Shown here in pieces: positions 1 to 43,744 of a DNA stretch of 43,744 bases. A program made the position numbers and the translations under genes. The first letter of the stretch is position 1. Every line of letters starts with the position of its first letter. This DNA comes from a virus. The notes beneath the pieces were generated by a model that saw only the letters and a list, made by a program, of their open reading frames with translations, did no database searches and was not told the origin of the DNA. The stretch is taken from IMG/VR virus record IMGVR_UViG_3300045988_125155; one strand, written 5' to 3'.

Positions 1-177
1 CGAGCCTGTAGCAGATGCCGCGCCCTGCGAGCCTGTAGCAGATGCCGCGCCCTGCCAGCCTGTAGCATATGCCGCGCCCTGCAAGCCTGTAGCAGATGCC
101 GCGCCATGCGAGCCTGTAGCAGATGCCGCGCCCTGCGAGCCTGTAGCATATGCCGCGCCCCGCCAGCCTGTAGCATG
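1..177. repeat. 27-bp tandem repeat array, about 6.5 units of gcctgtagcagatgccgcgccctgcga
   Basis: Units at 4-30, 31-57, 58-84, 85-111, 112-138 and 139-165, plus a partial unit at 166-177. Each unit has 0-3 substitutions. On the minus strand it reads in frame as GAA(S/Y)ATG(S/L/W)(Q/H/R). Confidence 0.9.
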
Positions 178-507
178 TTCGGAGTTTTCCGGGATGGCTT
201 TCTCCATCGTGTACTCAACGGCAGCCTTTACAAGCCCAGCAATGCCGATTTCTGCTTTCACAGCAATCTTTTTGCCGCAGCGCTTGCTATCTTCGTTGCT
301 TTTTTTATCGCTCACATCGTCCAAATCCACCTCACAGTAGCGGCTCATGTCGCCGGGGGCGTAGTATTCAAATACATCCAACGGGTACTCGCAGGCGTGG
401 AAGCCTTTCTCGCACAGTTCAGCGGTAGGTTCCTCGTAGGTCTTGCCGATTTCGTACTGGAAATCACGGCATTTGAGATCTTTGTCAAAGCCTTTATACA
501 TTTTCAT
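1..507 (-). CDS. N-terminal part of a junction-wrapping phage protein: conserved N-domain followed by 9-aa tandem repeats. I recall the family as DUF7666-like (name unverified). Continues at 43744.
   Basis: ATG at 507 lies about 9 nt after GGAGGA. The frame is open down to nt 1 (169 codons). Hand translation: [69 protein letters not shown]...[23 protein letters not shown]. The ORF track misses it because it is open at the window edge. Confidence 0.75.
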
Positions 508-673
508 GAACGTTTTCCTCCTTCTTAAGAATCAGCCCGCACAGGGCGTTGAGCGCCAGCGTAGAGCCGACGATGGTGGGGATGTTGAGAGAACCGAGCG
601 CAGCCAGCAGCAGCACCAAATCTGCGGTGATTGCCAGCTTGACGGCGGCGCGTTTCAGTGATACAATGTTCAT
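494..673 (-). CDS. small hydrophobic (membrane) protein, 59 aa
   Basis: Uses the internal ATG at 673 of track ORF 494..766: [49 protein letters not shown]. The RBS is weak (AAAGGAA). The 3' end overlaps the next gene start. Confidence 0.5.
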
Positions 674-737
674 GTAATACTTTTCCTTTCTGTTCTTGCC
701 GCGTCGGTGCGCCAACACCGACGCGGCGTTTTTTTGT

Positions 738-935
738 TCAGCATAAAAGGCTTGCGATCTGCTCACAGGTCAAATTGCGGATGCTGCCATAGTGCATCCA
801 TACCCAGCCGCGGGAGCGACCAAGAATCTTTGCGACCTTTCCAGGGCCGAAAAGAATCTCACCGGGGTAAAGCTCGGCAGCGCGGGCGCGGACGGTGACA
901 AGGGTGTCACGGTAGAGGGGTTTTTCACGGGGCAT
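738..935 (-). CDS. small DNA-binding-like protein, 65 aa (excisionase/AlpA-type HTH is a guess)
   Basis: ATG 935 is preceded by AAGGAGG. The segment VAKILGRSRGWVWMHYG looks like a short HTH. Confidence 0.55.
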   Translation of the reverse strand: MPREKPLYRDTLVTVRARAAELYPGEILFGPGKVAKILGRSRGWVWMHYGSIRNLTCEQIASLLC

Positions 936-947
936 GGGGAACCTCCT

Positions 948-976
948 TGCGGGTTGTATCCTGACCGCTGTATAAT
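948..976 (+). promoter_or_regulatory. candidate sigma-A promoter for the 998 ORF
   Basis: TTGCGG (948-953), 17-nt spacer, TATAAT (971-976). Confidence 0.35.
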
Positions 977-997
977 GGAGCGGGAGGAGGTGAAAAG

Positions 998-1159
998 ATG
1001 GATGTCGGAAATCTGCGGAACGCTGTAAACAATTTTGCGTGTGATGCCAAAGCGCGGAAAGCGGACGGCGAACCTGTAACGGCAGGGGAGCTGAACACAG
1101 CGATTGACGAGGCTGTAAAGTTGTTTAGAAAGCTGGTTGAACAGCTGGAAAAGAACTAG
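998..1159 (+). CDS. hypothetical 53-aa protein, antisense-oriented inside the leftward early operon
   Basis: ATG 998 with GGAGGAGGTG about 7 nt upstream; stop TAG at 1157-1159. Sequence: MDVGNLRNAVNNFACDAKARKADGEPVTAGELNTAIDEAVKLFRKLVEQLEKN. Below the track length cutoff. Confidence 0.4.
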   Translation: MDVGNLRNAVNNFACDAKARKADGEPVTAGELNTAIDEAVKLFRKLVEQLEKN

Positions 1160-1308
1160 CTGTCTTCTTCGCTGTACCGGATTTCGTTGCAGATGGAGAC
1201 CATCAGGGAAATGTGCTTGTCCAGCTGGTCACCCTCTGCGGTTTCGCTCTTTTTGGCGAGCAGTTCCAGCTGCTTGTCAAGAAGGGCGATTCTTTCTTGT
1301 GGGGTCAT
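1156..1308 (-). CDS. hypothetical 50-aa protein
   Basis: ATG 1308 with an AAAGGAG RBS. Sequence: MTPQERIALLDKQLELLAKKSETAEGDQLDKHISLMVSICNEIRYSEEDS. Its stop shares CTAG 1156-1159 with the convergent 998 ORF. Confidence 0.5.
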   Translation of the reverse strand: MTPQERIALLDKQLELLAKKSETAEGDQLDKHISLMVSICNEIRYSEEDS

Positions 1309-1313
1309 GTGGG

Positions 1314-1508
1314 TTACTCCTTTCTTTCTCGGATAAGCGCATCAAGAGCCGCTTTTACACGGCGTTCCGCGTCTTTAGGTTTTCTAATTCCGCTCAATAA
1401 TTTGCTCATGTATTCAGGGGAACAACCAAAAGACGCTGCCAACTCTCGAATCTCAAATCCATAGACATGCAACTTACCAACGACTTCACCTGTCCATTTC
1501 GGTTTCAA
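1314..1508 (-). CDS. Cro-like small HTH regulator, first gene of the leftward early operon
   Basis: TTG start at 1508 with AGGAGG 7 nt upstream. HTH-like segment IRELAASFGCSPEYMSKLLSG. Divergent from the repressor-like gene at 1750. Confidence 0.65.
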   Translation of the reverse strand: MKPKWTGEVVGKLHVYGFEIRELAASFGCSPEYMSKLLSGIRKPKDAERRVKAALDALIRERKE

Positions 1509-1749
1509 GAAAAAACCTCCTTTCTTTGTACAAGCACTTGAACTTTTACCGTTTGTATGCTATTATGGTGTTGCGAAATACTATAAAGTGCCAAACGGCC
1601 GAGCTTTCTATGTTGTACTTTAGCGTTTCTAAAGTTCTGCTCGGTGAACTTTACTAATACAGTATAGTACAAGTGACAGAACTTTTCAAGTGCTTTTAGT
1701 TCAACTGACAGAACTTTGTCGTTTTGCACAAATAGGATGGTGACTATTT
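1509..1749. promoter_or_regulatory. lysis/lysogeny switch region with repeated operator-like motifs
   Basis: AT-rich divergent intergenic region. The 20-mers at 1528-1547 and 1667-1686 share GTACAAG...GAACTTTT. TGACAGAACTTT occurs at 1674-1685 and 1706-1717. An inverted CAGAACTTT lies at 1631-1639. AAGCACTTGAA (1532-1542) is inverted at 1685-1695. Confidence 0.6.
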
Positions 1750-2121
1750 GTGTTTTATCCTAGATTTGTACAGTTGTGCGAACAAAAAGATGTAAAAAAG
1801 ACACGCGCACTACTTGATGCAGGACTGCCAAAATCAGCGGCAAAATATTGGGAAGAGGCATATAACAAAGGCATTGACAGCAAACCTACTACGCAAAACG
1901 CCGTTAAACTTGCTAATTACTTCGGCGTAACCGTTGACTACCTTTTAAACGCAGAAAAAGAAAACGCCCCCGGCAGTGATGCCGAGAGCGAGATTGAAAA
2001 AGCGCTGGCGCAGGCCACGCCTACGCAGCGGGAACTAATAAGCAGTATTTTGGATATGAATGAGAATCAGCTCCTTTTTGTAAAGGAGCTGGTGGACAAG
2101 GCAAAAAAGCTGGTGAAGTGA
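1750..2121 (+). CDS. XRE-family HTH protein, CI-like repressor candidate
   Basis: GTG start. NAVKLANYFGVTVDYLL is a typical end of an HTH_3 domain. It sits opposite the Cro-like gene at the head of the lysogeny module. Confidence 0.7.
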   Translation: MFYPRFVQLCEQKDVKKTRALLDAGLPKSAAKYWEEAYNKGIDSKPTTQNAVKLANYFGVTVDYLLNAEKENAPGSDAESEIEKALAQATPTQRELISSILDMNENQLLFVKELVDKAKKLVK

Positions 2122-2486
2122 TGGACACAAATACATTTATGTCTGCTGCGGCACTAGCGGTATCTTTTATTGCTGCGGTAGGGCCGACAACATGGGCAAT
2201 TATCCGCTATTATAAAGACAAGCGAGTGGAGTACGCAAGAAAAGCAGCAGACATTTATTATAAGGCGTTGACAAAGGCAAATTGCTTAGATGTACCACTC
2301 GACAGCCAAGAGCTTACCTATGCGTCTTTGATGCTGGAAGCTGCTATTGGGCATAAAGATGAAATAGATATTGCAAAAATGGCTATCATAAAATACAGAG
2401 CTGCCCCGACAGGCGAAATGCGCGACAAAAAGGCAAAAGCCGTTGGGGATCTGCTTGCTGTAATAGGCGAAGCCATTAAGAGCTGA
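2118..2486 (+). CDS. hypothetical membrane-anchored protein, 122 aa
   Basis: ATGA overlap with the repressor gene. N-terminal hydrophobic helix SAAALAVSFIAAVGPTTWAII. Confidence 0.6.
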   Translation: MMDTNTFMSAAALAVSFIAAVGPTTWAIIRYYKDKRVEYARKAADIYYKALTKANCLDVPLDSQELTYASLMLEAAIGHKDEIDIAKMAIIKYRAAPTGEMRDKKAKAVGDLLAVIGEAIKS

Positions 2487-2700
2487 GAAACCAGAAGGCC
2501 ACACAGCCGATGGGGTAGACAATAAGCCACAGAACCAAATACACAAACGGAATATAGTAAAAGAATGTGTGCTTACCATTTTGCCAATCTCGGAGCACTT
2601 CATCGACAAGCCACGAAAACGGAAACACGATGCTGCAAATTGCGCCGAGAATGGCGGAAAGCATAAAGGCAAAAAGCACATAATCATGCAGTGAAAGCAT
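2476..2700 (-). CDS. small integral membrane protein, 74 aa
   Basis: AAAAGGAG RBS. Two to three hydrophobic spans (LFAFMLSAILGAICSIVFPF, YYIPFVYLVLWLIVYPIGCVAFWFL). Confidence 0.6.
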   Translation of the reverse strand: MLSLHDYVLFAFMLSAILGAICSIVFPFSWLVDEVLRDWQNGKHTFFYYIPFVYLVLWLIVYPIGCVAFWFLSS

Positions 2701-2803
2701 TGCTGTTTTCTCCTTTTAAGTTGTTAAGTATGTATTCGAGTTGTTTGTCAGTCAATTTCATTATATCACGAATCAGCGATAATTTCAACTCTGCATTTTC
2801 CAT
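2684..2803 (-). CDS. hypothetical 39-aa peptide
   Basis: ATG 2803 follows GAGGAGG. Sequence: MENAELKLSLIRDIMKLTDKQLEYILNNLKGENSNAFTA. Below the track cutoff. It overlaps the start of 2476..2700. Confidence 0.35.
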   Translation of the reverse strand: MENAELKLSLIRDIMKLTDKQLEYILNNLKGENSNAFTA

Positions 2804-3092
2804 AATCCAATTTCCTCCTCAAATGACTAATACAACTATAGCACAACCTGCGGTTGTATTCCATTGACATATTAAACAAATCGGTTGTCAATATTTTGTG
2901 GTACGAATTATCGGACGCTTTCTCTTTCTGGTTCTGCCGTGATGGGCGTGCGGCGGCTCTGGCACTTTGCACATATCGTAGCTCCTTTTGTTAAAAGTGT
3001 ACTACGCTCACAATAGGCTTTTTGTCAAACCGTGTAAATAACCAGAAAAGAAAATGCGATACATGACGGAATATATCAGCTTACGGGGGTGA

Positions 3093-3515
3093 ATGGGCTT
3101 GGATGCGTCGTACATAAAAACGCTGATGGAGCGAGAAAATATCACGCAAGCAGAACTTGCGAGATTGACTGACATACCGCAGGGGACATTATCGAGAATT
3201 TTAAACGGCACAACAGACTGCCCGACATTTGCCAATGTTACGGCCATTGTAAAAGCGCTGCATGGGAGTCTTGATGTGATGGCCGGAATCGTAGACGAGC
3301 CGAACGACAAGCCGATGACGATGACCGAACGGGAGCTATACGAGAAACTGATCGCAGACAAGGAACGGCAGCTGCGCAGTATAAACGGCATATTGGAACA
3401 GAAACAACAATGGATGCGGAAGCTGTGGCGACTGCTGATCGTGATGATAGCAGTTGTCGGCGTGATGCTGGTGCTTGATGTTTCGATTGGGTCGGTTGGA
3501 TTTGTGAGGTACTAA
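3093..3515 (+). CDS. membrane-tethered XRE-family HTH protein
   Basis: ITQAELARLTDIPQGTLSRILNG is an XRE-type HTH. The C-terminal LWRLLIVMIAVVGVMLVLDVSIG is a TM helix. Confidence 0.7.
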   Translation: MGLDASYIKTLMERENITQAELARLTDIPQGTLSRILNGTTDCPTFANVTAIVKALHGSLDVMAGIVDEPNDKPMTMTERELYEKLIADKERQLRSINGILEQKQQWMRKLWRLLIVMIAVVGVMLVLDVSIGSVGFVRY

Positions 3516-3519
3516 AAAC

Positions 3520-4164
3520 ATGAAAAAGAGGGAATATCGGCATGGATTAAATAAATACAAACTAACAAGAGATTATATCAAAATGGCTTGTATAAGTGTG
3601 CTTTGCATCCTTGCCGTGCTTTTAGCTTTATCCGCGTTTTTATACCTCATAATGGAAGATGGGGAGAAAACATTAGACGGATATACGAAAATGCTATTTA
3701 ATGTTTATGTGTTTACATTTGGCCCTGCATATACGCTTGCGCTGCCGTTTCTTTGTGCAGAAGCAAATATGCGATGCCCAGAAACGAAGTGTTGGGGAAG
3801 TTTCAACGCTGATGGATTTGTCGCATTTGTATTTATATGGGGAGCCTTTCTTATTGGGTGTTTCAAAATTAAGGATGAATGGGCTTGGCTTTTATTTTTA
3901 ATTATAGCTGTTGTGGCATCGGATAAATTTTTGGAGCATAGCGCAAATTTATATGATTTAGTAGAATACATTGAAGCCGTGAGTATCGCAACAGGAGAGA
4001 GACTGAAATACAATCCCAATAGTACCAACGAACAAACGATATATCAGCTAGATAGTATTGTTAGGAGACGCAAAGATATTGACCCGGATTTTGAGCCTAT
4101 TTATCTTCAAGATTTAGAGGGCAAGGCTTATGAGGAAGCTAAAGCCAAACTACGAGTAAAATAA
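3520..4164 (+). CDS. polytopic membrane protein, 214 aa, unknown function (cargo)
   Basis: Four to five hydrophobic spans followed by a charged tail. By eye, its GC is far below the rest of the window. Confidence 0.7.
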   Translation: MKKREYRHGLNKYKLTRDYIKMACISVLCILAVLLALSAFLYLIMEDGEKTLDGYTKMLFNVYVFTFGPAYTLALPFLCAEANMRCPETKCWGSFNADGFVAFVFIWGAFLIGCFKIKDEWAWLLFLIIAVVASDKFLEHSANLYDLVEYIEAVSIATGERLKYNPNSTNEQTIYQLDSIVRRRKDIDPDFEPIYLQDLEGKAYEEAKAKLRVK

Positions 4165-4169
4165 AAAAG

Positions 4170-4200
4170 CCCCTGCCGGTGGGTCGAGCACCGGCAAGGG
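4170..4200. terminator. GC-rich hairpin between the cargo gene and int
   Basis: Stem CCCTGCCGGTG / CACCGGCAAGGG. The A-run lies on its left side, so the U-tail exists only for minus-strand reading. Confidence 0.4.
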
Positions 4201-4262
4201 CAAAGGGTGTCAGCGTTAAGCTGGCATCTTTTAGTATATAGCGATTTTAGGAGGGTGTCAAC

Positions 4263-5378
4263 ATGGCAAGAGCAAAAGCGCGGGCCGATGGGCTGATTGA
4301 ACGAACAAAAACCTATGACGGCAAGCGGGTACACTTTTACGGCAAGACCGCGAAAGAGGTCGCCGCAAAAATTGACGAGTACGAACGCCAGCGGGAGGCA
4401 GCGAAAGAGAACGGCCCGCTGTTTGAGGATGTGGCCTGTGAATGGTGGGAGACCCATTCAAAAAATATCAAGACCGGTGCGGAAAGAGCCTACAAGGGAA
4501 GCTACAAGGCAGCGCTGGAAGAGTTTAGCGGGTATCGCATGAAAGAGATAACGCCCGCGCTGGTGTCGCTGTGGGGAGAAAAATTCAAGGCCGCAGGGTA
4601 TGCAGGGAAGACGGCAAGCAACGCCCGGAGCGTGTTGTCTTGTGTATTCAAGTTTTGGTGCATTAGGGATGGGGAGACGTACAACCCAGTGACGGTGACA
4701 GACCTGCCGCGAGGGATGAAGAAAGAGCGCCGGGAGCCGCCGACGGAGGAGCAGCTGGAGATCGTCAAGGCGCACCCGGAGGGGTTCGGGCTGTGTGCCT
4801 GGCTGTTCATGTACACCGGTTGCCGATTGGGCGAAGTGCTGGCGCTGCAATGGGGGGATGTGGATTTTGAGAACGGCAGAATCAGCATAAGCAAAGAAGT
4901 GGCTTGGGTGCATAATCAGCCGATAGTGCAGATGCCAAAGACAGCAAGCGGCGTGCGTTCCGTTCTTCTGCTGTCGCCGCTGCGGAGCGTGCTGGAGCCG
5001 CTGCGCGGAGCGGATAGTGATTATATACTGGGCGGCGAAAAGCCGCTGACAGGCACAGCATATCAGCGCAGATGGGCTTACTACTGCAAGGACGTGGGCA
5101 TGGCACATTATACCGTGCAGGCGCGGAAGAACAAGCACCGGGGCAAGGTGTACGAAACCGCGGTGAAGGTTTGGAAGGCAGATGTCACGGCGCACCAATT
5201 CCGGCACGAATACGCATCTATGCTGTATGAAGCTGGAATAGGCGAGTTGGAAGCGCAACGCCTGATGGGGCATTCTGACATTACGACAACACGGCGTGTA
5301 TATACACATATACGGGAACGCCAGCTCGATACAGCGGGCGCGGCACTGGAAAAATTTATAAGCGATAAAACGATATAA
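4263..5378 (+). CDS. int: tyrosine integrase
   Basis: The C-terminus AHQFRHEYASMLYEAGIGELEAQRLMGHSDITTTRRVYTHI matches the tyrosine-recombinase catalytic region. attP lies immediately downstream. Confidence 0.9.
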   Translation: MARAKARADGLIERTKTYDGKRVHFYGKTAKEVAAKIDEYERQREAAKENGPLFEDVACEWWETHSKNIKTGAERAYKGSYKAALEEFSGYRMKEITPALVSLWGEKFKAAGYAGKTASNARSVLSCVFKFWCIRDGETYNPVTVTDLPRGMKKERREPPTEEQLEIVKAHPEGFGLCAWLFMYTGCRLGEVLALQWGDVDFENGRISISKEVAWVHNQPIVQMPKTASGVRSVLLLSPLRSVLEPLRGADSDYILGGEKPLTGTAYQRRWAYYCKDVGMAHYTVQARKNKHRGKVYETAVKVWKADVTAHQFRHEYASMLYEAGIGELEAQRLMGHSDITTTRRVYTHIRERQLDTAGAALEKFISDKTI

Positions 5379-5382
5379 TTGA

Positions 5383-5416
5383 AGCCCGGTTTCGTGAGAA
5401 ATCGGGCTGCTTTTTT
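5383..5416 (+). terminator. intrinsic terminator after int
   Basis: 10-bp stem AGCCCGGTTT / AAATCGGGCT followed by a T6 run. Confidence 0.7.
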
Positions 5417-5472
5417 ACGACGTTTTTACGACGGCTTGCGAAAATAAAAGCGTTTACGACGCATTTACGACG
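5414..5472 (+). repeat. four direct TTTACGACG repeats (candidate integrase arm-type sites, P arm)
   Basis: Copies end at 5422, 5433, 5461 and 5472, all in the same orientation. Confidence 0.6.
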
Positions 5473-5490
5473 CGAAAAACAACGTATTTG

Positions 5491-5520
5491 AACATGTAAA
5501 AACATTGAAAAACATAGAAA
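5491..5520 (+). repeat. three 10-bp phased repeats AACATnnAAA
   Basis: aacatgtaaa, aacattgaaa and aacatagaaa are contiguous, giving helical-phase A-tracts. These could be a bend or IHF-like site. Confidence 0.6.
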
Positions 5521-5562
5521 AAGAGCGTATCTACGTTTGCGATTCGTAGATACGCTCTTTTT
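5518..5562. terminator. bidirectional intrinsic terminator next to the att core
   Basis: Perfect 18-bp stem AAAAAGAGCGTATCTACG / CGTAGATACGCTCTTTTT with a 9-nt loop. Confidence 0.7.
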
Positions 5563-5566
5563 GATT

Positions 5567-5594
5567 TGGTGCGGCTAACAGGACTTGAACCTGT
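5567..5594 (-). other. attP core: 28-nt tRNA 3' end (T-arm, acceptor 3' strand and CCA)
   Basis: The minus strand reads ACAGG-TTCAAGT-CCTGT-TAGCCGC-A-CCA. No matching 5' acceptor strand (GCGGCTA) exists upstream, so this is a fragment rather than a gene. Confidence 0.65.
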
Positions 5595-5630
5595 TTAAAT
5601 GTTCGATGTATCGTTGATAATACGGTTTTA

Positions 5631-5648
5631 TACGACACAAATACGACG
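5631..5648 (+). repeat. two more TACGAC(G) repeats on the other side of the core (P' arm candidates)
   Basis: TACGAC at 5631-5636 and TACGACG at 5642-5648, in the same orientation as the P-arm copies. Confidence 0.5.
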
Positions 5649-5650
5649 CC

Positions 5651-5950
5651 TCAAACGAATAAATCAACGATGGCTTGCAGCTGGTCGGGGTCACGGTCAT
5701 CGTTGTCGATGGCGAGCTGCAAAAGCTGCGTAAAGCTGTCGGCGAAGTGCTGGGCGGCGTAGTCGAAAATGTCTGCCGGGTCTTGATGGAAGGCCCACGA
5801 AACATCAATACCGCCGTTGGCATTGTCGCAGGATTCCTGCCAGCCGTGGCCGTTTGTGGTGATGTAGGGCTTGCGGGGGTCAAGCTCTGACCAGTCGGCA
5901 GAACAGCGGGCAAAATCGTTGCAGTCGTTGAGATAGGCGTAGTAAGTCAT
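5651..5950 (-). CDS. small highly acidic protein, 99 aa (DNA-mimic or anti-restriction candidate)
   Basis: ATG 5950 follows AGGAGG. By hand count it has 16 D and 2 E against 4 K/R. It is the last gene before attP. Confidence 0.7.
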   Translation of the reverse strand: MTYYAYLNDCNDFARCSADWSELDPRKPYITTNGHGWQESCDNANGGIDVSWAFHQDPADIFDYAAQHFADSFTQLLQLAIDNDDRDPDQLQAIVDLFV

Positions 5951-5981
5951 GTTTTAAACCTCCTATTTTTCATATATATTT

Positions 5982-6010
5982 ATTGTAGCACGGTGCGGGC
6001 CGATATTCAA
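5982..6010 (-). promoter_or_regulatory. sigma-A-like promoter for the acidic protein gene
   Basis: On the minus strand: TTGAAT (6010-6005), 17-nt spacer, TACAAT (5987-5982), with TG one nt upstream of the -10 (extended -10). Confidence 0.5.
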
Positions 6011-6189
6011 TCGTAGATTTCATTGAACCAGAGCGGGCCGAAGCGGTAGGAAATCACGTAAGACGGATGCAGGCGGGCGCTGTCGGAGGCGGAAACCAGG
6101 CGAGCGCTCAACATGGTGGCACGGCATCCGGCGGCGAAAGATGCCGCCAGCGCGGTGGCGATGATGGTGGATAGAATAAATTTCTTCAT
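6007..6189 (-). CDS. small secreted protein or possible lipoprotein, 60 aa
   Basis: Uses the internal ATG at 6189 with an AAGGAG RBS. MKKFILSTIIATALAASFAAGC is a signal peptide with a lipobox-like AAGC. Confidence 0.55.
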   Translation of the reverse strand: MKKFILSTIIATALAASFAAGCRATMLSARLVSASDSARLHPSYVISYRFGPLWFNEIYD

Positions 6190-6194
6190 GGTGG

Positions 6195-6563
6195 TTACTC
6201 CTTGTTTGCCCGGCGAATGATCTCGGCCAGGATTTTGTGACGGTTGGCAGGCGTGGCGGGAAGCATCCAGTCGAAGTCCATCACCATTCGCGGCTCGGTG
6301 GGGTGGCGTTTCTCGGTGGGGTTGTATCGTCCCCAACATCCGGCGGAGTCGGTGGCATACACGTTAACAGCCCAGTAAGAGGGCAGAGGGGCGGGGGTAT
6401 AGCCTGCCTTGTACCAGATGTTAGGCAGGCTGTGCTTGCTGCCGCCGTTGGTGCAGGCGGTAAACTCCACGCCGATTCGCTCACCGCGTGGTGTGGCGCC
6501 TTCCAGCTCGTACAGGGTGCGAGTGGCGGCGAGGTGGTCGATGTTTTTAATTCCGGTAATCAT
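6195..6563 (-). CDS. hypothetical protein, 122 aa
   Basis: AAAGGAG RBS. Tightly packed in the operon. No domain recognised. Confidence 0.65.
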   Translation of the reverse strand: MITGIKNIDHLAATRTLYELEGATPRGERIGVEFTACTNGGSKHSLPNIWYKAGYTPAPLPSYWAVNVYATDSAGCWGRYNPTEKRHPTEPRMVMDFDWMLPATPANRHKILAEIIRRANKE

Positions 6564-6634
6564 GGGTATTTGCTCCTTTCAGATTTTGGGTTATGGGGCG
6601 GGGCTGCTTTGCGCTGTGCAGCCCCGCGAGAGTT

Positions 6635-7099
6635 TCAGCGGTGGACAAGTCCATAATAGAAGTACTGCAGGCCGTGACGGACAAAAGCCATATATAGCAG
6701 CCCTTGTGCATCGCTGCTGTGCGGTTCGCCCATCAAAAAACCATCATGACCATCGCGGCGCAGATCGCGCGGCAGGCTGTACGGAGGCAGGCAGTTATAA
6801 AAATCGTCATAGATTTCTGCGGTGATAGCCTGACCGGGGCGGGCGTTAAAAACTCCGGTGCGTTCCCAATCCTGCCGGGTGTAGGTGTCGGCGGTGGGCC
6901 GGTCAGCGGCTAGGTCGCAATAGTGGTTGAACATCAGGCGGGCGTCCTCCGGGTCGTGAGTGCGGTAGCACTCGATTTCCAGGCCATCGGGGTACATGGC
7001 CACAACTTCGATATAGCCACATTCGGCGGTGAGGTCTGCCGCGTCTATGATGATCTTGCGGCCCTGCCAGGTGGTTTCGGTGTGGTGTAGGGTTTTCAT
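6635..7099 (-). CDS. hypothetical protein, 154 aa
   Basis: AAAGGAG RBS and protein-like composition. No domain recognised. Confidence 0.7.
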   Translation of the reverse strand: MKTLHHTETTWQGRKIIIDAADLTAECGYIEVVAMYPDGLEIECYRTHDPEDARLMFNHYCDLAADRPTADTYTRQDWERTGVFNARPGQAITAEIYDDFYNCLPPYSLPRDLRRDGHDGFLMGEPHSSDAQGLLYMAFVRHGLQYFYYGLVHR

Positions 7100-7114
7100 G
7101 GTTGTTTGCTCCTT

Positions 7115-7240
7115 TCAGCATTTAGAGGTATCAGTCAAGACGGTTTCACCGTTGATCTTTACGGTGATCGTCTCGATGTTGGTGTTGCGGTCCTGGGTGC
7201 TGCGGTACTCGCACCATTCTAAAATCTGTTCTCTAGTCAT
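7115..7240 (-). CDS. hypothetical 41-aa protein
   Basis: ATG 7240 follows AAAGGAG. Sequence: MTREQILEWCEYRSTQDRNTNIETITVKINGETVLTDTSKC. Below the track cutoff. Confidence 0.4.
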   Translation of the reverse strand: MTREQILEWCEYRSTQDRNTNIETITVKINGETVLTDTSKC

Positions 7241-7307
7241 TGCTTATTGCTCCTTTTCTTTTTTAGTAGCGGGATGCCGTCGCTTTACTGTGCGGCGGCT
7301 CAAGGTA

Positions 7308-7841
7308 TCAGGCGGGGATCGTTTCGCGGCTGTTGGTCTGGTAGCTGGTGCCGTTGTACTTCTGGTAGATTTCTTCATAAGATGCGCGACGGTTGCGGCG
7401 GCTGCTGTCGCCTGCCGGGTGCCAGTAGTATTTGCAGCGGTTAGCAGACCAGCGGAAACCGAGCTTTTCGAGGGTGTGCAACCACTTGTGGCTACTGTCG
7501 GCCCAGATCCAAGAGCCGACAACATCGAACTTCAGGCCGGGGCACTTGGCCAGCTCTTCGGCCATCTTGGCGGCCTCTGCATCCTGCGCGGCCTTGGCGG
7601 CGTCCTCTGCCGCTCTGGTCTGCTCGTACTGCTGGCGGCCTTGCTTGGCCTGCTCGCTGCAGAAGCGGGGAAGTGTGGGCTTCAATTCGTCCCACTCGGC
7701 GTTGATTTCCTGCATGTCGGAGACGCTGCCGCCGTGGTCGGGGTGGTGCTTGCTGGCGAGGTCGCGATACATCGCGGTGCCTTCGGTGATGGTGCAGGGG
7801 CGGGGGTTGAACCATTTATAGGTTTTATATGTGGTGGTCAT
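7308..7841 (-). CDS. J-domain (DnaJ-like) protein, 177 aa
   Basis: Uses the internal ATG at 7841 after AGGAGGAA. AMYRDLASKHHPDHGG carries the HPD motif. The C-terminal GSWIWADSSHKWLHTLEKLGFRWS region resembles what I recall from mobile-element J proteins. Confidence 0.8.
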   Translation of the reverse strand: MTTTYKTYKWFNPRPCTITEGTAMYRDLASKHHPDHGGSVSDMQEINAEWDELKPTLPRFCSEQAKQGRQQYEQTRAAEDAAKAAQDAEAAKMAEELAKCPGLKFDVVGSWIWADSSHKWLHTLEKLGFRWSANRCKYYWHPAGDSSRRNRRASYEEIYQKYNGTSYQTNSRETIPA

Positions 7842-7893
7842 GTTGTTTCCTCCTGTGGGGCCGCTGGGCGGCTGTTCTTGTTTCGATGGCTTT

Positions 7894-7922
7894 ATTATAT
7901 CCGTCGACGTGTACCTTGTCAA
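7894..7922 (-). promoter_or_regulatory. consensus sigma-A promoter driving the J-domain operon
   Basis: On the minus strand: TTGACA (7922-7917), 17-nt spacer, TATAAT (7899-7894). Confidence 0.65.
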
Positions 7923-7994
7923 TACGTCTACGTGTAATTTGTAGGGTTGCACAGTAAACGTCTACGTGTTTTGTGCATCTTGTACACGTTGACG
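7902..7994. promoter_or_regulatory. four copies of a 12-bp operator-like motif CGTC(G/T/A)ACGTGT(A/T)
   Basis: Copies at 7902-7913, 7925-7936 and 7959-7970 are direct; 7983-7994 is inverted. Copy 1 lies in the spacer of the leftward promoter. Copy 4 covers the -35 of the rightward promoter. Confidence 0.65.
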
Positions 7995-8017
7995 TATTGG
8001 GCGCGGTGTGGTATGAT
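7989..8017 (+). promoter_or_regulatory. sigma-A promoter for the RHH gene
   Basis: TTGACG (7989-7994), 17-nt spacer, TATGAT (8012-8017) with an extended -10 (TGg). Confidence 0.6.
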
Positions 8018-8046
8018 GGTTGTACTATATAAGAGGAGGCGACAAC

Positions 8047-8247
8047 ATGGCATCACCAGCACAGATACAGGCAAATGTTAGGTACAATCGCAGCCGGGAC
8101 AGCATCACGATCCGGCCCAGCAAGGAGGACGGCGCAGCAGTGCGGCAGGCAGCAGCAGCAGCCGGGCAGAGTGTGCAAGGCTACATTATGCAGGCATGTT
8201 CCGAGAGGATGCAACGAGAAAATCACGATAAACCGAAAAACACTTGA
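8047..8247 (+). CDS. ribbon-helix-helix (CopG/Arc-like) DNA-binding protein, 66 aa
   Basis: ATG 8047 follows GAGGAGG. ITIRPSKEDGAAVRQAAAAAGQSVQGYIMQACSERM follows a beta-strand plus two-helix RHH pattern. The gene is adjacent to the operator array. Confidence 0.65.
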   Translation: MASPAQIQANVRYNRSRDSITIRPSKEDGAAVRQAAAAAGQSVQGYIMQACSERMQRENHDKPKNT

Positions 8248-8272
8248 CAAAATCGCACTTACATAGTAAAAT
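8244..8272 (+). promoter_or_regulatory. near-consensus promoter overlapping the RHH stop codon
   Basis: TTGACA (8244-8249), 17-nt spacer, TAAAAT (8267-8272). Confidence 0.5.
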
Positions 8273-8277
8273 GTGTA

Positions 8278-8399
8278 TAATGAGCGAACCACGCGAGGAA
8301 GCGAGCTTCCGCGGCGGGGCTCACTCATTATACAGTTTTAACGTATCAACGCAAAAAATAGGTTTCGGGCGTCCAGCTTTACCGCTGGGCGCTTTTTTT
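8278..8399 (+). ncRNA. candidate ~120-nt structured leader or small RNA upstream of terS
   Basis: A long imperfect hairpin spans 8278-8330, with a 13-bp outer stem (2 mismatches) and an inner GGAAG-CGAG-CTTCC. The intrinsic terminator at 8369-8399 follows. No ORF is present. Confidence 0.35.
8369..8399 (+). terminator. intrinsic terminator
   Basis: 9-bp stem GCGTCCAGC / GCTGGGCGC, loop TTTACC, then a T7 run. Confidence 0.8.
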
Positions 8400-8428
8400 G
8401 TTGCTTTTTAAGGCAGGAGGGCGGCAAC

Positions 8429-8995
8429 ATGGCAGAAAAGAAGGCGGCGCAGGCCGTCCAGCTTGGAGAAGTGACCCGCAAGGCAATTGCAGGAGTCGAA
8501 AAAGCCAGGCAAGCAGCAGAACGCGGAGAACTCGTAGATAAGCGCGGAAACAGGATGAACCCGGCCAGCATTGCGAATCTGCGGCCAGGTACAGCAATAA
8601 AGGATATGGAGCCGGAACGAAGGCGGGAAATTCAGCAGGCAGGGCAGAAGGCCAGCGTTGAAGCCCAGAAGAAGCGCCGAACGATTAAGGAGATATATAG
8701 CGACCTGCTACAGCAGCCGGACAGCGTGGAAGGCTTGGAAGATGAGGAACTAGCCCAAACTGTGCAAGAGATGGCACAGAAGAGGGGAAAGCCGATAACT
8801 TTATATGAATCAATCGCGGTTGCGATGGCGGCGAAAGCGAAGGCCGGAGACGTCAAAGCGGCGGTGTTTGTGCGAGATTCTGCGGGCGATAAACCGGCTG
8901 ACCAGATGGAGATTACAGCCGAAACAATGACCGATGCGGATAGAGAATTGATGCAGAACATACAGAAGCGATTGCAAAAGAACGATAATACGTGA
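8429..8995 (+). CDS. terS: terminase small subunit
   Basis: GGAGGG RBS. NPASIANLRPG and AVAMAAKAKAGDVKAAVFVRDSAGDKP match the terS pattern as I recall it. It lies upstream of terL. Confidence 0.7.
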   Translation: MAEKKAAQAVQLGEVTRKAIAGVEKARQAAERGELVDKRGNRMNPASIANLRPGTAIKDMEPERRREIQQAGQKASVEAQKKRRTIKEIYSDLLQQPDSVEGLEDEELAQTVQEMAQKRGKPITLYESIAVAMAAKAKAGDVKAAVFVRDSAGDKPADQMEITAETMTDADRELMQNIQKRLQKNDNT

Positions 8996-9512
8996 TTTCG
9001 CTGTTCGCTAAATAAGTATTTAGCGAAATAGTGGCCGGCAGCAGCGCGGCAGCAGGCGGAAACGGTGCGGAGCTGGGCGGAACCAGCAGGCGGAAACCGG
9101 GGACGGGCTGTAGATAAAGAAGGACGCGCGGGGGTATTTTTTTTGCGGCGGTCTGCCGGGAGAGGACAGGCGGCAGCAGGGTAGGGGGTACCCCCTATAA
9201 AGGGGGAGGCGGGGCTCATAGGTAGCGCGGCTTGGTACGAATATGTTCATTCCCCCAGCGAACATAAAAATAAATTCTCTCCCCTGCCACAAACATCCAT
9301 GAAAAATGAAAGAAAACGCGGGATTGTATCGCAAGCAAGAAACAAGAGTACATATCCCCCCTATGAGGGAACTACACCCTGAATAGCAAAGGTTCCCTAA
9401 AAAAATAAAATTTTGAAATTTTGAGTATCCCGGCGCGGGTGTCAGTTTGAAAACCTCCTCTGACTATGGGACTAGGGCCGTCCGCTTCAAGACCCAGCGG
9501 CCACAATACAAA

Positions 9513-9541
9513 GCGTTCTGCTACGGCAGGGCGCTTTTTTA
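9513..9541 (+). terminator. intrinsic terminator inside the gap
   Basis: Stem GCGTTCTGC / GCAGGGCGC (two G-U pairs), loop TACG, then TTTTTTATTT. Confidence 0.6.
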
Positions 9542-9737
9542 TTTGCTGCATAGCCAGCTGCAAACTGGGCCTGACCAGTCAATGCGGCAAGGGCGCTGCG
9601 CTCCGCAAGCTACGGCGTGGCAAAGGTGCAAGGCCTATGTGCAGTACCAGAGGGCAGGGTCGCAACCTGTCTGTGTGAGCGTGTGCGGTATACCTCACAA
9701 ATGATGACAATGGTCGTGCAAACGGCAAGCCGCACAT

Positions 9738-9795
9738 GCCCTTGTAGCTCAATGGCAAGAGCCTTGGTGTGCCGGTTCAAGTCCGGCTGAGGGCA
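9738..9795 (+). ncRNA. tRNA-like element lacking an anticodon arm (58 nt)
   Basis: Acceptor GCCCTTG / TGAGGGC. D-arm GCTC-AATGGCAA-GAGC. T-arm GCCGG-TTCAAGT-CCGGC. Discriminator A. Only 8 nt (CTTGGTGT) sit where about 23 nt of anticodon arm and variable loop belong. Flanked by GCACATGC at 9732-9739 and 9793-9800. Confidence 0.5.
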
Positions 9796-10123
9796 CATGC
9801 TGGGTCACTCCCACCGGTGAAAGCCCGGCGCAGGCAAAACGCGATAGATAACCTGAACGCTGTAAGCAAAGCGGCAAGCCGATCAGGAGCGCGGCGCGAT
9901 GGCAGACCGCAACGGGACTTCGAGAGCCTGAAAAAGTCTGCCCCACATCTGCTTGCGCGGACGCTGTTACTGACACCGTTGCGCGTTGTGGCCCCCCTTT
10001 AATCAAAGCAGAAACCGCGACCAGCGGACGGGATATAAATAACGCTGGATTACGTTGCAGGTGTGCAGCTGCAACGGGTGAGACCGGCATAGCATAAACC
10101 GGTAGGGCGGGTATGGGGAATTT

Positions 10124-11635
10124 TTGAGGAAATGGGGTGATGTGTTGACGCTGGAAGAGATGCGGGAACTTGAGCGCGAGGCGTGCAGGAAAGACCCGGT
10201 GTATTTTTGCGAAACATATTGCCACATTGAGGACAAGGACGCTGACGAGCTGATACAGCCGTTTACGCTGTGGGACGGGCAAAAAAAAGCACTGGTCGTG
10301 TTTGCCGAGAACCGGCTTGTTTGCGTGCTGAAAGCGCGTCAGCTGGGCTTTACATGGCTGGCGCTGGCAGAGGTAGCGCGGCTTGTGGCGCTGAACACAG
10401 GCCGTACTGCGATTGGCTTGAGCCGGTCAGAGGACGAGGCCAAAGAGCTTGTGCGCCGCCTTGCGGTGATACTGCGGTACATGCCGGGGCTTATCCGAGA
10501 GGTGGACACGCCGGGCGGCAGCGTTGCAGGTTGGACAGGGCCGGTATTCTACAAAAGCACAATGCAGGTGGTTGTGATGTGGCCGGACGGCCCGGAGAGC
10601 GTGTTTAAGGCGTTTCCGTCAAGCCCTGCTGCAGGCCGTTCGTTTACCGCTGATTTGATCGTGATAGACGAATGGGCGTTCCAGCAGTACGCAGAGGAAA
10701 TATGGCAGGCCGCATACCCGGTTATCAACAGACCGTTCGGCGGGCGGGTCATCGGGCTGTCAACCATCAAACTGGGCACGCTGTTTGAGGAAATCTACAC
10801 AAACCCCGGCAACGGTTTTGCAAAGCTGTTTTTGCCGTGGAGCACAGACCCGCGCCGCAGTGAGAAGTGGTACGCACAGACTGTTGCTGCGCTGGGCGAG
10901 GATAAAACGATGCAGGAGTACCCTGCAACTGAAGAAGAAGCGCTCTCCGCCCCCGGAGGGCGCTTTTTTAGTGAGCTTGACAAAGATACCCACTTGGTCG
11001 ATGCGCCGCCTACAGGGTCGCTAAGACGCTATGTGACGATTGACTATGGCCTTGATATGCTGGCGGCACTTTGGATAGCTGTTGACACGCAGGGTCATGC
11101 AACGGTGTACCGGGTGGACGGCGGGCCGAACAAGACGATAGGTGAAGCGGCGGACTTGATTTTGCGCGATTCTGCCGAGGAAGAGATAGACATGTATCTT
11201 GCTCCACCTGACCTGTGGAACCGAAGTCAGGAGAGCGGCAAGAGCCGCGCACAGCTGTTCAGCGAGGCGGGGCTGCCGTTGGTGCAGAGTTCCCGAGATT
11301 TTCCGGCAGGATGCGCAGCCATGAAACAATGGCTGCGTAAGGACGAAAAGAGCGGGAAAGGGTATCTGACATTCTACAAACCGGGCGAGCTGTGGACGTG
11401 CCTGACGAAGATACAGAAGGATGATAAAAACCCCGATGTGTATGCGAAGAACCCGCACGGCCTGACGCATTACCCGGACGCATTACGCTATTTTTGCGTT
11501 TGGTGGACAAGCCCGGCGAAAAAACCTGTGAATATACGAAAGAGGCCGTGGACGGCGGACATGTACGAGGATTACAAGAACGCCAGCCCGAAAGACCGCA
11601 AAATGCTGATTGAGAAATGGGGGAACCCTGCATGA
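10124..11635 (+). CDS. terL: terminase large subunit
   Basis: 503-aa ORF. N-terminal RKDPVYFCETYCHIEDKD, then VLKARQLGFTWL (Walker-A-like region) and LIVIDEWAF (Walker B). The start is uncertain: TTG 10124 or GTG 10142. Confidence 0.9.
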   Translation: MRKWGDVLTLEEMRELEREACRKDPVYFCETYCHIEDKDADELIQPFTLWDGQKKALVVFAENRLVCVLKARQLGFTWLALAEVARLVALNTGRTAIGLSRSEDEAKELVRRLAVILRYMPGLIREVDTPGGSVAGWTGPVFYKSTMQVVVMWPDGPESVFKAFPSSPAAGRSFTADLIVIDEWAFQQYAEEIWQAAYPVINRPFGGRVIGLSTIKLGTLFEEIYTNPGNGFAKLFLPWSTDPRRSEKWYAQTVAALGEDKTMQEYPATEEEALSAPGGRFFSELDKDTHLVDAPPTGSLRRYVTIDYGLDMLAALWIAVDTQGHATVYRVDGGPNKTIGEAADLILRDSAEEEIDMYLAPPDLWNRSQESGKSRAQLFSEAGLPLVQSSRDFPAGCAAMKQWLRKDEKSGKGYLTFYKPGELWTCLTKIQKDDKNPDVYAKNPHGLTHYPDALRYFCVWWTSPAKKPVNIRKRPWTADMYEDYKNASPKDRKMLIEKWGNPA

Positions 11636-11808
11636 GATGCCCGACTTGCGGCGTAGAGTGCCGCGTGGATTCCAGCACGGAGGTGCTGAAATTTATCTGC
11701 CGAAGCAAGCAATGCCCGCGGTTCGGGCAGGTTGTGGGGGAGCTGGCACCGGGAAAAGCGGTGCAGAGGGTGAGTTACCCGGTGAATGACAAGGGAAACG
11801 GTGAGTAA
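11632..11808 (+). CDS. small zinc-ribbon protein, 58 aa
   Basis: ATGA overlap with the terL stop. Contains CPTC...CRSKQC cysteine pairs. Confidence 0.5.
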   Translation: MRCPTCGVECRVDSSTEVLKFICRSKQCPRFGQVVGELAPGKAVQRVSYPVNDKGNGE

Positions 11809-11814
11809 GATTCA

Positions 11815-11866
11815 CTTTGCCCTCATCCGGCCTGCGGGCCACCTTCCCCCACAGGGGAAGGCAAAG
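11815..11866 (+). repeat. copy A of a 3-copy intergenic hairpin element
   Basis: The sequence CCCTCATCCGGCCTGCGGGCCACCTTCCCC-CACA-GGGGAAGG is shared with 25885-25948 and 32440-32501. Confidence 0.7.
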
Positions 11867-11879
11867 AAAATGATAGAAG

Positions 11880-11912
11880 AAGCGCTTATCCGAAAGGGTA
11901 GGCGCTTTTTTT
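11880..11912 (+). terminator. intrinsic terminator
   Basis: 12-bp stem AAGCGCTTATCC / GGGTAGGCGCTT, GAAA loop, then a T-run. Confidence 0.7.
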
Positions 11913-11954
11913 ATACAAATTTTTAGCCGGCGGGCGTTGTACGCGGAGGAACCT

Positions 11955-12773
11955 ATGGACGAGTTTGAAAACGGCGTGACCGCTGGCGTAGCCGACCAGA
12001 TTGACGACAACCCGACAGAAAATGTGGAAACTGTGGAAAGTGAAGTGGAAAGTGCCGCCCAAAACACGGAAACTGCCGCGGAACCGGAAATCCCAAACAA
12101 TGTATGGGCCATTGCCCGCCAGCGCAGCGAGCGAGAGGCACAGCAGCGTGTGGACAGACAGTTTGCACAGCGCTTTGCCGGGTACAAAAACCCCGAGACC
12201 GGCGCGCCGGTCAAGTCGATGCAGGACTATTTCGCCGCACTGGACGCCCAGAACAAGCTTGACCGTCAGCGTGCAATCGAGCAGGCCACGGCGAACCAGA
12301 CAGCGGAACAGAGAGCCGCGTTGCAGCGCCTTATCGACAACGACCCGGAGAAGGCACAGCTGAAAGCCGAGATGGAGGAGCTGAAAGCCGCCAGAGTCAA
12401 CGACGAGGCGCAGGCAGCGTTCAATGCTGACTTTGTCGCGCTGCAAAAAATTGAGCCGAGCCTGAAAACCACCGCAGACCTTGCCAAGCTTGAAAATTTT
12501 GACAAGATGGTCGAGCTTGTGCAGAGAAACGGGCTGGACATGGTGACCGCTTATAAGGCGCTGAACTATGGCAAGGCCGTACAGAGCGGCACGGAGGCAG
12601 GACGGCAGGCGGCCATCAATGCGGCAAAAAGCAAAGGACACCTGGCCGCGCACGGCGGTGCCAATATGCCGGGCAAGGAAAAGACCATGAGCAGCGGGAT
12701 GCTTGCGAAAGCGCATGAGTATTTCCCGGACAAGAGCGATGAGGAGCTGCAGAAGCTCTACAACTCGATTTGA
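11955..12773 (+). CDS. scaffolding protein
   Basis: ATG 11955 follows GGAGGA. Acidic N-terminus and Ala/Gln-rich coiled coil. It lies immediately upstream of the capsid gene. Confidence 0.65.
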   Translation: MDEFENGVTAGVADQIDDNPTENVETVESEVESAAQNTETAAEPEIPNNVWAIARQRSEREAQQRVDRQFAQRFAGYKNPETGAPVKSMQDYFAALDAQNKLDRQRAIEQATANQTAEQRAALQRLIDNDPEKAQLKAEMEELKAARVNDEAQAAFNADFVALQKIEPSLKTTADLAKLENFDKMVELVQRNGLDMVTAYKALNYGKAVQSGTEAGRQAAINAAKSKGHLAAHGGANMPGKEKTMSSGMLAKAHEYFPDKSDEELQKLYNSI

Positions 12774-12797
12774 TTTTTTGTGTAAAGGAGACTGACT

Positions 12798-13799
12798 ATG
12801 GCAGTTATTTTTAGCAAGGCAAGCGGCCTTGCCAATGATTTTTGGAATGAGTGGGCTGACCTGCTCACCATGAAAATGAAGGACACAGACAACGAGAAGA
12901 ACAACGATGACGAGCTTGTCAATGCGCTGTTCAATGTCAAGAAGTCCAAGCGTTTCGGTGAGAAGATTGCGGGCATGTCTACCTTCTCCAACTTTGATCT
13001 GGTCGATGAGGGCGCGTCCAGCCCGCTGGATGATTTCGGCGAGGTTGAGCCCAAACTTATCCAGCATTCGGAGTTCAAGAAGGCGTTCCGCATCACCAAG
13101 ACGATGATCGAGGACAACCAGTTCGATATGGCCGCTGCCCGCGCTGCTGCCTATGTGCGTGCCTACAAGCGCAGCCGTGCTGTGTTTGCTTCCAGCGCAC
13201 TGACCAGCGCTGCCGCGACCTTTACTTACGGCGCAAAGACCGGGCTGGATTCCACCACCGCAGACGGCAAGGCCCTGTTTGCCAAAGATCATACCGGCAA
13301 GACCGGCGTTGCCGCGCAGAGCAATGTGTTCACCAATGCGCTGGGCACCGATGACGCGATGTTGAACAAGCTGGCGAATGTCGGTTTCAACTTCATGAAT
13401 GCCTCCGGCAACCACATGGGCTATGTGTTCGACACCATCATCCTGCCTGCTAACCGCCCCGAGATGATCGTGCTGGCAAAGAAGATCGCCAACAGTGACC
13501 AGCAGGTCGGCAGCAACTTCAACGATGTGAACGTCAACAAGGGCATGTGGAAGCTGATCGTTGACCACCATTGGCAGGCTGCTGACGAGACGAACCCCTA
13601 TATCATCATGAGTTCTCAGGCCAACAAGGACCTGCTGGGCAATGTGTTCTATGACCGTACCGCGATGGAGACCTTCCAGAATGTGGACACGATGACGCAG
13701 GATTTGATCACTTCCTGCCGTGGCCGTTTCAGCGCCGGTTTCGGAGATTGGCGGCACGTTATTTTGGGCGGCGCTACTGCTGGCAGCACGCTGACCTAA
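12798..13799 (+). CDS. major capsid protein
   Basis: 333 aa with an AAGGAG RBS. It follows the scaffold gene and is followed by a strong terminator. The assignment rests on position and size only. Confidence 0.8.
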   Translation: MAVIFSKASGLANDFWNEWADLLTMKMKDTDNEKNNDDELVNALFNVKKSKRFGEKIAGMSTFSNFDLVDEGASSPLDDFGEVEPKLIQHSEFKKAFRITKTMIEDNQFDMAAARAAAYVRAYKRSRAVFASSALTSAAATFTYGAKTGLDSTTADGKALFAKDHTGKTGVAAQSNVFTNALGTDDAMLNKLANVGFNFMNASGNHMGYVFDTIILPANRPEMIVLAKKIANSDQQVGSNFNDVNVNKGMWKLIVDHHWQAADETNPYIIMSSQANKDLLGNVFYDRTAMETFQNVDTMTQDLITSCRGRFSAGFGDWRHVILGGATAGSTLT

Positions 13800-13810
13800 G
13801 GCGGTGCAGC

Positions 13811-13993
13811 ATGGTTCCTAAAGGATTGAAAATCGGGGACACCTTTGAGGACGGCAAGCGGCTGTATGTTGTGGAGGCCGTGAACGGGGACGGGACGTAT
13901 TATTCTCGGGCGGTAGAGAAATCCCCCAGACCTGCGGCCACCTCCCACGCAAGCGATGAGAGCAAGGGAAAACGGCGAACCAAGAAGCAGTAG
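13811..13993 (+). CDS. hypothetical 60-aa protein with a basic tail
   Basis: Uses the internal ATG at 13811 of the track ORF: MVPKGLKIGDTFEDGKRLYVVEAVNGDGTYYSRAV... Confidence 0.45.
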   Translation: MVPKGLKIGDTFEDGKRLYVVEAVNGDGTYYSRAVEKSPRPAATSHASDESKGKRRTKKQ

Positions 13994-13997
13994 TTTT

Positions 13998-14028
13998 AGC
14001 GGCTCTGCTGCGGCAGGGCCGCTTTTTT
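13998..14028 (+). terminator. intrinsic terminator after the capsid region
   Basis: 11-bp stem AGCGGCTCTGC / GCAGGGCCGCT followed by a T6 run. Confidence 0.75.
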
Positions 14029-14067
14029 ATCACATTTGCGGGGGCATGACCCCACAGGAGTGACGAT

Positions 14068-15951
14068 ATGAAGAAAGACGATAAGCAGACAAAAGACCTT
14101 GAAAAATGGCAGGGCAAGCTATCCAGCGCGAAATCCGCATACAGTGACACCCTGGAAAAGATGCGCAAGCGCGAGGCCATGTACTACGGCAGCCACGAAA
14201 TACAGGGCGCCAAAAAGAACGCCACGAATGTGCGCAATATCATCTATGAATTGATTGAAAGTCAGGTGGATTCCAGCTACCCGATGCCGAAGGTCACAGC
14301 CATCCATGCGGAAGACCGGGACTTGGCGCGAAAGGCAGAAAACATGCTGCGCAATCAGGCACGGCGGATGCGGTTTATTGAACTGAACGACAGAAGCGAA
14401 CGCACAGTGCCGGTGCAGGGCGCGGACTTTTTCCATGTGGAGTGGAACCCGGTTGCAGGGTATCACTGCACACTGGGCGATGTTGAAGTAGAGATGCGCC
14501 ACCCACGGCAAGTTATCCCGCAGCCGGGCGTGTACCGCATTGAGGACATGGATTATATCTTTGTGCAGGTCTCAAAGAGCAAGGAATCGCTGGAAGCGCG
14601 GTACGGCATTACCATTGAGACCGACACAGAGGACGCGCCGGACGCGCGCGGGGGCGATGACAGCACCCACACAGGCGTTGTGACGCAGAACATTGTCTAT
14701 TACAAGCACGACAAGGGCACAGTAGGCATGTTTAGCTGGGTAGGGTGCCAGGTGCTTGAAGATTTCCCCGATTATTATGCGCGCACGGCAGAGGTCTGCA
14801 CGAAATGCGGACGGCGGCGCGTGGGGGATGTCTGTGTTTGCGGGAACAAGAAGTTTAAAGAACAGCCGGTTCAAACCCTTACGCTGACACAGGATGTACT
14901 TCTTAGCAGCGGCGAGATGCTGCCTGCACAGGTGCCGGGCGAGGATGTGCCCATTGTGAACCCAGACGGCAGTGTGCAGCGTGACAACGAGAGCGGCGAG
15001 GTCATTATGATGCCGGGCGAGATGCAGGCCAACGAGATACCGGCCTACAAACCGCACGGGTTCCCGATTGTGGAGCGAATAAACATTGCGGCATCGGACA
15101 AGTTTTTGGGTGTGTCGGATGTAGATATCATCGCTGACCAGCAGCAGGCTATCAACAAATACGGCACGAAGATTCAGGAAAAGCTGCTGAAAGGCGGCAG
15201 TTGGGTAGTGCTGCCGGAGGGCGTAAATGCGGAGCTGAACGATAACGAGCTGAAAATTTTGCGCGTTGACAACCCGAGCCAGAAAGCCATGATCGATGTT
15301 ATCAATGTGCAGCCCAATGTGCAGAACGACCAGAACATGCTGGAAATGAATTACACTTGGGCGAAATCCACTTTGGGCATTACGGACGCATTTCAGGGGA
15401 AGTACGATTCTTCCGCTACATCGGGCAGTGCGAAGCAGTTCAGTGCGAACCAGAGCGCAGGCCGTTTGCAGAGCAAGCGAGAGATGAAGAACAACGCCTA
15501 TGCGAAGCTGTACCGTATGATGTTTGAGTTTTTGCTGGCGTATGCCGATGAGCCGTACCCGATGACCGAGACCGACACGGACGGCGAACAGCAGTTCGGG
15601 CATTTTGACAGGATGGAGTTTTTGAAGCGGGACGCAGCCGGGGAATTGTACTGGAACGATGAATTTATCATTGAGGTAGACCCGGCAAGTAACCTTGCAA
15701 GCAACCGCGAACGGCTGTGGGATATGGTCGATGTGAAGTATCAGGCGGGCGGTTTTGGCAACATTACCGAGCCTGCAAGCCAGTACCGGCTGTGGACTTT
15801 CCTGAAAGAGACCGGATTCCCGTATGCAGCCACAATGCAGAAATCCATCAAAGAAGAGATGGACAAACAGGAAGCTATGCAGCAGGGGGTGATTGCAAAT
15901 GACATGGGAACAAATCAAGCTGGCATCCTTGCAGAAGATGTTCGCCAGTGA
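14068..15951 (+). CDS. portal protein
   Basis: 627 aa in the head module. The assignment rests on size, position and composition, not on a search. Confidence 0.75.
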   Translation: MKKDDKQTKDLEKWQGKLSSAKSAYSDTLEKMRKREAMYYGSHEIQGAKKNATNVRNIIYELIESQVDSSYPMPKVTAIHAEDRDLARKAENMLRNQARRMRFIELNDRSERTVPVQGADFFHVEWNPVAGYHCTLGDVEVEMRHPRQVIPQPGVYRIEDMDYIFVQVSKSKESLEARYGITIETDTEDAPDARGGDDSTHTGVVTQNIVYYKHDKGTVGMFSWVGCQVLEDFPDYYARTAEVCTKCGRRRVGDVCVCGNKKFKEQPVQTLTLTQDVLLSSGEMLPAQVPGEDVPIVNPDGSVQRDNESGEVIMMPGEMQANEIPAYKPHGFPIVERINIAASDKFLGVSDVDIIADQQQAINKYGTKIQEKLLKGGSWVVLPEGVNAELNDNELKILRVDNPSQKAMIDVINVQPNVQNDQNMLEMNYTWAKSTLGITDAFQGKYDSSATSGSAKQFSANQSAGRLQSKREMKNNAYAKLYRMMFEFLLAYADEPYPMTETDTDGEQQFGHFDRMEFLKRDAAGELYWNDEFIIEVDPASNLASNRERLWDMVDVKYQAGGFGNITEPASQYRLWTFLKETGFPYAATMQKSIKEEMDKQEAMQQGVIANDMGTNQAGILAEDVRQ

Positions 15952-16498
15952 CGGCACAGACCTCTCGAATCCAGACGAAGCGACAAAAGAATATTTAAAC
16001 GCGATGCCGCAGGCAGCCAACGAAGCCATTGAAATGATTTGCACTGCCGGGCGGTATTTACGCAAAAGCTACATGGTAGACAAAGACAAGGGCGAAAAGC
16101 TGACTGTAAATCTGGTTTATGAGGTGCCGGATTACTGGCGGATGGGTGCTACTGAGGTGTACAAGCTGGTGGACGATACCCCTGAACCTGTAGACGGGGT
16201 GGAGTTGTACGGCGGCAAGTACCTGGTTTTTCCGGCTGATTTTGAGGGCGAGTTTGAGTTTTTCTACGATGCTAAGCCCGCAACGCTGACGCTGGAAACG
16301 CCGGACACAAAAGAAATCGACCTGCCGGATGATGCCGTTGTACTGCTGCCGCTGTACATTGCCAGCCAGTTATACAAGGATGATGACATTGCCATTGCCA
16401 CTTACTACCGCAACGAGTTTGAGACCGCCTTTGAACGACTGAAGAACCCGAGAACCGTAAGTAAGGAAAGCTTTACAAGCAATACAGGGTGGTGGTAA
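15899..16498 (+). CDS. head-tail adaptor/connector candidate
   Basis: ATG 15899 overlaps the portal 3' end. About 200 aa, directly after the portal gene. Confidence 0.5.
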   Translation: MTWEQIKLASLQKMFASDGTDLSNPDEATKEYLNAMPQAANEAIEMICTAGRYLRKSYMVDKDKGEKLTVNLVYEVPDYWRMGATEVYKLVDDTPEPVDGVELYGGKYLVFPADFEGEFEFFYDAKPATLTLETPDTKEIDLPDDAVVLLPLYIASQLYKDDDIAIATYYRNEFETAFERLKNPRTVSKESFTSNTGWW

Positions 16499-16500
16499 GC

Positions 16501-18363
16501 ATGGCAACTTTTACGATACCCAGCCAGGTCGCCCGCAGCAAACTTGCGATTGATAAACTGCTTGGCATTGATTATACCAGCAACACCGCCAATGTAAGCG
16601 TGAGCCAAAGCCCCAACGCGCAGAACATGATACGGTCAGAACCCGGCAAGGTGCGCAAGCGGATGGGATATAAGCTGCGAGCGGCGTTTCCGGCCCGTGT
16701 GAACGGCTTCCACGAGCTAAAGGGTAAGAGCCTTATCCATGCGGGAACGGCACTATACGAGCTGCCAGAGGGCGGCAAGGAAGTAGGCAAGGCACTGTAC
16801 AGCGACATGGCAGATGCCCGCAGCAAAAGCTGGCAGATGGACGATAAGCTGTTTATTGCCGATGGAAAGTGCCTGCTGGTATATGACGGCGAAACTGTAA
16901 AAAAAGCCAGTGACGATGCAAAAATCCCGACGCTGACGATTGCCAAACCACCGTCCGGCGGCGGCAAGCAGTATGACGCGTTGAACCTGCTGCAACCGAA
17001 GTTCAAGGAACTCTTTTTAGCAGATGGGACCAGCACCCAGTACCATTTGAGTTTTTCCGGGCTGGACAGTGCAAATGTGACGGTGCGCAAGTTGACGAGC
17101 AGCGGCAGTTGGAAGACGATGACCGGCGGATACAGCTGCAATGCGTCAACGGGGGTGGTAACGTTCAACACTGCGCCGGAGAAAAGCCCTGTTACCGGCG
17201 AGGATAACATTGAGATCACCGCAAGCCGTACCGTGAAAGGCTATGCGGACAGAATCAACAAATGTAATATCGGCATTTTGTTCGGCGTGAACGGCGCGAC
17301 TGACCGCCTGTTTTTAAGCGGGAATCCGGACTATCCAAACCAGGACTGGTACAGCGGGCAGTATGACTTGACATACTGGCCCGACACCGGGTACAGCAAG
17401 GTAGGCACAGAGAAAAGCGCCATCATGGGATATTCCATCATTGAGAACCACATTGCGGCGCACAAGGACGAGAACGAGACAGACCGAAACGTAATTATCC
17501 GGCAGGGCAATTTGGTGGACAATGAACCGGCGTTTCCTGTTACAAACACGATCCAGGGGCCGGGCGCAATCGCCAAATACAGTTTTGCCTACTGCGCAAA
17601 CGAGCCAATGTTTTTAACGAACTTAGGCATCTATGCAATCACGCCCAGTGACATTGTTGGCGAGAGATTCAGCCAGAACCGCAGTTACTACATGAACGGC
17701 AAGCTACTGGCCGAAGCAGGAAAGGGCGACGCCTACGCCTGTGTATACAAGGATATGTACTGGCTGTGCCTGAACGGCGTTGCCTACGTGCTGGACGGAC
17801 AGCAGAATTTAGGCGCGAACAAAAACGAGCCGTACTCGACCCGGCAATATGCCTGCTTTTATGAGACGAATATCCCGGCGCGTGTAATGTGGGTGGATGA
17901 GACCGACCTATATTTTGGCGCTGACAACGGGAATGTATACCAGTTTTACAATGACCCAGATGATATTGCCAGTTACAACGATAACGGCGCTGTGATTTAT
18001 GCCGAATGGGAAACACCGGACTTAGCTGGTACGCTTTTTTATAAAAACAAGAGTTTCCGCTATCTGGCGCTGCAAATGGCCCCCAGTGTTGTAACGAGCG
18101 TTGCAGTTTATGCCATGAAGCGCGGCATTTGGTCTAATATCTGGAACGACAGCGTGCACGCACGATTTTTTAGCTATCACCAGCTGCGCTATTCGCGCCT
18201 TACTTATTCTAACGACAAGACTTCGCGGACATTGCACAACAAAATCCGAATCAAACGAGTGGACAAGGCGCGGTTTCGTTTTGCAAACAATGCCTTAAAT
18301 GAGCCGTTTGGATTGATGCAGATTGCCGTTGAGTTTGTGGAAAACGGAAACTTTAAGGGGTGA
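16501..18363 (+). CDS. large tail (tubular/nozzle-type) structural protein
   Basis: 620 aa and beta-rich. It sits between the adaptor and fibre genes. No tube, sheath or tape-measure gene is present in the genome. Confidence 0.55.
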
Positions 18364-18367
18364 GAAA

Positions 18368-19702
18368 ATGACATTTAGAGAAATATTACCAGCCGATTTG
18401 AGCGGCAAAGGCAACGTTGGCAAACCGGACACCCCGGGATACAGCACGGCAGAGATGCAGCGAGTCATGGATGAAATACCGCGAGAAGTCATTGTGCCGA
18501 TTTTCAACCAGCTTGTGACGGCCCTGAACGAAATGGAGCTGGAAAACCGCACCCACAATGAGGGCGGCTGCCTGTATATCCGGCTAAACAGCGATAAAGT
18601 CATTGAGACGAGCAGCGACGGCAAGACATGGCAGGCAACCGGCAGCAGCGGCCACTTGATACTGGACGATGGCGGCGAGGAAATGCCGCAGCGAAGCCGG
18701 ATGCAGTTTATTGGCGCAACCGTTACAGACAATAGCGGTGTGACACAGATAACGCTGCGCAAAGGTGATACTGGCGCACAAGGCCCGCAAGGTCCGGTAG
18801 GCCCGCAGGGGCCAGCAGGGGCACAGGGCAATATTGGCCCGCAGGGACCGCAGGGGATTCAAGGCCCGCGCGGCGTGCAGGGTTTGAACGGCGCGCAAGG
18901 GCCTACCGGTGCAACAGGTCCGACAGGCCCGCAGGGGCCGCAGGGTGAGAAGGGCGCAGACGGCACGAGCTTTGTTGTGCTGGGGCGCTACAACAGCCTA
19001 ACGATGCTGGAAGGAGCACACCCCACCGGCAACAAGGGCGACGCTTACGCGGTGGGCAGCGAGACCAACAACGTTGTGTACCTTTGGGATGTAGACGCCA
19101 AGAAATGGAACCCCATCGGCAGTTTGCAAGGCCCGCAGGGGCCGAAGGGCGCACAGGGACCGCAAGGCGCTACCGGTGAGACAGGCCCGCAGGGGCCGAA
19201 GGGTGAAGTTGGCGCGGAAGGGCCGCAGGGCATCCGGGGGGAAAAGGGTGAAACCGGCGAGCGAGGGCCGCAGGGCATCCAGGGCTTGACAGGCGAACAA
19301 GGACCAATCGGTGCGACGGGCCCGCAGGGTGAGAAAGGCGACCCGGGTGTTATCCAGAACGTGAACGGCAAGACCGGGGAATCGGTATGGCTGAATGCGG
19401 AGGATGTGGGCGCAGAAAACAAGCATATCTACAAAACCGTTACGGTGCCTGCGTCAGCCTGGACTTCCGGCGAATGCACGGTGACGTGGGACGACGGCGG
19501 CACGAGCAGCTACACCACCTGCGCCACTGTCACGGTAGCCGGGGTGACGGCAGACAGCCGGGTTATCGTATCCGACCTCACGAGGGTGACGGATGCGGTG
19601 CGGATGGTAGCCGCGCTGGAACCCGGAGCCGGGGTGGTTAAGTTTTATGCGAACAGCGCGCCGACGAGCGCGGCGGTGTTTGTTTTGGAGGTGAGCCAAT
19701 GA
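18368..19702 (+). CDS. collagen-like tail fibre protein
   Basis: Two G-X-Y blocks: 18764-18964 and 19130-19348. Confidence 0.85.
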
Positions 19703-20112
19703 GTGGAGCACAGAACCCCTTGAACGTCTGCCCGTACTGGGTGGGCGACATACTCACAACGATGAGCGAAATCCAACCGGCACAGCGCTGGCCTGGGACA
19801 AGCTGGGAACGGATCACGGACTGCTTTTTGCGGGCGGCAGACAGCACGCACCCGGCGGGCAGTACTGGCGGTGCGTGGGAAGTGACGCAAACGGTGGAAC
19901 AGTTGCCAAGTCACACTCACGCTTATGCCTCATACCAGCAGGGTTACCCGTCAAGTTACAGTGAAGCGGGTGCATATATAACCCCGATTGGACGAGTCCC
20001 ATACAACCCAAGAGTACAGGGGGGAACAGAAAGTTCACCAACTGGCGGCAACAAGCCTATGCCCATCGTGAACAAGTACACGGCCTGTTATATGTGGAAG
20101 CGCACCGGCTGA
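19699..20112 (+). CDS. phage tail-collar-domain fibre protein
   Basis: LPSHTHAY...GGNKPMPIVNKYTACYMWKRT matches the tail-collar motif as I recall it. Confidence 0.7.
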   Translation: MSGAQNPLNVCPYWVGDILTTMSEIQPAQRWPGTSWERITDCFLRAADSTHPAGSTGGAWEVTQTVEQLPSHTHAYASYQQGYPSSYSEAGAYITPIGRVPYNPRVQGGTESSPTGGNKPMPIVNKYTACYMWKRTG

Positions 20113-20149
20113 CCCCGAAGGGGGAGGCGGTAGCGGGAGGTGTTACCTG

Positions 20150-20239
20150 ATGATGCAATTTTATGTGTGCCGCATGACACTTGAAGATGTGCCGGAAAAG
20201 TGGATGGATGCGGTGAAAGCCAGATTGGAGGGCGTGTAA
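20150..20239 (+). CDS. tiny 29-aa fibre-module protein
   Basis: RBS GGGAGGTG. Sequence: MMQFYVCRMTLEDVPEKWMDAVKARLEGV. TAATG overlap with the next gene. Confidence 0.4.
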   Translation: MMQFYVCRMTLEDVPEKWMDAVKARLEGV

Positions 20240-21273
20240 TGGCATTGCATGAAGTACAGCTGAAAGGGTACAGTGTTCGACCCGGCAGCTTATCGCTTGG
20301 CACTTTTGACAGTTACGGTATCGAGCAGCTGCATGTGACCCTTGACGATACTTGGAGCGGGCTTGCTGTAACGGCAACGTTTAACCCGCCGGAGGGCGAA
20401 CCCGTTGAAATCCGTGTGCCAGAAAACGGCCTGATTGATGTGCCTGCCGAAGCAACCGCCAATGCGGGTACGGGCACTGTCGTGTATTGCGGCGTTGCCA
20501 ATGGTGTGCAGCGCATCACAAAAACGCAGGGATACAACGTGTTTACGCACGGAAACGTTGGTACAACTGTGCCGTTTAATCCCAGCGAATCGCTTGCCAC
20601 GCAGGTTTTGCAGGCTGCACTTAACGCAGAAAAGAACAGCGCGGAAGCAAAGATTGCGGCGGCAAACGCTGTAATCGCTGCCGCAAACAGTGCCGCCGCT
20701 GCCAAGAGCAGCGAAAATGCTGCTGCAAACAGTGCTACCGCCGCAAAGCTCAGTGAGAATGCAGCTGCGACCAGTGAAGACAATGCAAGAATCAGTGCGG
20801 GCGCGGCAGCGGTAAGCGAGGGCAAAGCGGCGGCAAGTGCAGACAAGGCAAAGGCCAACAAGACCGCGGCTGCAGAGAGTGAAAAGGCCGCTGCAGCGAG
20901 TGCTGTTGCCGCTGCAGGCAGTGCCGCGCAGGCGGAAACGCAGAAAACGGCGGCGGAAAAGTCTGCCAGTGATGCACAGGGTTACATGCAGACAGCAAGC
21001 GGCGCGGCAACCGCTGCCAATGCAAGCGCGGAAAACGCGGCGAGGTCAAAAGCTGCTGCAAAGGCCAGCGAAACCGCGGCTGCGGCGAGTGCTGTTGCCG
21101 CTGCAGGCAGCGCCGCTTATGCGGAACAGTGCGCCGCAAACAACGGCTACATGCAGATGGGCGTTGACCCCGACACGGGACACCTGATGTATACGCGCAC
21201 GACCAATCTGAAAGATAAGATTGATTTTGCCATTGTCAATGGCACGAATTTGGAGGTACAGATTCATGGCTGA
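20239..21273 (+). CDS. tail fibre protein with an Ala-rich coiled coil
   Basis: ATG 20239. The internal duplicated segment AAASAVAAAGSAA occurs twice. Confidence 0.65.
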   Translation: MALHEVQLKGYSVRPGSLSLGTFDSYGIEQLHVTLDDTWSGLAVTATFNPPEGEPVEIRVPENGLIDVPAEATANAGTGTVVYCGVANGVQRITKTQGYNVFTHGNVGTTVPFNPSESLATQVLQAALNAEKNSAEAKIAAANAVIAAANSAAAAKSSENAAANSATAAKLSENAAATSEDNARISAGAAAVSEGKAAASADKAKANKTAAAESEKAAAASAVAAAGSAAQAETQKTAAEKSASDAQGYMQTASGAATAANASAENAARSKAAAKASETAAAASAVAAAGSAAYAEQCAANNGYMQMGVDPDTGHLMYTRTTNLKDKIDFAIVNGTNLEVQIHG

Positions 21274-22837
21274 TAGTTCTGTTTTTACCACCGATCTGGG
21301 CGCTGTGACCGCCTACTCCGATGCCAAGGCGCACGGCTACACCGGCACCCGTGAGGAGTTCGGCACGCTGCTGGCGAACGCGGGCAACAACCTGGCCGAG
21401 GCGAACGCGGCCAAGGCTGCCGCCCAGGCCAGTGCTACGCAGGCGGGCCAGAGCGCTACTGCTGCCGCCGCATCTGCCAAGGCCGCCGCGTCTGCCGTGG
21501 GCGCTACGTTCTACGGCGTGGAGTTCACCGGCAGCCCCTCGGCAGGTACGCGCACCGGCGCTGCCGCTGATTTTGTGTTTACCCCCGGCACCGATACCAG
21601 CGCCGGGCAGAACGACTTTGACGGCGTGTATCCGTGGGCGGGCATGCGGCGCTGCTGCTGCACGCTGAACGCGGACGGCACCGTGACGGTCAACGCCTAC
21701 AAGGGCCAGCCCGGCTACATTGAGGACGGCACGAACGGTGAGGTGCTGGTTGAGGTGCCGCTCTTCTATGTCTCCGGCATGCTGGATGTCAATCCGCGCG
21801 TGTCGGCTGTGCCGATGCCGGGATTCCGCGCACCGCGGAAGTTCCAGAACGCGGACGGCTCCCTCAAGCAAAAGTGCTACCTGCCCGCCTTTCCGGGCAG
21901 CATCGGTGCGGACGGCAAGCTGCACAGCATTGCGGGCGTTGTCAGCACCGGCAACAAGACAATCTCGCAGTTCTTGGCTGCGGCGCGGCTTTGGGGTGAG
22001 ACCTACTGCATCAATACCAGCGCCGACTTTGAGGTGCTGGCCTACTTGATGATCGTTGTGTATGGTACGCGGCATGTGCAGAGCAAAATCAACGGCTGCG
22101 TGAGCCTGTATGCGACCAACATTGCTGTTGCTGGTGCCCGCGCAAACGAGAGCGCTGTCACAGTTGCGAAAAACACGCTGGAGCCCGGCATGGTCATCTC
22201 GATCGGCACCGGCGCCGAGAACGAGAGCGTGGCAAATCGGCGCATCGTGACGGCCATCGAGGCCATTGAGGGCGACACTGCCAATGTGAAGGCCAGCTTC
22301 ACCGGCGAGGCTGTAACCACGACCACCGATCACAAAATCTGGCGCATCATGCAGTCCACCGGCACGGCTAACAGTGTACTCTCCACCTGCGGCAGCCCTG
22401 TGAGCAACAGCGACGGCAAACACAGCTTTGTGTTTTACGGCGTGGAAAATCCCCTATATGGTAATCAGTGGCGCTTTGAGTGCGACTGGAAAATCGTGGA
22501 CGGTGTTCCTTACATCTGTAACGACACCAACTACAACTGGTCGAGCGTTGAGAACTACACGAAGCTGGATTCCCTCACGCTGCCTAACGAGGGCTGGGCC
22601 AAGAACCTGCAGGCCGATGAGCGGTTCCCGTGGCTGCAGATCACAAAGGAAGTCGGCGGAAGCAGCGGAACCTATCTTGCAGACTATTTCTGGATCAGCA
22701 AGAGCGGCTCTCGCATCGTTTGGCGCGGCGCGTACTCCTACATCGGCGGCACCGCGGGCGCGTTCGCCGTCAACCTCAACCACGATGCGGGCGGGGCGTG
22801 GTGGAACGGCTCGGCTGACCTTTCTATCCCCGGTTAA
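21266..22837 (+). CDS. receptor-binding tail fibre; its C-terminus carries the DGR-type variable repeat
   Basis: ATG 21266 follows GGAGG. The C-terminus RGAYSYIGGTAGAFAVNLNHDAGGAWWNGSADLS resembles C-type-lectin-fold VR regions. Confidence 0.75.
   Translation: MADSSVFTTDLGAVTAYSDAKAHGYTGTREEFGTLLANAGNNLAEANAAKAAAQASATQAGQSATAAAASAKAAASAVGATFYGVEFTGSPSAGTRTGAAADFVFTPGTDTSAGQNDFDGVYPWAGMRRCCCTLNADGTVTVNAYKGQPGYIEDGTNGEVLVEVPLFYVSGMLDVNPRVSAVPMPGFRAPRKFQNADGSLKQKCYLPAFPGSIGADGKLHSIAGVVSTGNKTISQFLAAARLWGETYCINTSADFEVLAYLMIVVYGTRHVQSKINGCVSLYATNIAVAGARANESAVTVAKNTLEPGMVISIGTGAENESVANRRIVTAIEAIEGDTANVKASFTGEAVTTTTDHKIWRIMQSTGTANSVLSTCGSPVSNSDGKHSFVFYGVENPLYGNQWRFECDWKIVDGVPYICNDTNYNWSSVENYTKLDSLTLPNEGWAKNLQADERFPWLQITKEVGGSSGTYLADYFWISKSGSRIVWRGAYSYIGGTAGAFAVNLNHDAGGAWWNGSADLSIPG
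22707..22825 (+). repeat. VR: coding copy of the 119-bp repeat
   Basis: 107 of 119 positions are identical to 22931-23049. It ends 9 nt before the stop codon. Confidence 0.75.
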
Positions 22838-22845
22838 GCGGGGGC

Positions 22846-22867
22846 GCGGGGGCAGCAAGGCCCCCGC
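22846..22867 (+). other. GC hairpin 20 nt downstream of VR
   Basis: GCGGGGGC-AGCAAG-GCCCCCGC. An extra GCGGGGGC copy lies at 22838-22845. Confidence 0.6.
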
Positions 22868-22930
22868 AACTTTCGCCGATATGGCGGCAAACTGAATACG
22901 ACATTCTCTAGGACAGGCTAACGACCTCAT

Positions 22931-23049
22931 GCTCTCGCATCGTTCTGCGCGGCGCGAACTCCAACAACGGCGACAACGCGGGCGCGTTCTACGTCAACCT
23001 CAACAACGATGCGGGCTGGGCGTGGTGGAACAGCTCGGCTGACCTTTCT
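22931..23049 (+). repeat. TR-like non-coding copy of the 119-bp repeat
   Basis: AAC-rich when read in the VR frame (NSNNGDNAGAFYVNLNNDAGWAWWNS). Eight of the 12 mismatches to VR fall at A residues of this copy. Confidence 0.7.
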
Positions 23050-23206
23050 TTGGCTGTACTTGAATACAGGTGCAGGCTGACATTTATACGCGAGGTCGGG
23101 ATGCCTTAGCCCTAGCTAAAAATTGGCCCATCCGGCAGGCACCGTGGGCGTGCGCTGGACGGGCTGGGGTTTGTGAGCTACCGCAAAATCAGAAAGGTGG
23201 TACAAA

Positions 23207-23632
23207 ATGGTTAAATGTGAGTGCAACGAGCAGCACGCGCGTCTGGAGTGCGAGCCGCTGCCCAACGGCCTGACGCTGGTCCGGGTGTATGAGGACGAGC
23301 AGGAGGTCACCCGCGAGGGTGTGTCCAACATGGACACGCCCTGGCACGGGTACAGCTACACGACTTACGGGACGGTCACACAGGTGCCTCAGGCGGCGGT
23401 TGACGTTGATACCTGGGCCGCCCTGGTTAAACAGGCAGACTATGACACGGCTGCGGCTGCCGTGCGCGCTGAGCGGGACAAGCTGATCGCCGCCACGGAC
23501 TGGACGGTGCTGGGCGACGCAAAGACGGTCAAAGCGGACTGGAAAACTTACCGGCAGGCGCTGCGGGATGTGCCCGAGCAGGCTGGCTTCCCCTACGCGG
23601 TGCAGTGGCCCACGCCGCCGGTGGAAGAATGA
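23207..23632 (+). CDS. tail fibre assembly chaperone-like protein
   Basis: RAERDKLIAATDWTVLGD...WKTYRQALRDVPEQAGFPYAVQWP matches the chaperone C-terminal motif as I recall it. Confidence 0.65.
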   Translation: MVKCECNEQHARLECEPLPNGLTLVRVYEDEQEVTREGVSNMDTPWHGYSYTTYGTVTQVPQAAVDVDTWAALVKQADYDTAAAAVRAERDKLIAATDWTVLGDAKTVKADWKTYRQALRDVPEQAGFPYAVQWPTPPVEE

Positions 23633-23763
23633 GCGAGGAAGCAGATCTGCTGGCGCGGGTGATGCTTGTGCTGTGGGACTACCGCGAGGCCATACCGGCC
23701 GCGCGGGATCTGCTGGATGAGTATGAAGCGCTTGTGATGGATACAGATGAGGTAATACAATGA
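23629..23763 (+). CDS. hypothetical 44-aa protein
   Basis: ATGA overlaps at both ends. Sequence begins MSEEADLLARVMLVLWDYREAIPAARDLL... Confidence 0.35.
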   Translation: MSEEADLLARVMLVLWDYREAIPAARDLLDEYEALVMDTDEVIQ

Positions 23764-24431
23764 GACTATCTAATGGAGAGGTCCTGCTGCACTGGCCGCT
23801 GGACATTCATGTGCTGACGCAAGGGTGGTATTACAATGACGGCAGTTTGCACCAGGCCGTTGACCTGCGCACCCAGATTGACAACATGTATATCCGCCCG
23901 GTCTATGCCGCCGAGGACGGCACCGTGGATCAGACCCAGGACTGGGACGGACACACGCGGACGGGTATGCAGAGTTATGGAAACATGGTGCGTATCAGAC
24001 ACGCCGACTACAAAAGCAAGACCTTGCAGACACGGTACGCCCACCTGTCCAGCTATTGCGTCAAGTACGGCCAGAGGGTCAAAGAGGGCGAGATCATCGG
24101 CTACAGCGGCGTGACCGGCAACGTGTTCGGCGCACACCTGCATTTTGAGGTGTTGCTGAACGGCAAGCGCACCAACCCGCTGGTGTGGCTGGACAACGAC
24201 TTCACCACGGCAAGCGGGCAGGTGTTTACATACCGCCCCGGCGAGCACGCTGTACAGCAGCCAGAGCAGGCCGCCAACGGCGCGCAGACGGCCCAGAACG
24301 GCACCGGCAAGCTGCAGGTGATAACTGTCGGGCCAGTGTCGCAGGGCGATGCAGACGCCGTCTTTGCCGTGTGCCAGAGCCGCGGGCTGACGGATGCCGG
24401 GCTATATAAATCTGAATGGGCGGAGGTATGA
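23760..24431 (+). CDS. M23-family peptidase endolysin
   Basis: HQAVDL...YAHLS...GYSGVTGNVFGAHLHFEV is the LytM/M23 signature. Holin-like genes follow. Confidence 0.85.
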   Translation: MRLSNGEVLLHWPLDIHVLTQGWYYNDGSLHQAVDLRTQIDNMYIRPVYAAEDGTVDQTQDWDGHTRTGMQSYGNMVRIRHADYKSKTLQTRYAHLSSYCVKYGQRVKEGEIIGYSGVTGNVFGAHLHFEVLLNGKRTNPLVWLDNDFTTASGQVFTYRPGEHAVQQPEQAANGAQTAQNGTGKLQVITVGPVSQGDADAVFAVCQSRGLTDAGLYKSEWAEV

Positions 24432-24784
24432 TGCCGATGCAGCATGTATTCTCGTTTACGCTTGCGGAAGCCTGGGCGTTTTTGATTTACGCGGCAGGGG
24501 CTGCCGCCGGACTGTATGCCGGGGGCGTGGCCATCAGCAAAGTCATCACCGCCGTAAAAAAGCCGAAGACCGACCAGGACAAACGCATTACCAAGCTTGA
24601 AGAGCGGGTGAACGCCATGGAGGGATTTTTGAAAAAAGACAAACAGCGGCTTGACCGCATGGACGAGGGGCAGCATGTGACCATGCAGGCGCTGCTGGCC
24701 CTGCTTGACCATAATCTGGATGGGAACAACATTGACCAGATGCAGAAAGCAAAGGAAGCCTTGCAAAAGCATCTGATTGGCTGA
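24428..24784 (+). CDS. N-terminal TM plus coiled-coil lysis-associated protein (holin-like)
   Basis: GGAGG RBS. The ATG overlaps the endolysin stop. One TM helix followed by a charged coiled coil. Confidence 0.5.
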   Translation: MMPMQHVFSFTLAEAWAFLIYAAGAAAGLYAGGVAISKVITAVKKPKTDQDKRITKLEERVNAMEGFLKKDKQRLDRMDEGQHVTMQALLALLDHNLDGNNIDQMQKAKEALQKHLIG

Positions 24785-24800
24785 AAGGGAGTGCATATCA

Positions 24801-24983
24801 ATGAGCGATTTTTTGAAAAACATTGCCGCGCTTTTCAAGGTAAAAACCATTGTGACGCTGGTTGTCGTTGCAGTGTTTGCGGCATTGGCGCTGCGGGAGA
24901 AATTACAGCCTGACACGGTCATGACCATTGTGACGATGGTCGTGGCCTTTTATTTTGGCACGCAGAGCGAGAAGAAGGGGTGA
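24801..24983 (+). CDS. holin, 60 aa, two TM helices
   Basis: IVTLVVVAVFAALAL and VMTIVTMVVAFYFG, with a charged C-terminus. Confidence 0.65.
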   Translation: MSDFLKNIAALFKVKTIVTLVVVAVFAALALREKLQPDTVMTIVTMVVAFYFGTQSEKKG

Positions 24984-24987
24984 CACT

Positions 24988-25866
24988 ATGAACTATGGCG
25001 GAGGGCTGCCGAATACCATCAAAAAAACGTATCCGGCACCAGTTATCAAAAAAAACAATGGACAAGGTGCTGCGGGAGCAATGGGCCCACTGTACAACAA
25101 TTTTGCAAAAGTGACCGGTGGCGGAACGCCGTTGCCGGTCCCGGCAAAAAGGAACACGACACCCAGCGCCGGCGCTGGCGGCGGCTACACTGGCGGCGGT
25201 TCTGGCGGCGGGAGCGCGGCGGCAAGCTACAGCGCACCGGCACAGAGCAGCAACTACATGAACAGCTATATCAGCCAGATGCAGAGTGCGATGCAGGCCG
25301 CACAGCAGGCGGCGGCAGAGGCACAGAGCAGGGCAGAAGAGCAGATGCGCGCAGCGCAGGAGGCACAGCGCAGAGCGCGTGAGGAAGCCTACCAGCGCAG
25401 TGCTGCACAGCAGAAAACCAACTATGAGTACGGGCAGGGCGAGTTGAACCGCGCCACAGACAACGCCCTGCAGCAAGCGTACATTAACCGCATGTTGCAG
25501 CAGCGCAACCTTGCGCAGCAGCTTAGTGCGCAGGGCCTGAACGGCGGTGCAAGCGAGACCACGACAGCCGGTATGCTGAACAACTACAACAACAGCCGCA
25601 ACGCGCTGGAAACCGAGCGGCAGAACCAGCTGGCAAGCCTTGCGAACACCTACCAGAACAACATGGCACAGCTGGAAAACCAGCGTGCCAGCGGCGATGC
25701 AGCGGATTTGAGCCAGTATCAGACGAACCTTGCAAACCTGACAGCAAACAACACGAATAATCTTGTCAGCCTGATGCAGGGTTACGCAAACATGGCAGCC
25801 AGCATGCCGCAGCTTCGCCAGAGATTTAACACGACCACCGGGCAGTGGGAGTACAGTTACGAATAA
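24988..25866 (+). CDS. Gly/Gln/Asn-rich coiled-coil protein, 292 aa (virion-internal is a guess)
   Basis: ATG 24988 follows GAAGGGGTG. Low-complexity sequence with no recognised domain. Confidence 0.6.
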   Translation: MNYGGGLPNTIKKTYPAPVIKKNNGQGAAGAMGPLYNNFAKVTGGGTPLPVPAKRNTTPSAGAGGGYTGGGSGGGSAAASYSAPAQSSNYMNSYISQMQSAMQAAQQAAAEAQSRAEEQMRAAQEAQRRAREEAYQRSAAQQKTNYEYGQGELNRATDNALQQAYINRMLQQRNLAQQLSAQGLNGGASETTTAGMLNNYNNSRNALETERQNQLASLANTYQNNMAQLENQRASGDAADLSQYQTNLANLTANNTNNLVSLMQGYANMAASMPQLRQRFNTTTGQWEYSYE

Positions 25867-25884
25867 GGGAATGGGGCGGTAAAG

Positions 25885-25948
25885 GGCAAGCCGCCCCTCA
25901 TCCGGCCCTGCGGGGCCACCTTCCCCCTTGGGGGGGGAAGGCTTGGGG
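25885..25948 (+). repeat. copy B of the intergenic hairpin element
   Basis: The 37-nt core CCGCCCCTCATCCGGCCCTGCGGGGCCACCTTCCCCC (25891-25927) is identical to 32447-32483. Confidence 0.8.
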
Positions 25949-25966
25949 ATTTGGAGGACTTGAGCT

Positions 25967-28900
25967 ATGGCGAAAGTGAATGGTCGTGAAGATGCGCTGC
26001 TGAATGCGTATTTGAACCGATACCAGACGGCGCAGGCCAGCAATGTCGGCACTGGCCGCAGCACAACGAGGAAAGCACAGCAGCAGGGCAGTGCCATCAT
26101 GAACGCCACTGACAAGACGCTGCCTGTGCTGCATAACAGCTACACCGAGACGCTGAACAACATTGTGCAGGGTGCAAGCCTTGAAAACAGCCTGAACAAC
26201 GATATTTTGAACCGGCAGATGAAACTGGCGCAGGCAAAGTTTGACGCGGCAAACGATTTGTACAAGCAGCAGCAAAAGGCGCAGCAGTATGCGGCGAAGA
26301 AAGCGGCGAAGGCTGCAAAATCCAGCGGGAAATCTTCCGGCAAGGGCGGCAGTACCACCGGCACGGGCAGCGACACGGAAAGTGCGGCATCGCTGGATTC
26401 GCTGTTCGGCGGCAGTGCAAGCAGCAACGGCACGACAGGCAGTACGACTGGCAGCAAGCCAAAAGCAGAGGACACGGAAAAGCCAAAAACAAATAGCGAA
26501 AAGGAAAAGAGTGCGCAGGAGAAGTATCTGGAAGCGAAGAAAGCAGGTGCGCGCACGACTGCCGCAAAGAGTTATGCCGAGCGAAACGGGACAGGCCTCG
26601 TGAGCGCCGCACAGCCCGCCCAGAGCCGCGCTGCGACGCGGGGTGGGAAAGTTATCGGCAGCAGTTACGCCGCCGCAGGAAGCGCCCCCGGCGCGGCAGA
26701 GACGCAGGCTGCAAAGGACAAGCGCAACGATTACAAGAGCCAGCGGGAAGATATTGCCGCTGCGCTTAAAAAGCTGCAGAGCGATGCTGATTACCGCGCC
26801 GAGCTTGCCACGCCGGGACGCAAACTGACGAGCGCCGAAGTGGCGGCGGTAAACCAGTACGAAAAAAGCACGAAGAACACCGGCTTTAGCGGCTTGAAGC
26901 GGGTGTTTGAGACTGCCGCAAACAAAGAGGGCCTGAGCCAAGAGGACTACGCGAAAAAGACGGCTGCCATGAATGCCGAGCTGAACCAGAACAGCGCCTT
27001 GCGCGGAAAAGCGCAGATGAACGGAGCCGGGCAGACTGCGCAAGCATTTACAGCCGGGTTGTATGACAGTGTGCCGTTTTTGAGAAAGAGCGTGGATAAG
27101 CTGACGGACATTGCGAATGAGACCGGCGCCGAGCTGCCGCAGCTTAGCAATGCGATTGAGGGCGCAAAGAGCTATGACCCGCTGGCGGCGGCGGCAGGCA
27201 CGCTTGTCGGCAAGGGAATGCAGTACGACCTGTTCAACACTGCTATGGCGGGCACACCGCTTGCGCAGACGATGGGCAAGGCGGGCAATGCCGTTGTGGG
27301 GCAGGCACAGAAAATCCCTGTGTTGGGGGATGTACTGGGCGCGGGTGCCGGTGATGCGCTGGGACGCATTTTGACAGACACGACAGCAGACCTTGCACTT
27401 GACACCCTGCCGAGCCTTGTGAACGATGTGAGCGAGGGCAAGAGCGTTGGAGAGATTGCGGGCAACACTGCAAAGAACATTGCAGGCAATGTGGCGATGA
27501 ACGCGCTTCCGGAAATCGGCGGGGCGTTGTTCAACAGGCTGAAAGGCACGGCAGGGGATGCCGCACAGGATGCTTTGAAGCAGGCAGACGATGCCGCGCC
27601 GTATATCTTGAAACAAGCTGACAATGCCGTGCAGGATGTACAGAGCGCCGCACCGGCAAGAAACATTGTGCAGCCGGAAGCCAACGGCACAACCGGGCTT
27701 GCCGCACAGATACAGCGGATGAACACGCCAGACGCAGCCAACCGCAGCGCATTGAATACGCTGGATGAACTGCGCGGACAGGTCAACTTGAACGGCGCGC
27801 AGGAAAAAGAGGCTGAACAGCTGCGCCGCGCTGTGTTGCAGCGCCAGCAGGAGATTGGCGATGAAGCTAAACTTGCGCTGCAAAATACGGACAGTTTGCC
27901 GATTGACGCGCAGCGCGCCGCGGGCTACAATGAAGTAAATGGAGGTGTTCAGAATGACAACCTGGGAGCAGGCGTTCGAGCAGACGTTCCCCTCAACGCT
28001 GACACTGGCGCAGGCTATGAACCGCAACCCAGAGGAGGTGGAAGCGGGCTTGTTGGACAGACTGGTACAGCAGGGCTTGGTAGCACCGCGAACGGCAACG
28101 GACGAGGAGTACAAGTCCCTGATGCGCCGGACGCTGGAACGGTGGCTGAATGGGCAAAATCAATAACCGGCAAGGACAGACGCAGCGTTTACACCCGCCG
28201 TATTGAAGATTTGTACAGCCGTATGCAGAGCGGCGCGACGCGCGAGAGCTTGGCAGACGAGGCAAAGGACATTGCCCTTGGCATTGTGAAGGACAGCGAT
28301 TTTGCGGAGCCTGTGGACGAGGCGACGACTGCGCTGCGGGATTACTTTAAAAGCACCCCCATCCGTCTGGACGAGCAGGCGGCGGGGGATATTTTGTATA
28401 CCAGCGGCTTGAAGAACATCCAGCAGTACAACTTCCAGAACGGGACAAATTTTTCTACCACGAGTGGTTTACCGTATGATACTGCCCTGATGGAGCTTGC
28501 CGACATGGGGACCGGTGTGAGCGGTTCCGGCGTGGATGACCTGCTTTCCGCTGTAGCAGCCAGCAACCGCGGAGCTTTGGTGGATACCGACCAGGCGGCT
28601 GCGACGGCAGACTATTACCGTGACATGATTTTGGACGGCCCCACCGGGCGGCAGGCTGGCAGCGAGGATTTTACGGACTGGCTTGAGGTGCAGGGCTTTG
28701 ACAGCAATATGCCGGACTACACCCGCCGTGTTTACGACAGGATGTTTGGCGGCACTGACACGGCGGATGCCGCCGCTTCCTTGCAGGACAGTATGGCACA
28801 GAGCGTTGCGGCCCGCCCGCTGAACGGCAGTGAGAGCGTGCCTGCCCATGCTGTTGGCGCGGAAAGTACGCAATATAACCGCAATGAAGTGCTGAACCAG

Positions 28901-31900
28901 GACTACGCGAACCAGCGTGTTATGCGCGGAGATATGGACGACAAGGCCGCTGCAGAGCTTGGCATTGGCGAGCAGACGCACACTGTTTACAGCCGGGCAG
29001 AGGGCAGGGACACGGCATCGCAGGATTTTGATGTACTTGTGCAGCAGACCGGCAGCGTGACCGGAGCCGGGCGCACAGTGGCAGATGAGCTGAACAGGAA
29101 AATCCAGAGTGGGCAATTGGATGCCTCCGATGTGTACGCGGGCAGCCATGCGGCAGAACAGCTGCGCCAGCGTTTGGCAGAACTCCCGGAAGGCAGTGCG
29201 GAAGCCGATGTAGTGAAAGCCCAAATTGCGAATATCAACCGTGCCGTAAGCGCCGGGCAGAGCAAGGCCGGACAGGCGCTTGTTTCCGGACGATATGCGC
29301 AGCCTGACGAATACAGCGGAATCCGGCGGTTTGAGCAGTACACACAGAACAGTGTTGACCGCTTCGCCAATACGCGGCAGGGTCAACAGCTGCACGATGT
29401 AGCGCAGGAAGTTGCCGACACGATGAATGGGCCGATGGATGATGAGTTCACGGCCTTTGTGCATAGTCAGGGCGTGGACACCGGTGATGATGTGCGCGAC
29501 CAGCTGGACTATATGGCCGAGCAAATTCAACGCATGGGCCGCGCGCGCAACGTAAACATCAACGAGGAACAGGCCAGAGCTGCCGCAGCCAGACTGCAGG
29601 CAGGCGGCACTGTTGAAGACATTTACGGTGCGTTTGCACGGCAGGCCCTTGGCATCGGCGATTTAAGTCAGGAAGATTTAGACTATGCCGTTGACACTTT
29701 CCGCCGGATTTCGGACATGCCGGATAGCCGGGAACGCTACGACCTTGAGATGAGTGTTTACGGGCGCATGGCAAACTATATGCCTGCGCGTGGGTTTGCA
29801 GACAGACTGAATAACATCCGTTACCTGTGCATGCTTGGCAACAGCCGTACGCATATCCGTAACATGATGGGCAATGTCATGATGGGCACGGTAACGCGCG
29901 CAAAGGACAATATTGCGGGCGTGATGCAGCTTGCCTTGCCGCAGAACGAACGCACAAAAGCTGTCGGCACAATGCTGACTGCGGATGGACGGCGAATGGT
30001 AAACCGCGCCAGAGACTACGCGGATAACCAGATGTACAGCATACTGTATCAGGATGGTCGCTGGAACATGGATACCGGGCTGCAGGCCGCACGAAACACC
30101 TACGCCACGCCTGTTGGGCGAGCAATCGGGCGTTTAAGCGACATCAACGGCGGCGCGCTGGAAGCAGAGGATAATTTCTTTTTGCGCAGCGCGTTCGGCA
30201 ACAGCATGGCAAGCTTTTTAAAAGCGCGCGGGTATGACAGCAGCATTTTTGACGCTACGGATGAACACAGCCGGTCTGTACTGCGGCAGGCTGCGGCGCA
30301 AGCGCTTGAAGATGCGCGGGAAGCTACATTCCACGAGGACAACTTTTTGAGTACGGCGTTCCGCAATTTCTCAAACGATACGCGGAGGCATGGCCCTGCT
30401 GGGCAGATTGCCTATGCGGTGACAGAAGGCATTTTGCCGTTTAAGAAAACGCCCATCAACATTGCAAAGAACGCATTGGAGTATAACCCCGTCGGCGGAG
30501 CAGTAGAAGCGATCTACCGTGGGGCAACCGGGCAGGGTGCAACGCGGGTAATGGACGCTGCAGCAAAGGGCGTAACTGGCACAGCAATTTTGGGGGCCGG
30601 TTATCTGCTTGCCAAGAATGGTATGCTGACCGGCGGCGCGAGCGGAGATGACCGCGCCGACAACTACAATGAAATGCTGGGCGACCAGAATTATGCCGTA
30701 AAAATACCCGGGAAAGGGACTTACACGCTGGACTGGGCGAGCCCGTCGAGCGTGCCGCTGCTGATTGGTGCGCAGATCGCTAAAGACCAGGAAGACGGCG
30801 GAGAGTTTAATTTGACGAAGACGCTGGACAGGATGCGCCAGATTACGCAGCCCGTACTGGAAACCACGATGCTGCAAGGCTTGAATGACACGCTGGACAG
30901 TGTAAGCTATGCAGATTCCAATGACAAATTGGCAACGCTTGCAACAAGCGCACTGGGCAGCTTTGCCAACCAGTTTGTGCCTACGGCCTTAGGACAGGTG
31001 GCACGGACTGTGGACGATACCCGGCGCAGCAGCTACGGCGGCGGCGACACAAAGACCGAACGGGATATTGGGTATAATATCCGCAAGATGGAGAATAAAA
31101 TCCCCGGTTTAAGCATGAACAACGAGCCGTACGTTGACCAGTGGGGCCGCGAAGAGGCGAGTCTTGACGGGACGGACGATTCAGCGGGAGGCATGCTTTT
31201 GCGCGGTGCGTACAACATGCTTAGCCCCGGTTATGTGAGCGCCGAAAACATCACCCCGGTTGACGAGTATCTGCAAGGATTGTACGGCAGCACGAATGAC
31301 AGCCATGTTTACCCGGAAAAGGCCAGCAGTAAAATTACCGTTGGCAGCGATGACTACTACATGACCCCGGAGGAAAAGACAGAGTACGCCAAGACGAGCG
31401 GTCAGGCAGCCTATGACCTGATTGACGAGCTGCGGCAGAACAGTATGTTTTTGCAGCTGCCGGAAGACCAGCAGAGTGCGCTTGTGCAGGATGCCTACAC
31501 GGTAGCCAAGACCGCCGGCGGCGTGGCCGCTGTTGGCGATGGTGTAAGCGGTGTGAACGCGAAGGAGTACGAGGCATACCGGGACGGCGGCGCGGAAGGG
31601 TTCAGCCAGTATGTGCTGATGAAGAATGCCACTGACCTTGTGCGCGATGAAAAGCGGGAGACGAGCGGCAACGATGATGCGACACTGAACACCGTGGAGA
31701 AGTGGAATACGCTCTATTCGCAGTTTGGTGATGATGCAGTAAGCAACTTTGTGAACAGCACTGACAAGGGCAGTACCGTGCGCAACATCAGCAACCTTGC
31801 CGGAGACAAGGCGGTTACCGCCTACATGCAGGCTTACAGTACTGTGGCAAAGACGCTGGACGATGACCAGACACCGGACAAGTTTACAGTCGGTTACGGT

Positions 31901-32224
31901 ATGCAGAAATACGGCCTGAGCGGAGACGACTTTGCAAGGGCGTATCTGGCAGCGTACTACAAGAAGGACAAGAACGGCAAGTACCCGGAAAAAGGCGGCA
32001 CGTATGCCGACAAGGCAGGTGCAGAGATTTACCAGAGCTATGGCGCAGATGCGCTGCGCGACTGGGTAAACTACCGTGCTACCATCCCCGACACGAACGG
32101 AAACGGCAAAGCCGATAAGGCAGAGGCTGTGGCGCGTTTGAAGGAAATGGACCTGACGAACGAGATGCGGCGCGCGTATCTGGCGAAAACCAACAAGCAG
32201 TGGGGCAAGAAAAACCCGTTTTGA
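25967..32224 (+). CDS. 2085-aa polyvalent-type virion/ejection protein candidate
   Basis: GGAGGA RBS. Contains Gly-zipper segments, long low-complexity linkers and a conserved-looking core (NSRTHIRNMMGNV...ILPFKKTPINIAKNALEYNP...). No enzymatic motif was recognised. See the nested ORF at 27954. Confidence 0.75.
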   Translation: MAKVNGREDALLNAYLNRYQTAQASNVGTGRSTTRKAQQQGSAIMNATDKTLPVLHNSYTETLNNIVQGASLENSLNNDILNRQMKLAQAKFDAANDLYKQQQKAQQYAAKKAAKAAKSSGKSSGKGGSTTGTGSDTESAASLDSLFGGSASSNGTTGSTTGSKPKAEDTEKPKTNSEKEKSAQEKYLEAKKAGARTTAAKSYAERNGTGLVSAAQPAQSRAATRGGKVIGSSYAAAGSAPGAAETQAAKDKRNDYKSQREDIAAALKKLQSDADYRAELATPGRKLTSAEVAAVNQYEKSTKNTGFSGLKRVFETAANKEGLSQEDYAKKTAAMNAELNQNSALRGKAQMNGAGQTAQAFTAGLYDSVPFLRKSVDKLTDIANETGAELPQLSNAIEGAKSYDPLAAAAGTLVGKGMQYDLFNTAMAGTPLAQTMGKAGNAVVGQAQKIPVLGDVLGAGAGDALGRILTDTTADLALDTLPSLVNDVSEGKSVGEIAGNTAKNIAGNVAMNALPEIGGALFNRLKGTAGDAAQDALKQADDAAPYILKQADNAVQDVQSAAPARNIVQPEANGTTGLAAQIQRMNTPDAANRSALNTLDELRGQVNLNGAQEKEAEQLRRAVLQRQQEIGDEAKLALQNTDSLPIDAQRAAGYNEVNGGVQNDNLGAGVRADVPLNADTGAGYEPQPRGGGSGLVGQTGTAGLGSTANGNGRGVQVPDAPDAGTVAEWAKSITGKDRRSVYTRRIEDLYSRMQSGATRESLADEAKDIALGIVKDSDFAEPVDEATTALRDYFKSTPIRLDEQAAGDILYTSGLKNIQQYNFQNGTNFSTTSGLPYDTALMELADMGTGVSGSGVDDLLSAVAASNRGALVDTDQAAATADYYRDMILDGPTGRQAGSEDFTDWLEVQGFDSNMPDYTRRVYDRMFGGTDTADAAASLQDSMAQSVAARPLNGSESVPAHAVGAESTQYNRNEVLNQDYANQRVMRGDMDDKAAAELGIGEQTHTVYSRAEGRDTASQDFDVLVQQTGSVTGAGRTVADELNRKIQSGQLDASDVYAGSHAAEQLRQRLAELPEGSAEADVVKAQIANINRAVSAGQSKAGQALVSGRYAQPDEYSGIRRFEQYTQNSVDRFANTRQGQQLHDVAQEVADTMNGPMDDEFTAFVHSQGVDTGDDVRDQLDYMAEQIQRMGRARNVNINEEQARAAAARLQAGGTVEDIYGAFARQALGIGDLSQEDLDYAVDTFRRISDMPDSRERYDLEMSVYGRMANYMPARGFADRLNNIRYLCMLGNSRTHIRNMMGNVMMGTVTRAKDNIAGVMQLALPQNERTKAVGTMLTADGRRMVNRARDYADNQMYSILYQDGRWNMDTGLQAARNTYATPVGRAIGRLSDINGGALEAEDNFFLRSAFGNSMASFLKARGYDSSIFDATDEHSRSVLRQAAAQALEDAREATFHEDNFLSTAFRNFSNDTRRHGPAGQIAYAVTEGILPFKKTPINIAKNALEYNPVGGAVEAIYRGATGQGATRVMDAAAKGVTGTAILGAGYLLAKNGMLTGGASGDDRADNYNEMLGDQNYAVKIPGKGTYTLDWASPSSVPLLIGAQIAKDQEDGGEFNLTKTLDRMRQITQPVLETTMLQGLNDTLDSVSYADSNDKLATLATSALGSFANQFVPTALGQVARTVDDTRRSSYGGGDTKTERDIGYNIRKMENKIPGLSMNNEPYVDQWGREEASLDGTDDSAGGMLLRGAYNMLSPGYVSAENITPVDEYLQGLYGSTNDSHVYPEKASSKITVGSDDYYMTPEEKTEYAKTSGQAAYDLIDELRQNSMFLQLPEDQQSALVQDAYTVAKTAGGVAAVGDGVSGVNAKEYEAYRDGGAEGFSQYVLMKNATDLVRDEKRETSGNDDATLNTVEKWNTLYSQFGDDAVSNFVNSTDKGSTVRNISNLAGDKAVTAYMQAYSTVAKTLDDDQTPDKFTVGYGMQKYGLSGDDFARAYLAAYYKKDKNGKYPEKGGTYADKAGAEIYQSYGADALRDWVNYRATIPDTNGNGKADKAEAVARLKEMDLTNEMRRAYLAKTNKQWGKKNPF
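27954..28166 (+). CDS. 70-aa ORF nested out of frame inside the giant gene
   Basis: GGAGGTG (27941-27947) lies 6 nt before the ATG. Sequence: MTTWEQAFEQTFPSTLTLAQAMNRNPEEVEAGLLDRLVQQGLVAPRTATDEEYKSLMRRTLERWLNGQNQ. Hand-counted GC3 is about 75% in this frame and about 45% in the giant frame over the same span. Confidence 0.55.
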   Translation: MTTWEQAFEQTFPSTLTLAQAMNRNPEEVEAGLLDRLVQQGLVAPRTATDEEYKSLMRRTLERWLNGQNQ

Positions 32225-32232
32225 GGTGCTGT

Positions 32233-32421
32233 ATGAAGTTTGATTTTTGCATGAACCGGGCGGAGTATGACGAACTTGTATTCAGCCTGACGGACGATGA
32301 GCGGGAAGTGTTGGACCTGCGGCGGCACGGACGGCGCAATGCCGAGATCGCAGCCGAGCTGAACTGCTGTGAGAGGACAGTAAACCGGCATGTGAGAAAC
32401 ATTAAGAATAAGATGCGGTGA
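32233..32421 (+). CDS. small LuxR/GerE-type (sigma region 4-like) HTH protein, 62 aa
   Basis: GAGGTG RBS. LTDDEREVLDLRRHGRRNAEIAAELNCCERTVNRHVRNIKNKM. Confidence 0.65.
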   Translation: MKFDFCMNRAEYDELVFSLTDDEREVLDLRRHGRRNAEIAAELNCCERTVNRHVRNIKNKMR

Positions 32422-32439
32422 GAGGGGAAGGGCGGTACA

Positions 32440-32501
32440 GGCAAGGCCGCCCCTCATCCGGCCCTGCGGGGCCACCTTCCCCCCTAGGGGGAAGGCGAAA
32501 G
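32440..32501 (+). repeat. copy C of the intergenic hairpin element
   Basis: Its core at 32447-32483 is identical to copy B. Confidence 0.8.
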
Positions 32502-32504
32502 TAT

Positions 32505-32542
32505 AGCGGGCAGTCACTTTTTGAGTGGCTGCCCGCTTTTTT
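32505..32542 (+). terminator. intrinsic terminator
   Basis: 14-bp stem AGCGGGCAGTCACT / AGTGGCTGCCCGCT followed by a T6 run. Confidence 0.8.
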
Positions 32543-32660
32543 GTTTTGGCGCGAGGATGGCGCAAATGCGGCGCGGGGGTGTCCTACAGAAACACAGTAT
32601 GTGCGGTATACTGAAAGTACCATAAGCGCTGTGGAAATTTTTGTGAAAGGAACCTGAACT

Positions 32661-33224
32661 ATGGAAATGAATTATGCTTCCAAAGGCGTTGCAAATGCAG
32701 GCCTTGCTACCGGCATTGTCGGCACCAGCCTTGGTGCGCTGAATGCACTGGGCGGCATGGGTGCGCTTACCGGGCTTATCGGCCCGCGCGGCACTTGCAG
32801 CGAAGACCACACTGTCAGCCGTTACGAGCTGGCGCAGGAGCAGAAAATTGCCGAGCTGCAGAGCCAGATCGCACTGCGGGATGCCAACGCCTACGGCGAC
32901 CAGAAAATGCTGGAAATGTACAAGTACATTGACGGCAAGCTGAGTGCCATTGACACGAAGTTCTGCGAGCAGGCTGTGCACAACCAGCGCACGGAAGACA
33001 GCTTTACGCTGGCGCGGCAGGACATTGCATCGGTGCGCAGTGAGCTTGACCAGAAGATCAAGCTGGAAGCCGAGCGCCGTTGCTGCGGTGATAACTCCAT
33101 CGTGACTTACGCAAATGCTACCTTCTACCCGAAGATGGTTGCGGACGTTACTGTCGGCACCGCCACGACTGCGCAGACGCTGTATAATCCGCTGCCCAAA
33201 TGCGGCTGCGATTGCAACAGCTGA
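32661..33224 (+). CDS. hypothetical protein: Gly-zipper N-terminus, coiled coil, Cys-rich C-terminus
   Basis: GLATGIVGTSLGALNALGGMGALTGLIG at the N-terminus; ends CGCDCNS. Confidence 0.65.
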   Translation: MEMNYASKGVANAGLATGIVGTSLGALNALGGMGALTGLIGPRGTCSEDHTVSRYELAQEQKIAELQSQIALRDANAYGDQKMLEMYKYIDGKLSAIDTKFCEQAVHNQRTEDSFTLARQDIASVRSELDQKIKLEAERRCCGDNSIVTYANATFYPKMVADVTVGTATTAQTLYNPLPKCGCDCNS

Positions 33225-33230
33225 ACGCGA

Positions 33231-33254
33231 GGGGGCGGCAATAGCCGCCCCTTT
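33231..33254 (+). terminator. GC hairpin with a weak T-tail
   Basis: GGGGCGGC-AATA-GCCGCCCC followed by TTTATCTT. Confidence 0.4.
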
Positions 33255-33278
33255 ATCTTATGATGCGAGGTGTATCAC

Positions 33279-33620
33279 ATGGTCAGTATTGAGAAAGTAC
33301 AGCGCGGCATTGCCGCCTACATGGAGCAGGAAATCATTGCCCGATTGCCGGACGCAAGCCTTGGGAAAGCAGCTGCAAAGGGTGCGAAGTTCGTGTTTTT
33401 GGCACGGAGCAAGCAGGCGTTGGAAAGCCTTGCTGAAAACCCGGTTGCAAAGGCTTTTGGGCTTGCCGACACCGGGGAGCTGGATGTTGACATTGCGTGC
33501 GATGCGGCGAAAGAAGCCATCGGGGACAGCGGGCTTACCGTCACTTTGCCTGTGCTTGGCAGCCTTACTTTTTATCCTGCTGATGTGGATACGCTGAAAC
33601 ACATGATCGTGAGTGCATAA
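33279..33620 (+). CDS. hypothetical protein, 113 aa
   Basis: ATG 33279 follows GAGGTG. Confidence 0.55.
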   Translation: MVSIEKVQRGIAAYMEQEIIARLPDASLGKAAAKGAKFVFLARSKQALESLAENPVAKAFGLADTGELDVDIACDAAKEAIGDSGLTVTLPVLGSLTFYPADVDTLKHMIVSA

Positions 33621-33629
33621 GGAGCCAAC

Positions 33630-34067
33630 ATGAATTATCTTGAAAAGCTGGAAGCGGAAAAGCTGAGCTACATGGATTTGCCCGTTACGCTGGGCAGCAT
33701 GGAGATGATCCGCGAGATTGAAAAGACGAAGGAATGTCTGCACTGTGCGCAGGATGCAGAGCTGACCCGTGCCGACGCGGAAGCATGGATGGACAACATG
33801 GAGAACGAGGACGGCACATTCGGCGCACACTGGCCTGTGGAGCAGACGAAGATTTACCGGGAAGCGCGCGGCGTACACTGTGAGCCGTATGTCTGGGCCG
33901 CTGTGATGAACATGATGTACAGCGACTACTGCAAGGCGGCACGCAAGAACAGCGTGGACAGGCCGGAGTTTTATGCAGACCTTGCGGCGGCGTTTTTGGA
34001 GGACAAGGACGCGCCGGAGGATAAGGCCGGGCGGTATTACCACAATATTGCGGCAGTGCAGGAATAA
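33630..34067 (+). CDS. hypothetical protein, 145 aa
   Basis: AAGGAG RBS and protein-like composition. Confidence 0.65.
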   Translation: MNYLEKLEAEKLSYMDLPVTLGSMEMIREIEKTKECLHCAQDAELTRADAEAWMDNMENEDGTFGAHWPVEQTKIYREARGVHCEPYVWAAVMNMMYSDYCKAARKNSVDRPEFYADLAAAFLEDKDAPEDKAGRYYHNIAAVQE

Positions 34068-34112
34068 AAAATCAGCCCGCAGCTGACGAGAATTTCTCGA
34101 CAGTTGCGGGCT
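34066..34112. terminator. convergent (bidirectional) terminator between the late and early operons
   Basis: 12-bp outer stem AGCCCGCAGCTG / CAGTTGCGGGCT plus an inner 5-bp stem. The T-run is on the minus-strand side. Confidence 0.7.
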
Positions 34113-34120
34113 TTGCTGTG

Positions 34121-34564
34121 TCAGGGGAGAATATCAAGCTCCCATCCGGATGGGAGTTCCAGAAGAAACAGGCCGGTGCGTTCCTGCGCGCGTACCCAGA
34201 AATCGGAACGGTTCAGTTCTTTTGCTGTATCGCGGCGGGACTTGCCCTCAAAGTAAATGGCGATCAGGACAGATTGTTGGTCGGAGTTGAGGGGGCTCAT
34301 AGCTTCGTGCCGCTTGGAATAGGCTGTGTTCATCTCGGCGCGGGCACGGCAGTACCGGGCATAGGCTTTATCGTACCGTTCTGCCAGGCGGGCCACCGGG
34401 TCAGAGCGGGTGTTGCCTTTGGGCATACCGTCGGCAGGGTGAGCCGACATGGCGGCGTTGGATTCATAGAATTTATCGCGGGCCTCGATGAAGGCTTTCT
34501 GATAAGCGGCGTATTTTTCCATCCATTTTTGACGCTGGGTGTTGCCTGCTGGGGTAGAAGTCAT
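34121..34564 (-). CDS. sigma-70 region-4-like phage transcription regulator (RinA/ArpU/DUF1492-type guess)
   Basis: C-terminal LNSDQQSVLIAIYFEGKSRRDTAKELNRSDFWV. It is the last gene of the early operon. Confidence 0.5.
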   Translation of the reverse strand: MTSTPAGNTQRQKWMEKYAAYQKAFIEARDKFYESNAAMSAHPADGMPKGNTRSDPVARLAERYDKAYARYCRARAEMNTAYSKRHEAMSPLNSDQQSVLIAIYFEGKSRRDTAKELNRSDFWVRAQERTGLFLLELPSGWELDILP

Positions 34565-34761
34565 TTTATAAGCCTCCTTATGATTCTATAACATGCAATG
34601 CCGATACGGGTTACGACCAGCAGCGGCCAGAAAATAAGGGCAATAACGTTGTCTGCGCCGTCTACGGTGTCCATTCGGTCTGTGTGGTTGATGTACAGGA
34701 CGGCGAGCAGGCCGCACAGGTCGTAAACACAGACGGCGGCGATAACAAGGATAATGGTCAT
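34561..34761 (-). CDS. small membrane protein, 66 aa
   Basis: Internal ATG after GGAGGTG. Two hydrophobic spans. Confidence 0.5.
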   Translation of the reverse strand: MTIILVIAAVCVYDLCGLLAVLYINHTDRMDTVDGADNVIALIFWPLLVVTRIGIACYRIIRRLIK

Positions 34762-34848
34762 GGGGTCACCTCCGGGGGTTCGCGTCAACGGGCCGCACAG
34801 GGTCTTTCGGCTGGCTTGCGCCCGGGATCGGGCATCCTATTGTTGTAT

Positions 34849-35016
34849 TCATTCTTCTCCTCTCTCCTTGTCGCCAGAAACGTATGCTCCACTAGTAAAA
34901 TACAGATTCAGCAACTTCATTGCATCGCTATTCTGCCCGCCGTATGTTGACCATCCTTTTTCTTTCAGCTTGTTAAACAGCGATGTAACTGTATTTGCGT
35001 ATTCTTCCCAATTCAT
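34849..35016 (-). CDS. hypothetical 55-aa protein
   Basis: ATG 35016 follows GGAGGAG. Sequence begins MNWEEYANTVTSLFNKLKEKGWSTYGGQNSDAMKLLNLYF... Below the track cutoff. Confidence 0.45.
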   Translation of the reverse strand: MNWEEYANTVTSLFNKLKEKGWSTYGGQNSDAMKLLNLYFTSGAYVSGDKERGEE

Positions 35017-35162
35017 TTTTCTCCTCCGTGTGTATGTTCCATGCTGATATCTTCTCCCCGCTTCTGCGTCGCTTCCCGGCCAGCAGATACGCCCATGGCG
35101 TAGAATACAACGAACAGAGCGGCAAGCGCTGCACCGCCGATGATATTTGCTAGGATGGTCAT
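35013..35162 (-). CDS. small TM protein, 49 aa
   Basis: Internal ATG 35162 follows GGAGGT. Sequence begins MTILANIIGGAALAALFVVFYAMG. Confidence 0.45.
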   Translation of the reverse strand: MTILANIIGGAALAALFVVFYAMGVSAGREATQKRGEDISMEHTHGGEK

Positions 35163-35410
35163 TCGGTTACCTCCTCTACATACGCCATGCTCTGGCGCAG
35201 ATTGAGCGATTTCGGATTGAGAATACAAGCCGGGGCGACGGCATGGCTCATAAACGTTTTGTCGCCGCGCAACTTACCACCCACGCTCACACAGCGGACG
35301 TGGCCGAAATCCTTGCCACCACAATACCACGGCGTTGCAGTCCAAATCCAGCTGTCGTAGTGCGGGCATTTGCCCACATCGTAGCGGGCGATTGTAATAT
35401 CAAGTCCCAT
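35159..35410 (-). CDS. hypothetical protein, 83 aa
   Basis: ATG 35410 follows AAGGAG. TAATG overlap with the upstream gene. Confidence 0.5.
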   Translation of the reverse strand: MGLDITIARYDVGKCPHYDSWIWTATPWYCGGKDFGHVRCVSVGGKLRGDKTFMSHAVAPACILNPKSLNLRQSMAYVEEVTE

Positions 35411-35697
35411 TACAAACACTCCTTATCCAGCCCGCGGGCTACATACTGCCCATAGGTCAGGCCCAGGGCGGCTGCTTCGCGGACGCATTGCTCAATTGGT
35501 TTTATTGTTTTCTTCAGGCAGGGATGCGCAGCGGGTTTCTTGCCTTTTTTCAAAACACCGGCATCCATGCGGCGCTGGTAGGACGCCTGCGCGCTTTTGA
35601 TATTGCGCTTGCGGATGCAGGAATCGCAATAGCGCTTTGTGGGCTGTACGTCCCACATGATTTTCCCGCAGGTCTTGCAGAATTTTGTTGTGGTCAT
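35410..35697 (-). CDS. zinc-ribbon protein, 95 aa
   Basis: CKTC...CDSC cysteine pairs and a basic middle region. Confidence 0.55.
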   Translation of the reverse strand: MTTTKFCKTCGKIMWDVQPTKRYCDSCIRKRNIKSAQASYQRRMDAGVLKKGKKPAAHPCLKKTIKPIEQCVREAAALGLTYGQYVARGLDKECL

Positions 35698-36023
35698 AGC
35701 GGCTCCTTTGTTTGGGGCGCTTCAATGCCGATGCTTTGCAGCGTTACCTGCGCCCAGAGGTCGGCAAGCTGGTCATTGCGGTACTCGTTGTATTTATCAG
35801 CAACGGGGCCGGTCATTGCATCCTGAATCCGTTTCAGGGTGCGGGGAGAAAGACCGACCTGATAGCACGCCAGCAGGCACAGATAGGTAGCGCGGGTAGC
35901 AATGTCGTTGCGCTCCTTCATGACAGCTTCCTGCTCACGGCACTGGATGCCCTGAATTTTAGCTTCTGCATAGGCGTCTATAGCCTTCTGCATGGCCGGG
36001 GTGGGATGAAGTCTGGCTTTCAT
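35694..36023 (-). CDS. hypothetical protein, 109 aa
   Basis: Internal ATG 36023 follows GAGGAAG. Confidence 0.55.
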   Translation of the reverse strand: MKARLHPTPAMQKAIDAYAEAKIQGIQCREQEAVMKERNDIATRATYLCLLACYQVGLSPRTLKRIQDAMTGPVADKYNEYRNDQLADLWAQVTLQSIGIEAPQTKEPL

Positions 36024-36048
36024 GGGTTCACTTCCTCTATTTTGTTTT

Positions 36049-36825
36049 TCATGTTGCGATTTCCTCAAACGTCATTTGTTCTTGGGAAAAATCGAGCATT
36101 TTTTCTTTGGCGATGGCGTAAAACTTGCGGTCAACCTCAAACCCATAGCTATCCCGCCCACATTCATAGGCAGCGCGGAGGGTGGAGCCGGAACCGGCAC
36201 AGGGGTCAATCACGACGTCGCCGGGGTCTGTGAAAATTTCAATCAGGCGTTTCAACAGGTTTACCGGCTTTTGGGTGGGGTGTATTTTTGGATACTCCCT
36301 GCCGGAATCGCGCCGCCACTCGAACCAGTTATAAACCATGTGACCGCCGCCGTTAAATTTGGGGAGCTTGTCGCGGTAGAGCACAACGGCAAACTCGGTA
36401 GCGCCTACAATACGCATATTTGCTTTGAGCACCTGGGCCGAGTAGTTTTTTACGAAAAACAGCGGGTAGGACTTCATGAACCCGTACTTTTTGCCCCATT
36501 CGGCAATTTCCTGCATCTGCTCAAACGCGCAGAACACGATCATGGCCGGGGCTTTGCCGCGTTCCTTCGGCTCTTTGACAAGCAGCTTAGAACAGAAGTG
36601 CATATACTCTGCTATTTTGAAACGGCCATCTGTGTTAAAAAAGTTCTTTTTGGCGAGTTTGCTTTTTCCGTTTTTATTGTCACCGCCGTTGTACCAGACG
36701 GGATTGCTGGCGTAAGCGTTAGAGCCAATGTTATAGGGAATATCGGCGATTACCAGCTGGGCGTGCGGAATGCCATAGCACTTGTAATTTTGAAAATTAT
36801 CATGGTAAAGTTCGCAGATTGGCAT
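36049..36825 (-). CDS. DNA N6-adenine/N4-cytosine methyltransferase (beta class)
   Basis: ADIPYNIG is a DPPY-type motif placed N-terminally. VIDPCAGSGST is the SAM-binding motif placed C-terminally. The start was chosen at the ATG after GGAGGA. Confidence 0.8.
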   Translation of the reverse strand: MPICELYHDNFQNYKCYGIPHAQLVIADIPYNIGSNAYASNPVWYNGGDNKNGKSKLAKKNFFNTDGRFKIAEYMHFCSKLLVKEPKERGKAPAMIVFCAFEQMQEIAEWGKKYGFMKSYPLFFVKNYSAQVLKANMRIVGATEFAVVLYRDKLPKFNGGGHMVYNWFEWRRDSGREYPKIHPTQKPVNLLKRLIEIFTDPGDVVIDPCAGSGSTLRAAYECGRDSYGFEVDRKFYAIAKEKMLDFSQEQMTFEEIAT

Positions 36826-37213
36826 CTGCTTCATCCTCCATTTCTTCAATAAAAATTTCGGTGCGGGGGTTTTCTTTGTCGTACATCACGCGGCTGCCGT
36901 CCACGCTGGCAATGATGGTGTTATTGTCGTCTGCAAGGATTTTGGCGGCGACAAGGGTGTCATGGGCGGCCTCCATCAAGTTCGTTAGGTCTACTTTGCG
37001 GCGGGTCGGCATATAGAATACCGTGGCGACGCGGTAGCGGCCCGACAGCGTGACTTTCGGCTTTGGGGTGAGATACCACATAGCGGCCTGTTCGTACTTC
37101 TTGTACTGCCTGCTGGGGGCGATGAACGGTTTGCCGGTGCGGTGGTTGGTAAGTATCTGCTGGGAGTTCTTCTTGGTAATAGGGGGCAGGGAGATGATGT
37201 ATTTTTGGATCAT
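36800..37213 (-). CDS. rusA: RusA-family Holliday junction resolvase
   Basis: PPITKKNS...YMPTRRKVDLTNLMEAAHDTLVAAKILADDN matches the RusA pattern. ATGA overlap with the upstream gene. Confidence 0.75.
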   Translation of the reverse strand: MIQKYIISLPPITKKNSQQILTNHRTGKPFIAPSRQYKKYEQAAMWYLTPKPKVTLSGRYRVATVFYMPTRRKVDLTNLMEAAHDTLVAAKILADDNNTIIASVDGSRVMYDKENPRTEIFIEEMEDEADANLRTLP

Positions 37214-37866
37214 AAACTGCCCCACTGTTCTGCCATTGCAGCGGCGATGCCAGGGAATGTTTTTGCACGGTTTTTAGCTTTGTCTGTAGTAAACATGCCT
37301 TTATGTTGTTCGCCATGTTTGTGACTGTAGCTCCCGCTCGGACACCATGTAGCAACAGGCACCACAACATTTGTCGATTCAAGCGGCGGCAGTCCTTTAA
37401 GCCACAAGCAGGTTTTCTTGGTGTAAGGATGGCCGAATTGATAAGGCTGAATGGCTTGCGTGTACGGCGGCAGGCAGAATACTCTTGATGGAACAGGGTT
37501 CTCAACGCATATAAGTGGTATGTAAGCCCACCAAAACCGCATAAACAAGTCCCTGCCTTGAATGCCAAGCATGACCCTGTCGGACTGTAATTCATGGCCT
37601 TTCCATAAGTGCCTTGCGCCAGCGTTTGATAAGTAAGTGCAAGGTGGGTGTGCAATAAGCAAATCCCATGTACCTACATCATGATTTTTTCCGTCCATTG
37701 TTGTTACAATCCCACCTCGCAGCGGAATAAGTGCGTCTCCCAATATATGCCATTCCGGGTGTCCTCCAGACGGTTCCTGAATATCGCAGCTGTACGCTTC
37801 ATGTCCGCGTTCTCGGAACGCCTTGCAGACTGTCTGCGATTCTTCACAGGCAACTAATACTTTCAC
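37210..37866 (-). CDS. DNA cytosine-C5 methyltransferase-like protein
   Basis: GTG start after AAAGGAG. AHPPCTYLS is a PC-type motif and CVENPV an ENV-type motif. Confidence 0.6.
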   Translation of the reverse strand: MKVLVACEESQTVCKAFRERGHEAYSCDIQEPSGGHPEWHILGDALIPLRGGIVTTMDGKNHDVGTWDLLIAHPPCTYLSNAGARHLWKGHELQSDRVMLGIQGRDLFMRFWWAYIPLICVENPVPSRVFCLPPYTQAIQPYQFGHPYTKKTCLWLKGLPPLESTNVVVPVATWCPSGSYSHKHGEQHKGMFTTDKAKNRAKTFPGIAAAMAEQWGSL

Positions 37867-38048
37867 GGTACAATCTCCTTTACTTTCGCGTAATACTTCT
37901 CGCTGTACCAAATGTCCGGCAGGCGGGGATTTTGGGTGTAACCTGCGGTGCGCAGGGCGGCTTCGGCATTCCAACGTGTGGAATACAGGCGCTTGGAGTG
38001 TGTTATGTCTCCGGTAGAGCGGGAGTAGGCGATGATTTCATACTTCAT
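37863..38048 (-). CDS. hypothetical 61-aa protein
   Basis: Internal ATG: MKYEIIAYSRSTGDITHSKRLYSTRW... Confidence 0.45.
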   Translation of the reverse strand: MKYEIIAYSRSTGDITHSKRLYSTRWNAEAALRTAGYTQNPRLPDIWYSEKYYAKVKEIVP

Positions 38049-38196
38049 CGGTGTGCAGGGCCTCTTGCAGGTGCTTTTGCGCGCTGTCCATAATAACAGC
38101 GGCCTTTTCAAGTTTCTCTTTAGCGGAGCTGCGCAGGTTGGCTGCATAGGCAAGCTCGGCAAACGCGAGCTTGAGCAGAAAATCTTTATCAGTCAT
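38038..38196 (-). CDS. hypothetical 52-aa helical protein
   Basis: The ATG overlaps the DnaB stop (ATGACTGA). Sequence: MTDKDFLLKLAFAELAYAANLRSSAKEKLEKAAVIMDSAQKHLQEALHTDEV. Below the track cutoff. Confidence 0.4.
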   Translation of the reverse strand: MTDKDFLLKLAFAELAYAANLRSSAKEKLEKAAVIMDSAQKHLQEALHTDEV

Positions 38197-39376
38197 AGTC
38201 TGTCATCTCCATAAATCGTTGGTAGGTTCCGTCAAAGGCGATGTGCAAATCGCCTGTAATGCCGCGCTTATTCTTGGCAAGGGAGAAATAGTATTCAGTT
38301 TCGCCTTTGCCCAAAAGGATGATTGCGTCTGCGTCCTGCTCTATCTGGCCGGATTCTTTGAGGTCCTGCACCTTCGGTGCGCCCACGCCGCCGCGGTTTA
38401 TCTGGGCAAGCGCCACGACAAGGCGTCCTGTTGTCTGGGCTAGGGTGTGCAGCTGCATTGAAATGTTTGTGACAACCTCATACCGGCTGTTGCCCCTGCC
38501 GGGAATCAACTGCAAATAGTCCACGATGATGACATCTGCCTGTTTGGCTGCTGCGGTAGCCGATACCCATGCGACATTTTGACCGCCTGCATTGATGAGC
38601 CATAGCGGCAGGCTGCTGATAGCTGCGCACGCCTTGGCGTATTCTTCATCCTGTGGGGCACGGCGCTTAAAGACGATCTCCTCCATTGGGATAAGGGCAA
38701 AGCAGGAAATGAGCTTATCAAACAAGCCGACCTGGTCTGTCTCATAGGAGAAGAAGCAGACCTTTTTGCCGTCCTTGGCAAATTGCAATGCCATCTGCAA
38801 ACCGAGCGCGGTCTTTCCTGCACTGGGTCTGCCGCCGACAACGACCATCTGCCCGGGGCGGATAGAGCAGCGCCTATCCAGCGCGCTGAGGCCTGTCTTG
38901 ATGCTGCGGTCTGTCTTGTCGTTTTGCTCCATGAGCCACTTGCCTGCGACCTCTGCAACGGTCATGCAGCGGCTATCGACGCTGTCCTCTGTGAGGACGT
39001 CAGAGAGGGCCGCTGACAGCCCGCGCATGTCATCGACGCTTTTTCCGGCTTCTGCAATTTGAAGGCCAATTCGGGCGGCTCTGCGGCGCTGAGAGGCATC
39101 CTTGACAGCGGCAACGAATTTGCGGTAACCGCTGATAGAGGGAAGTGATGCAGCGCATACTGCGGCGGTATCGCGGTTCTTCATGAGCACATAGTCATCC
39201 TGTGCGAAGTACCCGCGCGTTGTGTACATTGATTTGATCTCGGCAAATGTGGCGGCGCAGGCACCGTCCGCAAAATCGCTTTCGCTTAGGTGGTCGATGC
39301 AGTAGAGGATGCTGTCCGGCGCGTAGACCATTGCGCCGATAATGCATTGTTCCGGTGTCGGGTTCAATCGATCCAC
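38189..39376 (-). CDS. dnaB: DnaB-type replicative helicase
   Basis: GGRPSAGKTALGLQMA is a Walker A motif and DVIIVDYLQL a Walker B motif. The C-terminal RecA-like region includes SGQIEQDAD. Confidence 0.9.
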   Translation of the reverse strand: MDRLNPTPEQCIIGAMVYAPDSILYCIDHLSESDFADGACAATFAEIKSMYTTRGYFAQDDYVLMKNRDTAAVCAASLPSISGYRKFVAAVKDASQRRRAARIGLQIAEAGKSVDDMRGLSAALSDVLTEDSVDSRCMTVAEVAGKWLMEQNDKTDRSIKTGLSALDRRCSIRPGQMVVVGGRPSAGKTALGLQMALQFAKDGKKVCFFSYETDQVGLFDKLISCFALIPMEEIVFKRRAPQDEEYAKACAAISSLPLWLINAGGQNVAWVSATAAAKQADVIIVDYLQLIPGRGNSRYEVVTNISMQLHTLAQTTGRLVVALAQINRGGVGAPKVQDLKESGQIEQDADAIILLGKGETEYYFSLAKNKRGITGDLHIAFDGTYQRFMEMTDYD

Positions 39377-40020
39377 TTCCTTTCCGGCGGGGCCGTCTGC
39401 TTGCGGCTACGCTCCCAGGTGCGCACTGCGGCTTTCCAGTCTTTCATTGGGCTCTTGCCTACCTTCCAACCCTTGCTTGTGTAGAAGTCGCAGAATTCGC
39501 TGCCATCAATGCCGTTATGGCGTTCCTGACAATAAGCGTTGACTTCTTCAGGCGTAGGGGGAACAAACCGCTTTGAAACGGGCACACCCTCGTCCCCCTG
39601 TGGGGGATTATAGGGGGTATTCTTAACTTCTTTATTCTTCTTTATATTAGGGTCTGTGTTAGCACTGTGTTGGTTCTGTGTTACCTGTTTGTTAGCTTCT
39701 GTGTTAGCACATTGGTAGTCACTGTAATTATTTACCGTAAATACGCTGAATTTCCCATGTTCGCACTGTGTTATTTCCTGTGTTGATTTTAGGTGGTTTA
39801 TAGCGGTACGAACGGATTGAACACTTATACCAGTATCTGTTGAAATTTGACGAATAGAGGAAACGGCCTGACCGGGTTCTAGTTGGACGCCTTTGTAGTA
39901 GCACGGCTCATAGCAAGCCAGAAACAGCAAGTGCAGAAACACGCATTTTGTGGGGGTATCGGTATACCAGCCCCACTTCATCATGCGGCGGTACAGCTTT
40001 ATGTAACCCTCGTTAGCCAT
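39364..40020 (-). CDS. replisome organiser / replication initiator
   Basis: N-terminal GYIKLYRRMMKWGWY... winged-helix-like region. It lies upstream of the helicase gene, and iterons are embedded in its linker region. Confidence 0.65.
   Translation of the reverse strand: MANEGYIKLYRRMMKWGWYTDTPTKCVFLHLLFLACYEPCYYKGVQLEPGQAVSSIRQISTDTGISVQSVRTAINHLKSTQEITQCEHGKFSVFTVNNYSDYQCANTEANKQVTQNQHSANTDPNIKKNKEVKNTPYNPPQGDEGVPVSKRFVPPTPEEVNAYCQERHNGIDGSEFCDFYTSKGWKVGKSPMKDWKAAVRTWERSRKQTAPPERKWID
39620..39790. promoter_or_regulatory. putative origin: AT-rich tract plus CTGTGTT(A/G) iterons
   Basis: Iterons at 39654, 39665, 39676, 39699, 39766 and 39778, all in the same orientation. TCTGTGTTAGCAC occurs twice (39653, 39698). 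An AT-rich tract spans 39620-39650. Confidence 0.55.
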
Positions 40021-40023
40021 TTT

Positions 40024-40263
40024 TCAACACTCCAAGTAATATTCTGCGACGCGGCACAGTCTGCCGTAACGGTTGCGGCGCTGCACCATGCGGGATGCCA
40101 CCGGGACGCCCCGGCGCTTTAGGTCGGTGATGCGGGAAGCAAGGCGACTGCATCCGAAGTCCTCGAGTGCATCCAGTGCGGTAATGGAATCGCCGTTTTC
40201 AAGCGCGGCGAGAATCTGGTCAAGCTGACTCGGCTGCTTTCTTTCGTTCTTTCTTTCATTCAT
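40024..40263 (-). CDS. winged-helix DNA-binding protein, 79 aa
   Basis: ATG follows GAGGTG. Pattern ITALDALEDFGCSRLASRITDLKRRG. Confidence 0.55.
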   Translation of the reverse strand: MNERKNERKQPSQLDQILAALENGDSITALDALEDFGCSRLASRITDLKRRGVPVASRMVQRRNRYGRLCRVAEYYLEC

Positions 40264-40273
40264 GGCGCGCACC

Positions 40274-40870
40274 TCAGAAATTCATTGATGAAGAGAGCGC
40301 ATTTGAAAGCTGCCGGATAATGTCGTAGCGGTCACGATATTTTTCGTAGGCTGTTTTTACTGCGCCCATGCAAATCTGGGTTTGATTGATAGAAGATGGG
40401 ACGATGTACACCTTGTTCCCGCTTTCTGAAAGTGCAATAAGGAAATACACATCGCATGTGGGACACCTTTTAGAAAGCCCAAACGAATAACATTTTGCAA
40501 TGCTTGCTGTTTTCGTCTGATGCGCCGTTTTCACATCTACTTTCACGCAACCATTAACATATAAATCGTAGGGGTATCTTGTACTCATACGCTTAACGGT
40601 GAAACCGTGCTGTTCAAGAAGCTCTTTTGCGATGGCTTCACCATCTTTTCCGGTTTGTGTTTCGCTTTCCTTCATTGGAAGGCCTAGGCGGTCAGCCCAG
40701 TCGTAATAACCGCCACTGCGGCGGATGCGGTTTGTAAGTGCATCGCTTCCATAAAAATCATGAAATTCTGCTCGAGACGGCATGCGCTTCAAGCCTAAAG
40801 CTGAAACGCAATCAAGTATTTTGGCTTGTACCATATCGTCCGTCCACTGCGTCCCAAATACATAGCCCAT
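40274..40870 (-). CDS. homing-endonuclease-like PD-(D/E)XK nuclease
   Basis: N-terminal W-T-x...LG...MPSRAEF...IRRSGGYYDWADRLGL resembles the homing-endonuclease-associated repeat. PYDLYV...VKVDVKT is a D...(D/E)xK motif. GC is lower than in the neighbouring genes. Confidence 0.5.
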   Translation of the reverse strand: MGYVFGTQWTDDMVQAKILDCVSALGLKRMPSRAEFHDFYGSDALTNRIRRSGGYYDWADRLGLPMKESETQTGKDGEAIAKELLEQHGFTVKRMSTRYPYDLYVNGCVKVDVKTAHQTKTASIAKCYSFGLSKRCPTCDVYFLIALSESGNKVYIVPSSINQTQICMGAVKTAYEKYRDRYDIIRQLSNALSSSMNF

Positions 40871-40890
40871 TTACATCACCTGCCTTTCTT

Positions 40891-41361
40891 TCAAAAATTA
40901 AAAGGGAGATCCCCCTCATCCTCAATGAGGGCATAGTCGTCAGACTGGCCAGAAGAATAGGAAACGTCTGGCATGCCCTGCGTGCGCTGTGAGGGGGCTG
41001 CGGGGCGCTGTGCGGCGTTCTGCGGGGCTGGGTTGGTACTTCCCTTACTGCCGCAGAAACTCACGTTCTGGGCCACGATTTCAACGGCTGTGCGGTTCTG
41101 GCCGTTCTTGTCCTGATACTGGCGCGTCTGCAAGCGGCCATCAATGGCAATCAGCGCACCTTTTGGGAAGTATTTGCAGATGAATTCGGCAGTCTTGCCC
41201 CAGGCGGTGACATCGAGCCAATTCGTCTGGCTCTGGCCGCTGGCATCCTTATAGCCGGAATCGTTGGCAATGCGGAAGGAACAGACGGACTTGCCGCTGT
41301 TCGTGGTTTTGAGTTCCGGGTCTTTGACCATGCGGCCAATAATGGCAACAACATTCAACAT
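40891..41361 (-). CDS. ssb: single-stranded DNA-binding protein
   Basis: OB-fold N-terminus (VAIIGRMVKDPELKTTNSGKSVCSFRIA), Gln/Pro-rich linker and an acidic tail (EDEGDLPF). Confidence 0.9.
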   Translation of the reverse strand: MLNVVAIIGRMVKDPELKTTNSGKSVCSFRIANDSGYKDASGQSQTNWLDVTAWGKTAEFICKYFPKGALIAIDGRLQTRQYQDKNGQNRTAVEIVAQNVSFCGSKGSTNPAPQNAAQRPAAPSQRTQGMPDVSYSSGQSDDYALIEDEGDLPFNF

Positions 41362-41364
41362 AGG

Positions 41365-41691
41365 TTAGTCCTCCAAGTAGTTAATATAGAAGCGGCGGCG
41401 AAAGTCGTCGTGATCCCAATGGTAATAGGCTTCTGCAAGCACTTGGCCTTGCTTGTGGTAGTGGTCTTGCAGGTCACCGCTTGAATGAATGGCAGCGTGG
41501 CAGGCGGGGCAGACGTTAATCCAGAGGCCCAGCGCCTTGCTGGCCTTGCGGCGGCTTCCGCCGTAGATTTCATGCCGGGCGGTGTCTCCAAAGCGGTGGC
41601 AGTGATAACAGCGGAACGATTCATGTACGAACAGCGACGGCGCGTAGCCGTTCTTGTCAAGCTTCACGCCGAATTCATTGCGGGTCTGCAT
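41365..41691 (-). CDS. HNH/zinc-finger nuclease-like protein
   Basis: CYHCHRFGDTARHEIYGG...VCPACHAAIH. Confidence 0.55.
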   Translation of the reverse strand: MQTRNEFGVKLDKNGYAPSLFVHESFRCYHCHRFGDTARHEIYGGSRRKASKALGLWINVCPACHAAIHSSGDLQDHYHKQGQVLAEAYYHWDHDDFRRRFYINYLED

Positions 41692-42226
41692 CGTCTGTCA
41701 GTCCTTTCAACTTGGAGGTTTCCTCGGGGGTCATGGTGGGGATGCCCTGCTGCTGGCATTCCTGCACGATCAGTTCAATGAGTCGGTGCATCTGGGATGG
41801 GTCGAACTGGGACGAGCCGTACCAGCATTGCAGGTTGTAAAAAGTGCCCTGCGGGGTGGTCATTTCATCGAGCTTGTGAACCTGCCAGCCCTCGCCCTTG
41901 CTCTCCCAGCCGTTTTTGAATGCTTTTGCAGCTTCAGCGCGGAGGGTGACAAGGACGGAACTTCCGCCGATGTCGCGTATCAAATCGCGGTAGATGTCCA
42001 GCACAGGGCGGTTGATTTTGGCGGCAAGCTGGTTCATGAGCGCCCAGGCGTAAGCGTTGGCCGAGAGACTGCGCTTTTGCGATGCCGTGCCAATGACGGC
42101 AGCAAGGGGCTTGCCCTCGTCAATGACGGCGCGGGCTTTATCGCAGTCTGCGGGGGAACATTCCATCGTAATTGTGTTGCCGATAACAACTGCGGTCTTG
42201 ATGGCAATTTGCTGCTTCATTTCCAC
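41675..42226 (-). CDS. NinB/Orf-like recombination mediator candidate
   Basis: KRSLSANAYAWALMNQLA and SSQFDPSQMHRLIELIVQECQQQGI resemble NinB motifs as I recall them. Confidence 0.45.
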   Translation of the reverse strand: MEMKQQIAIKTAVVIGNTITMECSPADCDKARAVIDEGKPLAAVIGTASQKRSLSANAYAWALMNQLAAKINRPVLDIYRDLIRDIGGSSVLVTLRAEAAKAFKNGWESKGEGWQVHKLDEMTTPQGTFYNLQCWYGSSQFDPSQMHRLIELIVQECQQQGIPTMTPEETSKLKGLTDDADPQ

Positions 42227-42828
42227 GCCTCTGCAATCTGCTGGCCCTGCTTCCAGTCATCTGCCGTAAAGTCCTTAGAGGGCTTGCCGATGGTTTCTGC
42301 GATGAGTTTCCACGCATCATTTTCATCGGCGTTGTTCTTCTGGCAGTAGGCTTTGACAGCACGCTGGCACTCGGCGCGGGCGGCAAGGCGGGCGGCGGCT
42401 GCGTTGGTGTCGCGCTGGGGCTCGGCGGCGGTCTGGTTGTGGTATTCGTCGCTGTCGGGGTCTTTGGTGTCGTCGATGCAGAACAGGCCGTTCAGCGCGT
42501 ATTTGCGGGCGTAGCTGGATGCCGTACCGGTGATCTGTGCGCCGTCCATGCCTTTCTTGGTTTCATCTTCACGGGCAAGGGCTGTGGTGCTGGCGGCGTT
42601 GCCGTCCTTGTCCTGCACGGTGGCGGTTGCCTTGATGTAGTACCGGCTGCCGATGAGAATGACTTCATCCGAGACGGTCAGGGTGCAACCATGCTTGGCG
42701 CAAAGAGGCTTGGCGGCCTCAAGGATGCTTTCTGCGTTGCGGTACTTATATTTACCAAACGAGTTGTAGAGGTTCTTGGGGGCTTTTAGCTCCACCTGAA
42801 TGTTGGACAGGGTTTCATAGATGCTCAT
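42217..42828 (-). CDS. erf: ERF-family single-strand annealing protein
   Basis: LSNIQVELKAPKNLYNSFGKYKYRNAESILEAAKPL...TGTASSYARKYALNGLFCIDD. Confidence 0.8.
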   Translation of the reverse strand: MSIYETLSNIQVELKAPKNLYNSFGKYKYRNAESILEAAKPLCAKHGCTLTVSDEVILIGSRYYIKATATVQDKDGNAASTTALAREDETKKGMDGAQITGTASSYARKYALNGLFCIDDTKDPDSDEYHNQTAAEPQRDTNAAAARLAARAECQRAVKAYCQKNNADENDAWKLIAETIGKPSKDFTADDWKQGQQIAEAWK

Positions 42829-43190
42829 TAGATTGCTTCTCCTTCCGGGTCGGGGGTGGTGAGGTGGATGCGGTAGCAGGAATCTGGGCAGGGGGTGTCT
42901 TTGCTGGGAACATAAAGGATGGGAACGGTCAGCCTTGAGCCAGCAATGGCGATGCGGTAGTTTCCGAATCGGTGCGAAGTAAGACCATGCACCGGAACGG
43001 AGAAAGCGTCTGCCAGCGCGAAGAGGTCACGCGCGTCATAGACAAGAATGTCGCCGCCGATGCAGATATTGAACGGACGTTGACCGCGCGGCTTACTGCG
43101 GATAGCTGCAGAGGCAGCGAGCAGCGGGGAGAGCGTTTTGAGCAAGTCTTTCAGCTCAGACGCGGAAAGCGGGTTGAACAAGGTTTTCAT
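42828..43190 (-). CDS. hypothetical protein, 120 aa
   Basis: Its start and stop abut the neighbouring genes, consistent with translational coupling. No domain recognised. Confidence 0.55.
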   Translation of the reverse strand: MKTLFNPLSASELKDLLKTLSPLLAASAAIRSKPRGQRPFNICIGGDILVYDARDLFALADAFSVPVHGLTSHRFGNYRIAIAGSRLTVPILYVPSKDTPCPDSCYRIHLTTPDPEGEAI

Positions 43191-43406
43191 TTAGTAGTCC
43201 TCCATACAGCGGCAATCTTCCCAGGGGTCGTCCTCTTGGACATCCTCACCGGGGAAGTCGCCGGGGTTATAACACATATCACAGCCGATGATTTCCGTGC
43301 CGATCAGGTAAATTGCTTCGCATTCCTCACCGCATACAGGGCATCGGGGGCGGCGGGGTTCATCAGGCGGGAAGGGGTTATCTTGATGCCCCCAGAAGCT
43401 AGTCAT
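43191..43406 (-). CDS. small acidic zinc-ribbon protein, 71 aa
   Basis: CPVCGEEC...CDMC. Confidence 0.55.
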   Translation of the reverse strand: MTSFWGHQDNPFPPDEPRRPRCPVCGEECEAIYLIGTEIIGCDMCYNPGDFPGEDVQEDDPWEDCRCMEDY

Positions 43407-43744
43407 TCGGATACCTCCACAAGGTCGCCGTTTTTCAGCTTGTACCAGGTGTCAGGCTTGATGTTTTCACCGTCAACTTTAAAGCACTGCACATCTTTAC
43501 GATGCCAGTTAAATTTCTCGTCTATTCCCCATTCTGCAATCACAATCCAGCATCCTAAAGCGCCTTTAGCTTTACTATTAATGCCGAGCGCAGCAGCAAC
43601 GCTTTCCTTGCCTGTAGCAGATGCCGCGCCATGCGAGCCTGTAGCAGATGCCGCGCCCTGCAAGCCTGTAGCAGATGCCGCGCCCTGCAAGCCTGTAGCA
43701 GATGCCGCGCCCTGCGAGCCTGTAGCAGATGCCGCGCCCTGCGA
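43403..43744 (-). CDS. C-terminal part of the junction-wrapping 9-aa-repeat protein
   Basis: The frame is open from the window end (114 codons including the stop), in phase with 507..1. Repeats GAASATG(L/S)(Q/H) are followed by KESVAAALGINSKAKGALGCWIVIAEWGIDEKFNWHRKDVQCFKVDGENIKPDTWYKLKNGDLVEVSE. Confidence 0.75.
   Translation of the reverse strand, partial: SQGAASATGSQGAASATGLQGAASATGLQGAASATGSHGAASATGKESVAAALGINSKAKGALGCWIVIAEWGIDEKFNWHRKDVQCFKVDGENIKPDTWYKLKNGDLVEVSE
43610..43744. repeat. 27-bp tandem repeat array, 5 units, continuous with the array at 1-177
   Basis: Units at 43610-43636, 43637-43663, 43664-43690, 43691-43717 and 43718-43744. Confidence 0.9.

What the first reader, a model, noticed from the sequence alone, without database searches (positions are those of the whole stretch)
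8996..10123. 1.1-kb ORF-free, structure-rich gap separating terS from terL
terS and terL are normally adjacent or overlapping. Here they are 1128 nt apart. The gap has only junk-composition ORFs without RBSs, yet it is dense in structural elements:
- a perfect 10-bp hairpin (9004-9027)
- a duplicated CAGCAGGCGGAAAC 34 nt apart
- mutually exclusive GGGGG/CCCCC/GGGGG arms (9184-9206)
- an internal intrinsic terminator (9513-9541), implying at least two transcription units
- a tRNA-like element
Large ornate ncRNAs such as ROOL and GOLLD are known to reside in phages and prophages of Firmicutes, often next to tRNAs. This is the kind of locus where one would sit, but I cannot verify a match by eye. 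An expanded pac/cos region, or decayed genes, are alternatives.
Basis: partly seen in the sequence, partly recalled or inferred. Interest (0 to 1): 0.7.

Follow-up and report, generated by a model that had tools for sequence, protein, structure and literature searches.

The report
Mosaic non-coding leader before phage terminase
The 1.1-kb gap before the large terminase gene of this uncultured gut phage is real and non-coding; it is not a ROOL or GOLLD RNA but a patchwork of an emptied tRNA/small-gene slot and a 575-base structured RNA cassette that many unrelated gut phages carry in front of their DNA-packaging genes.

Summary
The gap is real and holds no conserved ORF. It runs from 8996 to 10144, because terL most likely starts at TTG 10145. 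Rfam finds no ROOL or GOLLD.

The gap is a mosaic of three blocks:
- **Block A (8996-9425)** is specific to this phage clade. It ends in a promoter-like AT box with GTAC/ATAT palindromes. In remote relatives the same motif sits directly before terL.
- **Block B (9426-9541)** is a conserved leader plus an intrinsic terminator. In 7 relatives it encloses an 88-aa gene.
- **The cassette (9537-10115)** is portable. It has a structured domain C, a 58-nt tRNA-like element with no anticodon arm, and a new 150-nt eight-helix element D. A variable linker and the known Rfam D12-methyl motif follow, ending 29 nt before the terL start.

In sister phages the same gap is 1.05-2.3 kb and carries 1-3 real tRNA genes. 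The cassette recurs at 85-96% identity in over 100 viral contigs with unrelated packaging genes, and in Oscillospiraceae genomes. D follows a tRNA or tRNA-like element in 79 of 81 contexts.

The most likely role is a late-operon leader matured by tRNA-processing enzymes. That role is inferred, not shown. The 'terS' label is unverified.

The parts
8429..8995 (+). Putative small terminase subunit (label unverified)
   Evidence: It falls in PHROG 2412 'unknown function'. It has no Pfam, NCBIfam or PDB hit, and 99 homologues are all unnamed. It sits upstream of terL in synteny, and a homologue overlaps terL by 4 nt in L078.
9004..9027 (+). Perfect AT-rich hairpin 9 nt after the stop codon of the upstream ORF
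   Evidence: I3: 11-nt arms, 100% complementary. It is present in about 25 of 33 close relatives.
9050..9097 (+). Two copies of CAGCAGGCGGAAAC, 34 nt apart, in a G-rich stretch
   Evidence: D1. This stretch is present in only about 13 of 33 close relatives, so it is dispensable.
9184..9206 (.). GGGGG/CCCCC/GGGGG with the 12-bp palindrome GGGGGTACCCCC (9184-9195)
   Evidence: It is conserved in about 28 of 33 close relatives. GGTAC-containing C/G-rich sequence recurs upstream of terL in remote relatives.
9348..9425 (+). Promoter-like control region: GTACATAT-CCCCCC, then the AT box AAAAAAATAAAATTTTGAAATTTTGAG (9399-9425)
   Evidence: The same composite motif (GGTAC-ATAT-CC ... AGAAAATT...ATTTT) lies directly 5' of terL in relatives with 50-58% TerL identity: L049, L050, L056, L059 group, L071, L073, L074. 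It precedes leader B in L017. The promoter function is inferred.
9426..9541 (+). Block B: conserved ~85-nt leader (a hairpin with a CCUCC loop, then a GGCCG...CGGCC stem) ending in an intrinsic terminator (9510-9541)
   Evidence: It is present in all 33 close relatives and nowhere else. The terminator appears. In 7 relatives about 290 nt carrying an 88-aa gene (phrog_774) lie between the leader and the terminator.
9542..9737 (+). Domain C: first part of the portable cassette, non-coding, predicted multi-stem structure
   Evidence: Homology with unrelated phages begins at 9537, at the terminator T run. There is no codon periodicity, and indels are 1 and 4 nt. RNAalifold predicts 54 pairs, 6 of them with compensatory changes among 22 distinct homologues.
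9738..9795 (+). tRNA-like element (TLE): acceptor, D and T arms but no anticodon arm, no encoded CCA
   Evidence: Rfam tRNA scores 40.9 bits, with 18 model positions replaced by 4 nt. ARAGORN finds nothing. Across 18 distinct variants, 99.3% of cells stay paired, with compensatory changes in the D and T stems.
9797..9947 (+). Element D: new conserved structured element of about 150 nt, eight predicted helices, not in Rfam 15
   Evidence: It is present in 33 of 33 close relatives and in at least 119 viral stretches plus 10 bacterial genomes. Covariation is 11 of 32 pairs on the MAFFT alignment and 20 of 32 on the model-fitted alignment, 98% paired against 27-46% for slid controls. The only Rfam hit is sub-threshold, group-II-D1D4-4 at 24.7 bits (gathering score 49).
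9948..10052 (+). Variable linker; contains a -10-like GATATAAAT (10033-10041) about 12 nt before D12-methyl
   Evidence: Its length varies, giving 167-306 nt between the D and D12 anchors. ATAAAT/ATACAA-like hexamers lie at a similar distance from D12-methyl in relatives. The promoter role is speculative.
10053..10115 (+). D12-methyl RNA motif (Rfam RF02950)
   Evidence: It scores 77.8 bits against a gathering score of 57, full length 1-64. Both hairpins covary among 68 distinct copies.
10134..10147 (+). Shine-Dalgarno sequence GGGGTGAT and the probable terL start TTG 10145
   Evidence: The G(G/A)GGTGAT-N3-(T/G)TG arrangement is conserved in relatives.
10145..11635 (+). Large terminase subunit
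   Evidence: PHROG 2, terminase large subunit, E 4.8e-25. The Terminase_6N match is weak.

Best explanation
**What it is.** The spacer between the putative terS and terL is a non-coding, mosaic 'cargo slot plus leader' of the packaging/late operon. It has three blocks.
1. **Block A (8996-9425)** is clade-specific. It ends in a promoter-like AT box flanked by GTAC/ATAT palindromes. Remote relatives have the same motif directly in front of terL.
2. **Block B (9426-9541)** is a conserved ~85-nt leader closed by an intrinsic terminator. It is the shell of a small promoter-gene-terminator unit. Seven sister phages still have an 88-aa gene inside it.
3. **The cassette (9537-10115)** is a horizontally shared 575-nt unit. 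It consists of structured domain C, a tRNA-like element without an anticodon arm, the new eight-helix element D, a variable linker, and the D12-methyl motif 29 nt before the terL start.

Between block B and element D, sister phages carry one to three genuine tRNA genes. The window is the emptied state of that slot.

**How it most likely works.**
- The cassette is transcribed on the terL strand as part of the late transcript.
- The tRNA-like element is recognised by the host tRNA-processing enzymes: RNase P at its 5' end, and RNase Z or equivalent at its 3' end.
- That cut frees D-linker-D12-methyl as the structured 5' leader of the terL mRNA.
- The leader then sets stability, terminator read-through or translation of the late genes.

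**Shown:** composition, absence of coding, mosaicism, tRNA content of relatives, conservation, covariation, and the D-tRNA and D-D12 associations.

**Inferred:** the transcription start, the processing step and the regulatory role.
For: **The gap is a variable slot.**
- The spacing between the upstream ORF and terL ranges from -4 nt to 2345 nt across 79 TerL relatives.
- Close relatives hold tRNA-Ser, Thr, Asp, Trp and atypical tRNAs in the gap.
- They also hold real small genes there, phrog_774 and phrog_419.
- Presence/absence maps show swapped modules.
- tRNA-Ser is flanked by a 16-nt repeat of the terminator tail (L008).

**The cassette is portable.**
- Homology of 85-96% starts at 9537 and ends at 10111 in phages lacking this TerL.
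- Only 30 of 155 distinct loci have a TerL homologue downstream.
- The others have GP3_package terS (42), ParB-methylase (17), SPP1 portal (11), Terminase_3 terL (7) or D12 methylase (7).
- In 18 loci a DUF1492 late-activator gene lies just upstream (PMC3753634).
- The cassette occurs in Oscillospiraceae and other Clostridia genomes.

**It acts at the RNA level.**
- D12-methyl matches Rfam.
- Element D covaries, with G-U pairs that would be A-C mismatches on the other strand.
- The TLE stems are kept by compensatory changes.
- Domain C has 6 compensatory pairs.

**D is coupled to a tRNA.**
- D begins 1-4 nt after a tRNA or tRNA-like element in most contexts. A tRNA or tRNA-like lies within 90 nt in 79 of 81 distinct contexts.
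- At least five tRNA-like types keep acceptor, D and T arms but have a tetraloop, or nothing, in place of the anticodon loop.
- D12-methyl has D upstream in 174 of 192 cases.
- In the 65%-identity TerL clade the D12-methyl core abuts the CCA end of tRNA-Gln. That leaves no room for a separate promoter.
Against: - No transcript data exist. No sigma-70-type promoter is predicted on the + strand inside 9000-10100.
- The cassette starts at a terminator T run, so its transcription needs read-through or an unrecognised promoter.
- A -10-like ATAAAT about 12 nt before D12-methyl could mean the late transcript starts in the linker. C-TLE-D would then be a separate RNA or the 3' end of the upstream unit.
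- Primary-sequence conservation of D is very high (91% mean column identity). That also fits recent horizontal spread or protein or DNA recognition.
- The best covariation counts come from a model-fitted alignment, which leans towards the structure.
- No Ltr-type activator homologue was found in the window.
- The TLE could be a decaying tRNA gene.
Confidence: 0.6

Rival explanations
1. The gap is mostly debris. On this view a former tRNA and small-gene island has lost its cargo. The tRNA-like element is a tRNA pseudogene with a deleted anticodon arm. Block B is an empty gene shell. Conservation reflects only recent common descent. Only D12-methyl is functional.
For: - Relatives carry intact tRNAs and an 88-aa gene in the same slots.
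- The window has no canonical tRNA.
- Parts of block A are missing in many relatives.
Against: - TLE, D and C are kept at 85-96% identity in phages whose flanking genes are unrelated, and in bacterial prophages.
- Changes in stems are compensatory.
- At least five independent tRNA-like types lack an anticodon loop but keep the other arms.
- Block B is present in 33 of 33 close relatives.
Confidence: 0.15
2. The conserved sequences act as DNA rather than RNA. They would be the packaging initiation site (pac/cos) and/or the binding repeats and promoter for a late transcriptional activator lying next to the terminase genes.
For: - The region lies between the putative terS and terL.
- It has direct repeats: the 14-mer twice and (A/G)CGGCAAG three times at 9584, 9723 and 9872.
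- It has palindromes: GGGGGTACCCCC and GGTATACC.
- The GTAC/ATAT plus AT-box motif is shared with remote relatives directly before terL.
- Ltr activators bind DNA repeats upstream of terS (PMC3753634), and a DUF1492 gene precedes the cassette in 18 loci.
Against: - The same cassette precedes non-homologous terminases and methyltransferase genes. That argues against a terminase-specific site.
- Covariation with G-U pairs is strand-specific.
- The Rfam D12-methyl hairpins covary.
- The window is a circularly closed assembly broken in a 27-nt tandem array, so no physical ends are available.

This reading remains plausible for block A (8996-9425). It is compatible with the best explanation there.
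Confidence: 0.15
3. Element D is a self-cleaving ribozyme that trims the 3' trailer of the preceding tRNA or tRNA-like element. HDV-like theta ribozymes do this in gut phages.
For: - D starts 1-4 nt after the tRNA or tRNA-like 3' end in most contexts. That is the same placement as theta ribozymes, which lie within 5 nt of tRNAs in gut phages (PMC10879173).
- The window carries another ribozyme-associated motif, RAGATH-5.
Against: - No HDV-like, hatchet, twister, pistol or hammerhead model reaches E<=10 in the gap.
- The supported helices of D do not thread onto the HDV-like nested double pseudoknot. The 17 nt between the candidate P1 strands cannot hold P2 plus P3, and the first pair is G-C rather than G-U (my own inspection).
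- D is about three times the size of a minimal HDV-like ribozyme.
Confidence: 0.07
4. The gap holds a ROOL or GOLLD-type giant ornate RNA, or an ORF-less group II intron.
For: - tRNA genes neighbour the region in relatives.
- There is a weak group-II-D1D4-4 hit at 9811-9917 (24.7 bits, E 0.0044), repeated in L017 (20.8 bits).
Against: - No ROOL or GOLLD hit appears at any threshold used.
- The group II hit is far below its gathering score of 49.
- There is no domain V/VI match and no intron-encoded protein.
- The region is not an interruption of any gene.
Confidence: 0.02

Closest known systems
D12-methyl RNA motif (Rfam RF02950; Weinberg et al. 2017, PMC5737381)
   Same: Window 10053-10115 is a full-length member at 77.8 bits. 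It has two covarying hairpins and a conserved GGGUGAG...AGGGCGGG. It lies upstream of phage genes, including D12-class and ParB-fused DNA methyltransferases in related loci.
   Different: - The Rfam model covers only 64 nt.
- Here it is the 3' end of a larger conserved unit. D lies upstream in 174 of 192 cases, with a tRNA or tRNA-like element before D.
- The commonest downstream genes are terminase subunits, not methyltransferases.
- The statement that the motif's function is unknown is my recollection of the Rfam entry. The paper's main text does not discuss it.
tRNA-like processing signals, from established knowledge: MALAT1-mascRNA, mitochondrial tRNA punctuation, the E. coli tRNA-tufB operon, RNase P processing of phage P1/P7 C4 RNA
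   Same: A tRNA-shaped element embedded in a longer transcript directly abuts another functional RNA. mascRNA likewise has a reduced anticodon arm.
   Different: Processing is not demonstrated here. The element sits 5' of the partner RNA, and several interchangeable tRNA or tRNA-like types occupy the same position.
HDV-like theta ribozymes next to tRNAs in gut phages (PMC10879173)
   Same: Both are gut phage elements placed within a few nucleotides of a tRNA 3' end.
   Different: D gives no match to HDV-like models. It is about 150 nt with eight helices, and the fold does not fit.
Late-operon control regions of Gram-positive phages (Ltr/RinA/ArpU/DUF1492 activators upstream of terS; PMC3753634), and the moron and tRNA hot spot in lambdoid late leaders (own knowledge)
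   Same: The position matches, at the junction of early genes and the packaging genes. A DUF1492 gene lies directly upstream of the cassette in 18 loci. tRNAs and small genes flanked by terminators accumulate there.
   Different: The window has no detectable Ltr homologue. The region lies after the putative terS rather than before it. A long conserved structured RNA is not part of the described Ltr systems.
ROOL and GOLLD RNAs
   Same: They are associated with prophages and neighbour tRNAs.
   Different: There is no sequence or structure match. The organisation differs and the domains are smaller.

Membership tests
ROOL / GOLLD | Match to the Rfam covariance model at or near the gathering score | tested here: not met
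   There is no hit at gathering thresholds in the whole window, and none at E<=10 in 8800-10300.
D12-methyl RNA (RF02950) | Full-length covariance-model match above the gathering score | tested here: met
   Window 10053-10115 scores 77.8 bits against 57, covering model positions 1-64.
D12-methyl RNA (RF02950) | Two hairpins kept by compensatory changes | tested here: met
   Among 68 distinct copies, P1 varies as GCGG/CCGC, GCAG/CTGC and GCAAAG/CTTTGC, and P2 as ACCGG/CCGGT and CCCGG/CCGGG.
D12-methyl RNA (RF02950) | Located upstream of phage genes, including D12-class methyltransferases | tested here: met
   Downstream genes are terL, GP3_package terS, ParB-N6/N4 methylase, SPP1 portal and MethyltransfD12.
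tRNA gene | Cloverleaf with acceptor, D and T arms | tested here: met
   RF00005 scores 40.9 bits against 29. Across 18 variants, 99.3% of cells are paired.
tRNA gene | Anticodon stem with a 7-nt loop | tested here: not met
   Eighteen model positions are replaced by 4 nt, and ARAGORN finds no tRNA. The element is therefore tRNA-like, not a tRNA.
Phage tRNA/moron cargo island | Variable content among close relatives, with tRNA genes or small genes as discrete inserts bounded by terminators | tested here: met
   Gaps of 1.05-2.3 kb hold 0-3 tRNAs. Further support comes from the module map, the 88-aa gene between leader and terminator, and terminator-tail repeats flanking tRNA-Ser.
HDV-like / theta ribozyme | Placement within about 5 nt of a tRNA 3' end | tested here: met
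   The spacer between the tRNA or tRNA-like end and D is 1-4 nt in most contexts. The criterion is taken from PMC10879173.
HDV-like / theta ribozyme | Nested double-pseudoknot core with a catalytic C; match to HDV-like models | tested here: not met
   No HDV-family hit reaches E<=10. The covariation-supported helices are incompatible with the fold. No self-cleavage assay was possible.
Group II intron | Domains I-VI, with the D5/D6 model match | tested here: not met
   Only a sub-threshold D1-D4-4 hit is found, 24.7 bits against 49, with no Intron_gpII hit.
Ltr-dependent late promoter region | Lies between an Ltr activator gene and terS, and is bound by the activator | tested here: inconclusive
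   A DUF1492 gene lies directly upstream of the cassette in 18 other loci. No homologue is in the window. Binding cannot be tested here.
pac/cos packaging site | Site of terminase cleavage or first headful cut | not testable with these tools
   The window is a circular assembly opened inside a 27-nt tandem array. Contig ends of relatives are scattered.

The most novel reading that the evidence does not exclude
C, the tRNA-like element, D and D12-methyl together form one composite ornate RNA of roughly 380-575 nt with a built-in tRNA mimic. On this reading it is a new class of phage non-coding RNA that spreads horizontally among Oscillospiraceae phages. It would act as an autonomous controller of the late/packaging operon. 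Possible modes are making RNA polymerase terminator-resistant, self-cleaving at the tRNA junction, or sensing the host tRNA-processing or charging state.
Probability: 0.25. Interest if true: 0.75.

Novelty: new variant of a known kind. Interest (0 to 1): 0.55.

Why it matters
- D12-methyl is one of many orphan RNA motifs known only from metagenomes. These results show it is the tail of a much larger conserved unit.
- That unit always begins with a tRNA or a tRNA mimic and sits in front of the DNA-packaging genes of many gut phages. This gives D12-methyl a genomic logic, as a late-operon leader, and a concrete testable mechanism, maturation by tRNA-processing enzymes.
- The cassette is present in cultured strains: Dysosmobacter segnis BX15 and Hominicoprocola fusiformis CLA-AA-H269. 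Experiments are therefore possible.
- The locus illustrates how tRNA genes and small genes are swapped in and out of one hot spot in otherwise near-identical phages.
- Several families of anticodon-less tRNA look-alikes are under selection in phage genomes.

Tried and rejected
- **ROOL, GOLLD and other large Rfam families.** No hits.
- **Group II intron.** Only a sub-threshold partial hit.
- **Protein coding in the gap.**
  - No family hits.
  - ORFs are not conserved.
  - There is no codon periodicity.
- **DNA similarity to cultured phages.** None for the gap. The best TerL relative is an unannotated faecal phage fragment at 60% identity.
- **Verifying the terS label.** PHROGs, Pfam, NCBIfam, PDB sequence search, a homologue-name search, an AF2 model (pLDDT 67, pTM 0.33) and Foldseek against PDB were all uninformative.
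- **The tRNA-like element as a truncated copy of the relatives' tRNA-Trp.** Rejected, because the sequences are unrelated.
- **GCAAC as an enriched binding word.** Not enriched, with 3 copies in the gap against 1.6 per kb genome-wide. GCAACGGG does occur in both D and D12-methyl.
- **An AT-box promoter motif upstream of the cassette in other phages.** Absent.
- **An Ltr homologue in the window.** None.
- **Threading D onto an HDV-like fold, and a CGCUCC/GGAGCG pseudoknot.** Variation does not support either (my inspection).
- **Literature on D12-methyl.** Nothing in searchable full texts, and no supplements are held.
Full report
**1. Observation**

The window encodes a large terminase at 10124-11635 (PHROG 2, E 4.8e-25). 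A 188-aa ORF lies at 8429-8995. Between them there is no ORF with a Pfam match (five ORFs tested).

Relatives conserve G(G/A)GGTGAT-N3-(T/G)TG at the terL start. The start is therefore most likely TTG 10145, and the gap is 8996-10144.

- the perfect hairpin at 9004-9027 and the duplicated 14-mer;
- the G5/C5/G5 run;
- the terminator at 9510-9541;
- the tRNA-like element at 9738-9795.

The 'terS' label could not be verified. The ORF falls in PHROG 2412 'unknown function' and has no Pfam, NCBIfam or PDB match. Its 99 homologues are unnamed. The AF2 model is poor and gives no Foldseek match. The label rests on synteny only: a homologue overlaps terL by 4 nt in L078.

**2. Known RNA families**

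- Rfam at gathering thresholds finds D12-methyl at 10053-10115 (77.8 bits, gathering score 57). It also finds a RAGATH-5 motif outside the gap.
- A permissive scan of the gap adds the tRNA model at 9738-9795 (40.9 bits). The anticodon arm is replaced by 4 nt.
- The same scan gives a sub-threshold group-II-D1D4-4 hit.
- No ROOL or GOLLD is found. ARAGORN finds no tRNA or tmRNA in the window.

**3. The gap in relatives**

Seventy-nine IMG/VR loci encode TerL relatives at 47-100% identity.
- The spacing between the upstream ORF and terL runs from -4 nt (L078) and 65 nt (L051) to 2345 nt (L017). In phages with at least 85% TerL identity it is 1.05-2.3 kb.
- These gaps hold real tRNA genes: Ser-GCU, Thr-UGU, Asp, Trp-CCA, Gln-UUG in the 65% clade, and an odd 84-86-nt 'His-AUG'.
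- In some they hold real small genes, phrog_774 and phrog_419.
- A presence/absence map shows a mosaic. Only about 9428-9540 and about 9800-9940 are present in all 33 close relatives.

The window is thus the cargo-poor state of a variable slot.

**4. Blocks A and B**

Block B (9426-9541) is a conserved leader with a variable hairpin, a CCUCC loop and an invariant core. An intrinsic terminator with compensatory changes follows it.

In L017 and six others, about 290 nt sit exactly between the leader and the terminator. They carry a ribosome-binding site and an 88-aa phrog_774 gene. Block B is therefore a promoter-leader-[gene]-terminator unit that is empty in the window.

Just upstream lies GTACATAT-CCCCCC plus the AT box at 9399-9425. 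This composite motif recurs directly 5' of terL in the 50-58% TerL clades. It is therefore a candidate for the ancestral terL promoter and regulator site.

Parts of block A, including the 14-mer repeats, are missing in many relatives.

**5. The portable cassette**

Exact-pattern scans with cores of D12-methyl and of the conserved element D found 112 and at least 119 viral stretches. Ten bacterial genomes, mostly Oscillospiraceae and other Clostridia, also carry D.

Only 30 of 155 distinct loci have a homologue of this TerL downstream. The rest have other downstream genes:

| Downstream gene | Loci |
|---|---|
| GP3_package terS | 42 |
| ParB-methylase | 17 |
| SPP1-type portal | 11 |
| an unknown 331-aa protein | 11 |
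| Terminase_3 terL | 7 |
| D12 methylase | 7 |

- Homology to the window begins at 9537, the terminator T run, in 35 loci, or at about 9585 in 31 loci. It ends at 10111-10120, with up to 96% identity.
- In 18 loci a DUF1492 protein gene lies immediately upstream. DUF1492 is one of the late-activator families that act just before terS (PMC3753634).
- The cassette therefore occupies the junction between early genes and the packaging module in many phages.

**6. Evidence for RNA**

- Element D (9797-9947) has 1- and 2-nt indels and 91% mean column identity.
- On a MAFFT alignment of 93 distinct copies, 98% of cells pair, against 27-46% in slid controls. Eleven of 32 pairs change on both sides.
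- On a covariance-model alignment that brings in divergent variants and prophage copies, 20 of 32 pairs do so. This alignment is fitted to the structure.
- Frequent G-U pairs fix the strand as that of terL.
- Three stem variants carry the same G(N)AAGCA loop: CGCU/AGCG, CAUCG/CGAUG and CGCCG/CGGCG. They support one hairpin independently.
- Domain C (9542-9737) is non-coding and has 6 compensatory pairs among 54 predicted.
- The D12-methyl hairpins covary.
- D occurs once in the window and is absent from the more distant TerL clades.

**7. Coupling to tRNA**

D begins 1-4 nt after a tRNA or tRNA-like element in most contexts. Among 81 distinct genuine contexts (plus inspection of the ten it left unassigned, five of which were chance 17-mer matches and not D):

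| Upstream of D | Contexts |
|---|---|
| tRNA-like element that ARAGORN rejects | 48 |
| ARAGORN-called tRNA abutting D (11 are the odd 'His-AUG') | 19 |
| tRNA 13-90 nt upstream | 12 |
| none | 2 |

- At least five tRNA-like types keep acceptor, D and T arms. They have a tetraloop stem, or only 8 nt, where the anticodon arm should be.
- The window's type has 18 variants with compensatory D- and T-stem changes.
- D12-methyl has D within 500 nt upstream in 174 of 192 cases.
- In the 65% TerL clade the D12-methyl core (51.6 bits) starts at the CCA end of tRNA-Gln. This argues that the motif is co-transcribed with the tRNA.

**8. Interpretation**

The descriptive conclusion is secure. The gap is a non-coding mosaic made of a clade-specific control region, an empty moron shell with a terminator, and a horizontally shared structured-RNA cassette that ends in D12-methyl.

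The mechanism is inferred. The recurrent tRNA or tRNA mimic directly 5' of D, or of D12-methyl, suggests that RNase P and RNase Z define the ends. D...D12-methyl would then be the mature 5' leader of the late mRNA.

Alternatives remain open:
- a late promoter in the linker (a -10-like ATAAAT about 12 nt before D12-methyl);
- DNA-level roles for block A;
- a new self-cleaving activity in D.

**9. Novelty**

D12-methyl is known. Three things were not found in Rfam 15 or in the searchable literature:
- its embedding in a larger unit with element D and a tRNA mimic;
- its main association with terminase genes;
- the families of anticodon-less tRNA look-alikes.

This is a new variant or extension of a known orphan motif rather than a new kind of system.

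Noticed in passing
window 6587-6639 (- strand): RAGATH-5 RNA motif, just above threshold at 52.3 bits (gathering score 50). It lies at the 3' end of a leftward gene block, about 2.4 kb from the gap.
   Followed up: no
window 1-175 and 43610-43744: Both ends of the window are copies of one 27-nt tandem repeat, CGAGCCTGTAGCAGATGCCGCGCCCTG (6.5 and 5 copies). The contig is therefore a circular or permuted assembly opened inside a repeat array, probably a 9-codon protein repeat. Its ends say nothing about packaging.
   Followed up: partly
window 8244-8272 and 8367-8394: A near-consensus promoter (TTGACA-17-TAAAAT, 11 of 12) is followed about 100 nt later by a strong terminator, directly upstream of the putative terS. 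This is a second 'promoter, short transcript, terminator' arrangement like block B.
   Followed up: no
L002-L032 and many L08x-L25x loci, e.g. L012:2938-3021: An 84-86-nt element that ARAGORN calls 'tRNA-His(atg)' has normal acceptor, D and T arms but an aberrant 32-nt middle. It is one of several non-decoding tRNA look-alikes abutting element D.
   Followed up: partly
L005-L009, L015, L017, L019-L025, L046, L047 (about 150 nt before terL): About half of the close relatives carry an extra conserved module of roughly 147 nt (TTGCCGTCGCTTTCGTTTTTGCGTGACAAC...) between D12-methyl and the terL start. The window lacks it.
   Followed up: no
L035:4734-4770: A near-threshold abiF RNA motif hit (35 bits, gathering score 37) lies between tRNA-Thr and tRNA-Gln in the terS-terL gap of the 65% TerL clade.
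   Followed up: no
L033, about 3380-3510 (upstream of terL): At least eight copies of GCTATCAC/GTGATAGC are packed into about 130 nt just before terL. They look like iteron-type protein-binding repeats, possibly a regulator or terS site, in a 65% TerL relative.
   Followed up: no
L003:8877-8903 and the same place in L011, L017, L024, L028, L046: The block B terminator sequence recurs almost exactly (96%) about 3.9 kb downstream of the terL start. The late operon therefore contains a second copy of the same terminator.
   Followed up: no
L255:2173-2324: In one contig the 5' two-thirds of D is fused directly to D12-methyl at the shared CGCAACGGG word. This suggests that the 3' hairpin of D and hairpin 1 of D12-methyl are related repeats that can recombine.
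   Followed up: partly
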